From the NCBI GenBank assembly GCA_963664875.1, contig OY761611.1, forward strand, positions 3,168,001-3,232,000: a DNA stretch of 64,000 bases, written 5' to 3'. A program made the position numbers and the translations under genes. The DNA comes from Candidatus Kapaibacterium sp. Its GTDB lineage: Bacteria > Bacteroidota > Ignavibacteria > Kapaibacteriales > UBA2268. The notes beneath the pieces are model-generated. The model made no database searches, was not told the origin of the DNA, and was given only the letters and a program-made list of their open reading frames with translations. Of the stretch, positions 1-64,000 are shown piece after piece (positions within the stretch are counted from its first letter, which is position 1; the number at the start of each line of letters is the position of its first letter).

Positions 1-253
1 AGTTTCCTTCATTGATTAAATCACCAAGGGATAGACCTTGATTTTGATATTGTTTCGCAACGGAAACAACGAATCGTAAGTTTGCTTTTACAAGTCTTTC
101 AAGAGCTCTTTTACCTTCGTATCCGCCTTTTTTAATTAATTGGGCTAACTCTATCTCATCTTCCGGAGTAAGGAGTTCTACCCTTCCGATTTCCTGAAGG
201 TATTTGTCAAGAGATTGACTTTCACGATTCGTGTATTGTTTTGTTATCCTCAT
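1..253 (-). CDS. rpoD: RNA polymerase sigma-70 factor, RpoD/SigA family (Bacteroidota-type, no region 1.1); runs off the window edge
   Basis: Manual translation from ATG at 253: [37 protein letters not shown]...[31 protein letters not shown] (regions 1.2, 2.1, 2.2). Not in the ORF track because it is truncated. Confidence 0.9.
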
Positions 254-338
254 AGATAAACCAATGTGTATAACTTTATTTTAGAAATAAGTCAAGATAG
301 TAACGAAACAAGCTAAATAATATTAGCTAAGCGAGGTG

Positions 339-346
339 CAAATATA
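339..346 (-). promoter_or_regulatory. Bacteroidota-type -7 promoter element (TATATTTG) upstream of the sigma factor gene
   Basis: CAAATATA on + strand = TATATTTG on - strand, matching TAnnTTTG about 85 nt upstream of the ATG. Confidence 0.5.
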
Positions 347-369
347 CTATATTTCTGATACTTAACCGC

Positions 370-1974
370 TTAATGTCTGTTAATGCTATCTTTAGTGTCA
401 TTTAAAAGCAAATCTTTATAGGCTTCCTCACTCAGCAAATCCTGTGCAAAGGGAATCTCTCTATCATACTGTAAAATAAGTTGCTTATAGCTGTCAGAAT
501 CGGTTACTCTCTTTGCTTTTTCTATGGCTATTCGCGACTGTATATCGTCTTTTGAAGTTACAATTATTTCTTTTATACTTTTCCACAAATTATCCTCAAG
601 TGTCTTCGGATTTATACCGTAATTCTCGAAAGACTCTTTTAGCTTGTTTGCTTCCATAGAAAGAAACAGACTGTTGTATTTTTTAGTCTCATCAAGCCAT
701 TTGATAAAAGAATTTATGTCGCTATTTATTATACGATTATTTTCAAGATAGTTCACAAATTCGAAAATAACATTGGAAGCTACCGCATCTTCGGCTATAT
801 ACTTGAATTTGTAATCTGTAAGTGATGTATCAGGATGTATTCCGTCTGATTCGATAACCGGTCTGCCTCCGTCTGTATAGAAAATACTGTCTTTGTGTAT
901 TTCTTCCTTCACATGCTTACCACCATAACCTGATTTTTGGATACACCTGCCTGATGGAGTAAAGTAGCGGGCTGTTGTTATTTTCATATCAGCATCATGT
1001 GGCAATGAGATGACTGACTGTACAAGTCCTTTGCCAAATGATTTGCGTCCTACTATTACAGCTCTGTCGTGATCCTGCATTGCACCTGCTAAAACTTCAC
1101 TTGCACTTGCCGAACCTTCGTCCAACAATATCGCCATAGGCAAATCCGGATACTCAGGGTCGTCTAATACTCTGTATTCTCTTTGCGAGCGGGCAGAATA
1201 GCCTTTGGTTTTAACTACTATTGAACCCATCGGCAAAAACATTTCGCTAATTTCTATCGCTGAAGTAAGTAGCCCACCGGGATTGCCCCTTAGGTCTATT
1301 ATTAAACCTTTCAATGTAGTTTCTTCAGCCAAATTACTCAGTGCGTTTTTAAACTCAGAAGTTGACTGAGTTGTAAATCTGCTCAATTTGATATACGCAA
1401 TGTCCGATGGAAGCAGTTGGTGATAGTCTATGTCAGGAACTTTTATTACGTTTCTGGTAAGCAGCAAATCGAGAGTATCGTTCCCGGCAAGTTTGATAAC
1501 TTTGAAAACTGCCTTAGAGCCTGCTTTGCCCCTTGTATATTTTTTCAAATCACCTGCGTCTAAAAACAACACATTATTCGAGTCTATGCTGACTATCTTA
1601 TCTCCCGGAGTGATCCCTGAAGTTTGAGCAGAATAGCCTTTGACTACATCGGTAATAGTAAGCATACTATCTATATTTCTCACAGAAAAACCAAAGCCTA
1701 CATAAGTTCCGTGTGTGAGGAACTGAATGTCGTCCGAATCCTCATTGTCATAGTATTCTGTGTACTTATCCAGCCCGGAAGTCATGCCGTTTATTGCATC
1801 TTTCAAAAGTATATCCGGGTCAGTTTCTACAACATAAGTTGATGAAACAGCTTCGAAAACCGCCGAAAAAATGTCGAATGCTTTGTTTATTTTCAGATAA
1901 TACAAATCTGCTGCACCTAAAAAGAGTGCAGCAGTTATCGTAATCAGTAATATTTTAAGCTTAGGGCTTTTCAT
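370..1974 (-). CDS. ctpA: S41 family C-terminal processing protease (CtpA/Prc) with PDZ domain
   Basis: Signal peptide, PDZ region, IIDLRGNPGGLL, SASASEVLAGA (catalytic Ser), SFGKGLVQ (catalytic Lys), TTARYFTPSGR. Confidence 0.93.
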   Translation of the reverse strand: MKSPKLKILLITITAALFLGAADLYYLKINKAFDIFSAVFEAVSSTYVVETDPDILLKDAINGMTSGLDKYTEYYDNEDSDDIQFLTHGTYVGFGFSVRNIDSMLTITDVVKGYSAQTSGITPGDKIVSIDSNNVLFLDAGDLKKYTRGKAGSKAVFKVIKLAGNDTLDLLLTRNVIKVPDIDYHQLLPSDIAYIKLSRFTTQSTSEFKNALSNLAEETTLKGLIIDLRGNPGGLLTSAIEISEMFLPMGSIVVKTKGYSARSQREYRVLDDPEYPDLPMAILLDEGSASASEVLAGAMQDHDRAVIVGRKSFGKGLVQSVISLPHDADMKITTARYFTPSGRCIQKSGYGGKHVKEEIHKDSIFYTDGGRPVIESDGIHPDTSLTDYKFKYIAEDAVASNVIFEFVNYLENNRIINSDINSFIKWLDETKKYNSLFLSMEANKLKESFENYGINPKTLEDNLWKSIKEIIVTSKDDIQSRIAIEKAKRVTDSDSYKQLILQYDREIPFAQDLLSEEAYKDLLLNDTKDSINRH

Positions 1975-1987
1975 ATATGTCTTTGTG

Positions 1988-3409
1988 TTATTTTGTCATT
2001 TTGTCAAACAAGTAAGTTTTTAGTTTGTCAACCGAAACTCTTTCCTGCTGCATAGTGTCTCTTTCTCTGACAGTTACTGTATTGTCCTCTAAAGTCTGTC
2101 CATCTACAGTAATGCAGAAAGGAGTTCCTATCTCGTCTTGACGGCGGTATCTTCTACCTATTGCACCGCTCGTGTCGTACTGTGCTTTGAAATGTTTCTG
2201 CAAGTCTTTATAGATTGGGTGTGCTTTTTCAGGCATACCGTCTTTGTTGACAAGAGGAAATACTGCAACAGTTACAGGAGCCAAACGTGGGTGGAAGCGA
2301 AGTACTGTTCTTACTTCTTCTTTGCCGTTTTCATCTGTTACTGTTTCTTCTTCATAAGCATTGCAAAGGAACGCCATCAAACCGCGAGATACACCACCGG
2401 ATGTTTCTACTACATACGGAATAAATCTGTCTTTGTTCACAGTGTCCACATATTCCATTTTTTTATTGGAATGTTCGAAGTGGGAGCGAAGGTCAAAATC
2501 AGTACGTGAATGGATACCTTCTATTTCGCCCCAGCCAAACGGGAACTCAAATTCGATATCAGTAGCTTTGTTAGCATAATGAGCCAATTTATCATGATCT
2601 TTCCATCTCATTTTTTCAGGCTTCATGCCAAGTTCCTGATACCAATTCCATCTGATTTCTTTCCAATAGTCAAACCATTCGAATTCTGTGCCCGGTTTGC
2701 AGAAAAACTGCATTTCCATCTGCTCAAACTCGCGAGTACGGAAAAGGAAGTTTTTAGTGTTGATTTCATTACGGAATGCTTTACCAATTTGTGCTATACC
2801 AAAAGGTACTTTTTGGCGAGCAGTTTCCATAACGTTTTTAAAGTTAACAAAGATACCCTGAGCTGACTCCGGTCTTAGAAATACAGTCGAACCTGTATCT
2901 TCCACCGGACCTACAAATGTTTTGAACATGAGGTTGAAGTTTCTTACTTCAGTCCAATCCATTGTGCCTGAAACAGGGTCTTTGATTTCGTATTTCATTA
3001 TTATATCGTAGTAATCAGAGTTATCATCGCATTTAGCAAGAGCTGCCTCAATTTCGTCGGCAAGTTCGTTTTTCTTTTTGCTTCTCATTTTAGCGATAAA
3101 ATCTTCTATCAAATTATCTGCTCTGTGGCGAGACTTGCTTGTTTTGTTATCAATCATAGGGTCGGAAAACTGTTTAGTGTGTCCTGAGGCTTCCCAAGTG
3201 CGAGGGTGCATTAGGATAGATGCATCTATTCCTTCTACATCATCGCGAAATGTCATGGCTTTCCACCATGCTTCTTTTAGATTTAGCAGCAATTCGACAC
3301 CGAGTGGACCGTAATCCCAGCAACCATTCAAACCACCATAAATTTCAGAAGATTGGAATACAAATCCTCTTCTTTTCGCCAAAGAGATGATAGTATCTAA
3401 TTTGTACAT
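1988..3409 (-). CDS. glyQS: Glycine--tRNA ligase, alpha2 type
   Basis: KRRGFVFQSSEIYGG, WDYGPLG, LRPESAQGIF, FRNEI, FRTREFEQME and anticodon domain IGRRYRRQDEIGTP. Confidence 0.97.
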   Translation of the reverse strand: MYKLDTIISLAKRRGFVFQSSEIYGGLNGCWDYGPLGVELLLNLKEAWWKAMTFRDDVEGIDASILMHPRTWEASGHTKQFSDPMIDNKTSKSRHRADNLIEDFIAKMRSKKKNELADEIEAALAKCDDNSDYYDIIMKYEIKDPVSGTMDWTEVRNFNLMFKTFVGPVEDTGSTVFLRPESAQGIFVNFKNVMETARQKVPFGIAQIGKAFRNEINTKNFLFRTREFEQMEMQFFCKPGTEFEWFDYWKEIRWNWYQELGMKPEKMRWKDHDKLAHYANKATDIEFEFPFGWGEIEGIHSRTDFDLRSHFEHSNKKMEYVDTVNKDRFIPYVVETSGGVSRGLMAFLCNAYEEETVTDENGKEEVRTVLRFHPRLAPVTVAVFPLVNKDGMPEKAHPIYKDLQKHFKAQYDTSGAIGRRYRRQDEIGTPFCITVDGQTLEDNTVTVRERDTMQQERVSVDKLKTYLFDKMTK

Positions 3410-3498
3410 TTTCTTTGTCCTTATATATAAAATATCTGTTTCATACTTTTGCCAAAGTACAAATTTATAAGAATGGTTACAAAATGCCTAATATTTTG

Positions 3499-4230
3499 CT
3501 AAGTCAGCGAAAAATAGTCTCTGTTCGAATCATTAAATATTTGAACTACTCCGGCACGAACCAGACGTATAAGTAGTCTTGACGCACGCCTTTCGGAAAT
3601 ATTCACCAACCTTGCGAAATCTTTTACTGTAGCTTTTTCATTCTTTTCTAAAAATCTGAATAGTCGCCTCTCTTTATCTCCGATGCTGAGTGTGAGCGGA
3701 GAATTATTGGTACGATAGGTCATCAGCCTGTACATTTCACGGCTTGCTATTACTGATTTCTCGCCAATTCGGATATAGGAGCGTTTGAGGGTTTTATTGT
3801 TTTTAGTGTCGAAAACTTCTATGTGGTGAGGTTTTTCGGTGCTTTCGGGGATGTAAACAGCAACCACTTCTTTTCGTTTTACCTCTATAACTTCTATTTC
3901 GTATGCCACAGGCGGATCTATAAAAAACTCACAACTTGTCTCGATAACGCTTATTTCTGCTTTTTCGCTATGGACTCCGACTATCTTTCCGTCATCGTCA
4001 ACTCCCACCAGCAACCACCCGCCTTTTGTGTTTGCCAGTGCAGAAATCTCTTTGGCAAACTTCTCCGGTGTGGTAGTCTTTCTTTTGAATTCGAGAGTAG
4101 TGGATTCGCCTTTTGCGATGAGTTCTTTGAGCTTTTGAGGTGCCATGATGTTACTCTCAGGGTTGTGGTACTTCTTTATAGACGCGTTACAATCTCTAAG
4201 GTTGCAACTGAAAATATAAAAAAAGCTCAA
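3499..4230 (-). CDS. AlbA_2 (Schlafen-like) domain protein with C-terminal winged helix; start probably near 4146 (MAPQKL)
   Basis: GESTTLEFKR, ISALANTKGGWLLVGVDDDG, YIRIGEKS; C-terminal HTH (TVKDFARLVNISERRASRLL). Confidence 0.82.
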   Translation of the reverse strand: MSFFYIFSCNLRDCNASIKKYHNPESNIMAPQKLKELIAKGESTTLEFKRKTTTPEKFAKEISALANTKGGWLLVGVDDDGKIVGVHSEKAEISVIETSCEFFIDPPVAYEIEVIEVKRKEVVAVYIPESTEKPHHIEVFDTKNNKTLKRSYIRIGEKSVIASREMYRLMTYRTNNSPLTLSIGDKERRLFRFLEKNEKATVKDFARLVNISERRASRLLIRLVRAGVVQIFNDSNRDYFSLT

Positions 4231-4326
4231 AAAGAAAAAATAAATAAGATTTAAAGAGCTTCACATAATATGAACCCTAATCTATCTGTTATACTTGTAA
4301 GTGGTATAGTCTATATAGGATTAGAT

Positions 4327-4350
4327 AAAAGCAGCCCGAAAACTGCTTTT
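4327..4350 (-). terminator. Intrinsic terminator after the TonB receptor operon
   Basis: AAAAGCAG-cccgaaaa-CTGCTTTT hairpin with A/T runs on both sides. Confidence 0.55.
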
Positions 4351-4408
4351 ATTAAAACGTCAAAATGTGGAATACTTTTTATAAATACTTTGTGTAATAG
4401 CGGAAATG

Positions 4409-6601
4409 TTATTGCAGATATAATTCGTACTGCAATTTGAGATTTATCCCTCTTTCAGGCATTATTTTTCTGATTCTTGAAAGATGATTGTAATATTCTC
4501 TGTCGAATATATTATCTATCCTAAATGAAACTGTATTGTAGGCAGTAAGTGCCATAAATGAATACCTTCCATAGATTCCTGTTATGAAATATGATGAAGT
4601 AGCTAACTCAAATTTGTCAACTCTTTCCTGTGAATCTGCGTACTCCGCATTTATTCCCAGCTCAAACTCATTATTGAGATACTGCAGTTCCAAAAATGAT
4701 TTGAATGGAGGAATCTGAGGTAAAGGCATATTCTCTGATTTATTATTACCTATCGTGTAACTCAAATTAGCAATAAAGCGGATACATTTACAAATTTTAT
4801 GATCTAGTTTAGCTTCTATGCCATATAGTTCGGCTTCTACTCCTTTGCTTTGGTAGATTGGTAGCAGTTGACTGTAATTGATTTTCCCGGTGTTGGAGGA
4901 AGAGATAAAATAAGGCAAATAATTATAAAATCCGGTTATTGAAGCAAATACCAAGTCTGACTGCCAATATGCGAATAGTTCGCTACCGTAGCCGTATTCT
5001 CCTTCCAAATCAGGATTGCCTGTTTCGTAGGAGTAAGCTGCAAGATGAGGTCCTTGGCTATAAAGCTCCTCTATAGAAGGTGCTCTTGATGTTCTCGAAA
5101 GATTAGCTCCAAAAAAAATGTTTTTAAAAGTTTCTTTCAGCATCGAAACGGACGCAGAAACAGAGTGAAAGGTTCTGCTCCTTACCGGAAATGACGTTGC
5201 AGCATAGCTTTGGTCAGGGGTAAAATTGTCGTAGCCATATCTAAAAGCAAACTGAAACATATATTCGCCCAGATTAAAATCCTCAAAAAAGTAAGGTGCA
5301 AAAGATGTATTGCTTGTTGGAGGTGTAAAGACAAAACCGCCTAACTTCAAATCCCGATAGTTGAAAAACAGACCCATAGTGCCAAAGTCAAATATGCCGT
5401 AGTTCTTTTGATTCGCTTTCAAATCCAAAGAAAAATCTCTGAATACAAATTCAGCTCCTATAGCTCCATTTGACTCGTATTCGGTATGCTTATAATAATT
5501 TCGCACCAAATCCAGCGAAAAATTATCAATAAACTCACGATGAATGTCTAAGGTCAGTTTTGCTGCATATTTTCTTTTGAGCATTTCTATATCTACACCC
5601 TTGGGGTGTGCACCCACAAACCCACCGGGGATGCCGTAGTTTGAGCTAAACTCGCTCACAGAGGCACCTGCTGAAAAGTCAGGCATTAAGTAAGCTGCTC
5701 CGAAATTGTAGCTTGAAGTTTTAAGCTCTGTATTCTCGAGCACTCCGAGAGGGGAGTGCATATCTCCTGCATTCCTGTGCGAATATGAACCCTTCAATAC
5801 AAAATCAGAAACAGGGATTATAGCTTTTAGATAAGCAAGTTTGCTGTTGTTTGCCGATTCGTAAGAGGTATTGGCGATAAAAGTATTCTCAGAGAGCTTT
5901 TCCTGAGGGATGTCATTTTTAACTACATTTACCACTCCACCAATTGTTGAGTTTGTACTCAGCAACACTTTAGGTCCTCTAATTACTTCAATCTTTTCAG
6001 CTCCCGATGGCTCTACCGTTACTGCATGGTCTGGAGAAGAAGCTGACATATCTGAGACAGGTTCGTTGTCCTGACTAAGCATGATTCTATTTCCTCCGAG
6101 GCCTCTTATAACAGGTCTCGCCGGTGCAGGCCCCATAGATCTGACTGCAATGCCGGCTTCGTTTTTGAGAGTTGCGGCAATAGAAATACCTATCTGTTTT
6201 TGTAGATCTTTCCCATCGAGTTTATTTGCATGCTGCGAGAGCTCCATAAATTTTGAAGCAGTGTTATTGCCTTTAACTACAACGCGGGCGGTGGTTACAC
6301 CTTTAGGAGTCATCTTAAGAACAAAAGGACTCGCCTTTTCTGATTCACTGATTCTTACTATTCGCCTTTGGCTGATGTATCCGATTCGTCTGAATTGCAA
6401 GAAATATTCACCCGGCTCTATAGACTTTATCTCAAATTTCCCATCCTCGTCAGTAACTATCTTTATAGAAGTCTTTTCGACACTGATTATGACATTATCA
6501 ATCGGAGACTCGGATTCTTCGTCTATAACAATACCTGCCAGATCCGCTCCCAAAAGGGGCAGACCTGACAGAATAAAGATAAAAGCAACTATATATTTCA
6601 T
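4409..6601 (-). CDS. TonB-dependent receptor, ZnuD-like metal uptake class, with N-terminal CarboxypepD_reg-like domain
   Basis: Signal peptide; plug motifs RPVIRGLGGNRI, SPDHAV, IEVIRGP; barrel end NIFDREYYNHLS; ELYSQGPHLA. Confidence 0.88.
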   Translation of the reverse strand: MKYIVAFIFILSGLPLLGADLAGIVIDEESESPIDNVIISVEKTSIKIVTDEDGKFEIKSIEPGEYFLQFRRIGYISQRRIVRISESEKASPFVLKMTPKGVTTARVVVKGNNTASKFMELSQHANKLDGKDLQKQIGISIAATLKNEAGIAVRSMGPAPARPVIRGLGGNRIMLSQDNEPVSDMSASSPDHAVTVEPSGAEKIEVIRGPKVLLSTNSTIGGVVNVVKNDIPQEKLSENTFIANTSYESANNSKLAYLKAIIPVSDFVLKGSYSHRNAGDMHSPLGVLENTELKTSSYNFGAAYLMPDFSAGASVSEFSSNYGIPGGFVGAHPKGVDIEMLKRKYAAKLTLDIHREFIDNFSLDLVRNYYKHTEYESNGAIGAEFVFRDFSLDLKANQKNYGIFDFGTMGLFFNYRDLKLGGFVFTPPTSNTSFAPYFFEDFNLGEYMFQFAFRYGYDNFTPDQSYAATSFPVRSRTFHSVSASVSMLKETFKNIFFGANLSRTSRAPSIEELYSQGPHLAAYSYETGNPDLEGEYGYGSELFAYWQSDLVFASITGFYNYLPYFISSSNTGKINYSQLLPIYQSKGVEAELYGIEAKLDHKICKCIRFIANLSYTIGNNKSENMPLPQIPPFKSFLELQYLNNEFELGINAEYADSQERVDKFELATSSYFITGIYGRYSFMALTAYNTVSFRIDNIFDREYYNHLSRIRKIMPERGINLKLQYELYLQ

Positions 6602-6604
6602 TTT

Positions 6605-7066
6605 TTATGGCTTAACTACTTCTACAGGAATTTTTGGTGATTTGAAATCAGGATGATCATTGTGCAATATTCTGATTTCCAAATCTGTTGTACCTTCTTT
6701 TAAAGCTTCAAGCTCAAACATCCATTTTTGTTCGCTGTCCGGTATCAGCTTCAAGACTGTTTCATCTCCTATCAGCCAACCGAGTGATTTATCTGTGTCA
6801 TCAGTCTGAAACTCGTCGCCGTCATGATCGAGGAAAAATACCTCCAATGCCGGCATTGAGGAGCCTTCGTCGAGGGTTATTTTTTTAGCATACAGTTCTT
6901 CGAATTCGCCTTCGAAAATTCGCATGATGGTATTGCCCGAATATTTGATTACAATGCCTTCTGCTTCTGCGTGGTCGTGCTGGTCAGAAACAGGATCGTC
7001 TTCGGAACAAGAGATAAAAGCAAAAGCCATTAAGGCAAATAAGATAGCACTAATTATTGATTTCAT
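6605..7066 (-). CDS. His-containing lipoprotein, probable metal-binding partner of the TonB receptor
   Basis: Lipobox FISC; motifs DQHDHAEAEG and ILHNDHPDF; ends 3 nt before the receptor start. Confidence 0.75.
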   Translation of the reverse strand: MKSIISAILFALMAFAFISCSEDDPVSDQHDHAEAEGIVIKYSGNTIMRIFEGEFEELYAKKITLDEGSSMPALEVFFLDHDGDEFQTDDTDKSLGWLIGDETVLKLIPDSEQKWMFELEALKEGTTDLEIRILHNDHPDFKSPKIPVEVVKP

Positions 7067-7187
7067 TTTTTTTATCCTTTATAAAACTGAATATTACATT
7101 TACCATTTGTGGTCTTAATTTATCTATATTTTCTATCGGACTATAGATTCGTCTCTCTAAGGATTACATTCCCTATGGTCGAACATA

Positions 7188-7477
7188 GAGGCTGTCTCAT
7201 AAGTAGAAAAAAGTGATTTAAACAAGAACGACTACCCCGCCCTTTCAGGGCACCCCTTTACTTCGGCAAGCTCAGTACGTCGCTTCCCAAGAAGGGGAAT
7301 ATAATGCGTTTTTAATTCTTTTAACTACTTTAAATAAAAGCAGTTAAAAATTCCCCTCTTGAGCGATGTGCTGAGCGAGCACAGCGAGTCGAAGTAGGGT
7401 GGCATGCGTAGCATGACGGGGTGGAATAATACCACAGTATGATTTTGTACCCAATTTTTGACTTGTGAGACAGCCTC
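7188..7477. mobile_element. MITE-like element A (290 bp) with 17-bp terminal inverted repeats; interior made of REP-like palindromes
   Basis: Left end GAGGCTGTCTCATAAGT (7188-7204) and right end ACTTGTGAGACAGCCTC (7461-7477), 16/17 inverted match; the same ends recur at 50941 and 55597/55757. Confidence 0.8.
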
Positions 7478-7619
7478 CAAACATAACCCATAGCACATAA
7501 ACTAAATAAATGCTAAGAAGTATTATCTTCAGACCAATCGAAAATAATAACATACACGAATCATAGCCATGCCGGCATTATGCTGCAGTGTAAGAGATAT
7601 TGCGAAATTGTAATAAGTT

Positions 7620-7970
7620 TTATAAAAGGGGAGGGTCTTTATTGGCAAAGTTGATACTGTAATCCAAAGTGGCAAGTATCGGTAACGTAGCTTCTAATTT
7701 CTCATCAGGAGCAAAAAACACGAAGTTGTAAAGCTGGACTAACGAGAGTATGGAATTTACATTGATAAACTTGCAAACATTACAGTTGACGGCTTTATTT
7801 TCGTCGCTACTGTCTGTTGTTTGAGTTGCTTCCGTAGAGCATCTTTCGGAGCAGCAATGATTTTCATGAGTATGAAAAAATGGAGTATAAACAATATTAA
7901 GTATTGTTGCAGCCAAAAAAGCTACAAGAGAGCGTCTAAATAGTACCAATATCGTCTTTTTGTTTTTCAT
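7620..7970 (-). CDS. DUF2946-like small protein, putative metal-responsive upstream ORF or arrest peptide
   Basis: N-terminal hydrophobic segment, HTHENHCC, CNVC (CxxC), C-terminal NKDPP resembling RAPP/RGPP; lies upstream of the lipoprotein and TonB receptor. Confidence 0.65.
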   Translation of the reverse strand: MKNKKTILVLFRRSLVAFLAATILNIVYTPFFHTHENHCCSERCSTEATQTTDSSDENKAVNCNVCKFINVNSILSLVQLYNFVFFAPDEKLEATLPILATLDYSINFANKDPPLL

Positions 7971-8007
7971 AAGTAGCAGTTACAACGTATGAATTTTATA
8001 ATTGTTG

Positions 8008-8042
8008 AAAAAAAAGTCCGAAAGATATATCTTTCAGACTTT
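8008..8042 (-). terminator. Intrinsic terminator after tatD-OMP
   Basis: AAAGTCcGAAAGAT-at-ATCTTTCaGACTTT hairpin preceded by an A-run (U-tract on - strand). Confidence 0.6.
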
Positions 8043-8092
8043 GCTATATTTTTTATTATTCTCTAAATACTTAGTACTAAAAGTAGTTCATG

Positions 8093-8881
8093 TTAAAACG
8101 GAGGATACCAGATAATTCCAAATCTTGGTATAGAGAAAAATTCGGAAACGTCAGCTTTAAGAGGTACTTCTTTTGAACCGTCGTACTCTACTACTGTCAT
8201 ATCTTCATTAGCTAATTTGAAATCAACGCGCCATTCTGCAGATAAGGTCAACATTCCATAATCATTCATATTGAAGTTGACAAACAAACCCAAACCAAAA
8301 TTCATACCCATCTGATTATTAGTTTTAGGAACTCTGAGACCTGAAACTTCATCAAATACTGAGATATTACTTGAAAAATAAGTAAGCCCAGCAGTAGCAA
8401 AGAAATTTATTCTATTGCGCGGATTAGGTATCCAGTGTGAAGATAGATTATAAACAGTATATGTAAAAGGATCGATATTTACGTTTTCTTCCGCAATTTT
8501 TGTGTTTTTGGAGTAGGTGTAAGCTCCTTCTAAAAGCAGATAATCAGTAACTCCCCAAAGTACCCTTCCGCCGTAAGCTACTATACCATCGTAAGAGATT
8601 GATTTATTTATTATTTCGCCTTCAGTGTTTGTGATTGCCTGAGATTGCACTACTGTATTTGCACCAATCACCGGACCAAATCCAATAAATCTTTCAAAAG
8701 GATTGACCATTACTTCGCCTGTCTCTTCATCGATATATTCGCCGTCTTGAAGCTCTACTTCTTCTCCGTTTTCTTCATCGTAATCTTCTTCGTTTTGAGC
8801 ATACAAAGAAAGAGAGCCAAACACAAAAAACAAAGCTAAAACAAACAGATTGAAAAACTTTCTGGCATTATTAGTAGTCAT
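8093..8881 (-). CDS. Probable in-frame internal gene: outer-membrane beta-barrel protein starting at Met241 of the tatD ORF
   Basis: GAGGT-N7-ATG at 8893-8879; MTTNNARKFFNLFVLALFFVFGSLSLYA|Q reads as a Sec signal peptide; aromatic C-terminal residue. Confidence 0.6.
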   Translation of the reverse strand: MTTNNARKFFNLFVLALFFVFGSLSLYAQNEEDYDEENGEEVELQDGEYIDEETGEVMVNPFERFIGFGPVIGANTVVQSQAITNTEGEIINKSISYDGIVAYGGRVLWGVTDYLLLEGAYTYSKNTKIAEENVNIDPFTYTVYNLSSHWIPNPRNRINFFATAGLTYFSSNISVFDEVSGLRVPKTNNQMGMNFGLGLFVNFNMNDYGMLTLSAEWRVDFKLANEDMTVVEYDGSKEVPLKADVSEFFSIPRFGIIWYPPF

Positions 8882-9601
8882 ATTTATTACCTCTTCGGTT
8901 GATATTGATTTAATCTCGGCTATTTTTTCTGCAACATATCGCACTTTTTCCGGTTCATTTCTCTTACCACGGTATGGCACCGGTGTCATATACGGGGAGT
9001 CTGTTTCTATCATTATCCTATCAATTGGAGCCATACGAACCACTTCATCAAGAGTGGACTTTTTGAAAGTGATGTTACCTGTAAAAGAAACTAAAAAATT
9101 CAAATCCAATGCACGCTTTAGCACTTCAACATCAGACGAGAAACAGTGCAAAACTCCTCGGAGCGAGCCATCTTGCATATTTTTAATATTTTCTATTAGA
9201 TCTTCGTCTGACTCTCTATTGTGAACTATCACCGGCAAATCCAGCTCTTTTGCCAAAGCAAGCTGCTTTTGGAATACTTCTATTTGTTTGTCTCTTGGAT
9301 TAAAATCATAATAATAATCGAGACCAATTTCTCCGATAGCCTTCACTTTTGAGTCATCAGCAGCTGATCTTATAAAACTTTCAGTAGTTTTATCATATTT
9401 TTCTGCATCATGCGGATGTACACCCAGACCGCAGAAAATATTATCATAACTATGGCATAAATCTAATACGCTTTGGAAATTTTTTGGTTCAATACCGGGT
9501 ATAATTATTGCATCTAAACCGGAATCAAAAGCTCTTTTTATGACAGCATCTCTGTCGTCATTGAATGCCTCAGCATCTATATGTGCGTGTGTGTCTATCA
9601 T
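8093..9601 (-). CDS. tatD: TatD family metallo-hydrolase/DNase fused in frame to a signal peptide and outer-membrane beta-barrel domain
   Basis: aa 1-250: IDTHAH, GVHPH, AIGEIGLDY, VHNRES, LHCFS, IETDSPY. Then a hydrophobic segment, acidic linker and amphipathic beta strands ending RFGIIWYPPF. Confidence 0.88.
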   Translation of the reverse strand: MIDTHAHIDAEAFNDDRDAVIKRAFDSGLDAIIIPGIEPKNFQSVLDLCHSYDNIFCGLGVHPHDAEKYDKTTESFIRSAADDSKVKAIGEIGLDYYYDFNPRDKQIEVFQKQLALAKELDLPVIVHNRESDEDLIENIKNMQDGSLRGVLHCFSSDVEVLKRALDLNFLVSFTGNITFKKSTLDEVVRMAPIDRIMIETDSPYMTPVPYRGKRNEPEKVRYVAEKIAEIKSISTEEVINMTTNNARKFFNLFVLALFFVFGSLSLYAQNEEDYDEENGEEVELQDGEYIDEETGEVMVNPFERFIGFGPVIGANTVVQSQAITNTEGEIINKSISYDGIVAYGGRVLWGVTDYLLLEGAYTYSKNTKIAEENVNIDPFTYTVYNLSSHWIPNPRNRINFFATAGLTYFSSNISVFDEVSGLRVPKTNNQMGMNFGLGLFVNFNMNDYGMLTLSAEWRVDFKLANEDMTVVEYDGSKEVPLKADVSEFFSIPRFGIIWYPPF

Positions 9602-9701
9602 TATATCTATTACTTGCCAAACAAAACGTGAATAAAATCGACAAGCAAATATACGATATTTAGAGAAAAAATTGTTTCTGTAGGGAAAATATATGATTTT
9701 A

Positions 9702-10439
9702 TCAGATTGATTTGCTCATGATTCTTTTCACAGAATCAACGATAATGGAGTTAATAAGCGATTTGTCGGCATCAAGGCTGTGGCTGTGAATGCTGCAGTC
9801 ATGGAAGATATTTTTTTCTGCTAAAACATTGGATAATATTTGAGTAGAATCGGAAGAAACTGCATCTGTACCTGAAGAAATATAAATATGACGTCTGCTT
9901 TTAAGGAAAGTCATCCAATATGGATCATTTAAGTTAGGTAAAAAATGTATCGGTGAATTGAAGTAGCAGTTATCATCAAAATAGTTATCCGTCATTAGAG
10001 ACAAATCAAAAAAACCTGATACTGCAATCGTGCCTATAAAAATATCCGGACGTCTGAAAAAAGTATTGGCAGCATGGAAAGCACCCTTGCCTGCTCCACA
10101 AGTAATAATCGGGACAGGAGTGCCACAATCATTAAAAATAAAAGGTAACACTTCGGTAGTAATAAAAAGATTGTATTTGTGCAACAGTTCAGATTTTTGC
10201 TCAGGCGATTTATCACTTTCCCAAATCACACTGCAGGGATTGGCAATAGAGTAAACCTTGCATTTGCCCTTTCTGATGAAAGGCATAAGGCATTCTATTA
10301 GCCCGTCTTTTTCTGCTTGAAGCGGGCTGTTTTCCGATGAAGTAAACAGCATAATAGCTATACCGCATTTGCCGTAAACCGCAACTTCATTAGCACCTTC
10401 AAAATGCTGGCTTGTGATATTTACCAAAGTTCTTTTCAT
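9702..10439 (-). CDS. Esterase-family alpha/beta hydrolase-like protein, nucleophile Ser apparently replaced
   Basis: GAGKGAFHAANTFFRRPDIFIGTIAVSGFFD and YFNSPIHFLPNL match this family; GxSxG reads GAGKG. Confidence 0.65.
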   Translation of the reverse strand: MKRTLVNITSQHFEGANEVAVYGKCGIAIMLFTSSENSPLQAEKDGLIECLMPFIRKGKCKVYSIANPCSVIWESDKSPEQKSELLHKYNLFITTEVLPFIFNDCGTPVPIITCGAGKGAFHAANTFFRRPDIFIGTIAVSGFFDLSLMTDNYFDDNCYFNSPIHFLPNLNDPYWMTFLKSRRHIYISSGTDAVSSDSTQILSNVLAEKNIFHDCSIHSHSLDADKSLINSIIVDSVKRIMSKSI

Positions 10440-10931
10440 AAGTACTCCAATATAGCTATCCTTGAGGATAAATTCAAAATAATTTGTATCAGATATGTTT
10501 TAGAACGAATAGCTGTAAAGCTTTCAGGCAAATAAATCTTCGTAGATTCAAAAGAAAACAGATAATCTTTGCAAGTCAATAGCAAAAAGTGATAGAAAAT
10601 TATAAAATATAGCATACTTAAGGGATCAACTAATAGACTATTATTTAAAAACAACAAAAAAAGAAGTATAAAAATAGGAAAATTCATTATAACATCGTCA
10701 AATGGTAAATTGTCTGTTATAGGCTCTGTTATTTAAGAAATACGAGCGAATGTCTTAAACAAAATAACATTGAAACGATTTATTGCAAGACTATATATAG
10801 TTCAAATATAACGAGATATAGTTATAGTATAATAGAAATACGGCTTAGCTGAAATTTTATAGTGTGTTAGCACAAAGTAAATATATATAATCTATATTTG
10901 TGTACTATATATTTTTCAAAAGGAGTTTATA

Positions 10932-13712
10932 ATGTTACACAAACATCTTATAGTCGCTATATGTTTGCTGTTATTAAGCATTTCACAAGCTTTCTCATCC
11001 GTAGAATTTAGAGAGCCATATTTAGAAATCCCCACATCTAATTCTATTTGGATTAATTGGAAAACGAATTTTGCCGGAGAAAGCAAAGTTGAATATGGCA
11101 CGTCTGAAACTGCACTAAATAACTCAGCAGTGCCTGTAGTAAATCAGTGGAGTGATGCAGGCTATGATAATAACTATTTTTATCATAGTGTACACTTGAC
11201 CGGCTTATCTGCAAGCACAACTTATTACTATAGAGTAACAACAGGCGATAAAACCTCTCCCATTTATTCTTTCAAAACTTTTCCTAAGCAGGGTGAGTCA
11301 GGTAGAGAAAGTGGTGTTATCAGGTTTGCAATAGTTGGAGATAACCAATTGAAAAACGAACCAAGATACGATTCCATAATGACAAAATTAAAACAGAAAA
11401 TTGAAACTAAATTTGGGAAACCATTTAATCAGCATCTTGACGCAATCCTTATGGTTGGCGATCAGGTTGATGTCGGTACTTTAGATCATTACGAATGGGT
11501 TCATTTCGATAAGACAAAGTATGTTTCGCCCTATGTAGGTACTTCAACAGTTCTTGGCAATCATGAGACTTATGGTACTCTGAAAACAAAGGCATATACA
11601 GACCATTTTCATTACGATGGTTTTGAGTATCAAGGTATAAAAAGCAATACAGAAGAGTATTACGCATATCAAATCGGAAATGCTTTAATAATCAATCTTT
11701 CTACTGAAGGCAACTCTGATTATAACAAAACTCAGTTAGCTTGGTTGCAGTCTGTTGTCGAAGCAGCAGATAATGATCCGACAGTTCAACATATTTTTTC
11801 ACTTGGACACAGACCGTATCAGGCAGAACAGTACATCGGAGATATTTCTAACTGGGTTAGATTTACTGCATTTCCTGTACTAAAAGCAAGTCCAAAAATG
11901 TTTATGCATATTGGTGCCCATCATCATCTTTACGCAAGAGGTCAGGACAAAGACGCACCTGTTTACAACATTATCTCCGGGGGTACTGCTTGGGATCAAT
12001 ATTGGGGTATGTCAAAAGAAGAAGATTACGATGATGTTCAAAAAACTATTTCAAGATGGGCTTATCAGATTGTTGAAATAAATGTAAAAGACCAAACAGT
12101 TGATGTAGAATGCTATTCTGTAGGTTACACTACTAAAATCAATGATTGGACTGATACCAAAACAAAATATGTTTGGGAAGATAATTTGCTGATAGATAAG
12201 TTTACAAGAAAATTTGCAAATATTGTGCCCCCTGCGAAACCGTCTATTACAACTATTGTCCAAGACTCAATCGAATTACCATTTACATTTTCGAGTTCTG
12301 AATACTTATCAGAAGCAGGAGAGCTTCATAACTCGACTCAATTCCAAGTATCTCAAGATTTACAGTTTTCAATTAAAGAGCTTGATTTGCTAAGAGATTT
12401 TGAGAATCTGTTTGGCATGGGAGAGCATCCATGGGAATCAAAAGACATAAACGCAGGAATTGATATCTTTAAATATGAAGTGCCACAAGGTTCGATTGGA
12501 AATGGTACACACTATATCCGCGTGAGGCATAGAGATAGAAACTTGACTTGGTCTGATTGGTCAGAACCGCTTTCTTTCAATGTTAAGAATAGTATTGTAA
12601 TCAATCCTGAACTTACTACAAATTCAAAATATTTTGAAATTGGAGATACTATTGTCGTTACCTACTCTGGATGTAGCGGCAATCTCAAAGATTGGATAGG
12701 TATATACAAATCAGGAGAAACTCCGGGAGAAGTCAATTCGACAGAATGGGCCTATCTTACAGGGCCTTCCGGTATCGCTAAATTTACTTTGAAAGAAAAC
12801 GGCAAATACTATATTACTTTGATGGAAAATGATGGGTATAACGAAATAGTTGACAGAATTGACATCACTGTAGGACAAAAAGCAATACTCGAAACAAGTA
12901 AATTTAGTTATAAAGAGCAGGAAAAACTTATTATTAACTTCAAAAACTGCCCTATAAATCAAAATGATTGGATTGGAATTTATCGTATCGGAAAAGAACC
13001 CGGCTCTGTCGCTTCTGACACATGGACTTACATCACTCAAGATTCCGGTTCCGCAGAGTTTGACGCATTACCAAAGGGATATTATTTCGCACAATACTTC
13101 CTTACGGACGGATACGAACCCGCAAGTGATAGAATTTATTTTTCAGTCGGTGACACTATCGCCAGCATTTCTACAAATAAACTTACATATAATCTTGGAG
13201 ACTTGATTTCTGTCAATTTTACTGATGGACCGGGTATTGCAAAAGATTACTTAGGAATGTATAAAAAAGGTGACGACCCCAATGTAAACCCTTTATTAAG
13301 TTATGTTTACGTTGAAGGTAAACCATCTGGCACTGCTGTATTTGAAGGTAATAATCTGCCAAAAGAAAAAGGAGATTACTTTGTTGTTTTCTTCACTAAC
13401 GATTCTTATAATGAGATTTCTAACAGAGCATATTTTACGGTCAAATCATCAGTCAGTGTGTTAGAGGAGAGTGATGATTTTGTAAAACTTTATCCGAATC
13501 CTTCTTCAAATGATGTTTCGTTTGTACAGTCAACTTACCCTATTGAAAAGATTGATATTTATGATAATATGGGAAGGCTGCTCTTTACTAAACAGGTAAA
13601 TAATGAGTCAAATAGCTCAGCAATTTTAAATCATAATTTGCCTGCCGGTGTTTACTATGTCAAAGTTTTCTCAAATAAAGTTTACACAGTAAAAATGGTT
13701 GTAAGCGAATAA
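10932..13712 (+). CDS. Secreted purple acid phosphatase-like metallophosphoesterase with FN3 domain, three Ig-like DWIGIY repeats and T9SS-type C-terminal domain
   Basis: GDNQ, GDQVD, GNHE, GHRP, GAHHHLYAR motifs; KLYPNPS...LPAGVYYVKV...KMVV tail; AGGAG SD and TATATTTG promoter at 10893-10900. Confidence 0.88.
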   Translation: MLHKHLIVAICLLLLSISQAFSSVEFREPYLEIPTSNSIWINWKTNFAGESKVEYGTSETALNNSAVPVVNQWSDAGYDNNYFYHSVHLTGLSASTTYYYRVTTGDKTSPIYSFKTFPKQGESGRESGVIRFAIVGDNQLKNEPRYDSIMTKLKQKIETKFGKPFNQHLDAILMVGDQVDVGTLDHYEWVHFDKTKYVSPYVGTSTVLGNHETYGTLKTKAYTDHFHYDGFEYQGIKSNTEEYYAYQIGNALIINLSTEGNSDYNKTQLAWLQSVVEAADNDPTVQHIFSLGHRPYQAEQYIGDISNWVRFTAFPVLKASPKMFMHIGAHHHLYARGQDKDAPVYNIISGGTAWDQYWGMSKEEDYDDVQKTISRWAYQIVEINVKDQTVDVECYSVGYTTKINDWTDTKTKYVWEDNLLIDKFTRKFANIVPPAKPSITTIVQDSIELPFTFSSSEYLSEAGELHNSTQFQVSQDLQFSIKELDLLRDFENLFGMGEHPWESKDINAGIDIFKYEVPQGSIGNGTHYIRVRHRDRNLTWSDWSEPLSFNVKNSIVINPELTTNSKYFEIGDTIVVTYSGCSGNLKDWIGIYKSGETPGEVNSTEWAYLTGPSGIAKFTLKENGKYYITLMENDGYNEIVDRIDITVGQKAILETSKFSYKEQEKLIINFKNCPINQNDWIGIYRIGKEPGSVASDTWTYITQDSGSAEFDALPKGYYFAQYFLTDGYEPASDRIYFSVGDTIASISTNKLTYNLGDLISVNFTDGPGIAKDYLGMYKKGDDPNVNPLLSYVYVEGKPSGTAVFEGNNLPKEKGDYFVVFFTNDSYNEISNRAYFTVKSSVSVLEESDDFVKLYPNPSSNDVSFVQSTYPIEKIDIYDNMGRLLFTKQVNNESNSSAILNHNLPAGVYYVKVFSNKVYTVKMVVSE

Positions 13713-13745
13713 TCTATTAGATTAAGAGTTTTAATACAATAATTC

Positions 13746-13778
13746 AGTCCTGTATTTCACAATACGGGACTTTTTTTT
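13746..13778 (+). terminator. Intrinsic terminator
   Basis: AGTCCtGTATT-tcac-AATACgGGACT followed by a T-run. Confidence 0.75.
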
Positions 13779-13971
13779 CAAATTTGTTCAACCCACAAAA
13801 ATGAGTTGTTTCCTATTAGTTTTTTCAGTTGAGTTTTGAAGTATTATTTTTGAACTCGAACGTAACTGCTTTATACGCTTTCTATTGATGTAAATAGAAG
13901 TATATATATTGGCGAAAGTAGATTAAATTGTAATCATTGTGGAAAACTCTAACTTGCTTATTTTCAAAGAA

Positions 13972-14003
13972 TTTGGATTATTCTAATTATTTCCCTAAAT
14001 TTG
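13972..14003 (+). promoter_or_regulatory. Bacteroidota-type sigmaA promoter of tpl
   Basis: TTTG (13972-75), 20-nt spacer, TAAATTTG (13996-14003): matches TTTG-N19-21-TAnnTTTG. Confidence 0.65.
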
Positions 14004-14106
14004 CCTGATATAGGAGAAATTATCGTTTGATATACAATTAAATGGATAGCTAACATAAACCCGAAACGCGGGTGTGTTACATTGATGAATTTTAAGAAGG
14101 ATTTAA

Positions 14107-15495
<1,389 letters not shown>

Positions 15496-15532
15496 TTTAA
15501 ACTGACTTATAAAAATTGATATTTATATCAAT

Positions 15533-15576
15533 AAAAAGCCCTGCATTCTTCTAGTAAGATTGCAGGGTGTTTTTTT
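15533..15576 (+). terminator. Bidirectional intrinsic terminator between tpl and the receiver gene
   Basis: CCCTGCA...TGCAGGG stem with flanking A- and T-runs. Confidence 0.65.
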
Positions 15577-15678
15577 ATAAAAAGCATTGTACGGAGCAGC
15601 TCTGGTATATAGCTTTTTCATAGGGTATGCGTGTCGTAGAAAAAAGTAACTATTACCTTGCCAAAATAATATGGGGAA

Positions 15679-16071
15679 TTATGAATAAGCAAAAGGTAAA
15701 TTTTTAACTCCACTGAAAAGACCGTCTATCACTGAGACCAAATTGCGGAAGTTAAATGTTTTGCTAATATACAAATCTGCTCCGTACTGTTTAGCTTCAT
15801 CTATAAGCCAACTGTCATTCATCGCCGACAAAATGACTATCTTGATTTTTGTATTGGATGAGCGTATCTTTCTTAAAGCTCTTATCCCGTCCATCTCGGG
15901 CATATTCAAATCTAAAAGCAATAGGTCAGGATTGCATTTATCCACAAGCTCAATAACCTCTCTACCATTTGATGCAATAGTAATGTCATTACTTTTAAAA
16001 CTTGTACCTAAATATTTACTAAGCAGCTCCGCGGATAGTCTGTGGTCTTCTGCAATTAGTATTTTTTTCAT
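15679..16071 (-). CDS. Single-domain response regulator (receiver only)
   Basis: MKKILIAEDH...LLLLDLNMPEMDG...ILSA...YISK; no output domain. Start reassigned from 16131 to the ATG at 16071. Confidence 0.85.
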   Translation of the reverse strand: MKKILIAEDHRLSAELLSKYLGTSFKSNDITIASNGREVIELVDKCNPDLLLLDLNMPEMDGIRALRKIRSSNTKIKIVILSAMNDSWLIDEAKQYGADLYISKTFNFRNLVSVIDGLFSGVKNLPFAYS

Positions 16072-16348
16072 TAGATTTACCTGTGCTTTGCTTATTAACT
16101 GATTTATATAATATACAATATGTTCAGACAATATAAAAATATTTGCTGAAAATTCAGTATAAGTTGCTATGTGCCAAATAAATACGTAATAGAAAAACGG
16201 TATTCATTATAAGATAAATAGGTAGGAGTGTAGGTGTTTTAACCTATATCGATTAAAATAAGTAATTATATTTTGAAGTTAATTGTAATAGTAGTATATT
16301 GTATGTAGAAGAAAAAAAAACACAAAGTACTCTATGGGTCTATGAAGT

Positions 16349-16993
16349 ATGAAAATGAATCGTGTTTTTGTTGCAGATGATGAACCATTATTTTCATCAC
16401 TGCTACAACAGTTGGTTGCTGAAAATAAATACATGGAGCTTGCCGGTGCTGCAAAACTGGGGGCAGAAGTCCTTGCTTTTGTAAATAGCAGTAATACTGA
16501 TTTACTTGTGCTTGATATCAAAATGCCTGATTTCAATGGCGATGAAGTACTCGAAAAACTTATGCCCGAAAATCCTGAACTTAAAGTGATGATTCTTTCG
16601 GCAGAACTTGATCCGAAACTGATAAAAAAAACTATCAGTCTCGGTGCAAAAGGCTTCGTTAGCAAAAATGTAAATGTCGATGAGCTAATGCACGCGATGG
16701 AAAAAATCCTCGACGGCAAACAGCATTTATGTGCCGACGCAACGATGGCATTAGTGCAAAACAAAACACCAAACAAAAATATCTGCTACCTTGGACATGA
16801 GCTAACCAATAGGGAGCAAGATGTATTGGATCTGCTCTTAGAAGGGCTTACAACCTCCGAAATTGCAGATAAACTATGCCTAAGTCCCAGAACTGTCGAA
16901 ACTCACAGACGAAATATGCTTACAAAATTTGGTGCAAGAAACATCCCTCATCTTATAAAGATTATCATGGCAAAAAAGGAAGAACTACAGTAA
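16349..16993 (+). CDS. NarL/LuxR family response regulator
   Basis: Receiver (VADDE, LDIKMP) plus LTNREQDVL...IADKLCLSPRTVETHRRNMLTK HTH. Confidence 0.92.
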   Translation: MKMNRVFVADDEPLFSSLLQQLVAENKYMELAGAAKLGAEVLAFVNSSNTDLLVLDIKMPDFNGDEVLEKLMPENPELKVMILSAELDPKLIKKTISLGAKGFVSKNVNVDELMHAMEKILDGKQHLCADATMALVQNKTPNKNICYLGHELTNREQDVLDLLLEGLTTSEIADKLCLSPRTVETHRRNMLTKFGARNIPHLIKIIMAKKEELQ

Positions 16994-17352
16994 GTAATTT
17001 TTTCTTTAAATTAAAATATTTCAGAAAAGGGAAGCAAATTGTAAAACTTGTTTCCTTTTTATTTATCTATCACAATAATAAAAACATTCCGAAAAAATAA
17101 AATAGATTCTTCTCTCTATGGAGGGCTGCTTTTTGTAAGCTTACTATCATCCTTTGTCCCAAGGGACATCTCTTCAGAATATATTTTGCTATTAAGAACG
17201 CTCATAAAACCGGTAAATATATAAAAATACCTGCTCCCTTTAGAATCTAAAAAGGAGAAATCCTAAGCATGTTACGAAAAAAATGACTAACAATGCTAAA
17301 GGTTTAGCATTGCAATTATAGGAATTTTAGTAAATATCAAAACCCGGCAATC

Positions 17353-17652
17353 TTAAGAGTTTTCTATTTTTTTGGCAAATCTTGCTGATCTTACATTATA
17401 TACAGCAGCAAACACACCGCCAATTAAGATAAGCCCTGAACCGTAAATCTCAGCTAAAGTAAAATTGGCAAATATTACTTCCTGAAACAAAGACGGCTTC
17501 AAAAGATTTATCAAAATAAATCCTGAGAAAAGTAAGAGATAATATGTGAATAAAGAAAGTCCAAGTCTTCCTTTAAATCTTGCTATTTCACCTTTTTTGG
17601 CGATAGCTGTAATTGCATCCATGGCAACCACCCTCAAGTAATAAAATGACAA
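17353..17652 (-). CDS. Small hypothetical membrane protein (2 TM); start possibly MDAIT
   Basis: Two hydrophobic segments; no recognisable family. Confidence 0.45.
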   Translation of the reverse strand: MSFYYLRVVAMDAITAIAKKGEIARFKGRLGLSLFTYYLLLFSGFILINLLKPSLFQEVIFANFTLAEIYGSGLILIGGVFAAVYNVRSARFAKKIENS

Positions 17653-17800
17653 TCAAAAGTGTAGAAAATTACGATAGCCACCTACTAAGTATTACACCTA
17701 ATTCACTTGAGCAAGTTAAAATATATTCAACAAAAATCCAAATAAAAATTTAGATTTTGTCAAATAATTTCAAAAATGTGGAAAAATTGAATATTGTGTT

Positions 17801-18712
17801 CTAATAACCTAAGGATTTGAGCATTCCTATTTTGTCTCGCCAGTCTTTACGAACTTTGACAAAAAGCTCTAAATATATAGGTAGTCCGAGATGTTCTTCG
17901 ATATCTGCCCTTGCTTTTTCGCCGATAGATTTGATTTTAGCACCTGATTTGCCAATTATGATTCTTTTCTGACTATCTCGTTCGACTATTATGTCAGCCG
18001 AAATATACCACTTGCCATTTTCTCTTTCTTTAAATTCTAAGATTTGCACTTCAGTTGAGTAAGGAACTTCGTCACCAAATCCGGTGAAAATGTGCTCTCT
18101 TATCATCTCAGAGACAAAGAATCTTTGTGGTTGAGTGCTTAACATTTCAGGGTCGTAATAAAAGCTGCCTAATGGGAGGTACTTTTTGGCAACTTCCAAA
18201 AATGTATCAATATTGCTGTTTTTTAGGGCAGAAAGAGGTATTATCTCTTGAAAGATTGCCATTTCACTAAAAGTAATTATCAGTGGGAGTACTTCCTTCC
18301 TGTCAGCTTTTTTATCTAACTTGTTTAGGATAAGTATTTTTGGTTTGGAGATGTTTTTAAGATTTTCCAGAAAAGTTTCATGGAAATATGTCTTTGGATC
18401 GCTGCACTTTTCCAAATCCAGCAAAACTGCAATAATATCAGCATCCCGCATAGATTCATCTACATATTCCATCATCGTTTTTTGCATTTCATATCGGGGT
18501 TTCAAAATTCCCGGTGTATCATGAAAAACAATCTGCATATCTTCATCTGTATATATGCCCAGTACTCTCTTTCTGGTAGTCTGAGGCTTCGGTGTTACGA
18601 TTGATAGCTTGGTGCCCATTAGAGCATTCATCAAGGTAGATTTGCCTGCGTTAGGTTTGCCGACAAGTGTAATATATCCGGATTTAGTAGTCAAATTATT
18701 TAGTTTCCTCAT
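17801..18712 (-). CDS. era: GTPase Era
   Basis: GKPNAGKST, PQTTR, DTPG, NKLD and KH domain IIIGKSGAKIK. Confidence 0.97.
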   Translation of the reverse strand: MRKLNNLTTKSGYITLVGKPNAGKSTLMNALMGTKLSIVTPKPQTTRKRVLGIYTDEDMQIVFHDTPGILKPRYEMQKTMMEYVDESMRDADIIAVLLDLEKCSDPKTYFHETFLENLKNISKPKILILNKLDKKADRKEVLPLIITFSEMAIFQEIIPLSALKNSNIDTFLEVAKKYLPLGSFYYDPEMLSTQPQRFFVSEMIREHIFTGFGDEVPYSTEVQILEFKERENGKWYISADIIVERDSQKRIIIGKSGAKIKSIGEKARADIEEHLGLPIYLELFVKVRKDWRDKIGMLKSLGY

Positions 18713-19007
18713 TTACATCAGTAACTTGTTTAGATTTCTTGAGGATTGCGTAAGGAATAATTCCTAAATAGCCAATCACAAGTACAATAGGAGCAAGAGT
18801 TACAGCAAAGAAATTATTCCATTTGCCTGCTTCTACTGCCGGCTCTTCCGTTACTCCTGTGAACATAAGCAAATAGCCAAGTATAACGACACCAAATCCG
18901 ATACCAAGCCATTTAAAATTTTCTTTATCTAAAGGGAAATTCCATTTAGTCTCTTTTTTAGGCTTATTGCCTAAGATTGAAGCTGCATTTTTTGCCATTA
19001 AATTCAT
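18696..19007 (-). CDS. DUF3098 family membrane protein
   Basis: KENF...IGFGVVILGYLLM...TLAPIVLVIGY...YAIL pattern typical of DUF3098; overlaps the era start. Confidence 0.75.
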   Translation of the reverse strand: MNLMAKNAASILGNKPKKETKWNFPLDKENFKWLGIGFGVVILGYLLMFTGVTEEPAVEAGKWNNFFAVTLAPIVLVIGYLGIIPYAILKKSKQVTDVNEETK

Positions 19008-19171
19008 TCCTTATATTATTTCAATATCGCAAAGATAAGGATTTACAAGCAAATAATCTAACCTTATCAAAAGGCCGATAGATTTTTAGGCATTTGTGTT
19101 TTATATTACTTATCTTTGTAAGTTACTATACAAGCAATTTTGCACTAAGTTCACTTTTTGAGGCATTTTAT

Positions 19172-20674
19172 ATGTTGGAAAATACTTTTAGCACTCCCGA
19201 AGAAAATTTTACAGATAATCCAACAGGAGCTGAAGAAGTTGCCCCTATGGAATATGAAGGGGAAGGTCATTTATACGTTGTTTCGACTCCTATTGGAAAC
19301 AGAAACGATATCTCACAGCGTGCAATTTCTACTCTCAAAAATGCCGACTTGGTTGTATGCGAAGAGATGAAATTAGGGGCTCGTTTGTTGCATCAGCTTA
19401 ATCTTCGCAATGAGTTAGATAATCTCAACGAGCAAAATGAAGAAATTAAAACATCTGAGCTTATTAGTATGCTCAAAGATGGAAAATCCCTGGCTCTTAT
19501 CTCTGATGCAGGCACTCCTGTATTTGCTGACCCCGGCTATATGCTTGTCAAGCGAGCTATTGAAAGCAAAATTGCAGTAACAGTAGTTCCGGGTGCTTCA
19601 AGTATTATGACTGCACTCGTCAGAAGCTCTTTCCCTATGAAATCTTTTCTTTTTGCAGGTTTTTTGTCGCGTACTCCTTCAGAAAGGTTGCACGAACTTA
19701 CTCTTCTTTCGGAAGAACCTCGCACTGTGTGCCTGCTTGAAACTCCTTACAGATTATTGCCGCTTCTCGAAGCAGCAGCGAGAGTAATGCCTAATAGGAA
19801 TGCTTATATTGGCTTTAATCTTACTATGCCTTTTGAGACTCATCACTATGGTACTTTCAAAGAGCTTTTTGAACATTTCTCTGAAAAAAGACTAAAAGCT
19901 GAATTTGTCATTTGCTTCGAAGGCGTAGATCCCGGAAGAGAAAGAAGAACTATTGAAAGATTTGTTCCTGCTGAAAATGCAGGTAGCGAAGAGTTCTTTG
20001 AAGATAATAACAGACAGGGGCGCTCTTTTGACAGAAGCGACAGAAAAAGAGATTCTAAATCTCGCGACAATAGAGGTAAAAACGACAGATTCGGCAAAGG
20101 CAGAGACGACCGAGACAACAGAGACAGAGGTGATAGATTCGGCAAAGGTAGAGATGACCGAGACAACAGAGACAGAGGTGATAGATTCGGCAAAGGCAGA
20201 GACGACCGAGACAACAGAGACAGAGGTGATAGATTCGGTAAAGGCAGAGACGACCGAGACAACAGAGACAGAGGCGACAGATTCGGCAAAGGTAGAGATG
20301 ACCGAGACAACAGAGACAGAGGCGATAGATTCGGCAAAGGCAGAGACGACCGAGATAACAGAGACAGAGGCGACAGATTCGGCAAAGGTAGAGATGACCG
20401 AGATAACAGAGACAGAGGTGATAGATTCGGCAAAGGCAGAGATGACCGAGACAACAGAGACAGAGGCGACAGATTCGGCAAAGGTAGAGATGACCGAGAC
20501 AAACGAGACAGATTTGGCAAAGGCAGAGACGATAAATTTGGAAAGAAAAAGGACAATTTTTCCTCAAGGTCTGATAAAAAAGGAAAATTTGGTGCAAAAC
20601 CTAAAGAAAAAAGAGAGTTGTACTCAAAAGACATAACTAAAGAAGTCTTGCAGGAATTCTCTCGTAGAAAATAG
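19172..20674 (+). CDS. rsmI: 16S rRNA C1402 2'-O-methyltransferase RsmI with long Arg/Asp-rich repeat tail
   Basis: LYVVSTPIGN, LISDAGTPVFADPG, VPGASS, FAGFL, ETPYRL; GAGG SD before the ATG at 19172. Confidence 0.9.
   Translation: MLENTFSTPEENFTDNPTGAEEVAPMEYEGEGHLYVVSTPIGNRNDISQRAISTLKNADLVVCEEMKLGARLLHQLNLRNELDNLNEQNEEIKTSELISMLKDGKSLALISDAGTPVFADPGYMLVKRAIESKIAVTVVPGASSIMTALVRSSFPMKSFLFAGFLSRTPSERLHELTLLSEEPRTVCLLETPYRLLPLLEAAARVMPNRNAYIGFNLTMPFETHHYGTFKELFEHFSEKRLKAEFVICFEGVDPGRERRTIERFVPAENAGSEEFFEDNNRQGRSFDRSDRKRDSKSRDNRGKNDRFGKGRDDRDNRDRGDRFGKGRDDRDNRDRGDRFGKGRDDRDNRDRGDRFGKGRDDRDNRDRGDRFGKGRDDRDNRDRGDRFGKGRDDRDNRDRGDRFGKGRDDRDNRDRGDRFGKGRDDRDNRDRGDRFGKGRDDRDKRDRFGKGRDDKFGKKKDNFSSRSDKKGKFGAKPKEKRELYSKDITKEVLQEFSRRK
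20087..20533 (+). repeat. Coding tandem repeat, 48-bp unit (RFGKGRDDRDNRDRGD), 8 full and 2 partial copies
   Basis: Units start at 20087, 20135, ... 20471; differences between full units are synonymous third-position changes. Confidence 0.95.
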
Positions 20675-20721
20675 TTTAATATTCGCAAATATAGATGTTT
20701 GGTAAATTGAGCAGGTGAAGT

Positions 20722-22359
20722 ATGGAAACTGCAAAAATAAGAGGCAATCTAATCGATATTATAGAAAAGCAAATTTATCCCGCAGAAATTACTATTTCTC
20801 AGGGCAAAATTAGCGAAATCAGACAGGTGGATGAAGCTCCCGAGGTATTTATTTTGCCCGGATTGATAGATTCTCATGTCCATATCGAAAGTTCCATGCT
20901 TACACCCGCTGAGTTTGCAAAAGCTGCTGTCAAATCCGGCACTATAGCTTGTGTTTCTGATCCTCACGAGATTGCAAACGTTTGTGGCAGATCCGGTGTC
21001 GAGTATATGATAGAGAGTGGGAAATCTGTTCCTTTCAAGTTCTATTTCGGTGCTCCTTCATGTGTTCCCGCTACAAATTTCGAATCTTCAGGTGCTAAAA
21101 TAGACATCGAAGACTTAAAATATTTATTTGAAAAATATAAGCTTAAGTATCTAAGCGAAATGATGAACTTCCCGGGTGTCGTTCATAATTTCCCTGATGT
21201 TATAGAAAAAATTGAACTTGCAAAAGCCTTTAGCAAGCCTATTGATGGTCATGCTCCCGGTTTAGCAGGCGAAGAACTAAAATCTTATGTCGCAGCCGGT
21301 ATTAGTACCGATCACGAATGTTTCACTTTGCGTGAAGCTGAAGAAAAGATAGCACTCGGCATGAAAGTTCTCATCAGAGAAGGCTCTGCTGCCAAAAACT
21401 TTGAAGCTCTACATATGCTAATCAGCAAACATCCGGATATGACTATGCTGTGTAGCGATGACAAACATCCTGACGATTTATGCAAAGGTCATATCAATAA
21501 ACTTATACTTAGAGCTTTGGCTTACGGGCATGACTTATTTGATATTTTGACAGTTGCCATTAAAAATCCGATAGAACATTATGGATTGGATTGTGGTATG
21601 CTGCGCTTAGGAGATCCGGCAGATTTTATTATAATCGACAGTCTTACAAAATTTGAAATACAAAGCACCTATATTGATGGTAAAGAAGTTTATTCTTCGG
21701 AGAGAGGTATTAGCTTCGAAGAATCCAATAAAATTCAGCCTATTAACAATTTTAATATTAGCCATATCTTGCCTGAAGACTTGCTTGTTCCTGCTTCGAG
21801 TAGTAAAATCAGAGTTATAGAGGCGATGGATGGTGAGCTGATAACAAACGAGATAATTTGCGAAGCCAAAATTGAAAACGATCTTTATGTTTCCGATCCT
21901 GAACAGGATATCTTAAAAATATGTGTGGTTAGCAGATACAAGCAATCTAAACCGGCATGTGCTTTTATCAGAGGTTTTGGTTTGAAGTATGGAGCAATAG
22001 CTTCAAGTGTCGGACATGATTCGCATAATATCTGTGCTGTCGGCACAAATGACAAAGATTTATTGAAAGCTATAAATACCGTGATTGATTCGAAAGGTGG
22101 AATGTCGCTTTGTCATAATGACAAATTGCTTGCTTTGTCCCTCCCCGTTGCCGGATTGATGAGCGATGAGCCGGCAAGGATATTAGGGCAAAGATATCAT
22201 GTGCTCAATCAGGAAGCAAAATCGCTCGGCAGTAATCTTAATGCACCATTTATGACTCTTTCCTTTATGGCTTTGTTGGTCATCCCAAGCTTAAAACTTA
22301 GCGATAAGGGATTGTTCGATGGCATAAATTTCAAATTTACCGGTTTATCAGTTGATTAG
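20722..22359 (+). CDS. ade: Adenine deaminase
   Basis: PGLIDSHVHIESSM, DPHEIANV, EMMNFPG, DGHAPG, TDHEC, REGSAAKN, HDSHN. Confidence 0.95.
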   Translation: METAKIRGNLIDIIEKQIYPAEITISQGKISEIRQVDEAPEVFILPGLIDSHVHIESSMLTPAEFAKAAVKSGTIACVSDPHEIANVCGRSGVEYMIESGKSVPFKFYFGAPSCVPATNFESSGAKIDIEDLKYLFEKYKLKYLSEMMNFPGVVHNFPDVIEKIELAKAFSKPIDGHAPGLAGEELKSYVAAGISTDHECFTLREAEEKIALGMKVLIREGSAAKNFEALHMLISKHPDMTMLCSDDKHPDDLCKGHINKLILRALAYGHDLFDILTVAIKNPIEHYGLDCGMLRLGDPADFIIIDSLTKFEIQSTYIDGKEVYSSERGISFEESNKIQPINNFNISHILPEDLLVPASSSKIRVIEAMDGELITNEIICEAKIENDLYVSDPEQDILKICVVSRYKQSKPACAFIRGFGLKYGAIASSVGHDSHNICAVGTNDKDLLKAINTVIDSKGGMSLCHNDKLLALSLPVAGLMSDEPARILGQRYHVLNQEAKSLGSNLNAPFMTLSFMALLVIPSLKLSDKGLFDGINFKFTGLSVD

Positions 22360-22450
22360 TGATAGTTCTACTTTTCCTTTGATACTTGGAATCCTCGTTT
22401 GGATTCAGTTTTTTTAACAAATATTGACTACAATACTTGCAGAAAGATAG

Positions 22451-23557
22451 ATGGAGATTGGCAATTACATATTTCCTGTGCCGCTCGGAGGATTTGGCGG
22501 TTTGGAAATGCAGATGGCAAAAAGAGCTAAAGATATTATCAACAAAGGTGGCAACTCCTTACTTATTACTCTTGAAAATTCCAGATTAGACAAATATGCA
22601 AAAGAGCTGGGAATCTCCACTGTACACGCAAAGCCAAAGCGAAAGTATTTTGATTTAGATTTGGCAAAAATTATAGCCTATAACTCTAAAAAAAATAATT
22701 GCAATAAGTGTATCGTTGGCACCACTGCCTTGCTATCCACTGCTGTCCTTGCCAATAAGCTATACGGTGCGGGTTTAGACATTTTCCTTTATCAGCAAAT
22801 GCAATCTGATATTAAAAAGAAGGACCTAGTACATAATTTTATCTATCGTAATATCAAGGGAGCTATCACTCTTACCGAGAAAATGAGAGGCGAGCTTCTC
22901 AAAAATACTATCATCAAAAGCCACAAAGTCAAAGCTATACCTTACGGGATAGAGATTGAAAAGTTTAATCCCAACAATCACATCAAATCCGAATGCAGAG
23001 CCATGTTCGGACTGCCTATTCACAAGTTCATCTTTGGTTACATAGCAAGGATAGAAGACCAAAAAGACCAAAAAACAGCTATCAAAGCTTTTGCCAAGTC
23101 AAAATTAGATGATGCTTTGCTTTGTCTTGCCGGCACTCCGGCTACTAAAGAATACCTCGCTGAACTTCAGCAGCTAATAACCGAGCACTCCTTAGAAGAT
23201 TCTGTAAAAATACTTGATTTCACACCTCATGTAGATAAGCTTATGAATGCATTTGATGTCTTTGTGATGTCGTCACAATCTGAAACATTCGGATTGGTCA
23301 ATGCAGAGGCTCTTGCATCAGGCTTGCCTGTACTTGCAACAGATAGCGGAGGAGTTCCTGAAATAATCAAGCACAATGAAAACGGACTTCTTTTTACCCA
23401 GAAAGATTACGAAACACTATCTCAGTATATGGCATTGATTTGCAGAAATGAAGAACTTATCCGAAAATTTTCGCAATCAGGTTTAGCTTATGCAAAGCAG
23501 CATTATGATTACGAAACCCAGACCTCAAAGTTCCTTGAATTTTGTGAGTCAATTTAA
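22451..23557 (+). CDS. GT4 family glycosyltransferase
   Basis: FGGLE, IPYGIE, ETFGLVNAEALASGLPVLATDSGGVPE. Confidence 0.9.
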   Translation: MEIGNYIFPVPLGGFGGLEMQMAKRAKDIINKGGNSLLITLENSRLDKYAKELGISTVHAKPKRKYFDLDLAKIIAYNSKKNNCNKCIVGTTALLSTAVLANKLYGAGLDIFLYQQMQSDIKKKDLVHNFIYRNIKGAITLTEKMRGELLKNTIIKSHKVKAIPYGIEIEKFNPNNHIKSECRAMFGLPIHKFIFGYIARIEDQKDQKTAIKAFAKSKLDDALLCLAGTPATKEYLAELQQLITEHSLEDSVKILDFTPHVDKLMNAFDVFVMSSQSETFGLVNAEALASGLPVLATDSGGVPEIIKHNENGLLFTQKDYETLSQYMALICRNEELIRKFSQSGLAYAKQHYDYETQTSKFLEFCESI

Positions 23558-23769
23558 ATTTTTTGTGTAGTAATCAGTCTTCTTCATTGTGATGCTACAA
23601 TGAACTTAATAATTTCATAGCCCATATCGTCCTATTTTAGAATTGGTTAGCAGTAACTCAAGGTACTGTTGATTAAAAATATTCACTTCTGCATAAATTT
23701 TACACACAATTCATATAAGTGAATCACGTCTGTGAATATGAACTTATAATTTGCGGGTAGAATCAAAGA

Positions 23770-25116
23770 TTGGCAAAAACATCTATGAATATGAATAAAT
23801 TGGACGACAAACATTTCGAGCAAAAGCTCTTCCTTTTAGTCAATATAGTAGCCTCTGTGTTTGCACTAATTGCTTTTATTGGTGATGTAATTATTCGTAC
23901 ACATACATGGACTGCAATAAACTCTCTGATTCCTCTGCTTACATTCTCTTTTTTGACTTATTTGACTAAAAAAGGAGTTAGCTATTCTAAGCTCATTTTC
24001 CCTTTTATCGTGGCTTCGGTATTCTCTGTTGCTTCTACATTTTTTCTATTTGGGGGGTACGAAGGAGGAGCAGTCCTAATTGCAATCTCGCTGATAATTG
24101 GTATCTCGATATTTAGCGACAGGAAACTTGTCCGTGGAACAGTCCTTTTTGTTATTTCTATGCTAAGTGTGCTGTTTTTCCTGCAAAAGTCGAATCCTGA
24201 TGTTGTCGTGGCTTATACCTCACCGGATGAGAGATTTTATGACTATTTGCTATCTTCTGTTTTCTCGTTGGCAATAGTTTCTATTTTTATTGATTTGATA
24301 GTCAATCGTTATAGAAATTACCAACAGGACATTCGTAAAGAACGAGAAACGGTTTTGGCTCAAAATGCAATTATTCAAAACAAAAATGATTCTCTCGCAG
24401 AACTGAACAAGACCAAAGACAAGTTTTTTTCAATTATTTCACATGACTTGAAAAATCCACTTTCTACTTTCAAAGACGGTCTGAAAATGCTTCGCCAGGA
24501 TGCTAATTTGTTAACGAAAGAGGACAGAGATGATATTATAAACACCTTGAGCCGCAATGCAGAGGTTACCTATGAATTACTTGAAAATTTGCTTGCATGG
24601 TCAAGAATTCAGACGGGTAGATTCCCTTATCATCCTGAAAAGTTTGTACTTAATGGGATTATTAGTTTCAATGTTAGCCTGATGGAATCGCATGCAAAAA
24701 GCAAAAATATCGAAATAGACTACAAATTGGACGACATATATAATGTTTTTGCGGATCAAAATATGATTTCTGCAGTTATTCGCAATTTGCTTTCTAATGC
24801 TGTCAAATATACTCCACTTGGAGGCAAAATCAGTATATACATCTACAAAGGTGTTCAGGAAACAAGACTCACCATAGAAGATAACGGCATTGGAATGACC
24901 GAAGAAAAAATAAACGAATTGTTTAAAATTGATAACACTTACTCTCAAAAAGGCACTAATGGTGAGTTTGGTACCGGCTTAGGGCTTATCTTGTGCAAAG
25001 AGTTTATAGAAAAGAATTCCGGCAAAATTGCTGTAAGAAGCCAAGCCGGGAAAGGTAGTGCTTTTACAATTACAATTCCTTCTGGTCCTCTCAAAATTGT
25101 CCCTATGCCTATATAA
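23770..25116 (+). CDS. Membrane sensor histidine kinase (multi-TM, HisKA and HATPase_c), no adjacent regulator
   Basis: About 6 TM helices; IISHDLKNP H-box; NLLSNAVKY, DNGIG and GTGLGL boxes. Confidence 0.92.
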   Translation: MAKTSMNMNKLDDKHFEQKLFLLVNIVASVFALIAFIGDVIIRTHTWTAINSLIPLLTFSFLTYLTKKGVSYSKLIFPFIVASVFSVASTFFLFGGYEGGAVLIAISLIIGISIFSDRKLVRGTVLFVISMLSVLFFLQKSNPDVVVAYTSPDERFYDYLLSSVFSLAIVSIFIDLIVNRYRNYQQDIRKERETVLAQNAIIQNKNDSLAELNKTKDKFFSIISHDLKNPLSTFKDGLKMLRQDANLLTKEDRDDIINTLSRNAEVTYELLENLLAWSRIQTGRFPYHPEKFVLNGIISFNVSLMESHAKSKNIEIDYKLDDIYNVFADQNMISAVIRNLLSNAVKYTPLGGKISIYIYKGVQETRLTIEDNGIGMTEEKINELFKIDNTYSQKGTNGEFGTGLGLILCKEFIEKNSGKIAVRSQAGKGSAFTITIPSGPLKIVPMPI

Positions 25117-25260
25117 TGTTTGCTTTATTGTTCTTATATTAGCAACTCCATTTTCTTTCCTCAAAATTCAATTCCTCAATTTTGCCTATATTTGTGCTTG
25201 TCTATAATAATTTTTGCTGTAATACGAGACAAAAGAAGTACATATAAAACAGAGGAGCAA

Positions 25261-26559
25261 ATGAAAACTAAAAATGTCAAAAATATTTCAGTCATTACTC
25301 TTGGCTGTGCTAAAAATGTTTATGATTCCGAGAAATTGATTGGTATGCTCGAAGGCAATAACCTAAAATATACTGAAGATATCAACAATACTGATGGTCT
25401 GATAATAAATACCTGTGGTTTCATCGAAGCCTCCAAACAAGAAAGTATTGATTATATCTTTCAGGCTTGCGAAATGAAAAAATCCGGCAAGTTACAGTCC
25501 TTGATTGTTATGGGATGCCTTGTAGAAAGATATAAAAAAGAATTGGCTTCTCAGATTGATGCTGTTGATCATTTTGTAGGGGTTAATTCTCAAGAACAAA
25601 TTGTCAAAATGCTGGTTGGAGACGAAAAATTTAGTTTGATCAATGAAAGAGTGCTATTGACTCCAAAGCATTCTGCATTTTTGAAAATATCAGAAGGATG
25701 TGACCATAAATGTGGTTTTTGTGCTATTCCGGGCATCAGAGGTAAACATATTTCACGCCCAATTGATGATATAATAGACGAAGCCAAAAAGCTGGTTGAT
25801 GGCGGTACAAAAGAAATAGTTGTTATTGCACAAGATACTACTTTCTATGGAAAAGATTTGTATGGAGAAAGAAGAATTGCAGAGCTTGCCGAAAAGCTGT
25901 CTGACATTAAGGGTTTGGATTGGGTAAGATTTATGTACGCTTACCCGACTGCCTATCCTCTTGAATTTTTAGATGTCATGGCATCAAGGGATAATATATG
26001 CAACTATGTTGATATACCTTTGCAGCATATTTCAGATTCTGTCCTCAAATCTATGCGACGTGGTATCACCGGCGACCGCATCAGAGAGCTAATAGATACT
26101 ATGCGTCATAAAGTGCCGGGCATCTCTATTCGTAGTACTTTTATCACAGGCTACCCGAATGAGACAGAAAAAGATTTCGAAGAGTTGCTTACATTCATTG
26201 AGGAATACAAATTAGATAGGGTAGGAGTCTTTACTTACTCGAGGGAGGATGGTACGCCTTCTTACGAGTTACTTGATCCTATCCCACCTAAAATAAAACA
26301 GGAAAGAGCTGAAAAATTAATGATATTGCAACAACAAATATCACTAAATATTAATGAATCAAAAATAGACTCTGTTCGTAAGGTATTAATAGACGAAATC
26401 AATGAAGATGGCTCGTACTTTGGTCGTACTGAGCACGATGCACCCGAAGTGGATAATGGTGTGATTTTCACATCTGACAAAAAACTAAACATTGGCGAAT
26501 TTGTCAGTGTTAAGATTACGCATGCTGAAGAATATGATTTATTTGGTACTACGGAGTAA
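25261..26559 (+). CDS. rimO: Ribosomal protein S12 methylthiotransferase RimO
   Basis: TLGCAKNVYDSE, INTCGFIE, EGCDHKCGFC radical SAM motif, TRAM domain (APEVD); GAGGAG SD before the ATG at 25261. Confidence 0.95.
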   Translation: MKTKNVKNISVITLGCAKNVYDSEKLIGMLEGNNLKYTEDINNTDGLIINTCGFIEASKQESIDYIFQACEMKKSGKLQSLIVMGCLVERYKKELASQIDAVDHFVGVNSQEQIVKMLVGDEKFSLINERVLLTPKHSAFLKISEGCDHKCGFCAIPGIRGKHISRPIDDIIDEAKKLVDGGTKEIVVIAQDTTFYGKDLYGERRIAELAEKLSDIKGLDWVRFMYAYPTAYPLEFLDVMASRDNICNYVDIPLQHISDSVLKSMRRGITGDRIRELIDTMRHKVPGISIRSTFITGYPNETEKDFEELLTFIEEYKLDRVGVFTYSREDGTPSYELLDPIPPKIKQERAEKLMILQQQISLNINESKIDSVRKVLIDEINEDGSYFGRTEHDAPEVDNGVIFTSDKKLNIGEFVSVKITHAEEYDLFGTTE

Positions 26560-26564
26560 TTATT

Positions 26565-27920
26565 ATGAATAAAATTCAGAGAACAATAAAAGACAGCAGA
26601 GTTGGCAATACCGCCGACAAAATTATTACTACATTCCAGAACTTTGCCCATAGCACATCTGCAGGTGGTATTGTCCTGATTTTGGTTACTGTGTTAGCTA
26701 TGATTTGGGCAAATAGTCCTTATGCTGACTCTTATTTTGCTTTATGGCATACACAATTTACCATAGGCTTCGAAGGCTTTGCTCTTTCCAAACATCTTAG
26801 CCATTGGATAAATGATGGGCTTATGGCAATCTTCTTTTTTGTGGTTGGTTTGGAAATCAAAAGAGAAATACTTGTAGGCGAATTGTCTTCAATTAAAAAA
26901 TCAATGCTTCCGCTTATGGGAGCTCTTGGTGGGATGGTAGTGCCTGCATTGATTTATTTTATGATAAATAGTGGCACTCCTGATTTGCGTGGTTGGGGTA
27001 TTCCGGTAGCAACTGACATTGCATTTGCACTTGGAGTTCTTGCCTTGCTCGGCGATAAAGTCCCGGTTAGTTTGAAAGTATTTCTTACTGCTCTGGCTAT
27101 TGTTGATGATATAGGTGCGGTTTTGATTATCGCAATATTCTATACAAGCGAAATATCAATGATGGCTCTATACTTCGCAGGAGGTTTCCTTGCTCTGCTT
27201 ATGATAATGAATTATTTTAATGTCCGACATACAGTAGTTTATTTTATTTTGGGCGTCGGTTTGTGGATTGCATTTTTGAAATCCGGTATTCACGCTACTA
27301 TCGGCGGTATTCTTTTAGCATTTACTATTCCGGCTGTAGGTAAGTATAATAAAGAAGAATTCTGCCAAAAAAGCAACAAATTCATTGAAAAGCTAAACAG
27401 TCTAAAAGAAAAACCCGAAGGTGAAGAGTCCATAGATTACAGATTTAATGTTATTCAAAATCTTGAATCATTGGCAGAAAAGACTCAGTCTCCTCTTCAT
27501 AGATTAGAGCACTTTTTACATCCTTACGTTACTTGGGCTATTATGCCAATATTTGCCCTTGCCAATGCCGGAGTAAGTTTAGAAGGATTTAGTTTAGCTT
27601 CTATTAGCAATCCGGTTTCTATGGGTGTAATAGGTGGTTTATTTGTTGGTAAGCAACTTGGCGTATTCCTGTTTGTAATGATTGCTGTAATGCTTGGGAT
27701 AGCAAGTTTGCCACAAGGTGTAAGCAAAAAGCAAATATATGCGGTCAGCATACTGACGGGTATTGGTTTTACAATGTCACTTTTTGTAAGCAATCTTGCC
27801 TTTGGCGCTAGCGAAAGCGGGGATTATGCAAAGATAGGAATACTAATTGCCTCTCTTTTAGCAGGTGTCGCAGGTTATATTATGCTAAAAATGACAAGCA
27901 AACAGGAGCAGACACAATAG
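26565..27920 (+). CDS. nhaA: Na+/H+ antiporter NhaA
   Basis: WINDGLMAIFF, GLEIKRE, GWGIPVATDIAF, LAIVDD, GIGFTMSLF. Confidence 0.96.
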   Translation: MNKIQRTIKDSRVGNTADKIITTFQNFAHSTSAGGIVLILVTVLAMIWANSPYADSYFALWHTQFTIGFEGFALSKHLSHWINDGLMAIFFFVVGLEIKREILVGELSSIKKSMLPLMGALGGMVVPALIYFMINSGTPDLRGWGIPVATDIAFALGVLALLGDKVPVSLKVFLTALAIVDDIGAVLIIAIFYTSEISMMALYFAGGFLALLMIMNYFNVRHTVVYFILGVGLWIAFLKSGIHATIGGILLAFTIPAVGKYNKEEFCQKSNKFIEKLNSLKEKPEGEESIDYRFNVIQNLESLAEKTQSPLHRLEHFLHPYVTWAIMPIFALANAGVSLEGFSLASISNPVSMGVIGGLFVGKQLGVFLFVMIAVMLGIASLPQGVSKKQIYAVSILTGIGFTMSLFVSNLAFGASESGDYAKIGILIASLLAGVAGYIMLKMTSKQEQTQ

Positions 27921-27941
27921 CTCCGATTCCAAAAATCAACC

Positions 27942-27986
27942 AAAGAGGTATCAAATATTTTTTACAAATGCGATACCTCTTTTTTT
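27942..27986 (+). terminator. Intrinsic terminator after nhaA
   Basis: AAAGAGGTATC...GATACCTCTTT followed by a T-run. Confidence 0.6.
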
Positions 27987-28375
27987 GTGTAATCACATTT
28001 TTTTCTGACCTGTAAGTATTTCGTCCTGATTTATAATTAGAACTCAAAAATACCTGTCCCGTCATTTATTTGTTAAAAATAATACTATTCGTAAATCTAA
28101 ACAAACTTACTTTTGGAACCATTGAACAAGGGAAAGGTTGCTGAGCTGAGAGTTTATGCCGAGCAGAGTCGAGGCAAAGCATAACCCCTTGCCAAGGAAC
28201 AAGATAACTACATAAATTGGTTTTCAAATGACATTTTCCATCTAACTAATTGCAAGAAAGTGGTTGTTAGAATGAAAGACAACGATATGAAGAAAATTTT
28301 TATTATTTAAACCATATTGTGTTTATTAGTTAAACGTTGCAGTCGAATAATAGAGGTCAGTATGAATATATTTTC

Positions 28376-28460
28376 AGCTTGAAAGGCTGATAGATAATAG
28401 CCCATGGCATCGCCATGGGACGGTTGCAAGCATTGAGTAAACAGAGCCCTGTAAGGGCGG
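28376..28460. repeat. Free-standing REP-like three-hairpin repeat, same family as the interior of MITE B/C
   Basis: CAGCTTGAAAGGCTG...TAGCCCATGGCATCGCCATGGG...AGAGCCCTGTAAGGGCG parallels 51011-51092. Confidence 0.7.
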
Positions 28461-28847
28461 CAAGACTTTCCTTTACAGGTGATATAAATAAGAGATTGGT
28501 GTTACTTTTTCCATTTCTTTTTCTTTTTTTTGCGATAAAAAAGCAAAAAAAACGGAAACCAAAGAAAAAGAAAAAAGAACGCTTCGTCTCCTCTCCTCAT
28601 AAAGTGTTTAAGCGTAAGATGCGTATCCAATTAAGGAATTACTGAAAACAAATGTCTATATTATGGAGTGCTGATGCAATATATAGGCAATACACGGACT
28701 ATTTACTATGATATCATATATATTTTTTCGACTAAATGATATTTATAAAGAAAAAAATAGACAAACAGTTAGCTTCTTTTTGCCACAAACGCAAGTTTGT
28801 ATTAGGGATTTGGGTTAAAGTTAACTTGCAACCAATTTTTACAAATA

Positions 28848-28895
28848 TAAAGAGCGATACCGATCTGCTTTTACACAGACCGATATCGCTCTTTA
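28848..28895 (-). terminator. Terminator-like hairpin after the 1946-aa gene
   Basis: TAAAGAGCGATAcCGaTCTG...CAGAcCGaTATCGCTCTTTA inverted repeat. Confidence 0.6.
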
Positions 28896-28916
28896 AGTCA
28901 CAAACAGAATTTTGCT

Positions 28917-31900
28917 TTATTTCACGAATGAAATAATGCCTGTTTGTGTGTTTTCGCCCGCTATGATAACATAGTAATAAGTTCCTGATTCAAGAATATT
29001 ACCACTATCTGAAGTGCCGTCCCAAGTAGTAGCATGCTTACCATTGGAAACAAATGAACTTTCCAAAGTTCTGACTTTTCTGCCGGCAACATCGAAGATT
29101 TCGATAGTTACATCTGTATCTTCTGTAGTAGTATATTCAATATTCAATACAGTGCTGAAAGGAGTAGGATATGATTTTGTTGTTATGCCTGACCAGTCAG
29201 ATACAAATTCTTCGCCTGCTTCAGCTTCTTTGAATAATTTTGAACCATCGTAAGTAAACAGAACATTAGGATTGTTGTTTACGTTCCAAAGTTTTGTTTT
29301 TGTTTTGCCGTTGTAAGTACATCTGAAATAGTAATATAAAGGAAGCATTTCCATTGTTTCAGGTGTTTGACCTGTCAAACCAAATGAAACATAGCTTGCA
29401 TAACCGTTTCTATAGATAGCAGTACCATTAAGAGGAGTATTGCTTCCATCAACAAGATTGAAAGACACTAAAACGGTTTGGAAATTAACTGCTTGATTAT
29501 TGGTTACGTTTTGTTGTTTTGTTTGAGTGTATCCTAAATATTTTGCTTTGAAGTAGTAAGAAAGTGGAAGCATTTCTAAAGTATCAGCAGATATGTTTGT
29601 TCCTAAAGAAACATAATTATAGTTTGCATCGCGATAATATAATTCCTCTGCTTCTAAAGGATTGCCTGTAGAATTAGCAAGAGATACGATAACCGGTTTT
29701 GTTTGGAATTCGATAGTTGCATCGTCAGCTGTGTTTTGGAACAATGGTTGACCAAATCCTAAATACGTAGCTTGGAAATAATAAGATAGAGGCAACATTT
29801 CCAAAGTATGATTATCAGCATTTTGAGCTATACTTACATAGTTTCCTTCTACATTTCTATACGCCAAATCTTCAGCAGCAAGCGGATTGCCATCAGAATC
29901 TTTTAAGCTTAGGTTAACTGCAATAGTTCCAAAATCAACTGTTTGTGCGTTTTTGACATTTTGAGTAACAGTTTGAGCAAATCCTAAATATTTTGCCTGG
30001 AAGTCAAAAGATAAAGGAAGCATTTCTATAGAAGCAGTAGAGGCATTAGTTGCCATTGGAATCAATGCACCTGTACCGTCTCTGTAAAGTAATTCGTCTG
30101 CTATCAAATCATTACCGTATGAATCTTTAAAGTTTACGGTTACTTCTTTAGTTTGATAAATTACAATAGGATCTCTATTAAACACGCCAAGTTTTGTTTC
30201 TGTTTTGCCGAGATGTGTCATTTTTACGTAAGTGTAGTATTGTGGTATATTGGCAGTGATATATCCAAATTGATTTGTATTTGCAGCAATATAAGATCCA
30301 TTTCTGATTTGAGCTACTTGGTCAGGGATAGGATTGTTTTTACTGTCAATCAATTTGACCATAATGTTATATCCGCTACAGTCACCTTGAGTCCAAGGGT
30401 AATAGTCAACGTTATCAGTAAGTTTGTCACCAACGCCACCAATATTAGAAGCTACTTCCGGACCGGAGCAATCACCCCACCAGTTGTTGATAGCAGAGAA
30501 TTGTTGAGTAGTTAAGTTGTTAATTGCATATTCACCAGTACCTGAGAATGAGTTGTTTACAACTGTAACATTTGATAAGTCTGCTTCTTTTTTTTCTGAG
30601 ACTCTAAATTTGATCGCATCAGAACCGCAATTAGTGAAGGTATTGTTGTTGACATTCATAGTACCAGTAAAATTATCATAAAGATAAATACCAGCTATAC
30701 CAATGTTTTCAAAAGTATTGTTTGACATTTTAACATCGTTGTTGGAAGCTGCGATTATGAAACCGCCTTGTTTCTGCCACCATTCAACTGCACCTTCACG
30801 GTCATTTTTAACAGTATTGCCTATAAAGTCACCATGAACACGATTAAAATTTACAGACCAAGCTTCATTTAATTCAAATACATTATCGATTACATCAACA
30901 TAATTTGTACCTGTTGACCAAACTGTTATACCATTTGAACACCAGTTGTTGTGGAAATAGTTATCAATTATGTCAAGATTTAGATCACCGTTATTACCAC
31001 TTACATACCAGTTACCATTAATAACCGAATAGCCATTTTGGAAAATATTATGTTCAAAAGTAAAATCGACATTGGCTTTGCCTAAGATTTCAACGAAACG
31101 TGATACATTGTAATCTCCTGTTTCATCATTATGTGGTTTTGAATCAACAAGATCAAATGTGAAACCTTTTACGATAACTGTGATATTGGGTGCAGTACAT
31201 TTGATAATTGGTTGAGTACTAGTAGTACTTACCGGTTTCAAATTAGCTTCAGCACCACGAGTATCTGTATTAGGACTCAAAATTGCATTAGGGCCTAAAA
31301 GAGTTAAAGATTTATCGATAGTTAAAAACTCATCGTAATCTCCTGCTTCTACTTCGATCATATCATTAGCATTAGCATCATTGATGGCTTCTTGAATTGT
31401 CCAATAATCAATATTTTGAGTTACATTGTGTACGTGCTTACCACCGTCACAGTTGCCACTTGCAAGCATAAAAGGAATATAGTTTATATCGCCGTTTAAC
31501 AATGCTTTTACTTCTGATTCCAAATCTGTACTAAAGTAATTACAACCGGTTGCATCTACTTCAGGAGCTGTAGAAGTAATAGCATAATTGTTATTTGTGA
31601 ATGTACAACCACTTACTGTTACATCACTAACGTCGTTAGCATCATAACCTACTGCGATACCTGTAGTACATCCTGTAATTGTAGTTCCGGTGATAGTTGC
31701 TTCAGTGCCTGCACCAAAATATGTAGTAACTAAGATACCGGCAGAAGTAGAGCCGTCAGTGGAAGCAACTGCACTATTGCCATCTATTGTACAATTTGTT
31801 ACAGTACCTTTACCGCCACCTCCAAATTCGATTGCGTAATCTAAAGCATCAACAGTTGCTTTACCTTGGTAAGTACAATTTTCAATTGTAGCTGTTGGAG

Positions 31901-34757
31901 CATTAGGCATTTTGCCGCCTCTGACATGGATACCGACGCGTTGAATATCACTGAATTCGCAATTTGTAACTGAGTTGTTGTCTCCTGTTAGGAATTGAAC
32001 ACCAAAGCCATAATATGTTCCGCTTTTAATATTTTTAATTACACAATTATCAATATTAGATTCGCCTCTTGATTGGATTGCTGTATTGATTGTATTAGTT
32101 TGACCATCTATTGTCAAGTTGCTCATACCAAAAGTTGCATCTGGCGCTACATAGAACCATGCAGCTGATTGCGTGTAAGAAGAATTTGTTGTAGCATAAT
32201 CAGTATTAATAACTGTCAAATCTTTACCTGCACCCTTAATTGCAAGGTTTTTATCAATTACGAATTGTCCTGATTCAAGGAAAGTACCGTCTCCTAATAG
32301 GATAGTGCTTCCTGCAGGTGTTAAAGCTATATTATCTTGAAGATTTGTATTGATTCTAACAGAATTTGGATATGTGCCAAGCATCAAATCTGCAGGAACG
32401 AAGTTTGCGTAGTCAGAAAGTGCAATTACTTTGTTTCCGAAAGTGTTTTGATTCCAAATTTGTGCCCAGTCTAATTGCCCTGCAATTACACCACCCACAT
32501 TACCGCGAGCGTTGATATAATCATCTACATTTGTAACACCGGAAAAATCATTACCTGTGATTACTGCACCACCAACAGGTTTAACAATCCATCCTTGAAC
32601 AGGATTTTCACCATTCCAACCACGGAAGCTGATTAGATAGTATTCTCTCTCGCCTGTGAAAGTGTTATTTGTAATTTGTCTATTTGCAACATCGCCGGTT
32701 TTTCCAACGCCATTGTTTATCGATACGAGTGCATTATGGAAAATGTTATTATTGATTGTATAATGTGTAATTGGATGAGTTAAATCCCATTCGCCAAAAT
32801 ATAAAGAACCTTGATTGGCAACTGTATTAAAGTAGCAATTAGAGATTGTAAAATTATTACCTACTACTTCAATTGTTTTGTTATTGTCCATAACTCCGTT
32901 TTTGAAGTTATCGCCAATTTTCAGACCTTCTAAAGTTACACCGTTTGCCTGAACAAAAATACCTGAAGAACCAAATGAGTTTGTTGCATTGGTTGTGAAT
33001 GTAACAGCTGCATTTGCAGGATCTGTAACAACATTACCATTAACATCTAAACCTCTGATTTTAAGATTGTCCTTATCGATGAACATACCGAATTGATATC
33101 CGTTTGCAGGCCCGTGTGTACCAAACACCATTCGACCGGTTGCTGCTATCATACCGTAGTCACCTGCTTCAACGAGAATAGTATTGCCCGGAGCTGCTGC
33201 GTCAATTGCAGCTTGAATTGACAATAGTGGCATTACATGATATACAGAGTTGTTATCTTTAACTACTGAAGCAGTGTTGCCTAAGCGAGTATTTAGATAA
33301 GTTGCAAAACCATAAGCTTCGAGTAGGTCACCGTCTGTGTAGAATGTATATTCTGTCAGAGGCGTGTTTGCTGTTTCATAAGTCCAATTTGAAATATTGA
33401 TATTGGTAGAAACAAAACCGAACTCATTTTGAATATAAACTGCATCTTCGACATTATTAGCTGCAAAGTCAAAGTTTACGTTATTAGATGCTCTGTTATA
33501 ATAAGTCGGTTTAGAGCAATAAACAGCGATACCACCCCAAGCGTTGTTCGAAGAGGTAACACCTGTGATAGTTACATTATTACAGCCGGTTAGACTGATT
33601 GCATTGCCACCTACTGTATTAGTAGCAGTTAGGTTTGTCAAAGTCAAATTCGTAACTGCATGAAAATCAAAAGGTGTTTTCTTAGAAGCATTTGCTGTAA
33701 TATTTTCGAGAGTAATATTTGCAATATCATCACTCACTTTGAACAAATAACTTCCGTTCGCAGTATTTGGTATGGTTGTAAAGTTTTTGATTGTTACATC
33801 TGAAGCACCAACTTTAATTCCATAGGCTGGGCCATTAACTGCAGAAACATCAATGAAACATCCTGCTTCTGAATCACCTATGATTGTCAAGGCTTTGTTT
33901 ATACTTAATGTATTAGTTTGTACAAAAGTACCCTCTAATACTCTAAGATAGTCACCCGCTGTGGCTGCATTAACTGCCGGCTGGATATTTTCATGAGTCG
34001 TAGTTTGAGTTATATTATAGACTCTATCAGTTGCACTATGAACTGCAATATCGTCCCAATAAATGTCATAGTCGTCATTAAATACTTGTTCTGCTGCTGG
34101 TAGAGTTAGATCACCAAAGTTATAACCTTGTACCCAAATATAACCCACAGATGCTGCTGCTGGAATACTTGTAGCAACATTATCTGTATATACAAGATTG
34201 CCATTGATATAAAACTCAGATTGTTGAGGATATAAGCGCATTTCAAGCTCATACCACTGGTCATAAGTTATTGTTGTTGAAAGATTTGCCCATGCATCAG
34301 CGTGCGTCCAAACTCTAAATGTAGGATTTGTACCTTCAGTATTAGCAAAACCTATAATAGGATAGTTGTCTGTTTTAGCATCACTTGCGTCGTAAGTTAA
34401 TGACCATAAGTCACTACGTCTGTGGTTTGTTTGCCAATCTTGAGGAATATATAGTTTTCCTTTAATGACAGCTGCATCATTAGCTGTGATTGGTATGTCT
34501 GTAAGAAACTTTCTGCCATGAGTATTTTTGTGTGTTGTTTGTGAGCTTGATTCTCTATCAGCCCAATCATCAGTGATTAGTAGATGCAGGCGAGCATCGT
34601 TTTGGAAAGTTGCCTGCTCGAATAGATTTGGGGCGTACCTGTCGGTACTCCATTCAGAGAGGTCATTAAATTCTGAGAAATACCGTCCACCAGCGACGGC
34701 ATCAAGACTTGCTACTATTATAGCGAGAAGTAGCAAGAAAATCTTGGTAGATTTCAT
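28917..34757 (-). CDS. Large secreted multidomain protein: LamG/ConA-like N-domain, right-handed beta-helix regions, five ~75-aa repeats, FlgD-Ig/T9SS C-terminal domain
   Basis: Signal peptide; repeated IQ.A(I/V)(N/D)(A/D)A...G/ND.I.V..G beta-helix caps; EMLPLSYYF repeats; SYPTPFS...IFDVAGRKVRTL...WDG...SGTYYY tail; AGGAG SD. Confidence 0.82.
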   Translation of the reverse strand: MKSTKIFLLLLAIIVASLDAVAGGRYFSEFNDLSEWSTDRYAPNLFEQATFQNDARLHLLITDDWADRESSSQTTHKNTHGRKFLTDIPITANDAAVIKGKLYIPQDWQTNHRRSDLWSLTYDASDAKTDNYPIIGFANTEGTNPTFRVWTHADAWANLSTTITYDQWYELEMRLYPQQSEFYINGNLVYTDNVATSIPAAASVGYIWVQGYNFGDLTLPAAEQVFNDDYDIYWDDIAVHSATDRVYNITQTTTHENIQPAVNAATAGDYLRVLEGTFVQTNTLSINKALTIIGDSEAGCFIDVSAVNGPAYGIKVGASDVTIKNFTTIPNTANGSYLFKVSDDIANITLENITANASKKTPFDFHAVTNLTLTNLTATNTVGGNAISLTGCNNVTITGVTSSNNAWGGIAVYCSKPTYYNRASNNVNFDFAANNVEDAVYIQNEFGFVSTNINISNWTYETANTPLTEYTFYTDGDLLEAYGFATYLNTRLGNTASVVKDNNSVYHVMPLLSIQAAIDAAAPGNTILVEAGDYGMIAATGRMVFGTHGPANGYQFGMFIDKDNLKIRGLDVNGNVVTDPANAAVTFTTNATNSFGSSGIFVQANGVTLEGLKIGDNFKNGVMDNNKTIEVVGNNFTISNCYFNTVANQGSLYFGEWDLTHPITHYTINNNIFHNALVSINNGVGKTGDVANRQITNNTFTGEREYYLISFRGWNGENPVQGWIVKPVGGAVITGNDFSGVTNVDDYINARGNVGGVIAGQLDWAQIWNQNTFGNKVIALSDYANFVPADLMLGTYPNSVRINTNLQDNIALTPAGSTILLGDGTFLESGQFVIDKNLAIKGAGKDLTVINTDYATTNSSYTQSAAWFYVAPDATFGMSNLTIDGQTNTINTAIQSRGESNIDNCVIKNIKSGTYYGFGVQFLTGDNNSVTNCEFSDIQRVGIHVRGGKMPNAPTATIENCTYQGKATVDALDYAIEFGGGGKGTVTNCTIDGNSAVASTDGSTSAGILVTTYFGAGTEATITGTTITGCTTGIAVGYDANDVSDVTVSGCTFTNNNYAITSTAPEVDATGCNYFSTDLESEVKALLNGDINYIPFMLASGNCDGGKHVHNVTQNIDYWTIQEAINDANANDMIEVEAGDYDEFLTIDKSLTLLGPNAILSPNTDTRGAEANLKPVSTTSTQPIIKCTAPNITVIVKGFTFDLVDSKPHNDETGDYNVSRFVEILGKANVDFTFEHNIFQNGYSVINGNWYVSGNNGDLNLDIIDNYFHNNWCSNGITVWSTGTNYVDVIDNVFELNEAWSVNFNRVHGDFIGNTVKNDREGAVEWWQKQGGFIIAASNNDVKMSNNTFENIGIAGIYLYDNFTGTMNVNNNTFTNCGSDAIKFRVSEKKEADLSNVTVVNNSFSGTGEYAINNLTTQQFSAINNWWGDCSGPEVASNIGGVGDKLTDNVDYYPWTQGDCSGYNIMVKLIDSKNNPIPDQVAQIRNGSYIAANTNQFGYITANIPQYYTYVKMTHLGKTETKLGVFNRDPIVIYQTKEVTVNFKDSYGNDLIADELLYRDGTGALIPMATNASTASIEMLPLSFDFQAKYLGFAQTVTQNVKNAQTVDFGTIAVNLSLKDSDGNPLAAEDLAYRNVEGNYVSIAQNADNHTLEMLPLSYYFQATYLGFGQPLFQNTADDATIEFQTKPVIVSLANSTGNPLEAEELYYRDANYNYVSLGTNISADTLEMLPLSYYFKAKYLGYTQTKQQNVTNNQAVNFQTVLVSFNLVDGSNTPLNGTAIYRNGYASYVSFGLTGQTPETMEMLPLYYYFRCTYNGKTKTKLWNVNNNPNVLFTYDGSKLFKEAEAGEEFVSDWSGITTKSYPTPFSTVLNIEYTTTEDTDVTIEIFDVAGRKVRTLESSFVSNGKHATTWDGTSDSGNILESGTYYYVIIAGENTQTGIISFVK

Positions 34758-35564
34758 CGGATTAACTCCTAATATGTTAAAAACGAAACAGAGACATTTT
34801 TTAAGTTGGGCAAGATGAAGTGATTTATCAAGTATTGAGCGAAAATACTTAATGATGAGCGAGCGCGAGCAGAGATGTCTTGCCTTTCTTATCTAATTAC
34901 TTATTTTGGATATTGTACTCACTTTATAATTTTTAATTATACTATTGCGTTATTTACAACATAGGGTAAAAATGATTCATAAACAATAGCATGATATACG
35001 TATTTTTATGTATCCCAATTATTACAAGATTAGCTTACCTATTATTGCGTATGTGTGTTTTTCTCGAGAATCAGACTAACCGATGATAGTAAACATATAA
35101 CATTGATAATAATCTATTTACTTGATATTTGATTTTTAAAAAATGGCAATATAAAGTGTTTTTTTATATAGCTGTTTTTAGGTATTACTATGGAATATTC
35201 CAGACTCTTGTTATAGTTTTTAGAAGCTCTCAGGAAGCTGAATTTTCATGCTCTTAGGTTGCCAATTTCAAAAACTATATATTGAGTGGCTGTCTTCTTC
35301 TAGATAAGTCTGTTTTTCTGAGAATAGTATTCAATTATTTTATCAAATATTGTGGTAAATATTTGCGCGGGATTCTTATAATAATTACGAGAACTTAACT
35401 TGATATGATTCTATCCCAAAACTATCAAGAGTATATATTAATATAACCATCCTTCTACTGTGCCTTACTCGTCATATCAAGCTGCCATATAGAATTCAAA
35501 TACACTTTTCTTTGACTTGTTTCTTCTTAGATTTTATAGATTAAAATTAGTTTGGTGCAAAACA

Positions 35565-37775
35565 ATGAAAATTTTCAGGTCAATATTTTTCATAATATTT
35601 ATACTTTCATGCAGTTTACATACTACTTCAGCTGCTGTGCTTCAGAAGTCATTAGATACTCAAGATATTACAAGCATGAGTATCGAAGAGTTGATGGATG
35701 TTAAAGTCGTAAGTGTTTCAAATTTTGTAGAAACTAAAAAAAATGCCCCCGGAAATATTATTTACATAGAAAAATCTGAACTAATTCATCGTGGTTACAA
35801 TGATTTGGTCGAAATATTCAACGATTTGCCCGGAATTGATTTTGCTCAAACTTGGGGGGATTTGTATTATAAAACATATTGGCGAGGCTATCGGCAGGGA
35901 CTTTCTTCGCCTTTCCTTTTGATGCTTGATGGTAAAGTTATAAACCATCTCTATTACCATTGGACAGACATTTTAGTTTCCATCCCGATTTCAATGGTGG
36001 ATCACATTGAAATTGTATATGGTCCGGTTTCGTCTGTTTATGGAGCCAATGCTTTAATGGGAGTGTTCAATATTATTACTCAAACTGAAAAGGTTGAAAA
36101 CGGTACCTCTGTCAATGCTAAATTCTCTATCGGAAGCTTTGAGTCAAAAAATACTGACATTACTATCTTCCATAAAATAAACGATTTTTCTCTGAGAGTA
36201 AGTGCATTCCTTAATTATGGTGATTTGGATACAGATAAGCTCGAAGAATACGAATATACAAAGTCTAAATATGTAACTGATCCTAAACTTTGGGGTGAGT
36301 TTATAAATTCAGGTTTTTTCCCCGGAGAGTATAGCTCATTAAGAGAAAATAAAGGTCTGGCTCTTTCTGCATTTGTTGGGAACACAGAAATAGGGTTACA
36401 GTATTTCAGAGTAGATAATAAGTATGGTGTCAATTATGCTTATGACAAAGCACCTCCGGGTTGCGAATGGATGGAAGATGATTATTTTATGTTTGTAAGT
36501 AGTAAAAACGAAATTAGCTCAGAGATAACTTCTAATTCTTACGTCCGATTCAGACAATCTGATTTGCCGAGTGCAAGTGCTTCACTTGAGCAAGTTTCTG
36601 ACTATGGCGAGAAAAGACTTATCAAGTTTGGATATTGGCAACTAACTAACGATAGCTGGTCAGTCTATCAAGACTTTGATCTTAATTTTTTTGAGACTGT
36701 AAATCTAAAAGTAGGTTTCAATTATGAAATGCAGCAACTTCAAAAAGCTTATGAAATTAACTGGGGTGAAACAGTCTCGCCTGAAAACTCTTCGAATTAC
36801 AGCTATCCAAATCCACCTGGTAATATTACAAGAACAGAGAACTCTATGCTTTGGCAATATACAGGGGCTTATTTTCAATCTAAATATGATTTGTCAGATT
36901 TATTATCTTCTGATTTTCAGCACTATTTATCTTTGGGTCTAAGGTTTGATGATAACTCAGAGTTTGATTCGTATATAACTTATCGTTTAGCCTATATATT
37001 GAACTACAATCGTTTTGGTTTCAAACTAATGTATGGAACAGCCATACAGGAGCCGGCACCAAGACAGCTCTACGGGGCGTGGGCTGGAAGTAGTGATAAC
37101 GCAGGTTTAGTCCCTGAAGAATCTAAGAATCTGGAATCTGTTCTGTTCTATTCTGATCATTTGTTTTATATCTCTTTCAATCCCTACTACAGTATTATCG
37201 AAAATGCAATTAACAACATAAATTCTATCCCAATGAACATTTCCGAAAGAGAAATGCTCGGGATTGATCTACATTTTACCATGAAGTATGTACTTTCTGC
37301 TGAGCTTGACCTGAAGGTGTGGTCATATTTTTCTTATATTCACACCAGTGAAGAACGATACAACAACGATGCCGAGCATATAGGAAACAGCAAAATAGGG
37401 GATATAGCTCCGTATAAAGTATATTTTGGAACCAATATCGGATACAATAAATTCAATCTAAACTTGAGAGCACGATTCATTAGTGAAAGAGATAATTATC
37501 AAAGTAATCCTGTACCACATACACCCGAATACTTTACCTTAGATCTAAATCTAATTGCGAAAAATATATTGAAAAATGTTTCTTTGGGTCTGAAAGTAAA
37601 CAACATTTTTGATAAGACTTATTATCATCCGGGCATAAGAGACGCAAATGCAGGGATTATCCCCGGCTATTTCGATGCTGACGATAACTGGTACGGCAGC
37701 AGGGGTTGGATGAATTCACTTTTGCCACAACCCGGACGAGCTGTCTATCTCCAACTTATGCTCGATATAAAGTAA
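35565..37775 (+). CDS. TonB-dependent receptor
   Basis: Signal peptide; MSIEELMDVKVVSVS; plug IEIVYGPVSSVYGANALMGVFNIIT; barrel end NNIFDKTY...PQPGRAVY. Start reassigned to the ATG at 35565. Confidence 0.88.
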   Translation: MKIFRSIFFIIFILSCSLHTTSAAVLQKSLDTQDITSMSIEELMDVKVVSVSNFVETKKNAPGNIIYIEKSELIHRGYNDLVEIFNDLPGIDFAQTWGDLYYKTYWRGYRQGLSSPFLLMLDGKVINHLYYHWTDILVSIPISMVDHIEIVYGPVSSVYGANALMGVFNIITQTEKVENGTSVNAKFSIGSFESKNTDITIFHKINDFSLRVSAFLNYGDLDTDKLEEYEYTKSKYVTDPKLWGEFINSGFFPGEYSSLRENKGLALSAFVGNTEIGLQYFRVDNKYGVNYAYDKAPPGCEWMEDDYFMFVSSKNEISSEITSNSYVRFRQSDLPSASASLEQVSDYGEKRLIKFGYWQLTNDSWSVYQDFDLNFFETVNLKVGFNYEMQQLQKAYEINWGETVSPENSSNYSYPNPPGNITRTENSMLWQYTGAYFQSKYDLSDLLSSDFQHYLSLGLRFDDNSEFDSYITYRLAYILNYNRFGFKLMYGTAIQEPAPRQLYGAWAGSSDNAGLVPEESKNLESVLFYSDHLFYISFNPYYSIIENAINNINSIPMNISEREMLGIDLHFTMKYVLSAELDLKVWSYFSYIHTSEERYNNDAEHIGNSKIGDIAPYKVYFGTNIGYNKFNLNLRARFISERDNYQSNPVPHTPEYFTLDLNLIAKNILKNVSLGLKVNNIFDKTYYHPGIRDANAGIIPGYFDADDNWYGSRGWMNSLLPQPGRAVYLQLMLDIK

Positions 37776-37961
37776 GCTCCTATATTTTTTTACACTGGTG
37801 TAGCTTCGTTGGTGTGTCCTTCTAAAAGAAATTGGTAATAGAAAATCTCTTGTTATCTCGTATTCTGTAAACCATTTTTCACACATTTTGTTAGGTGTGA
37901 AATTTCTTTCCTATTTTCTGAGTAATATTTAAAAAATAATTGCAAAATTTGAAAAAAGTAT

Positions 37962-37990
37962 TTGCACGACTATTAGGATTATGTTACATT
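37962..37990 (+). promoter_or_regulatory. Canonical sigma70-like promoter upstream of the methyltransferase-MATE-rsgA cluster
   Basis: TTGCAC-N17-TACATT with extended -10 TG at 37982-83. Confidence 0.5.
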
Positions 37991-38011
37991 TACATACCTA
38001 TTTGATGCAAA

Positions 38012-38044
38012 ATGATGATAACCTACACACATATAACCCGCTAA
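38012..38044 (+). CDS. Putative leader peptide MMITYTHITR
   Basis: Short ORF just after the predicted promoter, followed by two hairpins before the methyltransferase RBS. Confidence 0.3.
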   Translation: MMITYTHITR

Positions 38045-38153
38045 GCATTTACAGCTTTTTTCCTATTAAAGCTGTTGCTTCTCTGACGGTATCGCTTAAG
38101 CCTAAGCGATAGACTTTTACTTATATCAATTTAGAATCAAGGACTTAATCCAA

Positions 38154-38900
38154 ATGGAACAGGTTTTCTATGAGCTGTTCGATGATGTGCCACGTCAGGG
38201 CCCGGGAAGCGATGCATCTACTCTCAAAGCTTTGAGCGAAGTAAAAGATTCGTTACCTAAATGCCCACGCATATTAGACTTGGGATGCGGCACCGGCAAG
38301 CAGACACTTAACATCGCACAGCAAGTGCAAGACTCTCTGATAACAGCTATTGACAATTACGAACCTTTTTTGCAGAAGCTCTCAGAGGCTTCTGAAATGC
38401 AAGGACTAAGCCGAAATGTAACTCCACTTCTCGGAGATATGGGCAGACTTCCTTTTTATCCCAATTCGTTTGATTTGATGTGGGCTGAAGGTTCGATATT
38501 TATTCTTGGAGTAGAAAAAGCTTTGGAGCATTGGACTCCTCTGCTTAGTAAAGGCGGACAGATTTGTTTCTCAGAAATGGTAATGACAAGCGACTTACCA
38601 CACGAAGAATGCTCAAAGTATTTCTCTGAAATTTATCCGGGAATGCCGAGCAAAGAGCAGATTAGAAAAGCTCTCGAAACAAACGGATACGAGCTCAAAT
38701 CTGAATTTTTGTCGCCTTACTCAGACTGGTGGGACGAATATTACACTCCGATACTCGGGAATCTCGAGAAAATGAAGAGTAAATATTCAGACAACAAAAC
38801 AGCAGATGAAATAATTAAAGGAATGGAAACAGAAATCGAAATTCACCGTAAATACGGGGATCAATATGGTTATATGTTCTTTATTGCAGTAAAAAAATAG
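38154..38900 (+). CDS. Class I SAM-dependent methyltransferase
   Basis: PRQGPGS, ILDLGCGTG, GDMGRLPF, FDLMWAEGSI. Confidence 0.9.
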   Translation: MEQVFYELFDDVPRQGPGSDASTLKALSEVKDSLPKCPRILDLGCGTGKQTLNIAQQVQDSLITAIDNYEPFLQKLSEASEMQGLSRNVTPLLGDMGRLPFYPNSFDLMWAEGSIFILGVEKALEHWTPLLSKGGQICFSEMVMTSDLPHEECSKYFSEIYPGMPSKEQIRKALETNGYELKSEFLSPYSDWWDEYYTPILGNLEKMKSKYSDNKTADEIIKGMETEIEIHRKYGDQYGYMFFIAVKK

Positions 38901-39010
38901 GTTGTCATCAGGTACTGCATCAATTAGAAATGACCTTGGTAGGAAATTGTGCTATACCAAGGCAAAATCAAAATCTTTTATAAAAAAATTAACATCTTAG
39001 GAGAAAAAAC

Positions 39011-39145
39011 ATGTTTACATTTACTAAACCTATAATTGCAGCCACGGACTTTGTCGTCAGTTTAGAGTTATCAAACAGATCATCAAATAGGTTAAAAGAA
39101 AAAATTGTAACACATAAAAAGCGAAAACGAAAATGGGGAAATTAG
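39011..39145 (+). CDS. Unannotated 44-aa upstream ORF overlapping the MATE start
   Basis: AGGAG SD 7 nt before the ATG; MFTFTKPIIAATDFVVSLELSNRSSNRLKEKIVTHKKRKRKWGN*; overlaps the first 13 nt of the MATE gene. Confidence 0.5.
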   Translation: MFTFTKPIIAATDFVVSLELSNRSSNRLKEKIVTHKKRKRKWGN

Positions 39146-40563
39146 ACTCTCAAAAAGCAATAGATAGATTTTCTTTCTTCAAAAAAATATACTCATCAGC
39201 CTATCAGGCTATTATCGGGTCGAATATTGACTTTACCGAAGTAAGCGTCAGGCACGCTATATTTCTTCTCGCAGTGCCAATGGTGCTCGAGATGCTCGGG
39301 GAGTCTATGTTCGGAATTTTCGACATCTTCTTTGTGTCAAAATTAGGAGCCGATGCAGTAGCTGTAGTAGGTATTACTGAGTCACTCATCACAATAATAT
39401 ATGCCATCGGCATTGGTTTCAGCATGGCTACCGGTGCGATTGTCGCACGAAGAGTCGGCGAGAAGAAACCTGTGGAAGCCGCAAAATCGGGTTTTCAGGC
39501 GATACTTACAGGGATAGTTGTTTCCATTATTATTTCTATACCCGGAGCTATCTTCGCTAAAGATATATTGCTTATGATGGGCTTAAGTGCAGAAATAGCT
39601 GCAGAATATTACTCTTATACTGCAATTATTTTCGGCTCGAATATGACTATCATGCTCATATTCATCATAAATGCAATATTTCGTAGCGCAGGTGATGCTA
39701 CACGCTCTATGCAGGTACTTTGGTTTGCCAATATTATCAATATTATCTTAGACCCGATATTGATATTCGGCTTAGGGCCAATTCCGGCTATGGGAATAAA
39801 AGGTGCTGCTATTGCGACTGCTATTGGTCGAGGTCTTGGCATATTACTTCAGCTATATTTGCTTCTCAGCGATAAAAGCAGAATTAAATTTACAAAAGAC
39901 ATATTGGTATTTGACTTTGCTATAATCAAAAATCTGATAAATATATCCATTGGTGGGATTGGTCAGTATCTGATAGCAACTGCGAGCTGGATAGTGCTTG
40001 TGCGTATTCTGTCAGAATTCGGCAGCGACATTGTCGCAGGCTACACTATTGCAATACGAATAATGCTGTTTGCTATGCTGCCTTCGCTTGGTATAAGCAA
40101 TTCTGCAGCAACTCTTGTGGGGCAGAATCTCGGAGCAGTCAAGCCCGACAGAGCAGAGCAATCTGTATGGATAACAAGCAAAATAAATATCTTAGTTTTA
40201 GGTAGTATCGGGATAATATTTCTTGCCGTTCCGGAATTTTGGATAAGCTTCTTTATAGACGATCCAAATGTATTAAGCGCAGGTGCGACTTGCCTACGAA
40301 TAGTCAGTATAGGTTTCTTTGCCTATGGACTTGGTATGGTCATAATGAGTGCTTTCAACGGAGCAGGCGATACAAAAACACCAACTTACCTAAACATATT
40401 GTGCTTTTGGATGATCGAAATTCCGCTTGCATACACTCTTGCAGTCTTCCTTGACTGGAGAGAATACGGTGTTTTCTGGTCGATAGTAATCGCAGAAACG
40501 ATACTAACGCTACTCGCAGTATTCACCTTCAAAAAAGGCAACTGGAAGCTCAAACAGGTATAA
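39133..40563 (+). CDS. MATE family efflux transporter
   Basis: LAVPMVLEM, DIFFVSKLG, NIILDPILIFG...MGIKGAAIAT, VGQNLGA; about 12 TM. Confidence 0.93.
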   Translation: MGKLDSQKAIDRFSFFKKIYSSAYQAIIGSNIDFTEVSVRHAIFLLAVPMVLEMLGESMFGIFDIFFVSKLGADAVAVVGITESLITIIYAIGIGFSMATGAIVARRVGEKKPVEAAKSGFQAILTGIVVSIIISIPGAIFAKDILLMMGLSAEIAAEYYSYTAIIFGSNMTIMLIFIINAIFRSAGDATRSMQVLWFANIINIILDPILIFGLGPIPAMGIKGAAIATAIGRGLGILLQLYLLLSDKSRIKFTKDILVFDFAIIKNLINISIGGIGQYLIATASWIVLVRILSEFGSDIVAGYTIAIRIMLFAMLPSLGISNSAATLVGQNLGAVKPDRAEQSVWITSKINILVLGSIGIIFLAVPEFWISFFIDDPNVLSAGATCLRIVSIGFFAYGLGMVIMSAFNGAGDTKTPTYLNILCFWMIEIPLAYTLAVFLDWREYGVFWSIVIAETILTLLAVFTFKKGNWKLKQV

Positions 40564-40691
40564 ATCAAAACTTCTCCGCACTAATACTCCCTGAAAAGTC
40601 AATAAAGAGCGAATTTTCGGGGAGTGTGTGGGGGAGAAATATCCAATTTGACATATAATGATTTATGTAAAAAAATGTTCAAGAGTGAATC

Positions 40692-41759
40692 ATGATTTTT
40701 GAAAAATATGGAATCCCGAATTATATATCCTCTGAGATTTCATCAGGGAAAATTACTGCAACTGAATTAGGCAGAGTTATTGCAGAACACAAAGAAAGAT
40801 ATGCTGTTGCTATGGAATCCGGTATTGTAGATGCTGAAATAACCGGCAATATGCGTTTTGCTGCCGAGTCTCGTGAAGATTTCCCTGCTGTTGGTGATTG
40901 GGTGTTGCTCACAGCTTACGACCCGGATTTTGCTATTATCAGAGAAATTCTGCCACGAGTTTCTAAATTGTCGCGCCAGGCAGTGGGACAGTTCGGTGAA
41001 GTGCAGCTTATAGCAACAAATATTGACTTTGCTTTTCTCGTGCAGGCTGTTGATAGAGATTTTAATATAAACAGATTCGAACGCTATCTGTCCTTATGCT
41101 ATAACGGCAAAGTTACGCCCATAATTCTGCTTACTAAAACTGACCTTATTGATGATACCGAATTAGAGGAAATAATCAGTAGCATCAGGGAAAGAATCAA
41201 AGACGTAGATGTCCTTGCTGTAAGCAATGAGACCGGTATCGGCATCGACGTACTTTTAAACAAAATGGAAAAAGGCAAGTCGTACTGCCTGCTCGGCTCC
41301 TCGGGGGTAGGCAAGTCAACCTTGCTTAATACATTGATGGGCGAAGAAGTTATGAAAACAAGCTCTATAAGCACAAGTACCAACAAAGGTCGCCACACTA
41401 CCAGCCACAGAGAACTTATCTTACTCCAAAACGGTGCAATTATTATAGATACCCCCGGTATGCGGGAAGTCGGTGTAGTCAATCAGGAGCAGGGGATAGA
41501 AACCACTTTCGATTGGCTCTATACCTACGCAGAACACTGCAAATATCGTGACTGCACTCACACAAACGAAAAAGGTTGCGCAATTATAGAAGCAGTCGAA
41601 GCCGGCGAAATCAACCGAAAATCCTACGAAAACTACCTCAAAATGGAAAAGGAAAGTGCTCATTTCGAAGCTAGCAGTGCAGATAAGAAACGAAAAGGCA
41701 AATCGCTCGCTAAGTTAGTTAAGAATATGCACAAGATAGATCCTAAGCAGAAGAAGTAG
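40692..41759 (+). CDS. rsgA: Ribosome small subunit-dependent GTPase RsgA (possibly a paralog)
   Basis: PAVGDWV, TKTD, GSSGVGKST, GRHTT, DTPGMRE, CKYRDCTHTNEKGC zinc finger. Confidence 0.92.
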   Translation: MIFEKYGIPNYISSEISSGKITATELGRVIAEHKERYAVAMESGIVDAEITGNMRFAAESREDFPAVGDWVLLTAYDPDFAIIREILPRVSKLSRQAVGQFGEVQLIATNIDFAFLVQAVDRDFNINRFERYLSLCYNGKVTPIILLTKTDLIDDTELEEIISSIRERIKDVDVLAVSNETGIGIDVLLNKMEKGKSYCLLGSSGVGKSTLLNTLMGEEVMKTSSISTSTNKGRHTTSHRELILLQNGAIIIDTPGMREVGVVNQEQGIETTFDWLYTYAEHCKYRDCTHTNEKGCAIIEAVEAGEINRKSYENYLKMEKESAHFEASSADKKRKGKSLAKLVKNMHKIDPKQKK

Positions 41760-41958
41760 GGGAGAGAGCTATTTTTAAGTAGTCTATTTTGTAAATACAA
41801 ATATGATGATTATAAGTCTGGAGAAGTATCGAACTTGTGATATGAAGAAACTTATACTTCGATACTTTATCTCGACTTTTGGAAGAATAAACACTGCTTA
41901 AGATATAGATAAATCCGGTTATAATTTCAATATTGAAAAAATAAGAGATCGTATTGGC

Positions 41959-42948
41959 GTGCCTTACAGACGCAATAGTGGAGATTTGGATACAAATCAT
42001 AATGTTGTATTTATTTATCCTGCTGAGTTCAATCCACATCCGGGAATTAGCTATAGACCAATAAAAAATCAATATTATGCTGCTGATTGGACAAAAAATA
42101 TTATCTTGACAGACAGAATGGGGTCAACAAAGTTGGTGATTGGGCATGATTTTGAAGAAGGGTTCCGATATCTTCCATTCGGAAAGCAGATACCTATGGG
42201 AGACGACGACCAGCGCACCGCCTACATCGGCAAGGAACTTGACCGAGAAAGTGAACTGGGCGACCACGGCGTGCGTAAAGTAGATTACGGGCTGGGCAGG
42301 TTTACTACGATAGATCCTCTGTGGGAGAAATATTATGCCTGGTCACCGTACCAGTATAGTATGAATAATCCGGTGAGTTTTTTGGATGAGAATGGATTAT
42401 TTAAAGAAGTTGCAGGAGGAGATGGTGATGGAAAAGGATATGATTTAGTTAATTTAGATAAAAATGGTAAAAGGTTGCCAATCGCCATGCCAATTGACAA
42501 TCTAGGTTCAGTCTGGGATGTAGATCTAACAACTGAAAGTGGGACAACTATTCCAACAACAAGAAGGATGGCCATGCATGATGCAGGTCCAGATAATTGT
42601 GTTGGATTTGCTTTTACTGAAACTCAAGTTTATCAAATAGATCCATCCTTCACAGATAAAATTCTTAAGGGCGATAAATATGAAAATATAGATAAAATAT
42701 CAGAAGTGCAAACTGGTGACGTTGTAGTTTTTAGGAATACTGATAATGTAGTTACTCATGCAGGCATTGTGTCAAAAGTTATTAAAGATAAAGATGGCAA
42801 TGTGAAAGATGTGATTTATAAATGGAGAGATGCAAATACAATGAAATATGATAAAACTGATCCTAAAAATGGGGACATAAAATATAACGAAACATCCGTA
42901 AATGACGGAACTCATGGGAAAGAAAAAAAATCATACTATAGAAAATAG
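41959..42948 (+). CDS. Orphan, N-terminally truncated Rhs core fragment with papain/NlpC-P60-like C-terminal toxin
   Basis: TDRMGS, YLPFG, GRFTTIDPL, SPYQYSMNNPVSFLDENG Rhs-associated core; tip with NCVGFAF, GDVVVF, HAGIV. Confidence 0.75.
   Translation: MPYRRNSGDLDTNHNVVFIYPAEFNPHPGISYRPIKNQYYAADWTKNIILTDRMGSTKLVIGHDFEEGFRYLPFGKQIPMGDDDQRTAYIGKELDRESELGDHGVRKVDYGLGRFTTIDPLWEKYYAWSPYQYSMNNPVSFLDENGLFKEVAGGDGDGKGYDLVNLDKNGKRLPIAMPIDNLGSVWDVDLTTESGTTIPTTRRMAMHDAGPDNCVGFAFTETQVYQIDPSFTDKILKGDKYENIDKISEVQTGDVVVFRNTDNVVTHAGIVSKVIKDKDGNVKDVIYKWRDANTMKYDKTDPKNGDIKYNETSVNDGTHGKEKKSYYRK
42209..42396 (+). repeat. Rhs core direct repeat, copy 1 (188 bp)
   Basis: Closely similar to 44791-44978 and, in part, 46029-46125; GC-richer than the flanking toxin and immunity DNA. 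Confidence 0.9.
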
Positions 42949-43020
42949 TACGACGCTAGAATGATGCAAAGATATTCACTGTAAAATATTTACTATTCTT
43001 ATAAATAAATAGGAACAGAT

Positions 43021-44646
43021 ATGAAATACATACATATATTATACTTATCGTTATTAGGATTAGTTATTACATCCTGCGATAAACTGCTGCATTATTCAAT
43101 GGATAACAAAGTATTACCTATTCACAAAGATGGTAAGTATGGATTTATAGATCCACTTGGGAATTTGCTTATAGATTATAGGTACTTTGAGCCAATAGAA
43201 TTTCACTATGGGCCAATAGAATTTTACGATGAATATGCTATTGTAAAAGAAGATAGTAAGTATGGAATAATAGATATGCATGGAGATTTTGTACTGGAAC
43301 CCAGATATTCTGAAATACATTACATAGCAAGATACCCAAACTACTTTACAAAATTGGAAGTATCAAATTTTGAAATAATGGATGATAGTATTAGATATAT
43401 TTTTTGTGCAAATACTAGGGAACTTATAAAAACCAGTTTTCATCACTTCAGATATTGGAAAAATCAGAAGTTTATAGCAGAAAATGACTCAAATAATGAT
43501 GGTGTAGTTGGTTTCTATGGAGATACAATTGTTCCATTTAAATATAGAGAAATAGAAGCTTTGGATTCAAACAGTGTTAATCATGAGCCACTACATATTT
43601 TTAGAAAGAAAATAAATATGGATTATGCTATAACTGAGAAAAATGGAAAAGACGGTATAATTCATATTTCTGGAAGAGAAATTGTACCAACTAAATATGA
43701 TAACATTGGCTCATTTGTAGATAATTTAGCTTTTGTTATCAATAATAATAAAATAGGTGTAATTGATACCAGCGGAAAAGAGATTATTGAGTGTAAATAT
43801 GACAACATCCAAGGTGATAGGAATTTATCTTATTCAAGTTTAAGAAATGGTTTCTTCCTAACCAGTATCGGTAATAATCCGATTAAGGCAAGATTGGGCG
43901 ACTACTGGGGATATATCAATTTGAAGGGCGAAACTGTGATTGATTTTGAGTTTGAAGAAGGGCATACATTTTATGATGGCATAACAAGTGTAAAGAAAAA
44001 TGGTAAATGGGGAGTTATTGATTCCTTAGGCAAAACAATCATACCTTTTATATATGATGATGCCGGTTCTCCTGCTGAAAATAGAGTACCTGTAAAAATA
44101 AATGATAAGTGGGGATTGATTGATCTATATGGCAAAATTATACTTCCTTTTGAATATGACTATATACGATTTAGAGTAGATAATAGATATCCTTATTTAG
44201 AAACAAAAGTGGTCGTGCATAAGAAAAACATTGGAAAAGTTTTTGATGTGAAAAAGGATGTATTTTTTACACAAGAATCAACCGGAATTGATTTCTGGCC
44301 CTGCTATTATCTAAACTATTCTGACAAAGGTATAAATTATTTATATTTTGACTCTCATAACCAACCAGGATTAGTGGATTTGGAAGGTAATCTAATCATA
44401 GATCCGAAAGATGATTTTAAAAAAATATATACATGGCACATTGACGAAGGATTTTTAATACTTTCAAAAAAAGACAGTTCAGATAGATATTATAATCAAA
44501 TATATGATTTGGAAGAAAATAGATTGCTTAAAAATAGATATTTAGAAGCCAGGTACGAAGGTAACGGAGTTATAAAGGTTGAGTTATTTGACAGCACAAT
44601 GGGTTATATAAATACCAAAGGCAAGTGGATATGGAAACCAGAGTAG
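43021..44646 (+). CDS. WG-repeat lipoprotein, probable immunity protein for toxin 1
   Basis: Lipobox ITSC; many K(Y/W)G(F/Y/V/L)ID..G..II..(Y/F)D repeats; directly downstream of the toxin. Confidence 0.8.
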   Translation: MKYIHILYLSLLGLVITSCDKLLHYSMDNKVLPIHKDGKYGFIDPLGNLLIDYRYFEPIEFHYGPIEFYDEYAIVKEDSKYGIIDMHGDFVLEPRYSEIHYIARYPNYFTKLEVSNFEIMDDSIRYIFCANTRELIKTSFHHFRYWKNQKFIAENDSNNDGVVGFYGDTIVPFKYREIEALDSNSVNHEPLHIFRKKINMDYAITEKNGKDGIIHISGREIVPTKYDNIGSFVDNLAFVINNNKIGVIDTSGKEIIECKYDNIQGDRNLSYSSLRNGFFLTSIGNNPIKARLGDYWGYINLKGETVIDFEFEEGHTFYDGITSVKKNGKWGVIDSLGKTIIPFIYDDAGSPAENRVPVKINDKWGLIDLYGKIILPFEYDYIRFRVDNRYPYLETKVVVHKKNIGKVFDVKKDVFFTQESTGIDFWPCYYLNYSDKGINYLYFDSHNQPGLVDLEGNLIIDPKDDFKKIYTWHIDEGFLILSKKDSSDRYYNQIYDLEENRLLKNRYLEARYEGNGVIKVELFDSTMGYINTKGKWIWKPE

Positions 44647-44688
44647 TTATTATGTATGAATATATTTTACAAAGTATAAAATATATTC

Positions 44689-44722
44689 AAAGACTCAAGC
44701 CCAAAAAAGCTTGAGTCTTTTT
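44689..44722 (+). terminator. Intrinsic terminator closing Rhs cassette 1
   Basis: AAAGACTCAAGC-ccaaaaaa-GCTTGAGTCTTTTT. Confidence 0.75.
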
Positions 44723-44790
44723 ATTAAATAAACCGAAAATATGTTCATCTTCCATTCGAAAAAAAAGCAGTAACTTCTGTAGTGACGCCA

Positions 44791-44978
44791 ACCAGCGCAC
44801 CGCCTACATCGGCAAAGAACTTGACCGAGAAAGCGAACTGGGCGTCCACGGCGTGCGTAAAGTAGATTACGCACTGGGCAGGTTTACTACGATAGATCCA
44901 CTGTGGGAGAAGTACTACGCGTGGTCTCCGTACCAGTATAGTATGAATAATCCTATTAGCTTTTTGGATGAGAATGGA
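44791..44978 (+). repeat. Rhs core direct repeat, copy 2
   Basis: Same length and register as 42209-42396. Confidence 0.9.
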
Positions 44979-45587
44979 ATGAATCCTATTTATGGTCAAG
45001 ATGGTGTATTATTGGGAACTGATGATAATGGACTTCAGGGCGATGCCATTATCATGCATGAAGCTGATTTTAAACAAGGGATGTCCTATAATGATGCAAT
45101 GAAGTATAATTTGGGATTGAATGGTTTAGTAGATCAAGAAGCTATAGACAAATATACTGCAAGCTTTGAAGGATTAAAGGATCGTCCAGATTGGGATGGT
45201 TATTTGACATTGGAAGAAGCAAATGACTGGTATCAAAATGGAGATGGTCAGCCCCTGTTTACTGCATTAGACAAAATTGATCTTTCCGGTATTTTTTCAT
45301 TTGGTGATAAATATGTAGGAGAAGAAAAAACTTTTAATTTATTGTTTAATAGCTGTTCTTTAAATGATGGCTTAGTCTATGGAAATATTACATTAAAACG
45401 CTACCCAAATAATTCAGTGAGAGCTTATGCGGATACTTACGATTTTGATATGAAATCTTGGTGGAATCCATTGAATTGGGCAAGAAATTATGAAGCAAAA
45501 ATTGGAAACATTGTTGCTGGTCAAGGTAAAGCTTATCAAATTAATATCTATGGCAGTAAAAAATTAACTACTTTATTTGGTGGATAA
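44853..45587 (+). CDS. Orphan Rhs C-terminal module with putative colicin-M-like (lipid II-degrading) toxin tip
   Basis: Rhs end NNPISFLDENG; tip contains YADTYDFD...WARN, similar to the colicin M DxYD...R motif. Confidence 0.65.
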   Translation: MRKVDYALGRFTTIDPLWEKYYAWSPYQYSMNNPISFLDENGMNPIYGQDGVLLGTDDNGLQGDAIIMHEADFKQGMSYNDAMKYNLGLNGLVDQEAIDKYTASFEGLKDRPDWDGYLTLEEANDWYQNGDGQPLFTALDKIDLSGIFSFGDKYVGEEKTFNLLFNSCSLNDGLVYGNITLKRYPNNSVRAYADTYDFDMKSWWNPLNWARNYEAKIGNIVAGQGKAYQINIYGSKKLTTLFGG

Positions 45588-45588
45588 A

Positions 45589-45975
45589 ATGAAAAATTGG
45601 AAAATATGGATTGGCAGTCTTATATTGTTTCTATACTTAATGTTATCACTAACCTGTGATTTCGATAGTACGGATTTAGGCAGTAATTTTATTTATAATG
45701 ACGAACATAGACATATTATTGGCAAAGTAGATATTCCCCCAAGAATTATTTCTTATGATTATGATAATCAGTTTATAATCGTTAAGCAAAAGCCTGATAA
45801 ATATAATAACGTTATTTATGATAAAAGAGAATATGTATATCCATTAGGACGAGACACTATCTATTATTGGATAATTATAAAAGCTAAAGAAAAAGTTATT
45901 GGACCTTTAGATTTTGACAAATACAAAGAACTCAAAAAAGAATATCATGTATCTAAAGATTTGATTTTAGAATAG
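45589..45975 (+). CDS. DUF3997-like membrane-anchored protein, probable immunity for toxin 2
   Basis: N-terminal hydrophobic segment ending in Cys; IPPRIISYDYDNQFIIVKQ, YYWIII, VIGPL; ATG 1 nt after the toxin stop. Confidence 0.68.
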   Translation: MKNWKIWIGSLILFLYLMLSLTCDFDSTDLGSNFIYNDEHRHIIGKVDIPPRIISYDYDNQFIIVKQKPDKYNNVIYDKREYVYPLGRDTIYYWIIIKAKEKVIGPLDFDKYKELKKEYHVSKDLILE

Positions 45976-46028
45976 TTGATACAGGTCAAAACTCAAATAC
46001 TTCAAAGATGGAGTTTTGTATTATTTAT

Positions 46029-46125
46029 CGCCTACATCGGCAAAGAACTTGACCGAGAAAGCGAACTGGGCGACCACGGCGTACGTAAAGTAGATTACGA
46101 GCTAGGTAGGTTTACTACGATAGAT
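46029..46125 (+). pseudogene. Third, truncated Rhs core repeat with no toxin
   Basis: AYIGKELDRESELGDHGVRKVDYELGRFTTID, then similarity stops abruptly. Confidence 0.8.
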
Positions 46126-46130
46126 AGTAT

Positions 46131-46182
46131 AAAAACAGCTAACAGGGAATTGAAATAGATTCTTGTTAGCTGTTTTTTTTTT
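46131..46182 (+). terminator. Intrinsic terminator at the end of the Rhs array
   Basis: AAAAACAGCTAACAG...TTGTTAGCTGTTTTT followed by a long T-run. Confidence 0.75.
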
Positions 46183-46508
46183 ACTTCCCAAAAATTTTAC
46201 TAAAACTCTCTATTGCCTTATCTCTGCTCACTTGGGGCTGAACCACGGCACTTCTTCATCATCTGCCGTAAATTCAGATATACAGTCTGTCAGTTTTGAG
46301 ACAGCCTCCCAAGAAACAAGATAGGACATGTATTGATTTGTCTGATGACTGTATAGGTTAAATCATATTTGAGATAATTCTTCGCAAAATTCAAACTAAA
46401 CTTGATTCCCCTAAATAATGAAATAACGATCTTTTCCTTCTCCTCAACCTTCACTCTCCCAATAAACTGCACTCCAATATTTTTGGTATAGTTTATGCAT
46501 GAAAACAG

Positions 46509-49500
46509 TTGCGTAGTGTAATGTGGAAAACTTTTCATACTTATACCGCTAAATTCCTTGTGAATAATGTGTTAAATGTACTATCTTTGGATTGGGGACT
46601 TATGTACTTAATAAGAGAATCAGTGATAAGTACCGTGAAAATCGGAAAACTCAAATATGACCTATCTTGTTTGATAGCAATGGTTTTTGCTCTTCCATTT
46701 CTTTTTATGGAGGCAAATGCTCAGGTGAATAATGCCAGCCCTGTGAATTGGCGTTATCCTAATGGCAATCCTGAAGCCACCAAATTTATTTCTGCAAAAT
46801 CCGAAAAGCAGGATATTGACTCTTTCCTTGTAAAATGGTCAAGCCCTGACATCTCTGGCGATGTACAGCCACTTATCGGCAATGTGGTCAATAACGGTAA
46901 GCTTATGAGCGAATTTCGATACGCTCCTAATGAGATTGCCGCTGTGATTGGCGACGAACTTGTCGTCATTTCCGGAACCGGTCGCCTACTGAGTAAGGCT
47001 TCTTTCTCCGACGGCATGGAGGGCGTAACTCCTCAGGGGATTAAAGGGATCTCGCTGCTTTTTGACTCTACCTCCGCCGGAGTTGGACTCCAAGAGCAGG
47101 GGATAATGCTAATGGCTCTTGAGACCATCGAGTATCAAAACGAAGATACTTTGGCTTACTCCTACGTAGCGGGCTATGATGCTGTGAATAACAATCTTAA
47201 AATGCTTCGCAGACTTGCAATAGATTTGAGAGAATTCGATCCAAATGTTTCTGCAAGTATCAAACCGGTTTTCGCTAAAACAGAAAACGGTGAGCATTTG
47301 ATATATGCCACTGTAAACATGGCTTATCCTCAAATTTCAGGTTCCGGCAATCCTGCAAACGCTCCTTATTTCAGAGGACTGACTGTATTCAATACGGGTG
47401 GCAACTTAAACTCATTCCCGCTTCCTAATGTGGGAGATGACCTTGACTACCGATTAAATCTCGGACCGGAAGTTTCTTTTGCAACGCCTTCGATTTCTTA
47501 TGTTAGTGGACAAAATTCCATTTTGCTTCCTGTTTTTAATTCAACAGAGCTGCAGGAGGGAATAGATGCCAATCCAAATGTTACCGACATAGGAATTACC
47601 TATTCAGATAGACCTTATTTGCTTGGATTTAACACATTGTCGAACGGATTGGGACAGAGTGTATTCCCTCAGGATTTATCATTTATCGCAGACGGAATCA
47701 CTCGTCCGGTAATTATTCCTTATTACATAGATTTGCAAGATCCGACTTCCAATCAGGATAAATTTATTCTTCTGACGGAACAATACAAAGGAATAGACGG
47801 TTCATTCGGAACTTCTCGCCTCCATCTTTACTATGCAAAAGACGATGGAAGCGGTATTATGGCAGGGGATCCGATTACTATAGTAGATGATTTGTTCAAT
47901 CCACCTTTCAAAGGCGGAAAAAATCATTTTTGGTCAGTGGCAGTAGGTAATGTAGATGGTAATGCAACCAATACATGGGACGAATACTACCCTAATAATC
48001 CCGGCAAAGAGCTGATAATTACTCAGAGCTCCAAAGAGTTCGCTTATGCTTCTTCAAAATTATATATAATGAGATATAATTCCGGGCCTGCTATTCCAAA
48101 GGCAAATCTTCCAAATGAATACCTGTTCCCATTTGATACAATAGCAACTACAAAAATAAACGGTTGGGTTGCAGCGGTCAATGATTTAGATGGAGCAGAT
48201 GACGGAAAAGACGAAATTGTACTTGTCGATGGATCAAAATTATTAGTAGTTCGCTTGAGAGACTATACTGACAAACGATTCCAAACAGGTAAAATATTAG
48301 ATACTCTCTTTATAAAAGAGTTTTCTATGCAGACTATTTCATCGGTGGCTATCGCAGATTTGGAAGGCGACGAGCTTAATGACATTATCGTTACCACATA
48401 CGACAGCACTTATGCCATTGGACTAAATAAAATCAAACCGCTGAAAGTATTATACCCGAGTGAATATCAGGAGCCCGGCTTAGAGATATGCTATGGCGAT
48501 ACACTCGACATAATCTGGGAAAACCTGCTTGGTAACACGTTTGACGTGATTATGAAGTTTCAGGAATATTTAGGCGACGAGCCGGTCAATAATGCAATTT
48601 TAATTGATGACGAAATAAAGAACTTGACTGATACCTTAGTTTATTTGTATATTGCAGATACATTAGTTGCCGGAAAAACAGGAAGATTCATTTTAGAGTC
48701 AGCATCCAACCCCGGCGTACTTTGCGACACTACTACATTGCTGAGTTTCGGCTATCCTGATATAGTATTTGACGAATTGTCGGAAGATTACTACAGAGTT
48801 GGCGAAATAATTACTCTCACAGGCACGGTTTCCTGCGTAGATTCAGCAGAAGTAGAGTGGAGCGAAGATAATTTAACATGGAATAAAATATGTGACTTAG
48901 ATAATTGTCATATACATATGGGAGAAATTTCACAATTTGCAATAAATTTCGAAATTCCATGCGTTAATTTATATAATTGTTCGTCTCCCGATGTAGATAG
49001 CATTATTTATGTTAGATTAAATCTCAAAAAAGCAGATTACCAGAGCTTTTCGGAAGCTCTACCTATAAAAGTAAAACCGGCACTTGCTCCGGTAGAATTT
49101 GAAAAATCTGAAACTGCCTGTCCAAATGTTCGTATATCTTGGCAGGCAAACGATATAGAATATACTTGCGATACAATTTCAGTCTCCATTTCAGCAGATT
49201 TGGGGCAGACCTTTACAATGATTGACAGAGTGGCTACTATTCAGGAGGAATATATCTGGAATGTACCTCTTAATATGCCCGACACATTGGTATTACGTGT
49301 TTGCTGCGAAAGCTCCTGCGTAAGGACTGACACAGTAATAACTGACTATAAACCAAAATACATTGAAATTGTAGCACCTAACCCGTTTAGACCTCCTCTC
49401 GAAGAAGCCAGAGTAGTCTATAGGGTACCCGAAGAAACTAACGTAACTCTACGAATATATGACCAAAGCGACAGACTTGTAGCAGAACCTATTGCTAATG

Positions 49501-49646
49501 TGCCACGTTCGCCCGGAATTGCTTATTGTGAAACTTGGGATGGTACTAAAGAAAACGGTTCCCCTGCCGCTAACGGTATGTACTACATAAGCTTAGAGTT
49601 TTCGAGCGGAGCGAAAGAAATATATCCGCTGTACTTAGTAAAATGA
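46509..49646 (+). CDS. Secreted protein with FG-GAP/VCBS-like repeats and FlgD-Ig/T9SS-type C-terminus; true start probably near 46600-46640
   Basis: Signal ending EANA|Q; AVGNVDG, NDLDGADDGKDEIV, IADLEGDELNDIIV; APNPF...WDGTKENG...ANGMYY tail. Confidence 0.75.
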   Translation: MRSVMWKTFHTYTAKFLVNNVLNVLSLDWGLMYLIRESVISTVKIGKLKYDLSCLIAMVFALPFLFMEANAQVNNASPVNWRYPNGNPEATKFISAKSEKQDIDSFLVKWSSPDISGDVQPLIGNVVNNGKLMSEFRYAPNEIAAVIGDELVVISGTGRLLSKASFSDGMEGVTPQGIKGISLLFDSTSAGVGLQEQGIMLMALETIEYQNEDTLAYSYVAGYDAVNNNLKMLRRLAIDLREFDPNVSASIKPVFAKTENGEHLIYATVNMAYPQISGSGNPANAPYFRGLTVFNTGGNLNSFPLPNVGDDLDYRLNLGPEVSFATPSISYVSGQNSILLPVFNSTELQEGIDANPNVTDIGITYSDRPYLLGFNTLSNGLGQSVFPQDLSFIADGITRPVIIPYYIDLQDPTSNQDKFILLTEQYKGIDGSFGTSRLHLYYAKDDGSGIMAGDPITIVDDLFNPPFKGGKNHFWSVAVGNVDGNATNTWDEYYPNNPGKELIITQSSKEFAYASSKLYIMRYNSGPAIPKANLPNEYLFPFDTIATTKINGWVAAVNDLDGADDGKDEIVLVDGSKLLVVRLRDYTDKRFQTGKILDTLFIKEFSMQTISSVAIADLEGDELNDIIVTTYDSTYAIGLNKIKPLKVLYPSEYQEPGLEICYGDTLDIIWENLLGNTFDVIMKFQEYLGDEPVNNAILIDDEIKNLTDTLVYLYIADTLVAGKTGRFILESASNPGVLCDTTTLLSFGYPDIVFDELSEDYYRVGEIITLTGTVSCVDSAEVEWSEDNLTWNKICDLDNCHIHMGEISQFAINFEIPCVNLYNCSSPDVDSIIYVRLNLKKADYQSFSEALPIKVKPALAPVEFEKSETACPNVRISWQANDIEYTCDTISVSISADLGQTFTMIDRVATIQEEYIWNVPLNMPDTLVLRVCCESSCVRTDTVITDYKPKYIEIVAPNPFRPPLEEARVVYRVPEETNVTLRIYDQSDRLVAEPIANVPRSPGIAYCETWDGTKENGSPAANGMYYISLEFSSGAKEIYPLYLVK

Positions 49647-49685
49647 TTTTTCAGTTTTCACATTCATAAATAAAAAGGTATTGTC

Positions 49686-50387
49686 ATGAGAATTTTGGTT
49701 ATCGAAGACGAAAGAAAAGTAGCCAGCTTTATCAAACATGGTTTGGAAGAAGAACGCTACATCGTTGAAACTGCTGCAGATGGTGTTTCAGGTCTTGAAA
49801 TGGCTATGAACAACCACTTTGACGCTATTTTGCTTGATGTTATGCTTCCTGGTAAAGATGGTTTTACAGTATTGCAGGAATTGCGTGATGCAGGTGTTGC
49901 TACTCCTGTATTGATGCTTACTGCTCGCGGCACAACTGAAGATCGCGTTGCCGGTCTTGACCTTGGTGCTGACGACTATTTGCCAAAACCATTTAGCTTC
50001 GAAGAGCTTGCTGCTCGCTTGAGATCTATCTTGCGCCGCTCAAGTCCTGAAAAATCAACTAAATTGCGTTGCGGCGATTTGATTCTTGATACTGTATCTC
50101 ACTTAGCTTACCGTTTCGGTAAAGAAATCGAGTTGACTACAAAAGAGTATGCTCTTTTAGAGTACTTGATGAGAAACAAAAACCGCATCTTGAGCCGTTC
50201 TACAATCACTCAGCATGTTTGGAAACACAACTTTGACCCTGAATCAAACATCATCGACGTATATATCAAACGTCTTCGCTCTAAAATTGAATCTGATGAT
50301 GCTAAACCATTGATCCAGTCAATCCGTGGTGTTGGTTACAGAATGAGAGAAACTTCTACAGACGAAGAAGTTAATCTTGGACGCTAA
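49686..50387 (+). CDS. OmpR/PhoB family response regulator (CusR/CzcR-like), no adjacent kinase
   Basis: MRILVIEDE, LDVMLP, MLTA, GADDYLPKPF, winged helix IIDVYIKRLRSKI...IRGVGY. Confidence 0.93.
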   Translation: MRILVIEDERKVASFIKHGLEEERYIVETAADGVSGLEMAMNNHFDAILLDVMLPGKDGFTVLQELRDAGVATPVLMLTARGTTEDRVAGLDLGADDYLPKPFSFEELAARLRSILRRSSPEKSTKLRCGDLILDTVSHLAYRFGKEIELTTKEYALLEYLMRNKNRILSRSTITQHVWKHNFDPESNIIDVYIKRLRSKIESDDAKPLIQSIRGVGYRMRETSTDEEVNLGR

Positions 50388-50408
50388 AATTAAGCGATTT
50401 CATATATT

Positions 50409-50445
50409 AAAAGGGGAACTTTGATTAAAGCTCCCCTTTCTTTTT
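50409..50445 (+). terminator. Intrinsic terminator
   Basis: AAAGGGGAaCTTT-gatt-AAAGcTCCCCTTT followed by a T-run. Confidence 0.75.
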
Positions 50446-50865
50446 GAATGAACTTTAACCGCTCACGTAATATATTACATTTCGCAATTCAATAGCTATT
50501 CTTCAAAATTAAGTCCCAAATCCTTGAATATTTTTTATTATAAAATATTTTTGAGTTTAATTAGCTTTTATTTTAACGTTTAAAATTGAAAAAAACACAG
50601 TATCTTAGCACAAACTCTCGTTTGATATTTGTTACTCAATCTCTTTTAATTAAAGGGTTTGCAGCAATTTTAATATCAAACTCGATTTATTAGCTCAGTT
50701 TTATAAGCCAAATCTCGTTCTTTGATTTAACCCTGATTTGTCATTAGAATAATAGCAAATTCAATATAACTTCCTATTTATAAGTGAATTATCACATTAA
50801 AAAGACAATCGAATTAGTAAGATTTCCTTGCCATTGTTAGGGAAGTTTTTAATCATAAGGGGTCA

Positions 50866-50933
50866 ACTACACTTCGGCAGGCTCAGTGCATCGCCCCGCC
50901 CTTCGGGCACCCATTCTTCCCAAGAAGGGGAAT
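50866..50933. repeat. ACCCCGCC...AAGGGGAAT palindromic repeat interrupted by a 24-nt hairpin module
   Basis: Aligns with 7231-7300 once the module (50871-50894 here, 7260-7283 there) is removed. Confidence 0.75.
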
Positions 50934-50940
50934 GAAAATT

Positions 50941-51204
50941 GGGGCTGTCTCATAAGTACCCTCTATATTTTTTTAGACTTATTTCGTGCGAAAAATATTA
51001 ATACAATAGGAGGCTGAAAGCCTCAAATATATTAGCCCGGGGCAACGCCCCGGGAAAGATAAGTCATTGAAATATAGAGCCCTGTAAGGGCGACCAGCTT
51101 GAGACGCAATCATTGCGTCTCTACATTTTGCTTAACTCAGATCACATACTGTATTGAGTAATCGTCAAGATAATATAGATTGTTTTGATTTATGAGACAG
51201 CCTC
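50941..51204. mobile_element. MITE-like element B (264 bp)
   Basis: GGGGCTGTCTCATAA...TTATGAGACAGCCTC ends; interior nearly identical to 55757-56049. Confidence 0.85.
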
Positions 51205-51382
51205 TGGCAGGTCGAAGACGTGACGGGGTGTTCAAATACCACAGGCTTATGATTAGAATCTACTATTTCAAAATTTTCTAATGACATTTTTGGGTTTAAG
51301 AGCTATACACAAAAAAAAGACGCCACATTTTGTGCGTCTTTATCGATATCATAAAAATTTTAGTGGGAAATGGTTTACAAGC

Positions 51383-52021
51383 TTACTTACCGAAAATGCA
51401 CTTCTCCCAAAAATCAATGTAGCCTGTCTGCAAATCGTAGTAAGCTCCGACTATTGCTACTTTTTCTTCTAAAACAGCATTCCGCAAAATTTCGCTTTTG
51501 TTGTAGGCTTCTATCATCTGATTTTTAACATTTTCTTGTGCTGTGAGTATTTGCGTTTTCTGCTGGTTGGAGCTTTTGCCTTCAGCTTCTTCCACAGCCG
51601 GTTTGAGTTTTTCTATTAAAGGTATAAGCGATGGGATGTCTTTTTCGTTGCGTATAGCAGCCTGGACCATTCCGCAGTTTGAATGTCCCATTATTACAAG
51701 CAGCTTCACATCAAATGTTTTCACTGCAAAGTCTATACCTGCAATGGCATCTTCATTTGCCATATTCCCGGGATTTCGTAAAATAAATAAATCTCCGAGA
51801 GTAGCATCAAAGACATGATGAGACATCAATCGCGAATCTGCACAAGTTAATAAAATGATTGGAGGATTTTGATTAGCATAAGAATCCTCTCGCAATTTGC
51901 AGTAATCACGTTCCAGCAAATCGTCTTCAACAAATCGTTTATTGCCCTCGATTAAGGCATCTAATTCGGTGCCGACCTGCTCCGGCAAATCGGCGATACT
52001 CTTTAAATAGATATCGTCCAT
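51383..52021 (-). CDS. Beta-class carbonic anhydrase
   Basis: CADSR and GHSNCG zinc ligands; GDLFILRNPGN; YDLQTG. Confidence 0.92.
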   Translation of the reverse strand: MDDIYLKSIADLPEQVGTELDALIEGNKRFVEDDLLERDYCKLREDSYANQNPPIILLTCADSRLMSHHVFDATLGDLFILRNPGNMANEDAIAGIDFAVKTFDVKLLVIMGHSNCGMVQAAIRNEKDIPSLIPLIEKLKPAVEEAEGKSSNQQKTQILTAQENVKNQMIEAYNKSEILRNAVLEEKVAIVGAYYDLQTGYIDFWEKCIFGK

Positions 52022-52022
52022 A

Positions 52023-53561
52023 CTATTTCCAGTACTCCCTGTCTAAACTTCTATATTGTATTGCTTCACTTATATGTTCACTTTTTATATTTTCAGCAGA
52101 TGCGAGGTCTGCTATTGTTCTGGCTACTTTCAAAATTCGGTCATAAGCCCTGGCAGACAGTCCGAGTTTAGTCATCGCCATTTTCAAAAGTTCCTTAGAG
52201 GCATCATCTAATTTACAAAATTCTCTAATTTCACTACTCGACATATCTGCATTTTTGAAAGATTTAGAGTTTTTGAACCTATCTTCCTGTAGCTTGCGAG
52301 CGTGAATTACTCTTCTTCTTACATCTGACGAATCTTCCCCTTTTCTGTTTGAGGATAATTCCTGGTATTTTACAGTCGGTACTTCGCAGTGGATATCTAT
52401 CCGGTCAAGTAATGGACCGGAAATCTTACCGGAATATCTTTGGATCTGCTGCGGTGTACAGGAACATTCTTTGACAGGGTCTCCGAAGTTTCCACATGGG
52501 CAGGGATTCATAGAGCACACAAGCATGAAGTTTGCCGGATATTCAACTGTCATTTTAGTTCTTGAGATTGAAATTCTCTTTTCTTCTAATGGCTGCCTCA
52601 GTACTTCGAGTACGTTCCTTGCAAATTCAGGTAATTCATCTAAAAATAAAACACCGTGATGAGAAAGTGAAATTTCTCCCGGTCTGATTTTGTTCATACC
52701 TCCACCTACTAATGCCGCATCCGAAATAGTATGATGAGGAGAGCGAAATGGTCGCACTGCTACAATTGCATCGCCTGCGGGAAGTAAACCGGCTACAGAA
52801 TGTATTTTGGTCGTCTCCAAGGATTCTTCTAAACTTAGGCCGGGAAGAATGGAAGGAATACGTTTTGCTAGCATTGTTTTTCCGGAGCCCGGCGGGCCTA
52901 TCATTAGCATATTGTGTCCGCCTGCAGCCGCTACTTCCAATGCTCTTTTTACATTTTCCTGCCCTTTGACGTCAGACAAATTATAAAGATAATCCTTTTC
53001 GCCTTCGCTAAATAGCTTTTCTATATCTACCTGTCTCGGAGCTATATCCAATTCACCGTTCAAATATCCTACAGCTTCACTAAGCGAAGACACAGGAATT
53101 ACTTCTAACTTATTGACCAAAGCAGCCTCGTCGGAGTTTTCTTCAGGCAATAGTATTCTCTTGAATTTTTCTTTTATCGCATCCAATGTAATAGAAAGAG
53201 TGCCGTGAATTGGTCGCAAAGTTCCGTCTAAAGCAAGTTCCCCGAGTATTACTGTTTCGCTGAGCAAATCCGCGCGAACTACTCCCATTGCAGATAGGAC
53301 ACCTATAGCAACAGGCAAATCAAAAGCACTGCCTTCTTTGCGTATATCTGCAGGGGCGAGATTTATAGTTATTCTTTTATTAGGGAATATAAAATTTGAA
53401 TTTTTAATTGCGGCAGAAACTCGTTCCCTCGATTCTTTCACTGCCGAATCCGGCAATCCTACAATCGACATAGCCGGAACAGCGTTATCCATGTGTGTTT
53501 CTATTTCAACAATAAAAGCATTTATTCCAAAAACAGAAGCAGAGTTCAATCGCGAATACAT
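52023..53561 (-). CDS. comM: YifB/ComM family Mg-chelatase-like AAA+ ATPase
   Basis: VGLPDSAVKESRERV, INLAPAD, GPPGSGKT, RPFRSPHH, LFLDELPEF, NPCPCG, LSARAYDR. Confidence 0.93.
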   Translation of the reverse strand: MYSRLNSASVFGINAFIVEIETHMDNAVPAMSIVGLPDSAVKESRERVSAAIKNSNFIFPNKRITINLAPADIRKEGSAFDLPVAIGVLSAMGVVRADLLSETVILGELALDGTLRPIHGTLSITLDAIKEKFKRILLPEENSDEAALVNKLEVIPVSSLSEAVGYLNGELDIAPRQVDIEKLFSEGEKDYLYNLSDVKGQENVKRALEVAAAGGHNMLMIGPPGSGKTMLAKRIPSILPGLSLEESLETTKIHSVAGLLPAGDAIVAVRPFRSPHHTISDAALVGGGMNKIRPGEISLSHHGVLFLDELPEFARNVLEVLRQPLEEKRISISRTKMTVEYPANFMLVCSMNPCPCGNFGDPVKECSCTPQQIQRYSGKISGPLLDRIDIHCEVPTVKYQELSSNRKGEDSSDVRRRVIHARKLQEDRFKNSKSFKNADMSSSEIREFCKLDDASKELLKMAMTKLGLSARAYDRILKVARTIADLASAENIKSEHISEAIQYRSLDREYWK

Positions 53562-53898
53562 AATGCCTCAAATTTATAGACTATGACTCATATAATAATG
53601 TAATAAAAATTAGGATACTATACAATATTTATTTAAACCCTAAACTCATTATTGATATACTTCTAAGGTAAGTAAAGATAAGCATCAACACAAAATTGTC
53701 AAAAGAACTAAAATACTCTAATAATTACATTGATCCGAAATTGTCAATGGAAGTCTCACTTGTTTGCTACTTCACATATCGTCTGCAAAGAAACAAGATA
53801 TAGACTATATTTGGTTTTAAAATGACTTTTTGGGGGGTAAAGAAGCATTTGAAACAACCTTAACAGTGTTTTTTGGGGGATCAAGCGACTCCAAACAA

Positions 53899-53931
53899 TA
53901 AAGGCTTTCTCCATAGATAAGAAAGCCTTTA
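53899..53931 (-). terminator. Terminator-like hairpin after the PPIase gene
   Basis: TAAAGGCTTTCT...AGAAAGCCTTTA inverted repeat. Confidence 0.6.
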
Positions 53932-53958
53932 CATGATTTATTTATTTCAGCATTGAGA

Positions 53959-54384
53959 CTAAACAATTTCGACTAACTCGAGGTCAAAGATCAAATCTTT
54001 GCCGGCAAGTCCATGATTAGCATCAAGCATAATAGTATCTTCAGTTATTTCTTTAACAGTAACCGGGAATACATGACCTTGAGGATCATTCATAGTTAGC
54101 TGCATACCCACTTCAGGATTGATTTCTGCAGGAATTCTGTCTTTGCCGATGGGGAAAATCAATTCTTCACGATACGGACCGTAAGCATCATCCACAGGGA
54201 TTTCTACAGTTTTTTTATCGCCTATTTCCATACCTTCAATTCCGTTTTCAAATCCAGGAATAACCTGACCGCCACCAATAGCAAATTGGATAGGCTCTCT
54301 TCCTTCTGAAGAGTCAAATACTTCACCGGAAGTCAGTCTTCCTGTATAATGAACTCTTACTGTGTCCCCTTGTTTTGCACTCAT
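53959..54384 (-). CDS. FKBP-type peptidyl-prolyl isomerase (SlyD/SlpA-like, no His tail)
   Basis: VHYTG...FDSS, IPGFE, AYG, DANHGLAGKDLIF; AGGAGA SD before the ATG at 54384. Confidence 0.92.
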   Translation of the reverse strand: MSAKQGDTVRVHYTGRLTSGEVFDSSEGREPIQFAIGGGQVIPGFENGIEGMEIGDKKTVEIPVDDAYGPYREELIFPIGKDRIPAEINPEVGMQLTMNDPQGHVFPVTVKEITEDTIMLDANHGLAGKDLIFDLELVEIV

Positions 54385-54394
54385 AGCATTTCTC

Positions 54395-55270
54395 CTAATC
54401 TTGTTTTTGTGTAAAATTGACAATTAAACCTACCACAATAAGCATCAACCCCAAGACTGCAGACATTTCTATCGCCTCTTTTAACACTGCATTTATCAAG
54501 ATAAGTGACAGAAAAGGGGACAAATAAATTATATTACTTATTTTCGCAGTATTATTTGAGTAATATAAGGCTTTTCCCCATAATATAAAAGTAAAGCCCA
54601 TTTCAAAAGCACCTATGTAGGCTGAATATAATATCAATTTTGTATTAAAAGTAAGCATATCAGGCTCAATCAGAGAGTATATCAGCAAAAAAAGGAAAGA
54701 AACAAAAAAGTTCCAAAATAGCTTTTCTTTTTCCTCACGTCGATCTTTCATGTTGATTATCCAATAAATTGCCCAAAGAAAAGCACTCCCGAAAGCAAGC
54801 AAATATCCAAAGGGATTCTTATCGCCTGACTCATTTGTGCTTCCAAAAATCACAAAAGCAGTACCACAAAAACTAATCATAATTCCCAGAAGAGACATCA
54901 TTCGTAGCTTTCTCCTGAATACTATAGCTGAAACAACAGCAAGAATTATTCCCCATGAGTAATTTATTATCTGTGCGTGTGCAGCCGGAAGCAAATCGTA
55001 GGAATTAAACAGAACAATATAGTAAACAAACGGATTTATCAACCCCGGAAGAAGTGAAGACCTAATATTCTTTATTGTCTCTGCTTTCCGGTATTTCCTA
55101 ATATTTGGATAATTTACTATCGCTAAAAATAGCAACGAAAATAGTGAAGCATAAAAAACAAGGCTAATCGGAGAACCATGCTCCAATGCAAGTTTAAAGG
55201 CAGTTGCAACTGTTGACCAGGCTAAAATAGCTAGCAAAGCAAATACAATTGCTTTATTATCATTTTGCAT
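54395..55270 (-). CDS. EamA/DMT family transporter
   Basis: About 10 TM; WSTVATAFK, AQIINYSW, FEMGFTFILW, IYLSPFLS. Confidence 0.88.
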   Translation of the reverse strand: MQNDNKAIVFALLAILAWSTVATAFKLALEHGSPISLVFYASLFSLLFLAIVNYPNIRKYRKAETIKNIRSSLLPGLINPFVYYIVLFNSYDLLPAAHAQIINYSWGIILAVVSAIVFRRKLRMMSLLGIMISFCGTAFVIFGSTNESGDKNPFGYLLAFGSAFLWAIYWIINMKDRREEKEKLFWNFFVSFLFLLIYSLIEPDMLTFNTKLILYSAYIGAFEMGFTFILWGKALYYSNNTAKISNIIYLSPFLSLILINAVLKEAIEMSAVLGLMLIVVGLIVNFTQKQD

Positions 55271-55333
55271 AAATCAATATACCTGATGTATAAAACGTCA
55301 ATCTCATAGTTTTGCTAAAACTAAGAAAGAAAA

Positions 55334-55438
55334 ATGGGAAAAAAGAATAAAAGTTTGGACAAATTAAAGTGCAAAGGCACTTTGTGTGAAGGCAAATGTA
55401 ATGGTGCCTGCAAGAAAAAAGTTAAAAAGAAAAAATAA
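55334..55438 (+). CDS. Unannotated 34-aa Cys/Lys-rich small protein
   Basis: MGKKNKSLDKLKCKGTLCEGKCNGACKKKVKKKK*; TAGTTTTG (TAnnTTTG) at 55307-55314 just upstream. Confidence 0.45.
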   Translation: MGKKNKSLDKLKCKGTLCEGKCNGACKKKVKKKK

Positions 55439-55596
55439 GCAAATTTGCACTCCTTGCTTGGAGCAGTGTATTATAGCAGTGGATTTAATATTATCCCAGA
55501 TTTTCATTAGAACTCTAAAATACCTGCAATTTCCATTTTTGCAAAGAAGAATTCAATTCGTAAATCTAAGAAAAACTTACAAATTGTATCTTTGAA

Positions 55597-56049
55597 GAGG
55601 CTGTCTCATAAGTACCCTCTATATTTTATTAGACTTATTTCGTGCGAAAAATATTAATACAATAGGAGGCTGAAAGCCTCAAATATATTAGCCCGGGGCA
55701 ACGCCCCGGGAAAGATAAGTCATTGTAATATAGAGCCCTGTAAGGGCGACAAGCTTGGAGCTGTCTCATAAGTATCCTCTATATTTTATTAGACTTATTT
55801 CGTGCGAAAAATATTAATACAATAGGAGGCTGAAAGCCTCAAATATATTAGCCCGGGGCAACGCCCCGGGAAAGATAAGTCATTGAAATATAGAGCCCTG
55901 TAAGGGCGACCAGCTTGAGACGCTAAAGGTCACTGAGCGAGTGAAACGAGCCGAAGTGTGAGTCTCAACATTTTGCTTAACTCAGATCACATACTGTATT
56001 GAGTAATCGTCAAGATAATATAGATTGTTTTGATTTATGAGACAGCCTC
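55597..56049. mobile_element. MITE-like element C: 160-bp partial copy (55597-55756) in tandem with a full copy (55757-56049) that carries an extra hairpin insert
   Basis: Two left ends 160 bp apart and one right end; sequence matches 50941-51204 except for an insert at 55924-55958. Confidence 0.85.
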
Positions 56050-56244
56050 TGGCACGTCGAAGACGTGACGGTACTATTGCATCATAGATATAAATAGCTA
56101 TACTTAAATTAGTTATGTAATTTTGAAATATTTATAGCTAACACATGGCTAACACTTATATCTTTACACTATTGGCATTTAAGGTCTTAAGCTTGCCTTC
56201 TTTGTATCTCAATTTACAAAATATTTACAAAAGTCTATTATATT

Positions 56245-56280
56245 AAAAGCGATTAGAATTTAGCACTCTAATCGCTTTTA
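56245..56280 (-). terminator. Intrinsic terminator
   Basis: TAAAAGCGATTAGA...TCTAATCGCTTTTA. Confidence 0.65.
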
Positions 56281-56298
56281 TCTATCTGAAAATAAATA

Positions 56299-57630
56299 TT
56301 ACCTTACATTTAAGATTTTGCCGGTGGAAACTAATATGTCGCCGCAGTTTACTATATAAACGTAAGCTCCTGAGTTTAGATTAAGTAGATTTATAGGTGT
56401 TGATATACTTTGACTTATAGTGTTTATATCTTCCTCTAATATGATTTTACCGTCTAAGGAAGCTATGGTTAAGTCATATTGTCTATGTTTTGGATCGTTT
56501 ATCTCTATGAAGAAGTCTGTTTGGCTTTGGTATGGTATGATTTCTATTTCTTCTAATATATTTTCGTTTACTCCTGAGTACTCTTCATACCTGTATATAC
56601 CGCAAGCTTGCCCCCAAATGATTGGATACTCACCGCACATTGTGCTAGACCAGAAGGCTGATAACCAATATTGTCTCGGCCCATTATGATATTCCCAGGT
56701 TTCTCCTCCATTAGAAGTAAGTATAACTTTGCCTCCTGGTCCAAAAGCCATTCCATTTAAACTATCTGAGAAATGAACACGTTCTAATCCCCACATTGGC
56801 TCTTTACAATTTTCGAAGATAATATTCCAATTTTTTCCGGTATCTGTACTTCTCCAGATAACATCATCTGACCAATTTGTAGAATCATTATCTTGTCTTC
56901 CAACTCCAAATAGAAGACTATCGTTGATAAAACATATATCATTGATGCTTTTTGTAATTTCTCCTTCAGGAGCTGGAATCATAGGACTGTACTCTTCGAG
57001 CTGGTCAGTATATATATTATATACCATAAAAGAATTGCTATAAGCACTACTTTTATTCATAACAACATGAGCAGAATCAATAAAAAACATAGGTGCAGAG
57101 TAATATGTTGTATCTGCATAGTTGTATCTGAAAACTTTGTAAGTTTCCCAATTATCGGTTGTTGAAGCAATGTTGTAATATGAGACTGCAGCACCAATGT
57201 TTTTATTATACATAGAAATACATCTAAAATTATCATATTTATCTGCAGAAAGTTCTCCGAATTCAACCCTCTTAAATGATTTTCCTCCATCAGTACTTCT
57301 ATCTATAATTGCTCTCTCAACAAAAGAGAAGTAAATATTGCTTGTGTCAGAACAAAAACATGCTCTACCTACATTTCCAACTGAATCGTTATGTTCTATT
57401 GAATTATATTCATATATGCAATTCCAAGTGTTACCTGCATCATTTGTATTATAAATTTTAATAACTCCAATATTGGTGGTCATTGCTACCACTGTATTTG
57501 AATCGAGAGAAAACATAGCGGAAGCATCTTCATTATATACGTAGTGCTTCTTTCTCCATGCTTTTTTTGAAGTAGCAATATTTGGAATAAGAAATAATAA
57601 AGTAAGAATAAGTATAAAAATATTTCGCAT
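56299..57630 (-). CDS. Secreted BNR/Asp-box (YCF48-like) beta-propeller protein with T9SS-type C-terminal domain
   Basis: Signal peptide; TNDAGNTW, STDGGKSF, STDTGKNW, TSNGGETW; LNSGAYVYIV...GKIL tail. Confidence 0.8.
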   Translation of the reverse strand: MRNIFILILTLLFLIPNIATSKKAWRKKHYVYNEDASAMFSLDSNTVVAMTTNIGVIKIYNTNDAGNTWNCIYEYNSIEHNDSVGNVGRACFCSDTSNIYFSFVERAIIDRSTDGGKSFKRVEFGELSADKYDNFRCISMYNKNIGAAVSYYNIASTTDNWETYKVFRYNYADTTYYSAPMFFIDSAHVVMNKSSAYSNSFMVYNIYTDQLEEYSPMIPAPEGEITKSINDICFINDSLLFGVGRQDNDSTNWSDDVIWRSTDTGKNWNIIFENCKEPMWGLERVHFSDSLNGMAFGPGGKVILTSNGGETWEYHNGPRQYWLSAFWSSTMCGEYPIIWGQACGIYRYEEYSGVNENILEEIEIIPYQSQTDFFIEINDPKHRQYDLTIASLDGKIILEEDINTISQSISTPINLLNLNSGAYVYIVNCGDILVSTGKILNVR

Positions 57631-57705
57631 TGGTTGGTTCTCCGTATCATAAGATGCACTGAGTAGAATTAACTACTCAGTGCATTAAATATCAATATAT
57701 AAATG

Positions 57706-58207
57706 TTATTTTACAATAACAAATTTACCGGTATTGACTTCTTTATCAGAAGATATTACGCTATAAACATAAGTACCCGAATTCAGCTTAGAAATATCAA
57801 TATTTACAACTTGATATTTACCTGTCAAATTTATATCAGAACTAATTAGTTCCTGACCAAGTAAATTAAACACTTTAAATACTATATTTCCTGCTTGTGA
57901 TTCCGCTATAGTTAGTGTAAGTTTATCAATATCCTGTTTCACCTGATACATCATATAGAATTCAGTATCAGAAAGGCTAATTCTAGGCTGACCAATATAT
58001 ATAAATTTTGACTTTCCTTCATCATAAGGCTTATAAACATCCTCTCTGAAGTCACTCACACTAACGTGATTATTGTAAATATCACAACCTTTTTGATAGC
58101 ATCCGTTTGAAATATTGTTATCTAATGGTGGATAAAAATCGTAAGGATTAGGATATGTTGCGTCATCGCATGAATAACCATTTTTGGGATTATCAAATCC
58201 ATGCTTC
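57706..58207 (-). pseudogene. N-terminally truncated remnant of a T9SS cargo gene (C-terminal sorting domain intact)
   Basis: VFNLLGQEL...IDISKLNSGTYVYSV...GKFVIVK; frame stays open to about 58207 with no signal peptide or ATG and abuts the lon terminator. Confidence 0.6.
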
Positions 58208-58214
58208 TATTTGT

Positions 58215-58255
58215 AAACAAAGCTCACCAGATTAGTCTCCAAGTGAGCTTTGTTT
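58215..58255 (-). terminator. Intrinsic terminator after lon
   Basis: AAACAAAGCTCAC...GTGAGCTTTGTTT. Confidence 0.7.
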
Positions 58256-58274
58256 GTATTAGTATTGTTTGAGT

Positions 58275-60773
58275 CTATATTGATTCGTTTTTTTTAGTTG
58301 CTTTCAAAAGCGGCGTTTCATCACTGTTCCATCTGACAAAAGCATGCTGCAGAGCATCTTCGATTTTCGAAACAGGTATAATTTCTAAACCGTCTTTTAT
58401 TTCTGATGCAATGTCCTCTACGTCTCTTATGTTATCCTCCGGTACAAGCACAGTTTTGATGCCCATACGTTTGGCTGCAAGTAACTTTTCTTTAAGTCCT
58501 CCAATTGGAAGCACATTCCCTCTAAGTGTAACTTCACCTGTCATTGCCACATCGCCGCGTAGTGCTTTGCCTGTCAACGCCGAGATAAGAGCTAAAGTCA
58601 TAGTTATACCGGCAGAAGGTCCGTCTTTAGGAATAGCACCTTCGGGTACGTGAATATGTATTTCATTTTTAGAATTAAAACCGGCTTTGATTCCGAAAGT
58701 CTTGTGATTGGCTCTAATATAAGAAAGAGCAGCCATACCGGATTCTTTCATTACGTCGCCGAGCTTACCTGTCAGAGTTAGCCTTTCAGGGCCTGGCATG
58801 ATATTGACTTCAATAGGCAAAATATCTCCACCCACACTTGTCCAAGCCAACCCGGTAGCTACGCCAACTTTATCGCTTAGGTTTTCGCGTTTATTTTTGT
58901 ATTTCGGAGCTTTTAGATATTCTTCTATCTTAGATTCATCAATCACAAAGGAAGATTTTTTTATCATCGCTTTGAATTCTTTATCATCTTTCAAAGCTAC
59001 ACGCTCTTTGCTGCTACCGTTTTTGCGAACTTTCTCGAAATCGCTTATTACACCTTTAGCAAATTTTCTCAGCACTCCTCCGATTTCTCTTTCAAGATTA
59101 CGGACTCCCGCTTCGCGGGTATATTGATTGATAAGTTTGAGTAATGCCTCATCTTTGAAATCGATGTTAAAGTTATCCAAACCGTATTCCGTAATAACTT
59201 TAGGTATTATATGTCTTTTGGCAATTTCTAATTTTTCCGGTTCCAGATAGCTGTGCAGCTCAATAATTTCCATTCTGTCAAGAAGCGGAAGCGGAATATC
59301 GTACTTTACGTTTGCAGTAGTAATAAAAAGCACATTGGACAAATCGTAATCTATTTCGATATAGTGGTCATTGAAATTGACATTTTGCTCAGGGTCAAGC
59401 ACTTCAAGCAAAGCTGAAGTTGGGTCGCCTCTGAAATCCATAGCCATCTTATCTATTTCATCTAAAAGAATCACGGGATTTACCGTGCCGGCTTTTTTCA
59501 TCGACTGCATGATTTTGCCTGGCATAGCACCGATATATGTTCGTCTGTGTCCTCTGATTTCGGCTTCATCACGCACTCCGCCCAGAGAAAATCTTACAAA
59601 TTTTCTACCAAGAGCTCGAGCTATTGATTTCGCAAGTGAAGTTTTACCAACACCCGGAGGGCCTACAAAGCAGAGGATTTGTTTTTTTAGATTGCCTACG
59701 AGGTTTAGTATTGCTATGTATTCGAGTATTCTGTCTTTTGGTTTATCTAAAGCATAGTGATCTTCGTTCAATATCTCTTTTACATGATCTATATCAAGAT
59801 TATCATCAGTCCTCTCTTGCCAGGGCAGAGCAGTCAGCATTTCGAGATAAGTCCTATTTACTGAGTACTCCGGAGACATGGTAGGAGTTTTTTTGAGTTT
59901 TTCGAACTCTTCCAGTGCTTTAGCTTTTATTTCTTCCGGCATTCCGGCTTTTTCTATCATCTCTTTGATTCCGGCGAGTTCCGGTACTACTTCATCGTCC
60001 TCACCAAGCTCATTTTGCAAGGCTCGAATTTGCTCTTGTATATAGAATTTTTTTTGTGTTTTTTGAATAGTGTCATGAATTTTAGAATCAATTTCATCTT
60101 CAAGTTCGAGGAGTTCGAGCTCAGAGCTCAAAATCGAAGCAAGCTTGAAATATTGTTTTTTGAGGAAACGTTCTTCCAAAATTTCCTGTTTGACTGCAAT
60201 TTTTGATTTAATATTTGCCGCAGCATAATACAGTTTGCGAACAGGATCATCAATATTATCAAATGCCGTCATGATTTCAGGCGGCATGTTGCGATTTGTT
60301 TTGATATATTCGTCAAACAAATCCGTAGTGTGACGGATTAGAGCCTGAAGCTCTTTGTTGTTTTCATTGTATTTGACATCTACTCTTTTGATTTTGGCTT
60401 CGAGGTATTCATCGTGGTTAATCTTTTTTTCGATTTTTCCTTGGAAAATCCCCTCAACAAGCACTTTTAGCAGATTGTTTGGCAGTCTGAGTACCTGAAG
60501 TATTTTGCAGGTTGTGCCGTATTGGTAAATATCTTCAAAACCTGCATCTTCCACAAGCGGATCTATCTGAGACGCTACAAATATAAATTTATCTCTCTCG
60601 ACCGCCTCAGCGACAGCCTTTAGAGAGGAATTCCTTCCAATCAGTACCGGAAATATCATATTTGGGAATATGATCAAATCCCTAAGAGGCAGCACGGTTA
60701 GTTTTTCCGGGATGCTTGTGTTTTCTTTGTCCGTAATTTCCAAATTGTTCAATAAATCTTCTTTTTCTGACAT
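58275..60773 (-). CDS. lon: ATP-dependent Lon protease
   Basis: LPLRD, GPPGVGKTS, RGHRRTYIGAMPG, LLDEIDK, PKDGPSAG (Ser), IGGLKEK (Lys). Start reassigned to the ATG at 60773. Confidence 0.97.
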   Translation of the reverse strand: MSEKEDLLNNLEITDKENTSIPEKLTVLPLRDLIIFPNMIFPVLIGRNSSLKAVAEAVERDKFIFVASQIDPLVEDAGFEDIYQYGTTCKILQVLRLPNNLLKVLVEGIFQGKIEKKINHDEYLEAKIKRVDVKYNENNKELQALIRHTTDLFDEYIKTNRNMPPEIMTAFDNIDDPVRKLYYAAANIKSKIAVKQEILEERFLKKQYFKLASILSSELELLELEDEIDSKIHDTIQKTQKKFYIQEQIRALQNELGEDDEVVPELAGIKEMIEKAGMPEEIKAKALEEFEKLKKTPTMSPEYSVNRTYLEMLTALPWQERTDDNLDIDHVKEILNEDHYALDKPKDRILEYIAILNLVGNLKKQILCFVGPPGVGKTSLAKSIARALGRKFVRFSLGGVRDEAEIRGHRRTYIGAMPGKIMQSMKKAGTVNPVILLDEIDKMAMDFRGDPTSALLEVLDPEQNVNFNDHYIEIDYDLSNVLFITTANVKYDIPLPLLDRMEIIELHSYLEPEKLEIAKRHIIPKVITEYGLDNFNIDFKDEALLKLINQYTREAGVRNLEREIGGVLRKFAKGVISDFEKVRKNGSSKERVALKDDKEFKAMIKKSSFVIDESKIEEYLKAPKYKNKRENLSDKVGVATGLAWTSVGGDILPIEVNIMPGPERLTLTGKLGDVMKESGMAALSYIRANHKTFGIKAGFNSKNEIHIHVPEGAIPKDGPSAGITMTLALISALTGKALRGDVAMTGEVTLRGNVLPIGGLKEKLLAAKRMGIKTVLVPEDNIRDVEDIASEIKDGLEIIPVSKIEDALQHAFVRWNSDETPLLKATKKNESI

Positions 60774-60855
60774 TATCCACCTTTTTTCTGATTGCTGTCT
60801 GTTCTCTAAATAAAATATGTACAAAAAACCTTTCCGTTTTTTGGTGCGATTAAGT

Positions 60856-62157
60856 CTAATAGTCTATTCGTTTTATAGCATAGGAATGACCATCTATAGG
60901 TTTTTCCAATTTATAAGCTATAAACGTAATAATTCTGTTTTTCGGCAAATCTATTTCTCTTACATTCGAAAGAGTGTCGTTGTTCTCATTTCGTAGTGTA
61001 AAGTTATATTTTTCAGCTTCAATTTCCAAAAAGTCGCTTGATTCTTTGCTGTTTACATTACTTATCAGAGAACTCTCAAAATTGAAAAGACTGATGACAG
61101 GAAGATCTGTCATATTAATCAGTCTGATTTTCGATTTGCCGAATGCAGGATAAGTAGTATTATCATCAAAGACTTTGAAGGTATTTGTTTCGCCGTCTTT
61201 GTAGGCGATAAATGTTTTTCTTAAATCTTCGCCAAGATCCAAATCAAAATTGAATACAGAAGTCGTAGTATTTCTGTAAAATACCGAAATGCTGTTTGTA
61301 TTCTTATTGCCGATAATATAATTCGAGTTTTCTGCAAAATTGATGGAAGCGCCTTTGACGCCGTTCACATAAACATCTACACTGTCAGCAGATGACAACA
61401 TATTGACTGCTAAAACTTTCGGTACAGGTTGTTTCATTTCAATATACTGCCCCGGTTCGTCGTTTGAGGAGAGAAATGCTCTTGCAAAAAGAGTCTGATT
61501 AAGATTGGCATTATCCCCAAATAAAGAAATATAATAAACTTTACCTGCTTCGAGATAAATGGGGTCATATTCTACATATACACCGGAGCCGTCTGTTTTA
61601 GTAATTGTAAATTTATGATTGCCCTCATCTAATGCATAGCTGTTAATAATCTCTTTGTTGCCGTAAGGAATACTGTCAAAAAGGATTTCACCGGCTTCGT
61701 TTCCAAGTCTAAAATCAAGTTCAGGAGAGCCAAACACAAAATTAAAGAATCTGATATCCGCCTTAGACGGGTCAGAATTTGCTATGTCAGCGACATAATA
61801 TGTGTAGCTTGTGTCTAAAGTTCTTTTGAGTAAATACAAAGTGTGATGTTTTTTATCTTTATTAAATTTGATTAAGTCACGAAATATAATATTATTCCCG
61901 TTTTTGAATGTATATATGCTTGCTACAGTATCCATTTCCTTATAATTAGTTAAAGATGCATAGGCAATACTCGATTGGAACACTTCATAATCAACAGTAA
62001 GAGAAACGTCCCTATTGTCTATGTCTGCATTCAAAATACGTATATGCAGCATTTGGTCTGCAGACGTAGGTGGCATAGCCGGATCTGTTATGCTACATGA
62101 AACCAACGAACCAACTGCCAGCAAAACGAGAAATATTCTATAATAAATACTATTCAT
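60856..62157 (-). CDS. DUF4397-like repeat lipoprotein
   Basis: Lipobox LVSC; repeated IR(I/F/L)(L/F/I)N beta-sandwich units, VDVYVNG, LEAGKVYYI. Confidence 0.72.
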   Translation of the reverse strand: MNSIYYRIFLVLLAVGSLVSCSITDPAMPPTSADQMLHIRILNADIDNRDVSLTVDYEVFQSSIAYASLTNYKEMDTVASIYTFKNGNNIIFRDLIKFNKDKKHHTLYLLKRTLDTSYTYYVADIANSDPSKADIRFFNFVFGSPELDFRLGNEAGEILFDSIPYGNKEIINSYALDEGNHKFTITKTDGSGVYVEYDPIYLEAGKVYYISLFGDNANLNQTLFARAFLSSNDEPGQYIEMKQPVPKVLAVNMLSSADSVDVYVNGVKGASINFAENSNYIIGNKNTNSISVFYRNTTTSVFNFDLDLGEDLRKTFIAYKDGETNTFKVFDDNTTYPAFGKSKIRLINMTDLPVISLFNFESSLISNVNSKESSDFLEIEAEKYNFTLRNENNDTLSNVREIDLPKNRIITFIAYKLEKPIDGHSYAIKRIDY

Positions 62158-62318
62158 CTCAGAGTTCCTTTTTTTTTATAATATCTATTGTACAAATATT
62201 ATAGACTCGAAAAATACTAAAAAGTGTAAAGACTTTTTTTGCAAAATAACTTATTTCGATGTAAATATTAAGTATTATTTGGATTTGACTGCAATTTGAG
62301 TCAGGTAAACCGAAGAAA

Positions 62319-62507
62319 TTATATCTGGTTCCTTTCTTCAAATCTCGGTATCCTGAGCGGTTTTCTACGTAACGTATAATCAGGAGTTCTTTTAATCTGA
62401 TAAATAATAGCCGGCTTGTTTTGTGAAGACATATATCGATTGTCCGCAGCACTAACTGCAAGAATTGTATAAAATATCAATGCTATAAATATTTTTTTCA
62501 GTCTCAT
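62319..62507 (-). CDS. Small hypothetical secreted protein, translationally coupled to arfB
   Basis: TAATG stop/start overlap with arfB; signal-peptide-like MRLKKIFIALIFYTILAVSA. Confidence 0.45.
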   Translation of the reverse strand: MRLKKIFIALIFYTILAVSAADNRYMSSQNKPAIIYQIKRTPDYTLRRKPLRIPRFEERNQI

Positions 62508-62938
62508 TAGCTTCCAAATATATCTAATTGATTATTATGACGCATTTTTTTTGTATCTGCTCTTCTCTTTTTATCTTCAAGCCGTTTTCTTTTTTGTGCG
62601 GCACTGATTTTGGTAGCCAGCCTCTTTTTGGGAATTTCTACCGCCTTTAAAATAAGAGAGGTTAATCTTGCAATAGCATCTTGTCTGTTTTTTAGTTGAG
62701 AGCGAAACTTCTTAGCTTCAATTATCAGTATTCCTGCCTCAGTGATTCTGTTCTTTGCCAAATCCCTGATTCTTGCTTTTACATCATCAGGCAGAGATTT
62801 TGTGTTAGCAATATCGAAACGCAGTTGCACTGCCGTCGATACTTTATTTACGTTCTGACCACCGGGACCGGAAGACCTGACAAAATCCAACAGTAACTCG
62901 TTTTCGTCTATTTGTATTTCTTTGCTTATATATATCAT
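62507..62938 (-). CDS. arfB: Alternative ribosome rescue peptidyl-tRNA hydrolase ArfB
   Basis: RSSGPGGQNVNKVST, RSQLKNR, basic C-terminal tail. Confidence 0.95.
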   Translation of the reverse strand: MIYISKEIQIDENELLLDFVRSSGPGGQNVNKVSTAVQLRFDIANTKSLPDDVKARIRDLAKNRITEAGILIIEAKKFRSQLKNRQDAIARLTSLILKAVEIPKKRLATKISAAQKRKRLEDKKRRADTKKMRHNNQLDIFGS

Positions 62939-63050
62939 TCGAATATTTTATATCTTAAAAAATAAGTCTAAAAATTTGCTACAAAGATAAGAATGAATTA
63001 TCTTGATGTTTGTAAAATAGCAATTTATATCCAAAAAGGAAGCGAAATAG

Positions 63051-64000
63051 ATGAAATTACTTTATACACTGTTTATATTGCTTTGTGTTGCTGCTTCAGC
63101 CAATGCTCTTGAACTCGAAATCTTTGGTGCTGACGGCAACGAACTCGATATCTCACATATCCGAATCATAAACGCAGAAACAGGCGAACTTGTTGCAGCT
63201 GAACTCAAAACAGATGACAACAGCTATTCTTTTAAGCTTGAAGCTAAAAAACTTTTTATTGAAGTAGATTCACCCAATCACACCAAATATTTCCTTCCTT
63301 TAGAAATCAACAATAATGACGCTTCCATAGAGATTTACCTTGAAGCTGTTAAAATCAATCCGGCTGCAAAAGATGCCAAATTGCTGGTTTATGAATCTGA
63401 GTGCCAAAGACTAATGACTCACAGTATGAATAAGGACAATCAACTGTTTTCTGTGTCTTTTGACAACACACAAGAACCGGTCAAATCAGTTGTTTACAGG
63501 CTTGCTGTAGGCAATGATCTGCTTGTGCCTACAAATGCAGACGGCTATATTTATGATTGCGACAGATTTTATGCAGTAAATAACATTCGTGACAGTAAGG
63601 TCAATGTTGAATTTGATTTAGCAAAATTTCCTGTCTATTCGGAAAGCAAGAAAATCAAATCAGAAAATAATATCGAAAAACAGATTGAATTTTTAAGCAA
63701 AATAAATGTGATTGAAGAAAAAATGGCGAATGCTTATGCTTCAATCTCAGGTGGTAGCACAACTAAAATTACAGCAGATGATTTGCAACCTGATTTTAAC
63801 AAAATCACAAAAATGCTTGCCGAACCTCCCTGCGAGTTCTACAAACAAATCACTTATGCTTCGTATATCAAAATAGCGGGCAGTGCTTTTATGACTGCCA
63901 ATTCAGAGCTGATTGACAAAAAGATACTTGCTGCTGCTATCGCATCTATCGATTTCAAGTCTCCTCTTTGGAAGTATTATATCGGTAGCATGGGTGTCGC
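63051..64000 (+). CDS. Secreted hypothetical protein, runs off the window edge
   Basis: AGGAAG SD; MKLLYTLFILLCVAASANA signal peptide; frame open to 64000 by manual translation. Confidence 0.7.
   Translation, partial: MKLLYTLFILLCVAASANALELEIFGADGNELDISHIRIINAETGELVAAELKTDDNSYSFKLEAKKLFIEVDSPNHTKYFLPLEINNNDASIEIYLEAVKINPAAKDAKLLVYESECQRLMTHSMNKDNQLFSVSFDNTQEPVKSVVYRLAVGNDLLVPTNADGYIYDCDRFYAVNNIRDSKVNVEFDLAKFPVYSESKKIKSENNIEKQIEFLSKINVIEEKMANAYASISGGSTTKITADDLQPDFNKITKMLAEPPCEFYKQITYASYIKIAGSAFMTANSELIDKKILAAAIASIDFKSPLWKYYIGSMGV

Follow-up and report, generated by a model that had tools for sequence, protein, structure and literature searches.

The genome of a Candidatus Kapaibacterium species contains a discrete, gene-less unit of DNA that occurs within nine or more unrelated kinds of repeat, where its limits are sharp and constant and the target is not duplicated. 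The unit occurs in a short form of 24 nt and a long form of 33 nt, and both forms are best explained as the cognate repeat of P0001, a nuclease of the Ssn kind that belongs to the GIY-YIG family and is encoded in the same genome. We regard this assignment as probable by a modest measure, and present below the copies of the unit and their empty counterparts, the anatomy of the repeat family, the linkage of the motif to the nuclease gene, and the alternatives.

Copies of the unit and the repeats that carry them

The window, i.e. the whole stretch of 64,000 nt that was analyzed, is part of a single 3.83-Mb contig (36% G+C), and an Rfam scan of the window at gathering thresholds returned no match. 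Searching it with the pattern CTTCGRC-N2-11-GCTCAG resulted in four matches against an expectation of zero. The original prediction described two 24-mers at 7260-7283 and 50871-50894 that are identical at 21 of 24 positions and that interrupt the same host repeat at two points without duplication. The positions and the identity were reproduced by pairwise comparison (3 of 24 bases differ), none of 100 shuffled windows matched the 24-mer, and the double interruption without duplication is borne out by an uninterrupted copy of the host at genome positions 1696877-1696943. This host, repeat B, reads ACTAC-CCCGCCCTTCGGGCACCCCTT-CTTCCCAAGAAGGGGAAT and has two insertion points for the module that are 22 nt apart. 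In the copy at 7231-7300 on the plus strand (ACTACCCCGCCCTTTCAGGGCACCCCTT...CTTCCCAAGAAGGGGAAT including the module; -12.5 kcal/mol, z -2.8), the short 24-nt module TACTTCGGCAAGCTCAGTACGTCG occupies site 2, CCCCTT^CTTCCC, where the caret marks the insertion point; the empty hairpin around this site reads CCCCTT^CTTCCCAAGAAGGGG. The empty paralogue at genome 1696900-1696943 places this plus-strand insert at 7259-7282, one base to the left of its predicted limits. The second copy of host B, at 50864-50933 on the plus strand, has site 1 filled and site 2 empty. Here the short module ACTTCGGCAGGCTCAGTGCATCGC follows CAACTAC at 50871-50894 (plus strand), with boundaries that are uncertain by one base, and the empty paralogue at genome 1696874-1696933 is 90% identical and gap-free.

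The predicted long forms also proved to be real, with limits of 7364-7396 (not 7363-7395) and 55926-55958 (not 55931-55958). The former, the 33-nt sequence TACTTCGACTCGCTGTGCTCGCTCAGCACATCG on the minus strand, lies at CCACCC^CTCAAGAGGGG in a copy of host repeat A that spans 7350-7427 on the minus strand (TTCCACCCCG-hairpin-CCACCC...CTCAAGAGGGGAAT including the long module), and six empty paralogues were identified for it, such as genome 2358853-2358901 at 100% identity. With its insertion point marked, host A reads TTCCACCCCG-hairpin-CCACCC^CTCAAGAGGGGAA. It is present in 39 copies genome-wide, both empty and filled, and because it separates ordinary genes, such as the tandem genes that encode secreted proteins, it is REP-like and not the end of an insertion sequence. 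The latter long module, of the TGACCTT-tail type (CACTTCGGCTCGTTTCACTCGCTCAGTGACCTT, minus strand), is inside a 36-nt stretch at 55924-55959 that occupies the place of the 7-nt loop in GAGACGC-AATCATT-GCGTCTC. Replacement of this loop, which is intact at 51101-51121 in a sister element, had been predicted and is confirmed. For the related fragments predicted at 28127-28191, kinship was not established: the plus-strand segment at 28124-28194 offers only CTGAGC...GAGTCGAGG, a possible degenerate relative that is not separable from shuffled sequences by its fold (z -0.91).

Several of these repeats are held by larger MITE-like elements. The 290-bp element at 7188-7477, which has GAGGCTGTCTCAYAAGT as terminal inverted repeats and holds hosts A and B, folds as one long hairpin in which its two inverted modules are paired (-69 kcal/mol, z -9.9). 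It represents a third element family that shares the terminal repeats of a 264-bp element, whose 'empty' form with the intact hairpin GAGACGCAATCATTGCGTCTC is located at 50941-51204 and whose 'filled' form is the 293-bp sister copy at 55757-56049; a further filled copy is found at genome 3319012-3319304.

Some additional features of these elements were observed. At least three internally unrelated element families of 190-310 bp have GAGGCTGTCTCAYAAGT as their common terminal inverted repeat, and about 25 more copies with these ends exist genome-wide beyond the three in the window. In many of the copies the two outer flanks are AATCATTGAA and CCAATAAACA, and this constant, asymmetric arrangement is suggestive of a fixed target or of a longer unit. 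A search for a parent insertion sequence of the GAGGCTGTCTCAYAAGT-ended elements found none, and no target duplication was seen at them. In a sequencing run (X22), a 1052-nt contig follows the window to 7149 and then continues with at least 255 letters of unlike sequence, and the region with the 290-bp element may differ between strains. Elsewhere in the window, the stretch 44874-44933 is an 'empty' relative of another host repeat, as it aligns (with four gaps) to the flanks of the module copies at genome 3442609 when the module is removed.

Genome-wide census of filled and empty sites

A scripted count of CTTCGRC-N2-14-GCTCAG across the genome resulted in 62 copies, and a second count of the strict motif gave 61, against 0 for a reversed-pattern control. 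The unit is laid out as (T/C)A-CTTCGRC-spacer-GCTCAG with a tail of 7 nt after it (CACATCG, TGACCTT, TGAGCTT, or TAACCTT). Among the 62 copies, spacers of 2, 3, 11, and 13 nt occur in 20, 8, 33, and 1 copies, respectively; because the spacers differ, the short form cannot have come from the long form by a simple deletion. No replication-strand bias was detected among these copies (30 leading vs 32 lagging), and their left flanks differ (caccc, caac, cccctt, catt, cccg, and others) with no tetranucleotide in common.

Empty sites were then defined by taking the unit out of each copy and requiring at least 12 nt of alignment on each side of the junction. With this criterion, BLAST identified a paralogous empty site for 37 of the 62 copies, and the unit is thus a partner in consistent filled and empty pairs and not a fixed part of one larger repeat. 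The empty paralogue was gap-free for 19 copies, corresponding to 14 distinct empty sites, which represent few independent events because most come from one host family. At 13 of these 14 sites the insertion point is in or beside a predicted stem, usually at CCC^CTC-AAGA-GGGG or CCCCTT^CTT-CCC-AAGAAGGGG, and in both well-defined host types it is located 3 nt before the loop. Targeting of palindromes by the unit, as originally proposed, may be read from these 13 sites, most of which belong to a single host family. Host A comprises six inner-hairpin subtypes, each known empty and filled and always at CCACCC^CTCAAG, of which three hold the short unit and three the long unit. In addition to host A and the two sites of host B, modules are found in two terminal-repeat element families and at least four other repeat families. 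With filled and empty paralogues spread over these contexts, the unit is discrete, and it carries no gene of its own, as had been anticipated.

The filled and empty pairs described here are paralogous, within one genome, and the differences between them are therefore compatible with insertion and with precise loss alike. When the window segment 5600-9000 was compared with four genomes of the same genus, the genes were found to be about 70% identical and the flanking genes were unlinked, i.e. there is no synteny. Contigs from public sequencing runs end at repeats. One run contig joins 7363 to 7397 and skips the 33 nt at 7364-7396; with 20 letters on the short side of the joint and a run that contains 0.17 of the words, this joint most likely represents an empty paralogue or the copy of a different strain and was given no weight. 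Among 40 relatives, strict-motif counts range from 0 to 176.

A conserved loop in a covarying stem

When considered alone, the 24-nt unit (z +1.35 and +0.73) folds no better than shuffled sequences, and only weak folding is seen for the 33-nt form (z -1.6 and -0.69). Across the family, the conserved part of the hairpin is a loop of 15-16 nt, CTTCGRC-N2-3-GCTCAG, and the stem is variable and about 4 bp in length. In a sample of 124 distinct short-type copies from 45 of the motif-flanked nuclease loci described below, the flanks of the core are paired in 93% of cases at positions -1/+1, 94% at -2/+2, 76% at -3/+3, and 65% at -4/+4, with four pair types at each of these positions, whereas shifted controls were 0-46% paired. 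The family repeat is a hairpin with a conserved loop and a covarying stem. In the Kapaibacterium genome and its genus, about 2 bp of the stem are left (T..A or C..G), and it is because of this reduction that the 24-nt unit alone does not fold. In this genus with its shrunken stem, pairing is supplied instead by a nearby second, inverted copy. The term hairpin module, as originally applied, is appropriate for the family loop with its closing stem or for paired inverted copies, and not for the 24-nt unit by itself.

The motif flanks genes for small GIY-YIG nucleases

P0001, a small stand-alone GIY-YIG nuclease of 98 amino acids, is encoded by genome positions 2363817-2364110, and the window follows this gene at a distance of about 804 kb. 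The sole Pfam match of the protein is PF01541 (E 1.7e-16, residues 3-75), and the nearest solved structures are those of the UPF0213 proteins 1zg2 (E 1.7e-13) and 1ywl. PF01541 has three matches in the genome, of which P0001 is the only small stand-alone frame. The largest module cluster of the genome, at 2363072-2364481, encloses this gene with an array of nine long modules, five before and four after it, most of which form doublets with a diverged inverted partner about 25 nt downstream.

The same arrangement was found in other genomes. Close homologues of P0001 (E<=1e-30) are encoded in seven of 40 relatives as well as in the source genome, and in all eight genomes the motif is present within 1.5 kb of the gene, with 1 to 15 strict matches: 8 in G000, 12 in G001, 15 in G002, 11 in G003, 12 and 14 at the two gene copies of G004, 13 in G036, and one each in G034 and G010. 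At 11 loci that encode distant GIY-YIG homologues, no motif was found. A profile built from the close homologues retrieved at least 582 relatives among species genomes, and the best 80 loci were inspected. In 47 of these 80, a total of 185 strict matches were located within 2.5 kb, vs 0 reversed-pattern matches. The motif-flanked loci belong to Bacteroidota, Ignavibacteriales, Lentimicrobiaceae, and Anaerolineae, with single records from Cloacimonadota, Electrothrix, Sulfurovum, Fibrobacter, and others, and typically have one copy just upstream of the gene and an inverted copy just downstream. In G029, inverted module pairs are 60-90 nt apart. The original prediction had assigned the movement of the unit to an enzyme encoded elsewhere and had named the GIY-YIG nuclease SsnA and HUH (RAYT) transposases as enzymes that act on single-stranded hairpin repeats. 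A GIY-YIG candidate is supported, as P0001 lies within module arrays and the motif recurs beside nuclease genes of this type in related genomes and in several phyla; an HUH candidate is not, as different hairpins flank the Y1_Tnp genes.

At the level of whole genomes the association is looser. In a sample of 301 genomes from the phylum, tallied by hand and with cut-offs picked after the data had been seen, 38 genomes encode a strong homologue (E<=1e-25), and 15 of these have at least 20 motif matches vs 15 of 263 others; the compared genomes are related, and such counts overstate independence. Among the 15 motif-rich genomes that do not encode a strong homologue, six have a weaker GIY-YIG match and nine have no match at E<=1e-15. 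One motif-rich genome with no GIY-YIG match at that threshold contains 218 motif matches, and G012 contains 160 with no GIY-YIG match at E<=1e-5. Conversely, several genomes that encode a strong homologue have few motif matches. The link between the motif and the nuclease is strong at the level of the locus, moderate at the level of the genome, and not exclusive.

Relation to Ssn nucleases and to other known repeats

The pairing of gene and repeat that characterizes Ssn was first described in 2025 by Chenal et al. (PMC11893778). Ssn are single-domain GIY-YIG proteins of about 94 amino acids (CDD cd10448), and their genes lie between hairpin repeats that are known as NTS in Neisseria and more generally as SRM. 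The enzymes bind the single-stranded DNA of the flanking repeat and cleave next to it, and only one of the two strands is cut (PMC11893778). In the part of the paper available to us, the authors liken the arrangement of gene and repeat to an insertion sequence and leave open how the repeat spread, and the modulation of transformation is the only role demonstrated in vivo (PMC11893778).

P0001 resembles Ssn in that it has a single GIY-YIG domain and a similar length (98 amino acids, compared with about 94-95 for Ssn), in that the repeat is present on both sides of the gene and dispersed in the genome, and in that the copy number of the repeat is highly variable between relatives. A GIY-YIG protein of 96 amino acids in G128, flanked by canonical NTS, also shares 38% identity with P0001 (E 6e-14). 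The repeats themselves differ: the loop is conserved and the stem variable in the repeat described here, whereas conservation in NTS lies in the stem and in a box upstream of it. Moreover, repeat units that are nested in other repeats and have empty counterparts are not described in the accessible portion of the Ssn/SRM account (PMC11893778). The SRM string HGTCWYN(0-2)YYVSBRHN(0-5)WNVSBRGN(0-2)RNCYNB, which is a search aid and no definition, overlaps none of the 62 module copies and is not enriched in the genome, with 5 matches vs 6-9 in five shuffles. The Kapaibacterium genome contains no canonical NTS when up to 3 mismatches are allowed; 68 of the 301 phylum genomes do, with 0 reversed-pattern matches.

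According to Supplementary Data 4 of the Ssn paper, a cd10448 homologue is present in each of seven named species with P0001-type genes, and in three of these species at the stricter score, but the gene meant may be another one (PMC11893778). In the same source, SRM enrichment in these seven species is only 0.6-1.7-fold (PMC11893778). The strings CTTCGAC and GTCGAAG were not found in the text supplements of that paper (PMC11893778), and six motif strings of 14-15 nt had no occurrence in the literature searched. Judged from sequence comparison and from the published material available, the module appears to belong, as cognate repeat, to a sister subfamily of Ssn, and its motif falls outside the published search string. 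As a separate observation, some of the NTS copies in the phylum equal the exact consensus, and this 28-nt repeat is strikingly conserved across phyla.

Likenesses to other repeats were also noted. REP/REPIN-RAYT systems and BIME mosaics likewise consist of short intergenic palindromes, inverted doublets, and mosaic clusters, and in REP/REPIN-RAYT systems a single-copy enzyme gene is located between its own repeats (PMC3116915, PMC11893778). They differ from the present case in their enzyme, which is a Y1 HUH protein and not a GIY-YIG nuclease, and the RAYT genes of the Kapaibacterium genome have their own distinct repeats. The dRS3/NIME repeats of Neisseria are similarly short, intergenic, and mixed with other repeat blocks, and about half of the dRS3 copies are NTS (PMC11893778). 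Unlike the unit described here, they are not reported, in the portion of the sources at hand, to form filled and empty pairs of a 24-nt unit within other repeats.

Possible routes of spread

Starting from the assignment of the unit to P0001, we infer that it is spread by the nuclease. The enzyme would recognize the loop in single-stranded DNA and would nick at the loop or at host hairpins that resemble it. The nick could then be repaired by template switching or by short-patch copying from another module-bearing repeat, with the result that the unit is placed in exposed hairpins or removed from them, and the unit would be a gene-less passenger of the nuclease cassette. For Ssn enzymes, the cleavage of single-stranded DNA is the only known reaction. 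The insertion step in this scheme is without precedent because, to our knowledge, GIY-YIG enzymes do not join strands, and we know of no chemistry by which they could insert DNA. The more far-reaching claim that a single-domain GIY-YIG nuclease drives a new route of DNA movement, in which units of 24-33 nt enter the 5' arm of other hairpins with base precision and without duplication, is one that we consider unlikely; if true, these units would be among the smallest mobile DNA proposed.

A rather unlikely account, which nevertheless deserves weight, is that the unit is a building block of a mosaic repeat of the BIME or NIME type that is shuffled by slippage, microhomology recombination, and gene conversion. 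The nuclease would then only recognize the motif, for example as a site for restricting incoming single-stranded DNA as proposed in Neisseria, without spreading it. The occurrence of modules in either order and in tandem is consistent with such shuffling, as is the restriction of our comparisons to paralogues, and in the sister species G001 and G004, 21 of 24 strict matches in the fetched host-B-like stretches are host B filled at site 2, as expected of a fixed composite. That transformation is the sole process in which an in vivo role of Ssn has been demonstrated, according to the portion of the report at hand, also fits recognition without spread (PMC11893778). Shuffling accounts less readily for the constancy of the unit, which has the same limits in at least nine unrelated contexts and is found at the identical base in six host A subtypes that share just 6 and 13 nt of flank, and the span of 0 to 176 copies among related genomes looks like bursts of spread.

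Two further accounts invoke known mobile or dispersed repeats. Elements of the IS200/IS605 type typically insert without target duplication and 3' of a fixed tetra- or pentanucleotide. At the sites of the unit there is no duplication and the left flanks differ, and the unit might be moved by a Y1 HUH enzyme (RAYT or IS200-type TnpA) that acts on single-stranded hairpins. The genome does contain four Y1_Tnp matches, and the host repeats are REP-like, with hairpins that also occur beside RAYT-like genes. No strict module is located within 900 nt of any of the four genes; the fourth is preceded, at a distance of about 400 nt, by one degenerate look-alike with 2 mismatches. The hairpins that flank these genes are different ones, namely the set GAGGCTGAAAGCCTC / AGCCCrkGGCAACGCCmyGGG / GAGCCCTGwAAGGGCG, or GCCGCAAGCTAAAGCATGCGG. 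Furthermore, Y1_Tnp matches are found in the motif-free genomes G006, G011, and G033 and are missing or weak in the motif-rich genomes G032 and G007, and the left flanks of the modules have no tetranucleotide in common. We judge the involvement of such an enzyme very unlikely. The cyanobacterial small dispersed repeats SDR4, SDR5, and SDR6 of Nostocaceae, reportedly described by Elhai et al. in 2008, are said to be units of 21-27 nt nested at varying points in other repeats. By this description, a unit of about 24 nt nested at variable points of other repeats is alike in behavior, and SDR5 has been called a short mobile element (PMC5861425). The host genome here is from a different phylum and is not cyanobacterial (for one of its proteins, the named records closest to it are a Chlorobiota MAG and an unclassified MAG), the SDRs have no known linked enzyme, and according to the part of the source available they are not found outside Nostocaceae (PMC5861425); Nostoc punctiforme is also tabulated without an Ssn homologue (PMC11893778). 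With the two sets told apart by description rather than by comparison of their sequences, we consider it extremely improbable that the unit is one of these repeats.

If the unit is the cognate repeat of P0001, it adds a second widespread class of motif outside the published SRM string, and in Bacteroidota, Ignavibacteria-like lineages, and other phyla the system is probably more common than surveys that use this string indicate. The conserved loop within the hairpin points to loop-specific recognition, and loop-specific single-strand nucleases of a new type could serve as tools. The 2025 paper on Ssn left open, in its available part, both the multiplication of the repeat and the role of the system outside Neisseria (PMC11893778). 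The sharp filled and empty sites within one genome make nuclease-driven spread of the repeat directly testable.

Additional observations at RAYT-like and nuclease loci

The RAYT-like genes at genome 3453009-3453347 and 3603757-3604095 are flanked by the three-hairpin set of GAGGCTGAAAGCCTC, which also makes up the central part of the window's 264-bp element (51005-51095) and is present in about four tandem copies upstream of one RAYT-like gene. At the P0001 locus, the near-palindrome TGTTTCATGTGGAACA occurs in five copies within the array (genome 2362930-2364560), one of them about 20 nt before the start codon of P0001, and may be an operator or a further repeat. In G010, the locus L045 (contig C42, 1-2799, minus strand) encodes a close GIY-YIG homologue in frame within a helicase/restriction-like ORF of at least 933 amino acids. 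This homologue is flanked by module-encoded peptide repeats, STSSPTAEDIEENSY and VPELVDS...PELVEG, and the locus looks like an in-frame insertion of a whole nuclease cassette. The ORFs of four distant small GIY-YIG paralogues in G010 and G021 (L053, L056, L047, and L057) end in ...DSSLRSE followed by the stop codon, and these genes thus run into a repeat with a core that resembles the module loop.

Follow-up and report, generated by a model that had tools for sequence, protein, structure and literature searches.

The single open reading frame (ORF) at positions 8093..9601 on the minus strand of the 64,000-nt stretch of DNA analyzed here (the window) most likely makes two proteins destined for two cell compartments, a TatD-type nuclease and an outer-membrane beta-barrel. 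We consider it probable that this ORF is a conserved in-frame nested gene, in which one mRNA, read in one frame from two initiation sites, would yield a barrel that is exported by the Sec system, cut from its signal segment by signal peptidase I (SPase I), and folded by BAM. A preliminary description of the sequence had noted that the TatD domain continues, with no stop codon, into a hydrophobic segment, an acidic linker, and a barrel ending in Phe, and the analysis recovers this same layout in a frame of 502 codons, the components of which are as follows.

9646..9653, minus strand: TATATTTG, a promoter-like match to TAnnTTTG, 45 nt 5' of the tatD start (consensus match only)
8093..9601, minus strand: whole ORF (TatD, signal peptide, acidic linker, and outer-membrane beta-barrel), 502 aa plus stop, ATG start
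8849..9601, minus strand: TatD metal-dependent nuclease domain, residues 1-251 (PF01026, TIGR00010, invariant columns, AlphaFold2)
8889..8893, minus strand: Shine-Dalgarno-like GAGGT, formed by the codons of E237 (GAG) and V238, 7 nt 5' of the internal ATG
8879..8881, minus strand: internal in-frame start codon ATG, Met241, inside the last TatD helix (from comparison of TatD genes)
8798..8881, minus strand: predicted Sec signal peptide M241-A268, with the n-region MTTNNARKFF followed by an h-region and the c-region LYA
8699..8797, minus strand: acidic, Tyr/Glu-rich linker from Q269, the predicted mature N-terminus (low pLDDT at 262-277)
8096..8698, minus strand: outer-membrane beta-barrel of the 8-stranded type, last residue F502 (AlphaFold2, Foldseek, and structure alignment; weak PF13505 match)
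8013..8042, minus strand: intrinsic-terminator-like hairpin and T run, 50 nt beyond the ORF stop

The N-terminal half is a complete TatD domain. Residues 2-251 match PF01026 (TatD_DNase) over profile positions 1-253 of 253 (E 3.2e-88; 295.8 bits, cut-off 27), TIGR00010 is matched with 287.3 bits against a cut-off of 206, and H5, H7, E91, H127, H152, and D201, which we take to be the TatD metal-binding ligands, are invariant across 64 aligned fused proteins. In the full-length AlphaFold2 model, the TatD domain reaches a pLDDT of about 97 and its last helix spans residues 235-250, which places Met241 inside the predicted terminal helix, as proposed in the preliminary description. The stand-alone TatD, YcfH, and YabD nucleases are matched over the full length of the domain, with all conserved metal-ligand positions retained, but end 0-15 residues past the ...LF motif, where the fused clade described below has no stop.

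The C-terminal half begins with a strongly acidic segment (residues 269-301), followed in the AlphaFold2 model by long beta strands. The model of this half (mean pLDDT 92.5, pTM 0.85) matches the structures of the OprF N-domain (Z 17.7, rmsd 2.1 over 133 residues), NspA (Z 17.3), OmpW (Z 16.8), and OmpA (Z 16.2), and Foldseek produced 64 matches at E <= 1e-3, the top matches listed being outer-membrane barrels. A closed 8-stranded, OmpA/OmpW-like outer-membrane barrel can be confidently predicted from these models, in agreement with the earlier reading of this half. Compared with OmpA-N, OprF-N, NspA, OmpW, and OmpX, the barrel is alike in predicted fold (Z 15-18), C-terminal Phe, and size (about 200 aa), but has an acidic N-terminal extension and a distinct sequence; because its score against the Pfam profile OMP_b-brl (PF13505), 17.9-19.6 bits, falls below the gathering cut-off of 28.7, it appears to be a sequence family of its own. 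The ORF product ends in WYPPF, and a C-terminal F, W, or Y is found in only 44 of 67 relatives. A profile search identified just 85 barrel proteins among 1.84 billion representatives, the strong ones nearly all attached to TatD, and all eight matches of a word-sharing protein search with the C-terminal half were TatD-bearing.

The fusion is conserved among relatives. Among 41 genomes searched from the order, 40 had a match; in 39 of these, a single open frame of 454-545 aa spans both halves, and in the 40th, the fusion gene is cut by a contig end. With the C-terminal half alone as the query, each of the 22 genomes sampled in the order was matched, always within frames of 480-674 aa. In a TatD tree of 96 members of the class (a quick IQ-TREE run with 67 signal-fused and 29 non-fused genes), the signal-fused genes form one clade (SH-aLRT 98) that spans at least 13 families, and the TatD-signal-barrel frame is continuous in all 67 sampled clade members, none of which has separate tatD and barrel genes. 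A full-length alignment search returned 80 loci, among which L101 alone is related over its full length and the remaining 79 served as outside controls. A related-locus search with a single protein as the query gave no confirmed locus, and no part of the barrel alignment proved sufficiently conserved for such a search.

The existence of an internal start had been proposed on the basis of GAGGT at 8893-8889, located 7 nt before the Met241 ATG (8881-8879), and these elements are present exactly as stated there; the 16S rRNA tail of the genome reads ...CACCUCCUUUC. An ATG is found 18 to 4 codons before the TatD end (-18..-4) in 63 of the 67 signal-fused genes, compared to none of the 29 non-fused members of the class and 16 of 79 TatDs of other phyla. 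The position of this ATG varies by lineage (-10, -18, -4, or -12), and the TatD tree implies at least 3 separate origins of the -18 position. The Shine-Dalgarno (SD) sequence relocates with the ATG, keeping an initiation-like spacing of 7-10 nt, and an SD 4-mer lies 5-17 nt upstream of the internal ATG in 42 of the 63 genes. As a background, such a 4-mer precedes 4.5% of the 17,324 internal in-frame ATGs in this genome vs 31% of 2,113 first-ATG ORF starts. SD strength was scored by 4-mer because the free energy of the duplex with the 16S tail was a poor discriminator between real starts and internal ATGs, 7.5% of the latter reaching -6.6 kcal/mol. At the primary tatD start, an SD 4-mer is present in just 5 of the 67 fused genes, and the start at 9601 has no SD.

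The codons that form the SD bear a further mark of selection, at synonymous sites. When Met is at -10, Glu(-14), which corresponds to E237, is encoded by GAG in 25 of 27 genes (7.7 expected) and Glu(-22) in 8 of 32 (10.2 expected); when Met is at -18, GAG encodes Glu(-22) in 14 of 15 genes (6.7 expected) and Glu(-14) in 2 of 10 (4.7 expected). Of 180 columns tested, none shows a synonymous bias as strong as that of E237 (P 1.4e-13, next 4.6e-5), with the reservation that these P values are phylogeny-naive and that kinship among the sequences inflates their independence. In the gene-wide synonymous scan of the -18 group, the three codons directly 5' of that ATG rank 2-4 of 239. A conserved, co-moving ATG and SD are the signature of a working initiation site, which is strongly supported here by comparison, and production of the barrel from the internal start, as put forward in the preliminary description, is favored by the joint conservation and relocation of the two elements and by the apparent synonymous-site selection that maintains them.

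Both products would depend on one mRNA because no internal promoter motif was seen: TAnnTTTG, the Bacteroidota-type -7 promoter motif, does not occur from 9601 to 8882 on the coding strand, and sigma-70-like matches from the tatD start to Met241 do not rise above the shuffle level. No RNA family was detected by Rfam in the 64,000-nt window. A metatranscriptome (X1) contained 5% of the sampled words, and three short contigs from it fall on the window, one touching the last 50 bases of the ORF.

Residues 241-268 (MTTNNARKFFNLFVLALFFVFGSLSLYA, followed by Q269) had been interpreted as a well-formed Sec signal with Gln at +1, and the features of this segment throughout the clade are those expected of a signal peptide. 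The n-region carries the positive charges R247 and K248. Across the fused genes, the median length is 14 residues for the longest uncharged run and 18 aa for the stretch from the TatD end to the predicted cut. In 65 of 67 genes, the hydrophobic core leads into [AS]|Q; residue -1 is A in 56 of these and S in 9, and residue -3 is usually L, A, V, G, S, or T. This segment would be N-terminal only in the product of the internal start, a start that the comparison of relatives supports. In the genome as a whole, Q follows a -3/-1 motif in 165 of 555 signal-like ORFs vs 20 of 647 in a control window. In the published work on the Q-rule, the Q-value of Ignavibacterium album is 77% (PMC5837995).

The genome encodes a single TatD, the fused one, and given that this sole gene has no stop of its own, TatD would always be made with the signal segment, and the cell must also synthesize the full-length TatD-signal-barrel precursor. 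It had been suggested that SPase I would split this polyprotein, and the evidence is consistent with such a cut: the [AS]|Q site, the signal-length core, the sole TatD, two matches to signal peptidase S26 and six to Omp85 (BamA-type genes) in the genome, and the shortness of some of the linkers, which range across relatives from 6 to 91 residues. In several relatives, the linker has only 6-16 residues, too short for the barrel to be left tethered to the inner membrane. We infer both the cleavage of the full-length precursor by SPase I and the ensuing fate of TatD.

The mechanism we propose begins with a single mRNA running from the promoter-like motif at about 9650 to the terminator at about 8030. 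Ribosomes that initiate at the SD-less start (9601) would make TatD and, meeting no stop codon, continue into the hydrophobic segment, linker, and barrel, and those that initiate at the SD-equipped Met241 ATG (8881) would make only a classical pre-protein, the positive n-region of which is borrowed from the last ten residues of the terminal TatD helix. By either route, the hydrophobic segment would act as the Sec export signal for the C-terminal part, signal peptidase I would cut at A268|Q269, and the freed barrel would be folded into the outer membrane by BAM. In the full-length route, TatD (residues 1-268) would stay on the cytoplasmic side, held at the inner membrane by the signal segment, at least until another protease trims it. 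Sequence comparison and modeling establish the architecture, its conservation, the predicted barrel fold, and selection on the ATG, the SD, and the AQ motif; the use of both starts, the cleavage, the localization, and any functional link between nuclease and barrel are inferred. The arrangement is probably locked in: the barrel pre-protein would be lost if a stop arose after the TatD helix, and TatD would lose its last helix if one arose ahead of the internal ATG. The first of these points had been raised against a simple loss of the tatD stop, and we judge the argument sound; the lack of separate genes in all 67 clade members points the same way.

A stronger version of this scheme, to which we assign a small chance, is that the two products are a functional unit, with the sole TatD targeted by Sec as a tail-anchored inner-membrane enzyme in fixed stoichiometry with the barrel, both acting in one process. 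Such a shared process could be, for example, taking up extracellular DNA or nucleotides and degrading them, or handling DNA at the envelope, with the internal start adding extra barrel. If true, this would be a new way to localize a housekeeping nuclease and to couple a cytoplasmic protein with an outer-membrane protein through codons with two meanings.

Less likely still, only the full-length product is made and cleaved by SPase I, and the ATG and the SD-like motif are otherwise used, for example, for a translational pause that aids membrane targeting. The frame continuous in 67 of 67 genes and the conserved AQ site would fit this possibility, and so would the exceptions to the internal start. 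The SD 4-mer is absent at 21 of the 63 internal ATGs, chiefly those of f66 and of f16, a family richer in G+C, and four fused genes have no ATG at -18..-4, one of which (L025) has GTG at -18 behind GGAG, and three (L075, L076, and L081) offer just GTG or TTG candidates that lack a good SD. A pause, however, needs no start codon, yet ATG is present in nearly all the fused genes and in none of the non-fused ones, and ATG and SD move together at the 7-10 nt spacing.

Comparably improbable, in our estimate, is a frozen gene overlap in which both starts are used but TatD is finally soluble, owing either to removal of the remnant by an intramembrane protease or signal-peptide peptidase, or to frameshift or drop-off near the TatD end. 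This differs from the nested-gene scheme in the last step only, and none of our results argue against it. That the sole TatD copy keeps invariant active-site residues suggests that a housekeeping role is retained, and in the 29 non-fused loci, no barrel gene was found beside tatD within about 2.5 kb downstream and 0.6 kb upstream, so no functional pairing is seen outside the clade.

Very unlikely is an uncleaved signal anchor, which would make the product a bitopic inner-membrane protein, with TatD inside and the beta-rich domain periplasmic or reaching the outer membrane as a trans-envelope tether. The hydrophobic segment does directly extend the last TatD helix, and the acidic linkers are of variable length. 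The uncharged core is, however, of signal-peptide length and followed by A or S and then Q in almost all the genes, the shortest linkers cannot span the periplasm, and the predicted fold is that of barrels embedded in the outer membrane. Finally, an artefact of assembly or sequencing, or recent decay in which tatD lost its stop as a pseudogene might, is refuted by the clade-wide fusion across at least 13 families, by DNA contigs of three runs (two of them possibly the window's own source) that bridge the junction without differences, and by the purifying selection on both halves, which also removes the assembly error that the preliminary description had named as a risk.

In the TatD literature searched, we found no published account of a TatD fusion with a signal peptide and an outer-membrane barrel. 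The internal start finds parallels in IF2 alpha/beta and in C/Nu3 of phage lambda, where in-frame internal starts also yield a separate C-terminal protein. In Escherichia coli, in-frame internal initiation within arcB gives the separate C-terminal protein ArcB-C (bioRxiv 10.1101/520783). The two cases share an in-frame SD-like sequence with a second start, conservation among species, and a 3'-coterminal product, predicted in our case, that is a discrete domain. Our gene shows the features expected of an arcB-type site: the start codon and the SD are spaced as for initiation and are kept in different species, and synonymous variation is reduced. The gene described here differs in that the internal product would start with a predicted signal peptide and be bound for the outer membrane, unlike the N-terminal enzyme, in that the halves are functionally unrelated, and in that an enzyme helix would be re-used as the signal n-region.

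The full-length product resembles FbcH of Bradyrhizobium, a cytochrome b-c1 precursor polyprotein that is split by signal peptidase at an internal signal peptide. Both have an internal signal-like hydrophobic segment followed by an exported domain, and cleavage would give two mature proteins. Here, however, a soluble cytoplasmic enzyme rather than a membrane protein lies upstream, an outer-membrane barrel lies downstream, and there is an extra internal start. TatD-radical SAM fusions in other families of the class (L026-L038) likewise have a C-terminal partner and no stop after the last helix, but they lack the hydrophobic segment and the AQ site, none of the 13 has an internal ATG at -18..-4, and their partner is cytoplasmic.

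About ten codons thus appear to serve in two roles, as the end of the last helix of an enzyme and as a signal n-region, a duality conserved over the whole order and beyond, and the case illustrates how two unrelated genes can become bound to each other by overlapping in frame. The relocating ATG and SD pair, combined with synonymous constraint, provides a template for finding nested genes that are called as one "TatD family hydrolase". There is also a matter of annotation, in that the barrel family, filed under the PF01026 label only, is for this reason invisible in databases. For the Ignavibacteria-like clade, the arrangement predicts that the sole TatD nuclease is synthesized in a membrane-anchored form, which bears on the cellular role of TatD.

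The ORF at 8093-9601 on the minus strand is a single frame of 502 codons, of which residues 2-251 cover the TatD_DNase profile entirely (positions 1-253 of 253, E 3.2e-88); its TatD half scores 287 bits against a TIGR00010 cut-off of 206, and it is the only PF01026 gene in the genome. The usual TatD end (...NARKFF) carries no stop codon, and the open frame runs on through NLFVLALFFVFGSLSLYA to Q269, 33 Glu/Asp/Tyr-rich residues and about 200 further residues ending in WYPPF. In a full-length AlphaFold2 model (mean pLDDT 91.1), the last TatD helix spans residues 235-250 and includes Met241. The complete TatD domain with an in-frame continuation, and the Met241 codon with GAGGT 7 nt upstream, are therefore as the preliminary description had them; the assembly error at the junction that it had considered was not seen, the TatD-barrel junction being bridged without change by DNA contigs of three runs, two of which are possibly the window's own source. 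The elements of the locus and the neighboring ORFs are:

8881-8879, minus strand: internal ATG (Met241), within the last TatD helix
8893-8889, minus strand: GAGGT, 5' of the Met241 ATG
8042-8013, minus strand: terminator-like hairpin 3' of the ORF stop
45 nt 5' of the tatD start, minus strand: match to TAnnTTTG, which we take to be a Bacteroidota -7 promoter element
10932-13712, plus strand: 926-aa secreted-looking protein, with a C-terminus presumably resembling a type IX secretion sorting domain
4409-6601, minus strand: 730-aa TonB-dependent-receptor-like ORF
6605-7066, minus strand: small lipoprotein-like ORF adjoining the receptor-like ORF
7620-7970, minus strand: 116-aa ORF 3' of the terminator, with a hydrophobic N-terminal stretch and several Cys/His (HENHCCSERC...CNVC)

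The C-terminal half is predicted to be an outer-membrane beta-barrel. Modeled by AlphaFold2 with a 64-sequence alignment of this half, it forms long strands throughout (mean pLDDT 92.5, pTM 0.85), as the preliminary description had expected, and a Foldseek search of the PDB returned 64 matches at E <= 1e-3, the top ones listed being OmpA, OmpT, Ail, NspA, OprG, OmpW, and OmpX. Among 48,161 chains compared by VIA-align, the best match was the Legionella Dot/Icm-associated porin 9nh2 (Z 17.9), followed by the OprF N-domain (Z 17.7, rmsd 2.1 over 133 residues), with further scores of 17.3 for NspA, 16.8 for OmpW, 16.2 for OmpA, and 15.7 for PagL. Language-model atlas matches were to 205-225-aa clusters labeled "outer membrane protein beta-barrel"; the Pfam OMP_b-brl score of 17.9-19.6 bits falls below the cut-off of 28.7, and the barrel is therefore a sequence family of its own.

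This family is small and occurs mostly in fused form. Among 1.84 billion representatives, the barrel profile matched just 85 proteins at E <= 1e-3 and 51 at E <= 1e-30, 31 of the latter having fused length (465-543 aa). Nineteen of the 20 shorter strong matches were inspected: a truncated TatD precedes the barrel in nine, the N-terminus lies at or near the internal Met in three and inside or after the signal segment in four, and three have other N-termini. P0058 (238 aa), one of the last three, which has its own typical signal peptide, and P0040 (251 aa) are rare stand-alone barrel relatives with N-termini not derived from TatD; they could descend from an unfused ancestor or have escaped from the fusion.

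Within the window's order, 40 of 41 genomes contain a match (the exception, G019, is 88% complete), and in 39 of these both halves share one stop-free frame of 454-545 aa, the gene of the 40th (G009) being cut by a contig end. With the barrel half alone as query, 26 of 401 genomes of the phylum gave matches, including 22 of 22 sampled genomes from four families of the order, in which the match always lay in a frame of 480-674 aa. A class-wide search of 121 genomes yielded 96 TatD loci, after leaving out four (L043, L045, L057, and L060) with no TatD ORF by motif search: 67, from the window's order and two further families (f16 and f66), carry a hydrophobic segment and an exported C-terminus, 13 are fused to a CxxxCxxC radical-SAM-like half, and 16 are unfused (257-275 aa). 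A quick IQ-TREE run on the TatD domain groups the 67 fused genes in a single clade (SH-aLRT 98), f66 being sister, and H5, H7, E91, H127, H152, and D201 are invariant across 64 fused proteins. The only named full-length relative, L101, is titled "Ignavibacteriae bacterium." The f66 genes have a long charged linker and match the barrel alignment only weakly (E 8e-10 and 7e-7); in L023, L024, and L025 of this family, the same TatD-signal-AQ junction is followed by about 90-110 highly charged repeat-like residues (RRE..EE..RRQ..), giving proteins of 590-660 aa. No barrel gene was found beside tatD in the 29 non-fused class loci, and separate genes, looked for in the clade, occur in 0 of 67 sampled members; the fusion thus appears to be old and never undone among them.

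The radical-SAM-like fusions (L026-L038, other families of the class, 452-475 aa in total) lack both the hydrophobic segment and a Met at -18 to -4, counted in codons back from the TatD end; they are a second, independent loss of the TatD stop in the class.

These 15 codons contain an ATG in 63 of the 67 fused genes and in none of the 29 class members that are unfused or carry the radical-SAM-like half; for TatDs of other phyla the figure is 16 of 79 (L101, being fused, left out). In the fused genes the site of the ATG varies (-10, that of Met241, or -11 in 39 genes, -18 in 16, and -4, -12, -13, or -16 in 8), and well-supported branches of the TatD tree force the -18 state at least three times. 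In the window's genome, with a 16S rRNA 3' end of ...GGATCACCTCCTTTC, 31% of 2,113 ORFs of >= 200 aa, taken from their first ATG, have a GGAG, GAGG, or AGGA 4-mer 5-17 nt before it, against 3.3% for control windows upstream and 4.5% of 17,324 internal in-frame ATGs; the SD use of the organism is thus moderate. Such a 4-mer precedes the internal ATG in 42 of 63 genes and tatD's own start in 5 of 67, being mostly absent internally in f16 and f66. L025 has a GTG at -18 with GGAG 5' of it and no ATG, and no convincing internal start was found in L075, L076, or L081. Because an SD-like motif is absent at the tatD start both here (9602-9625, …GCAAGTAATAGATATA-ATG) and in 62 of 67 fused relatives, the sequences suggest that TatD is translated weakly compared with the barrel.

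Synonymous sites, with expected counts from each gene's own Glu codon usage, point to selection on the internal start. In the -10 group, 25 of 27 genes use GAG (giving GAGGT) for the Glu four codons before the ATG, versus 7.7 expected, and no bias is seen for the Glu at -22 (8 of 32 versus 10.2); in the -18 group, GAG (giving GGAG or GAGG) encodes the Glu at -22 in 14 of 15 genes versus 6.7 expected, and that at -14 in just 2 of 10 versus 4.7. The SD thus shifts together with the ATG between lineages. Across all conserved degenerate columns, E237 (-14) is the top outlier of 180 in the -10 group (P 1.4e-13, runner-up 4.6e-5, relatedness ignored), and in the -18 group the codons for Lys, Ala, and Glu immediately 5' of the ATG rank 2-4 of 239. 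As fused proteins are 36-50% identical between families, inheritance of the shared synonymous state by chance alone is unlikely.

Conservation likewise favors a cleavable signal peptide. In 65 of 67 fused genes (exceptions L065 and L075), [AS]Q comes after the hydrophobic segment, with A at -1 of the predicted cut in 56 and S in 9, a median of 18 residues from the TatD end to the cut, and a median longest uncharged run of 14. SPase I in Bacteroidetes prefers Q at +1, with a Q-value of 77% for Ignavibacterium album, according to PMC5837995. In a crude screen of the window's genome, a -3/-1 motif with Q directly after it is found behind 165 of 555 signal-like N-termini versus 20 of 647 in a control window, and this roughly ten-fold enrichment of Gln is why the organism appears to follow the "Q-rule"; it also encodes two S26 signal peptidases and gives six matches to the Omp85 family. 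From Q(+1) to the first barrel motif the linker has a median of 26 residues, and in 7 of 65 scored relatives only 6-16, with which an uncleaved barrel could not reach the outer membrane. The conserved internal Met with its SD and the signal with Gln at +1, both proposed from the window alone, thus recur in relatives, as does the fusion.

The locus is probably an in-frame nested gene giving two products. Entry at the SD-bearing Met241 would give an ordinary pre-protein, the n-region of which, MTTNNARKFF, is also the end of the last TatD helix. Ribosomes entering at Met1 would make TatD and, as no stop follows it, read through into a full precursor with an internal signal segment; this segment would engage Sec, and SPase I would cut at A268|Q269, which would free the barrel, and TatD 1-268 would keep a membrane segment at its C-terminus. 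The overlap of the TatD end with the pre-protein start would explain why the fusion persists: with a stop 3' of the helix the barrel pre-protein would be cut short, and one 5' of Met241 would leave TatD without its last helix. Separation would be possible only through duplication of the overlap, a step taken by 0 of 67 sampled members, and the earlier judgment that a simple lost stop is unlikely holds.

Signal-peptidase-cleaved polyproteins, such as FbcH, are known in bacteria. In-frame internal initiation yielding a discrete C-terminal protein is already established, for example in arcB, where bioRxiv 10.1101/520783 describes a conserved iTIS and SD that yield ArcB-C. The fused proteins carry only PF01026 database labels, and no description of a TatD-signal-barrel fusion was found in the literature searched. 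What is new is the combination of a soluble housekeeping nuclease, a signal n-region taken from an enzyme helix, and an outer-membrane barrel, together with its conservation over an order and two further families.
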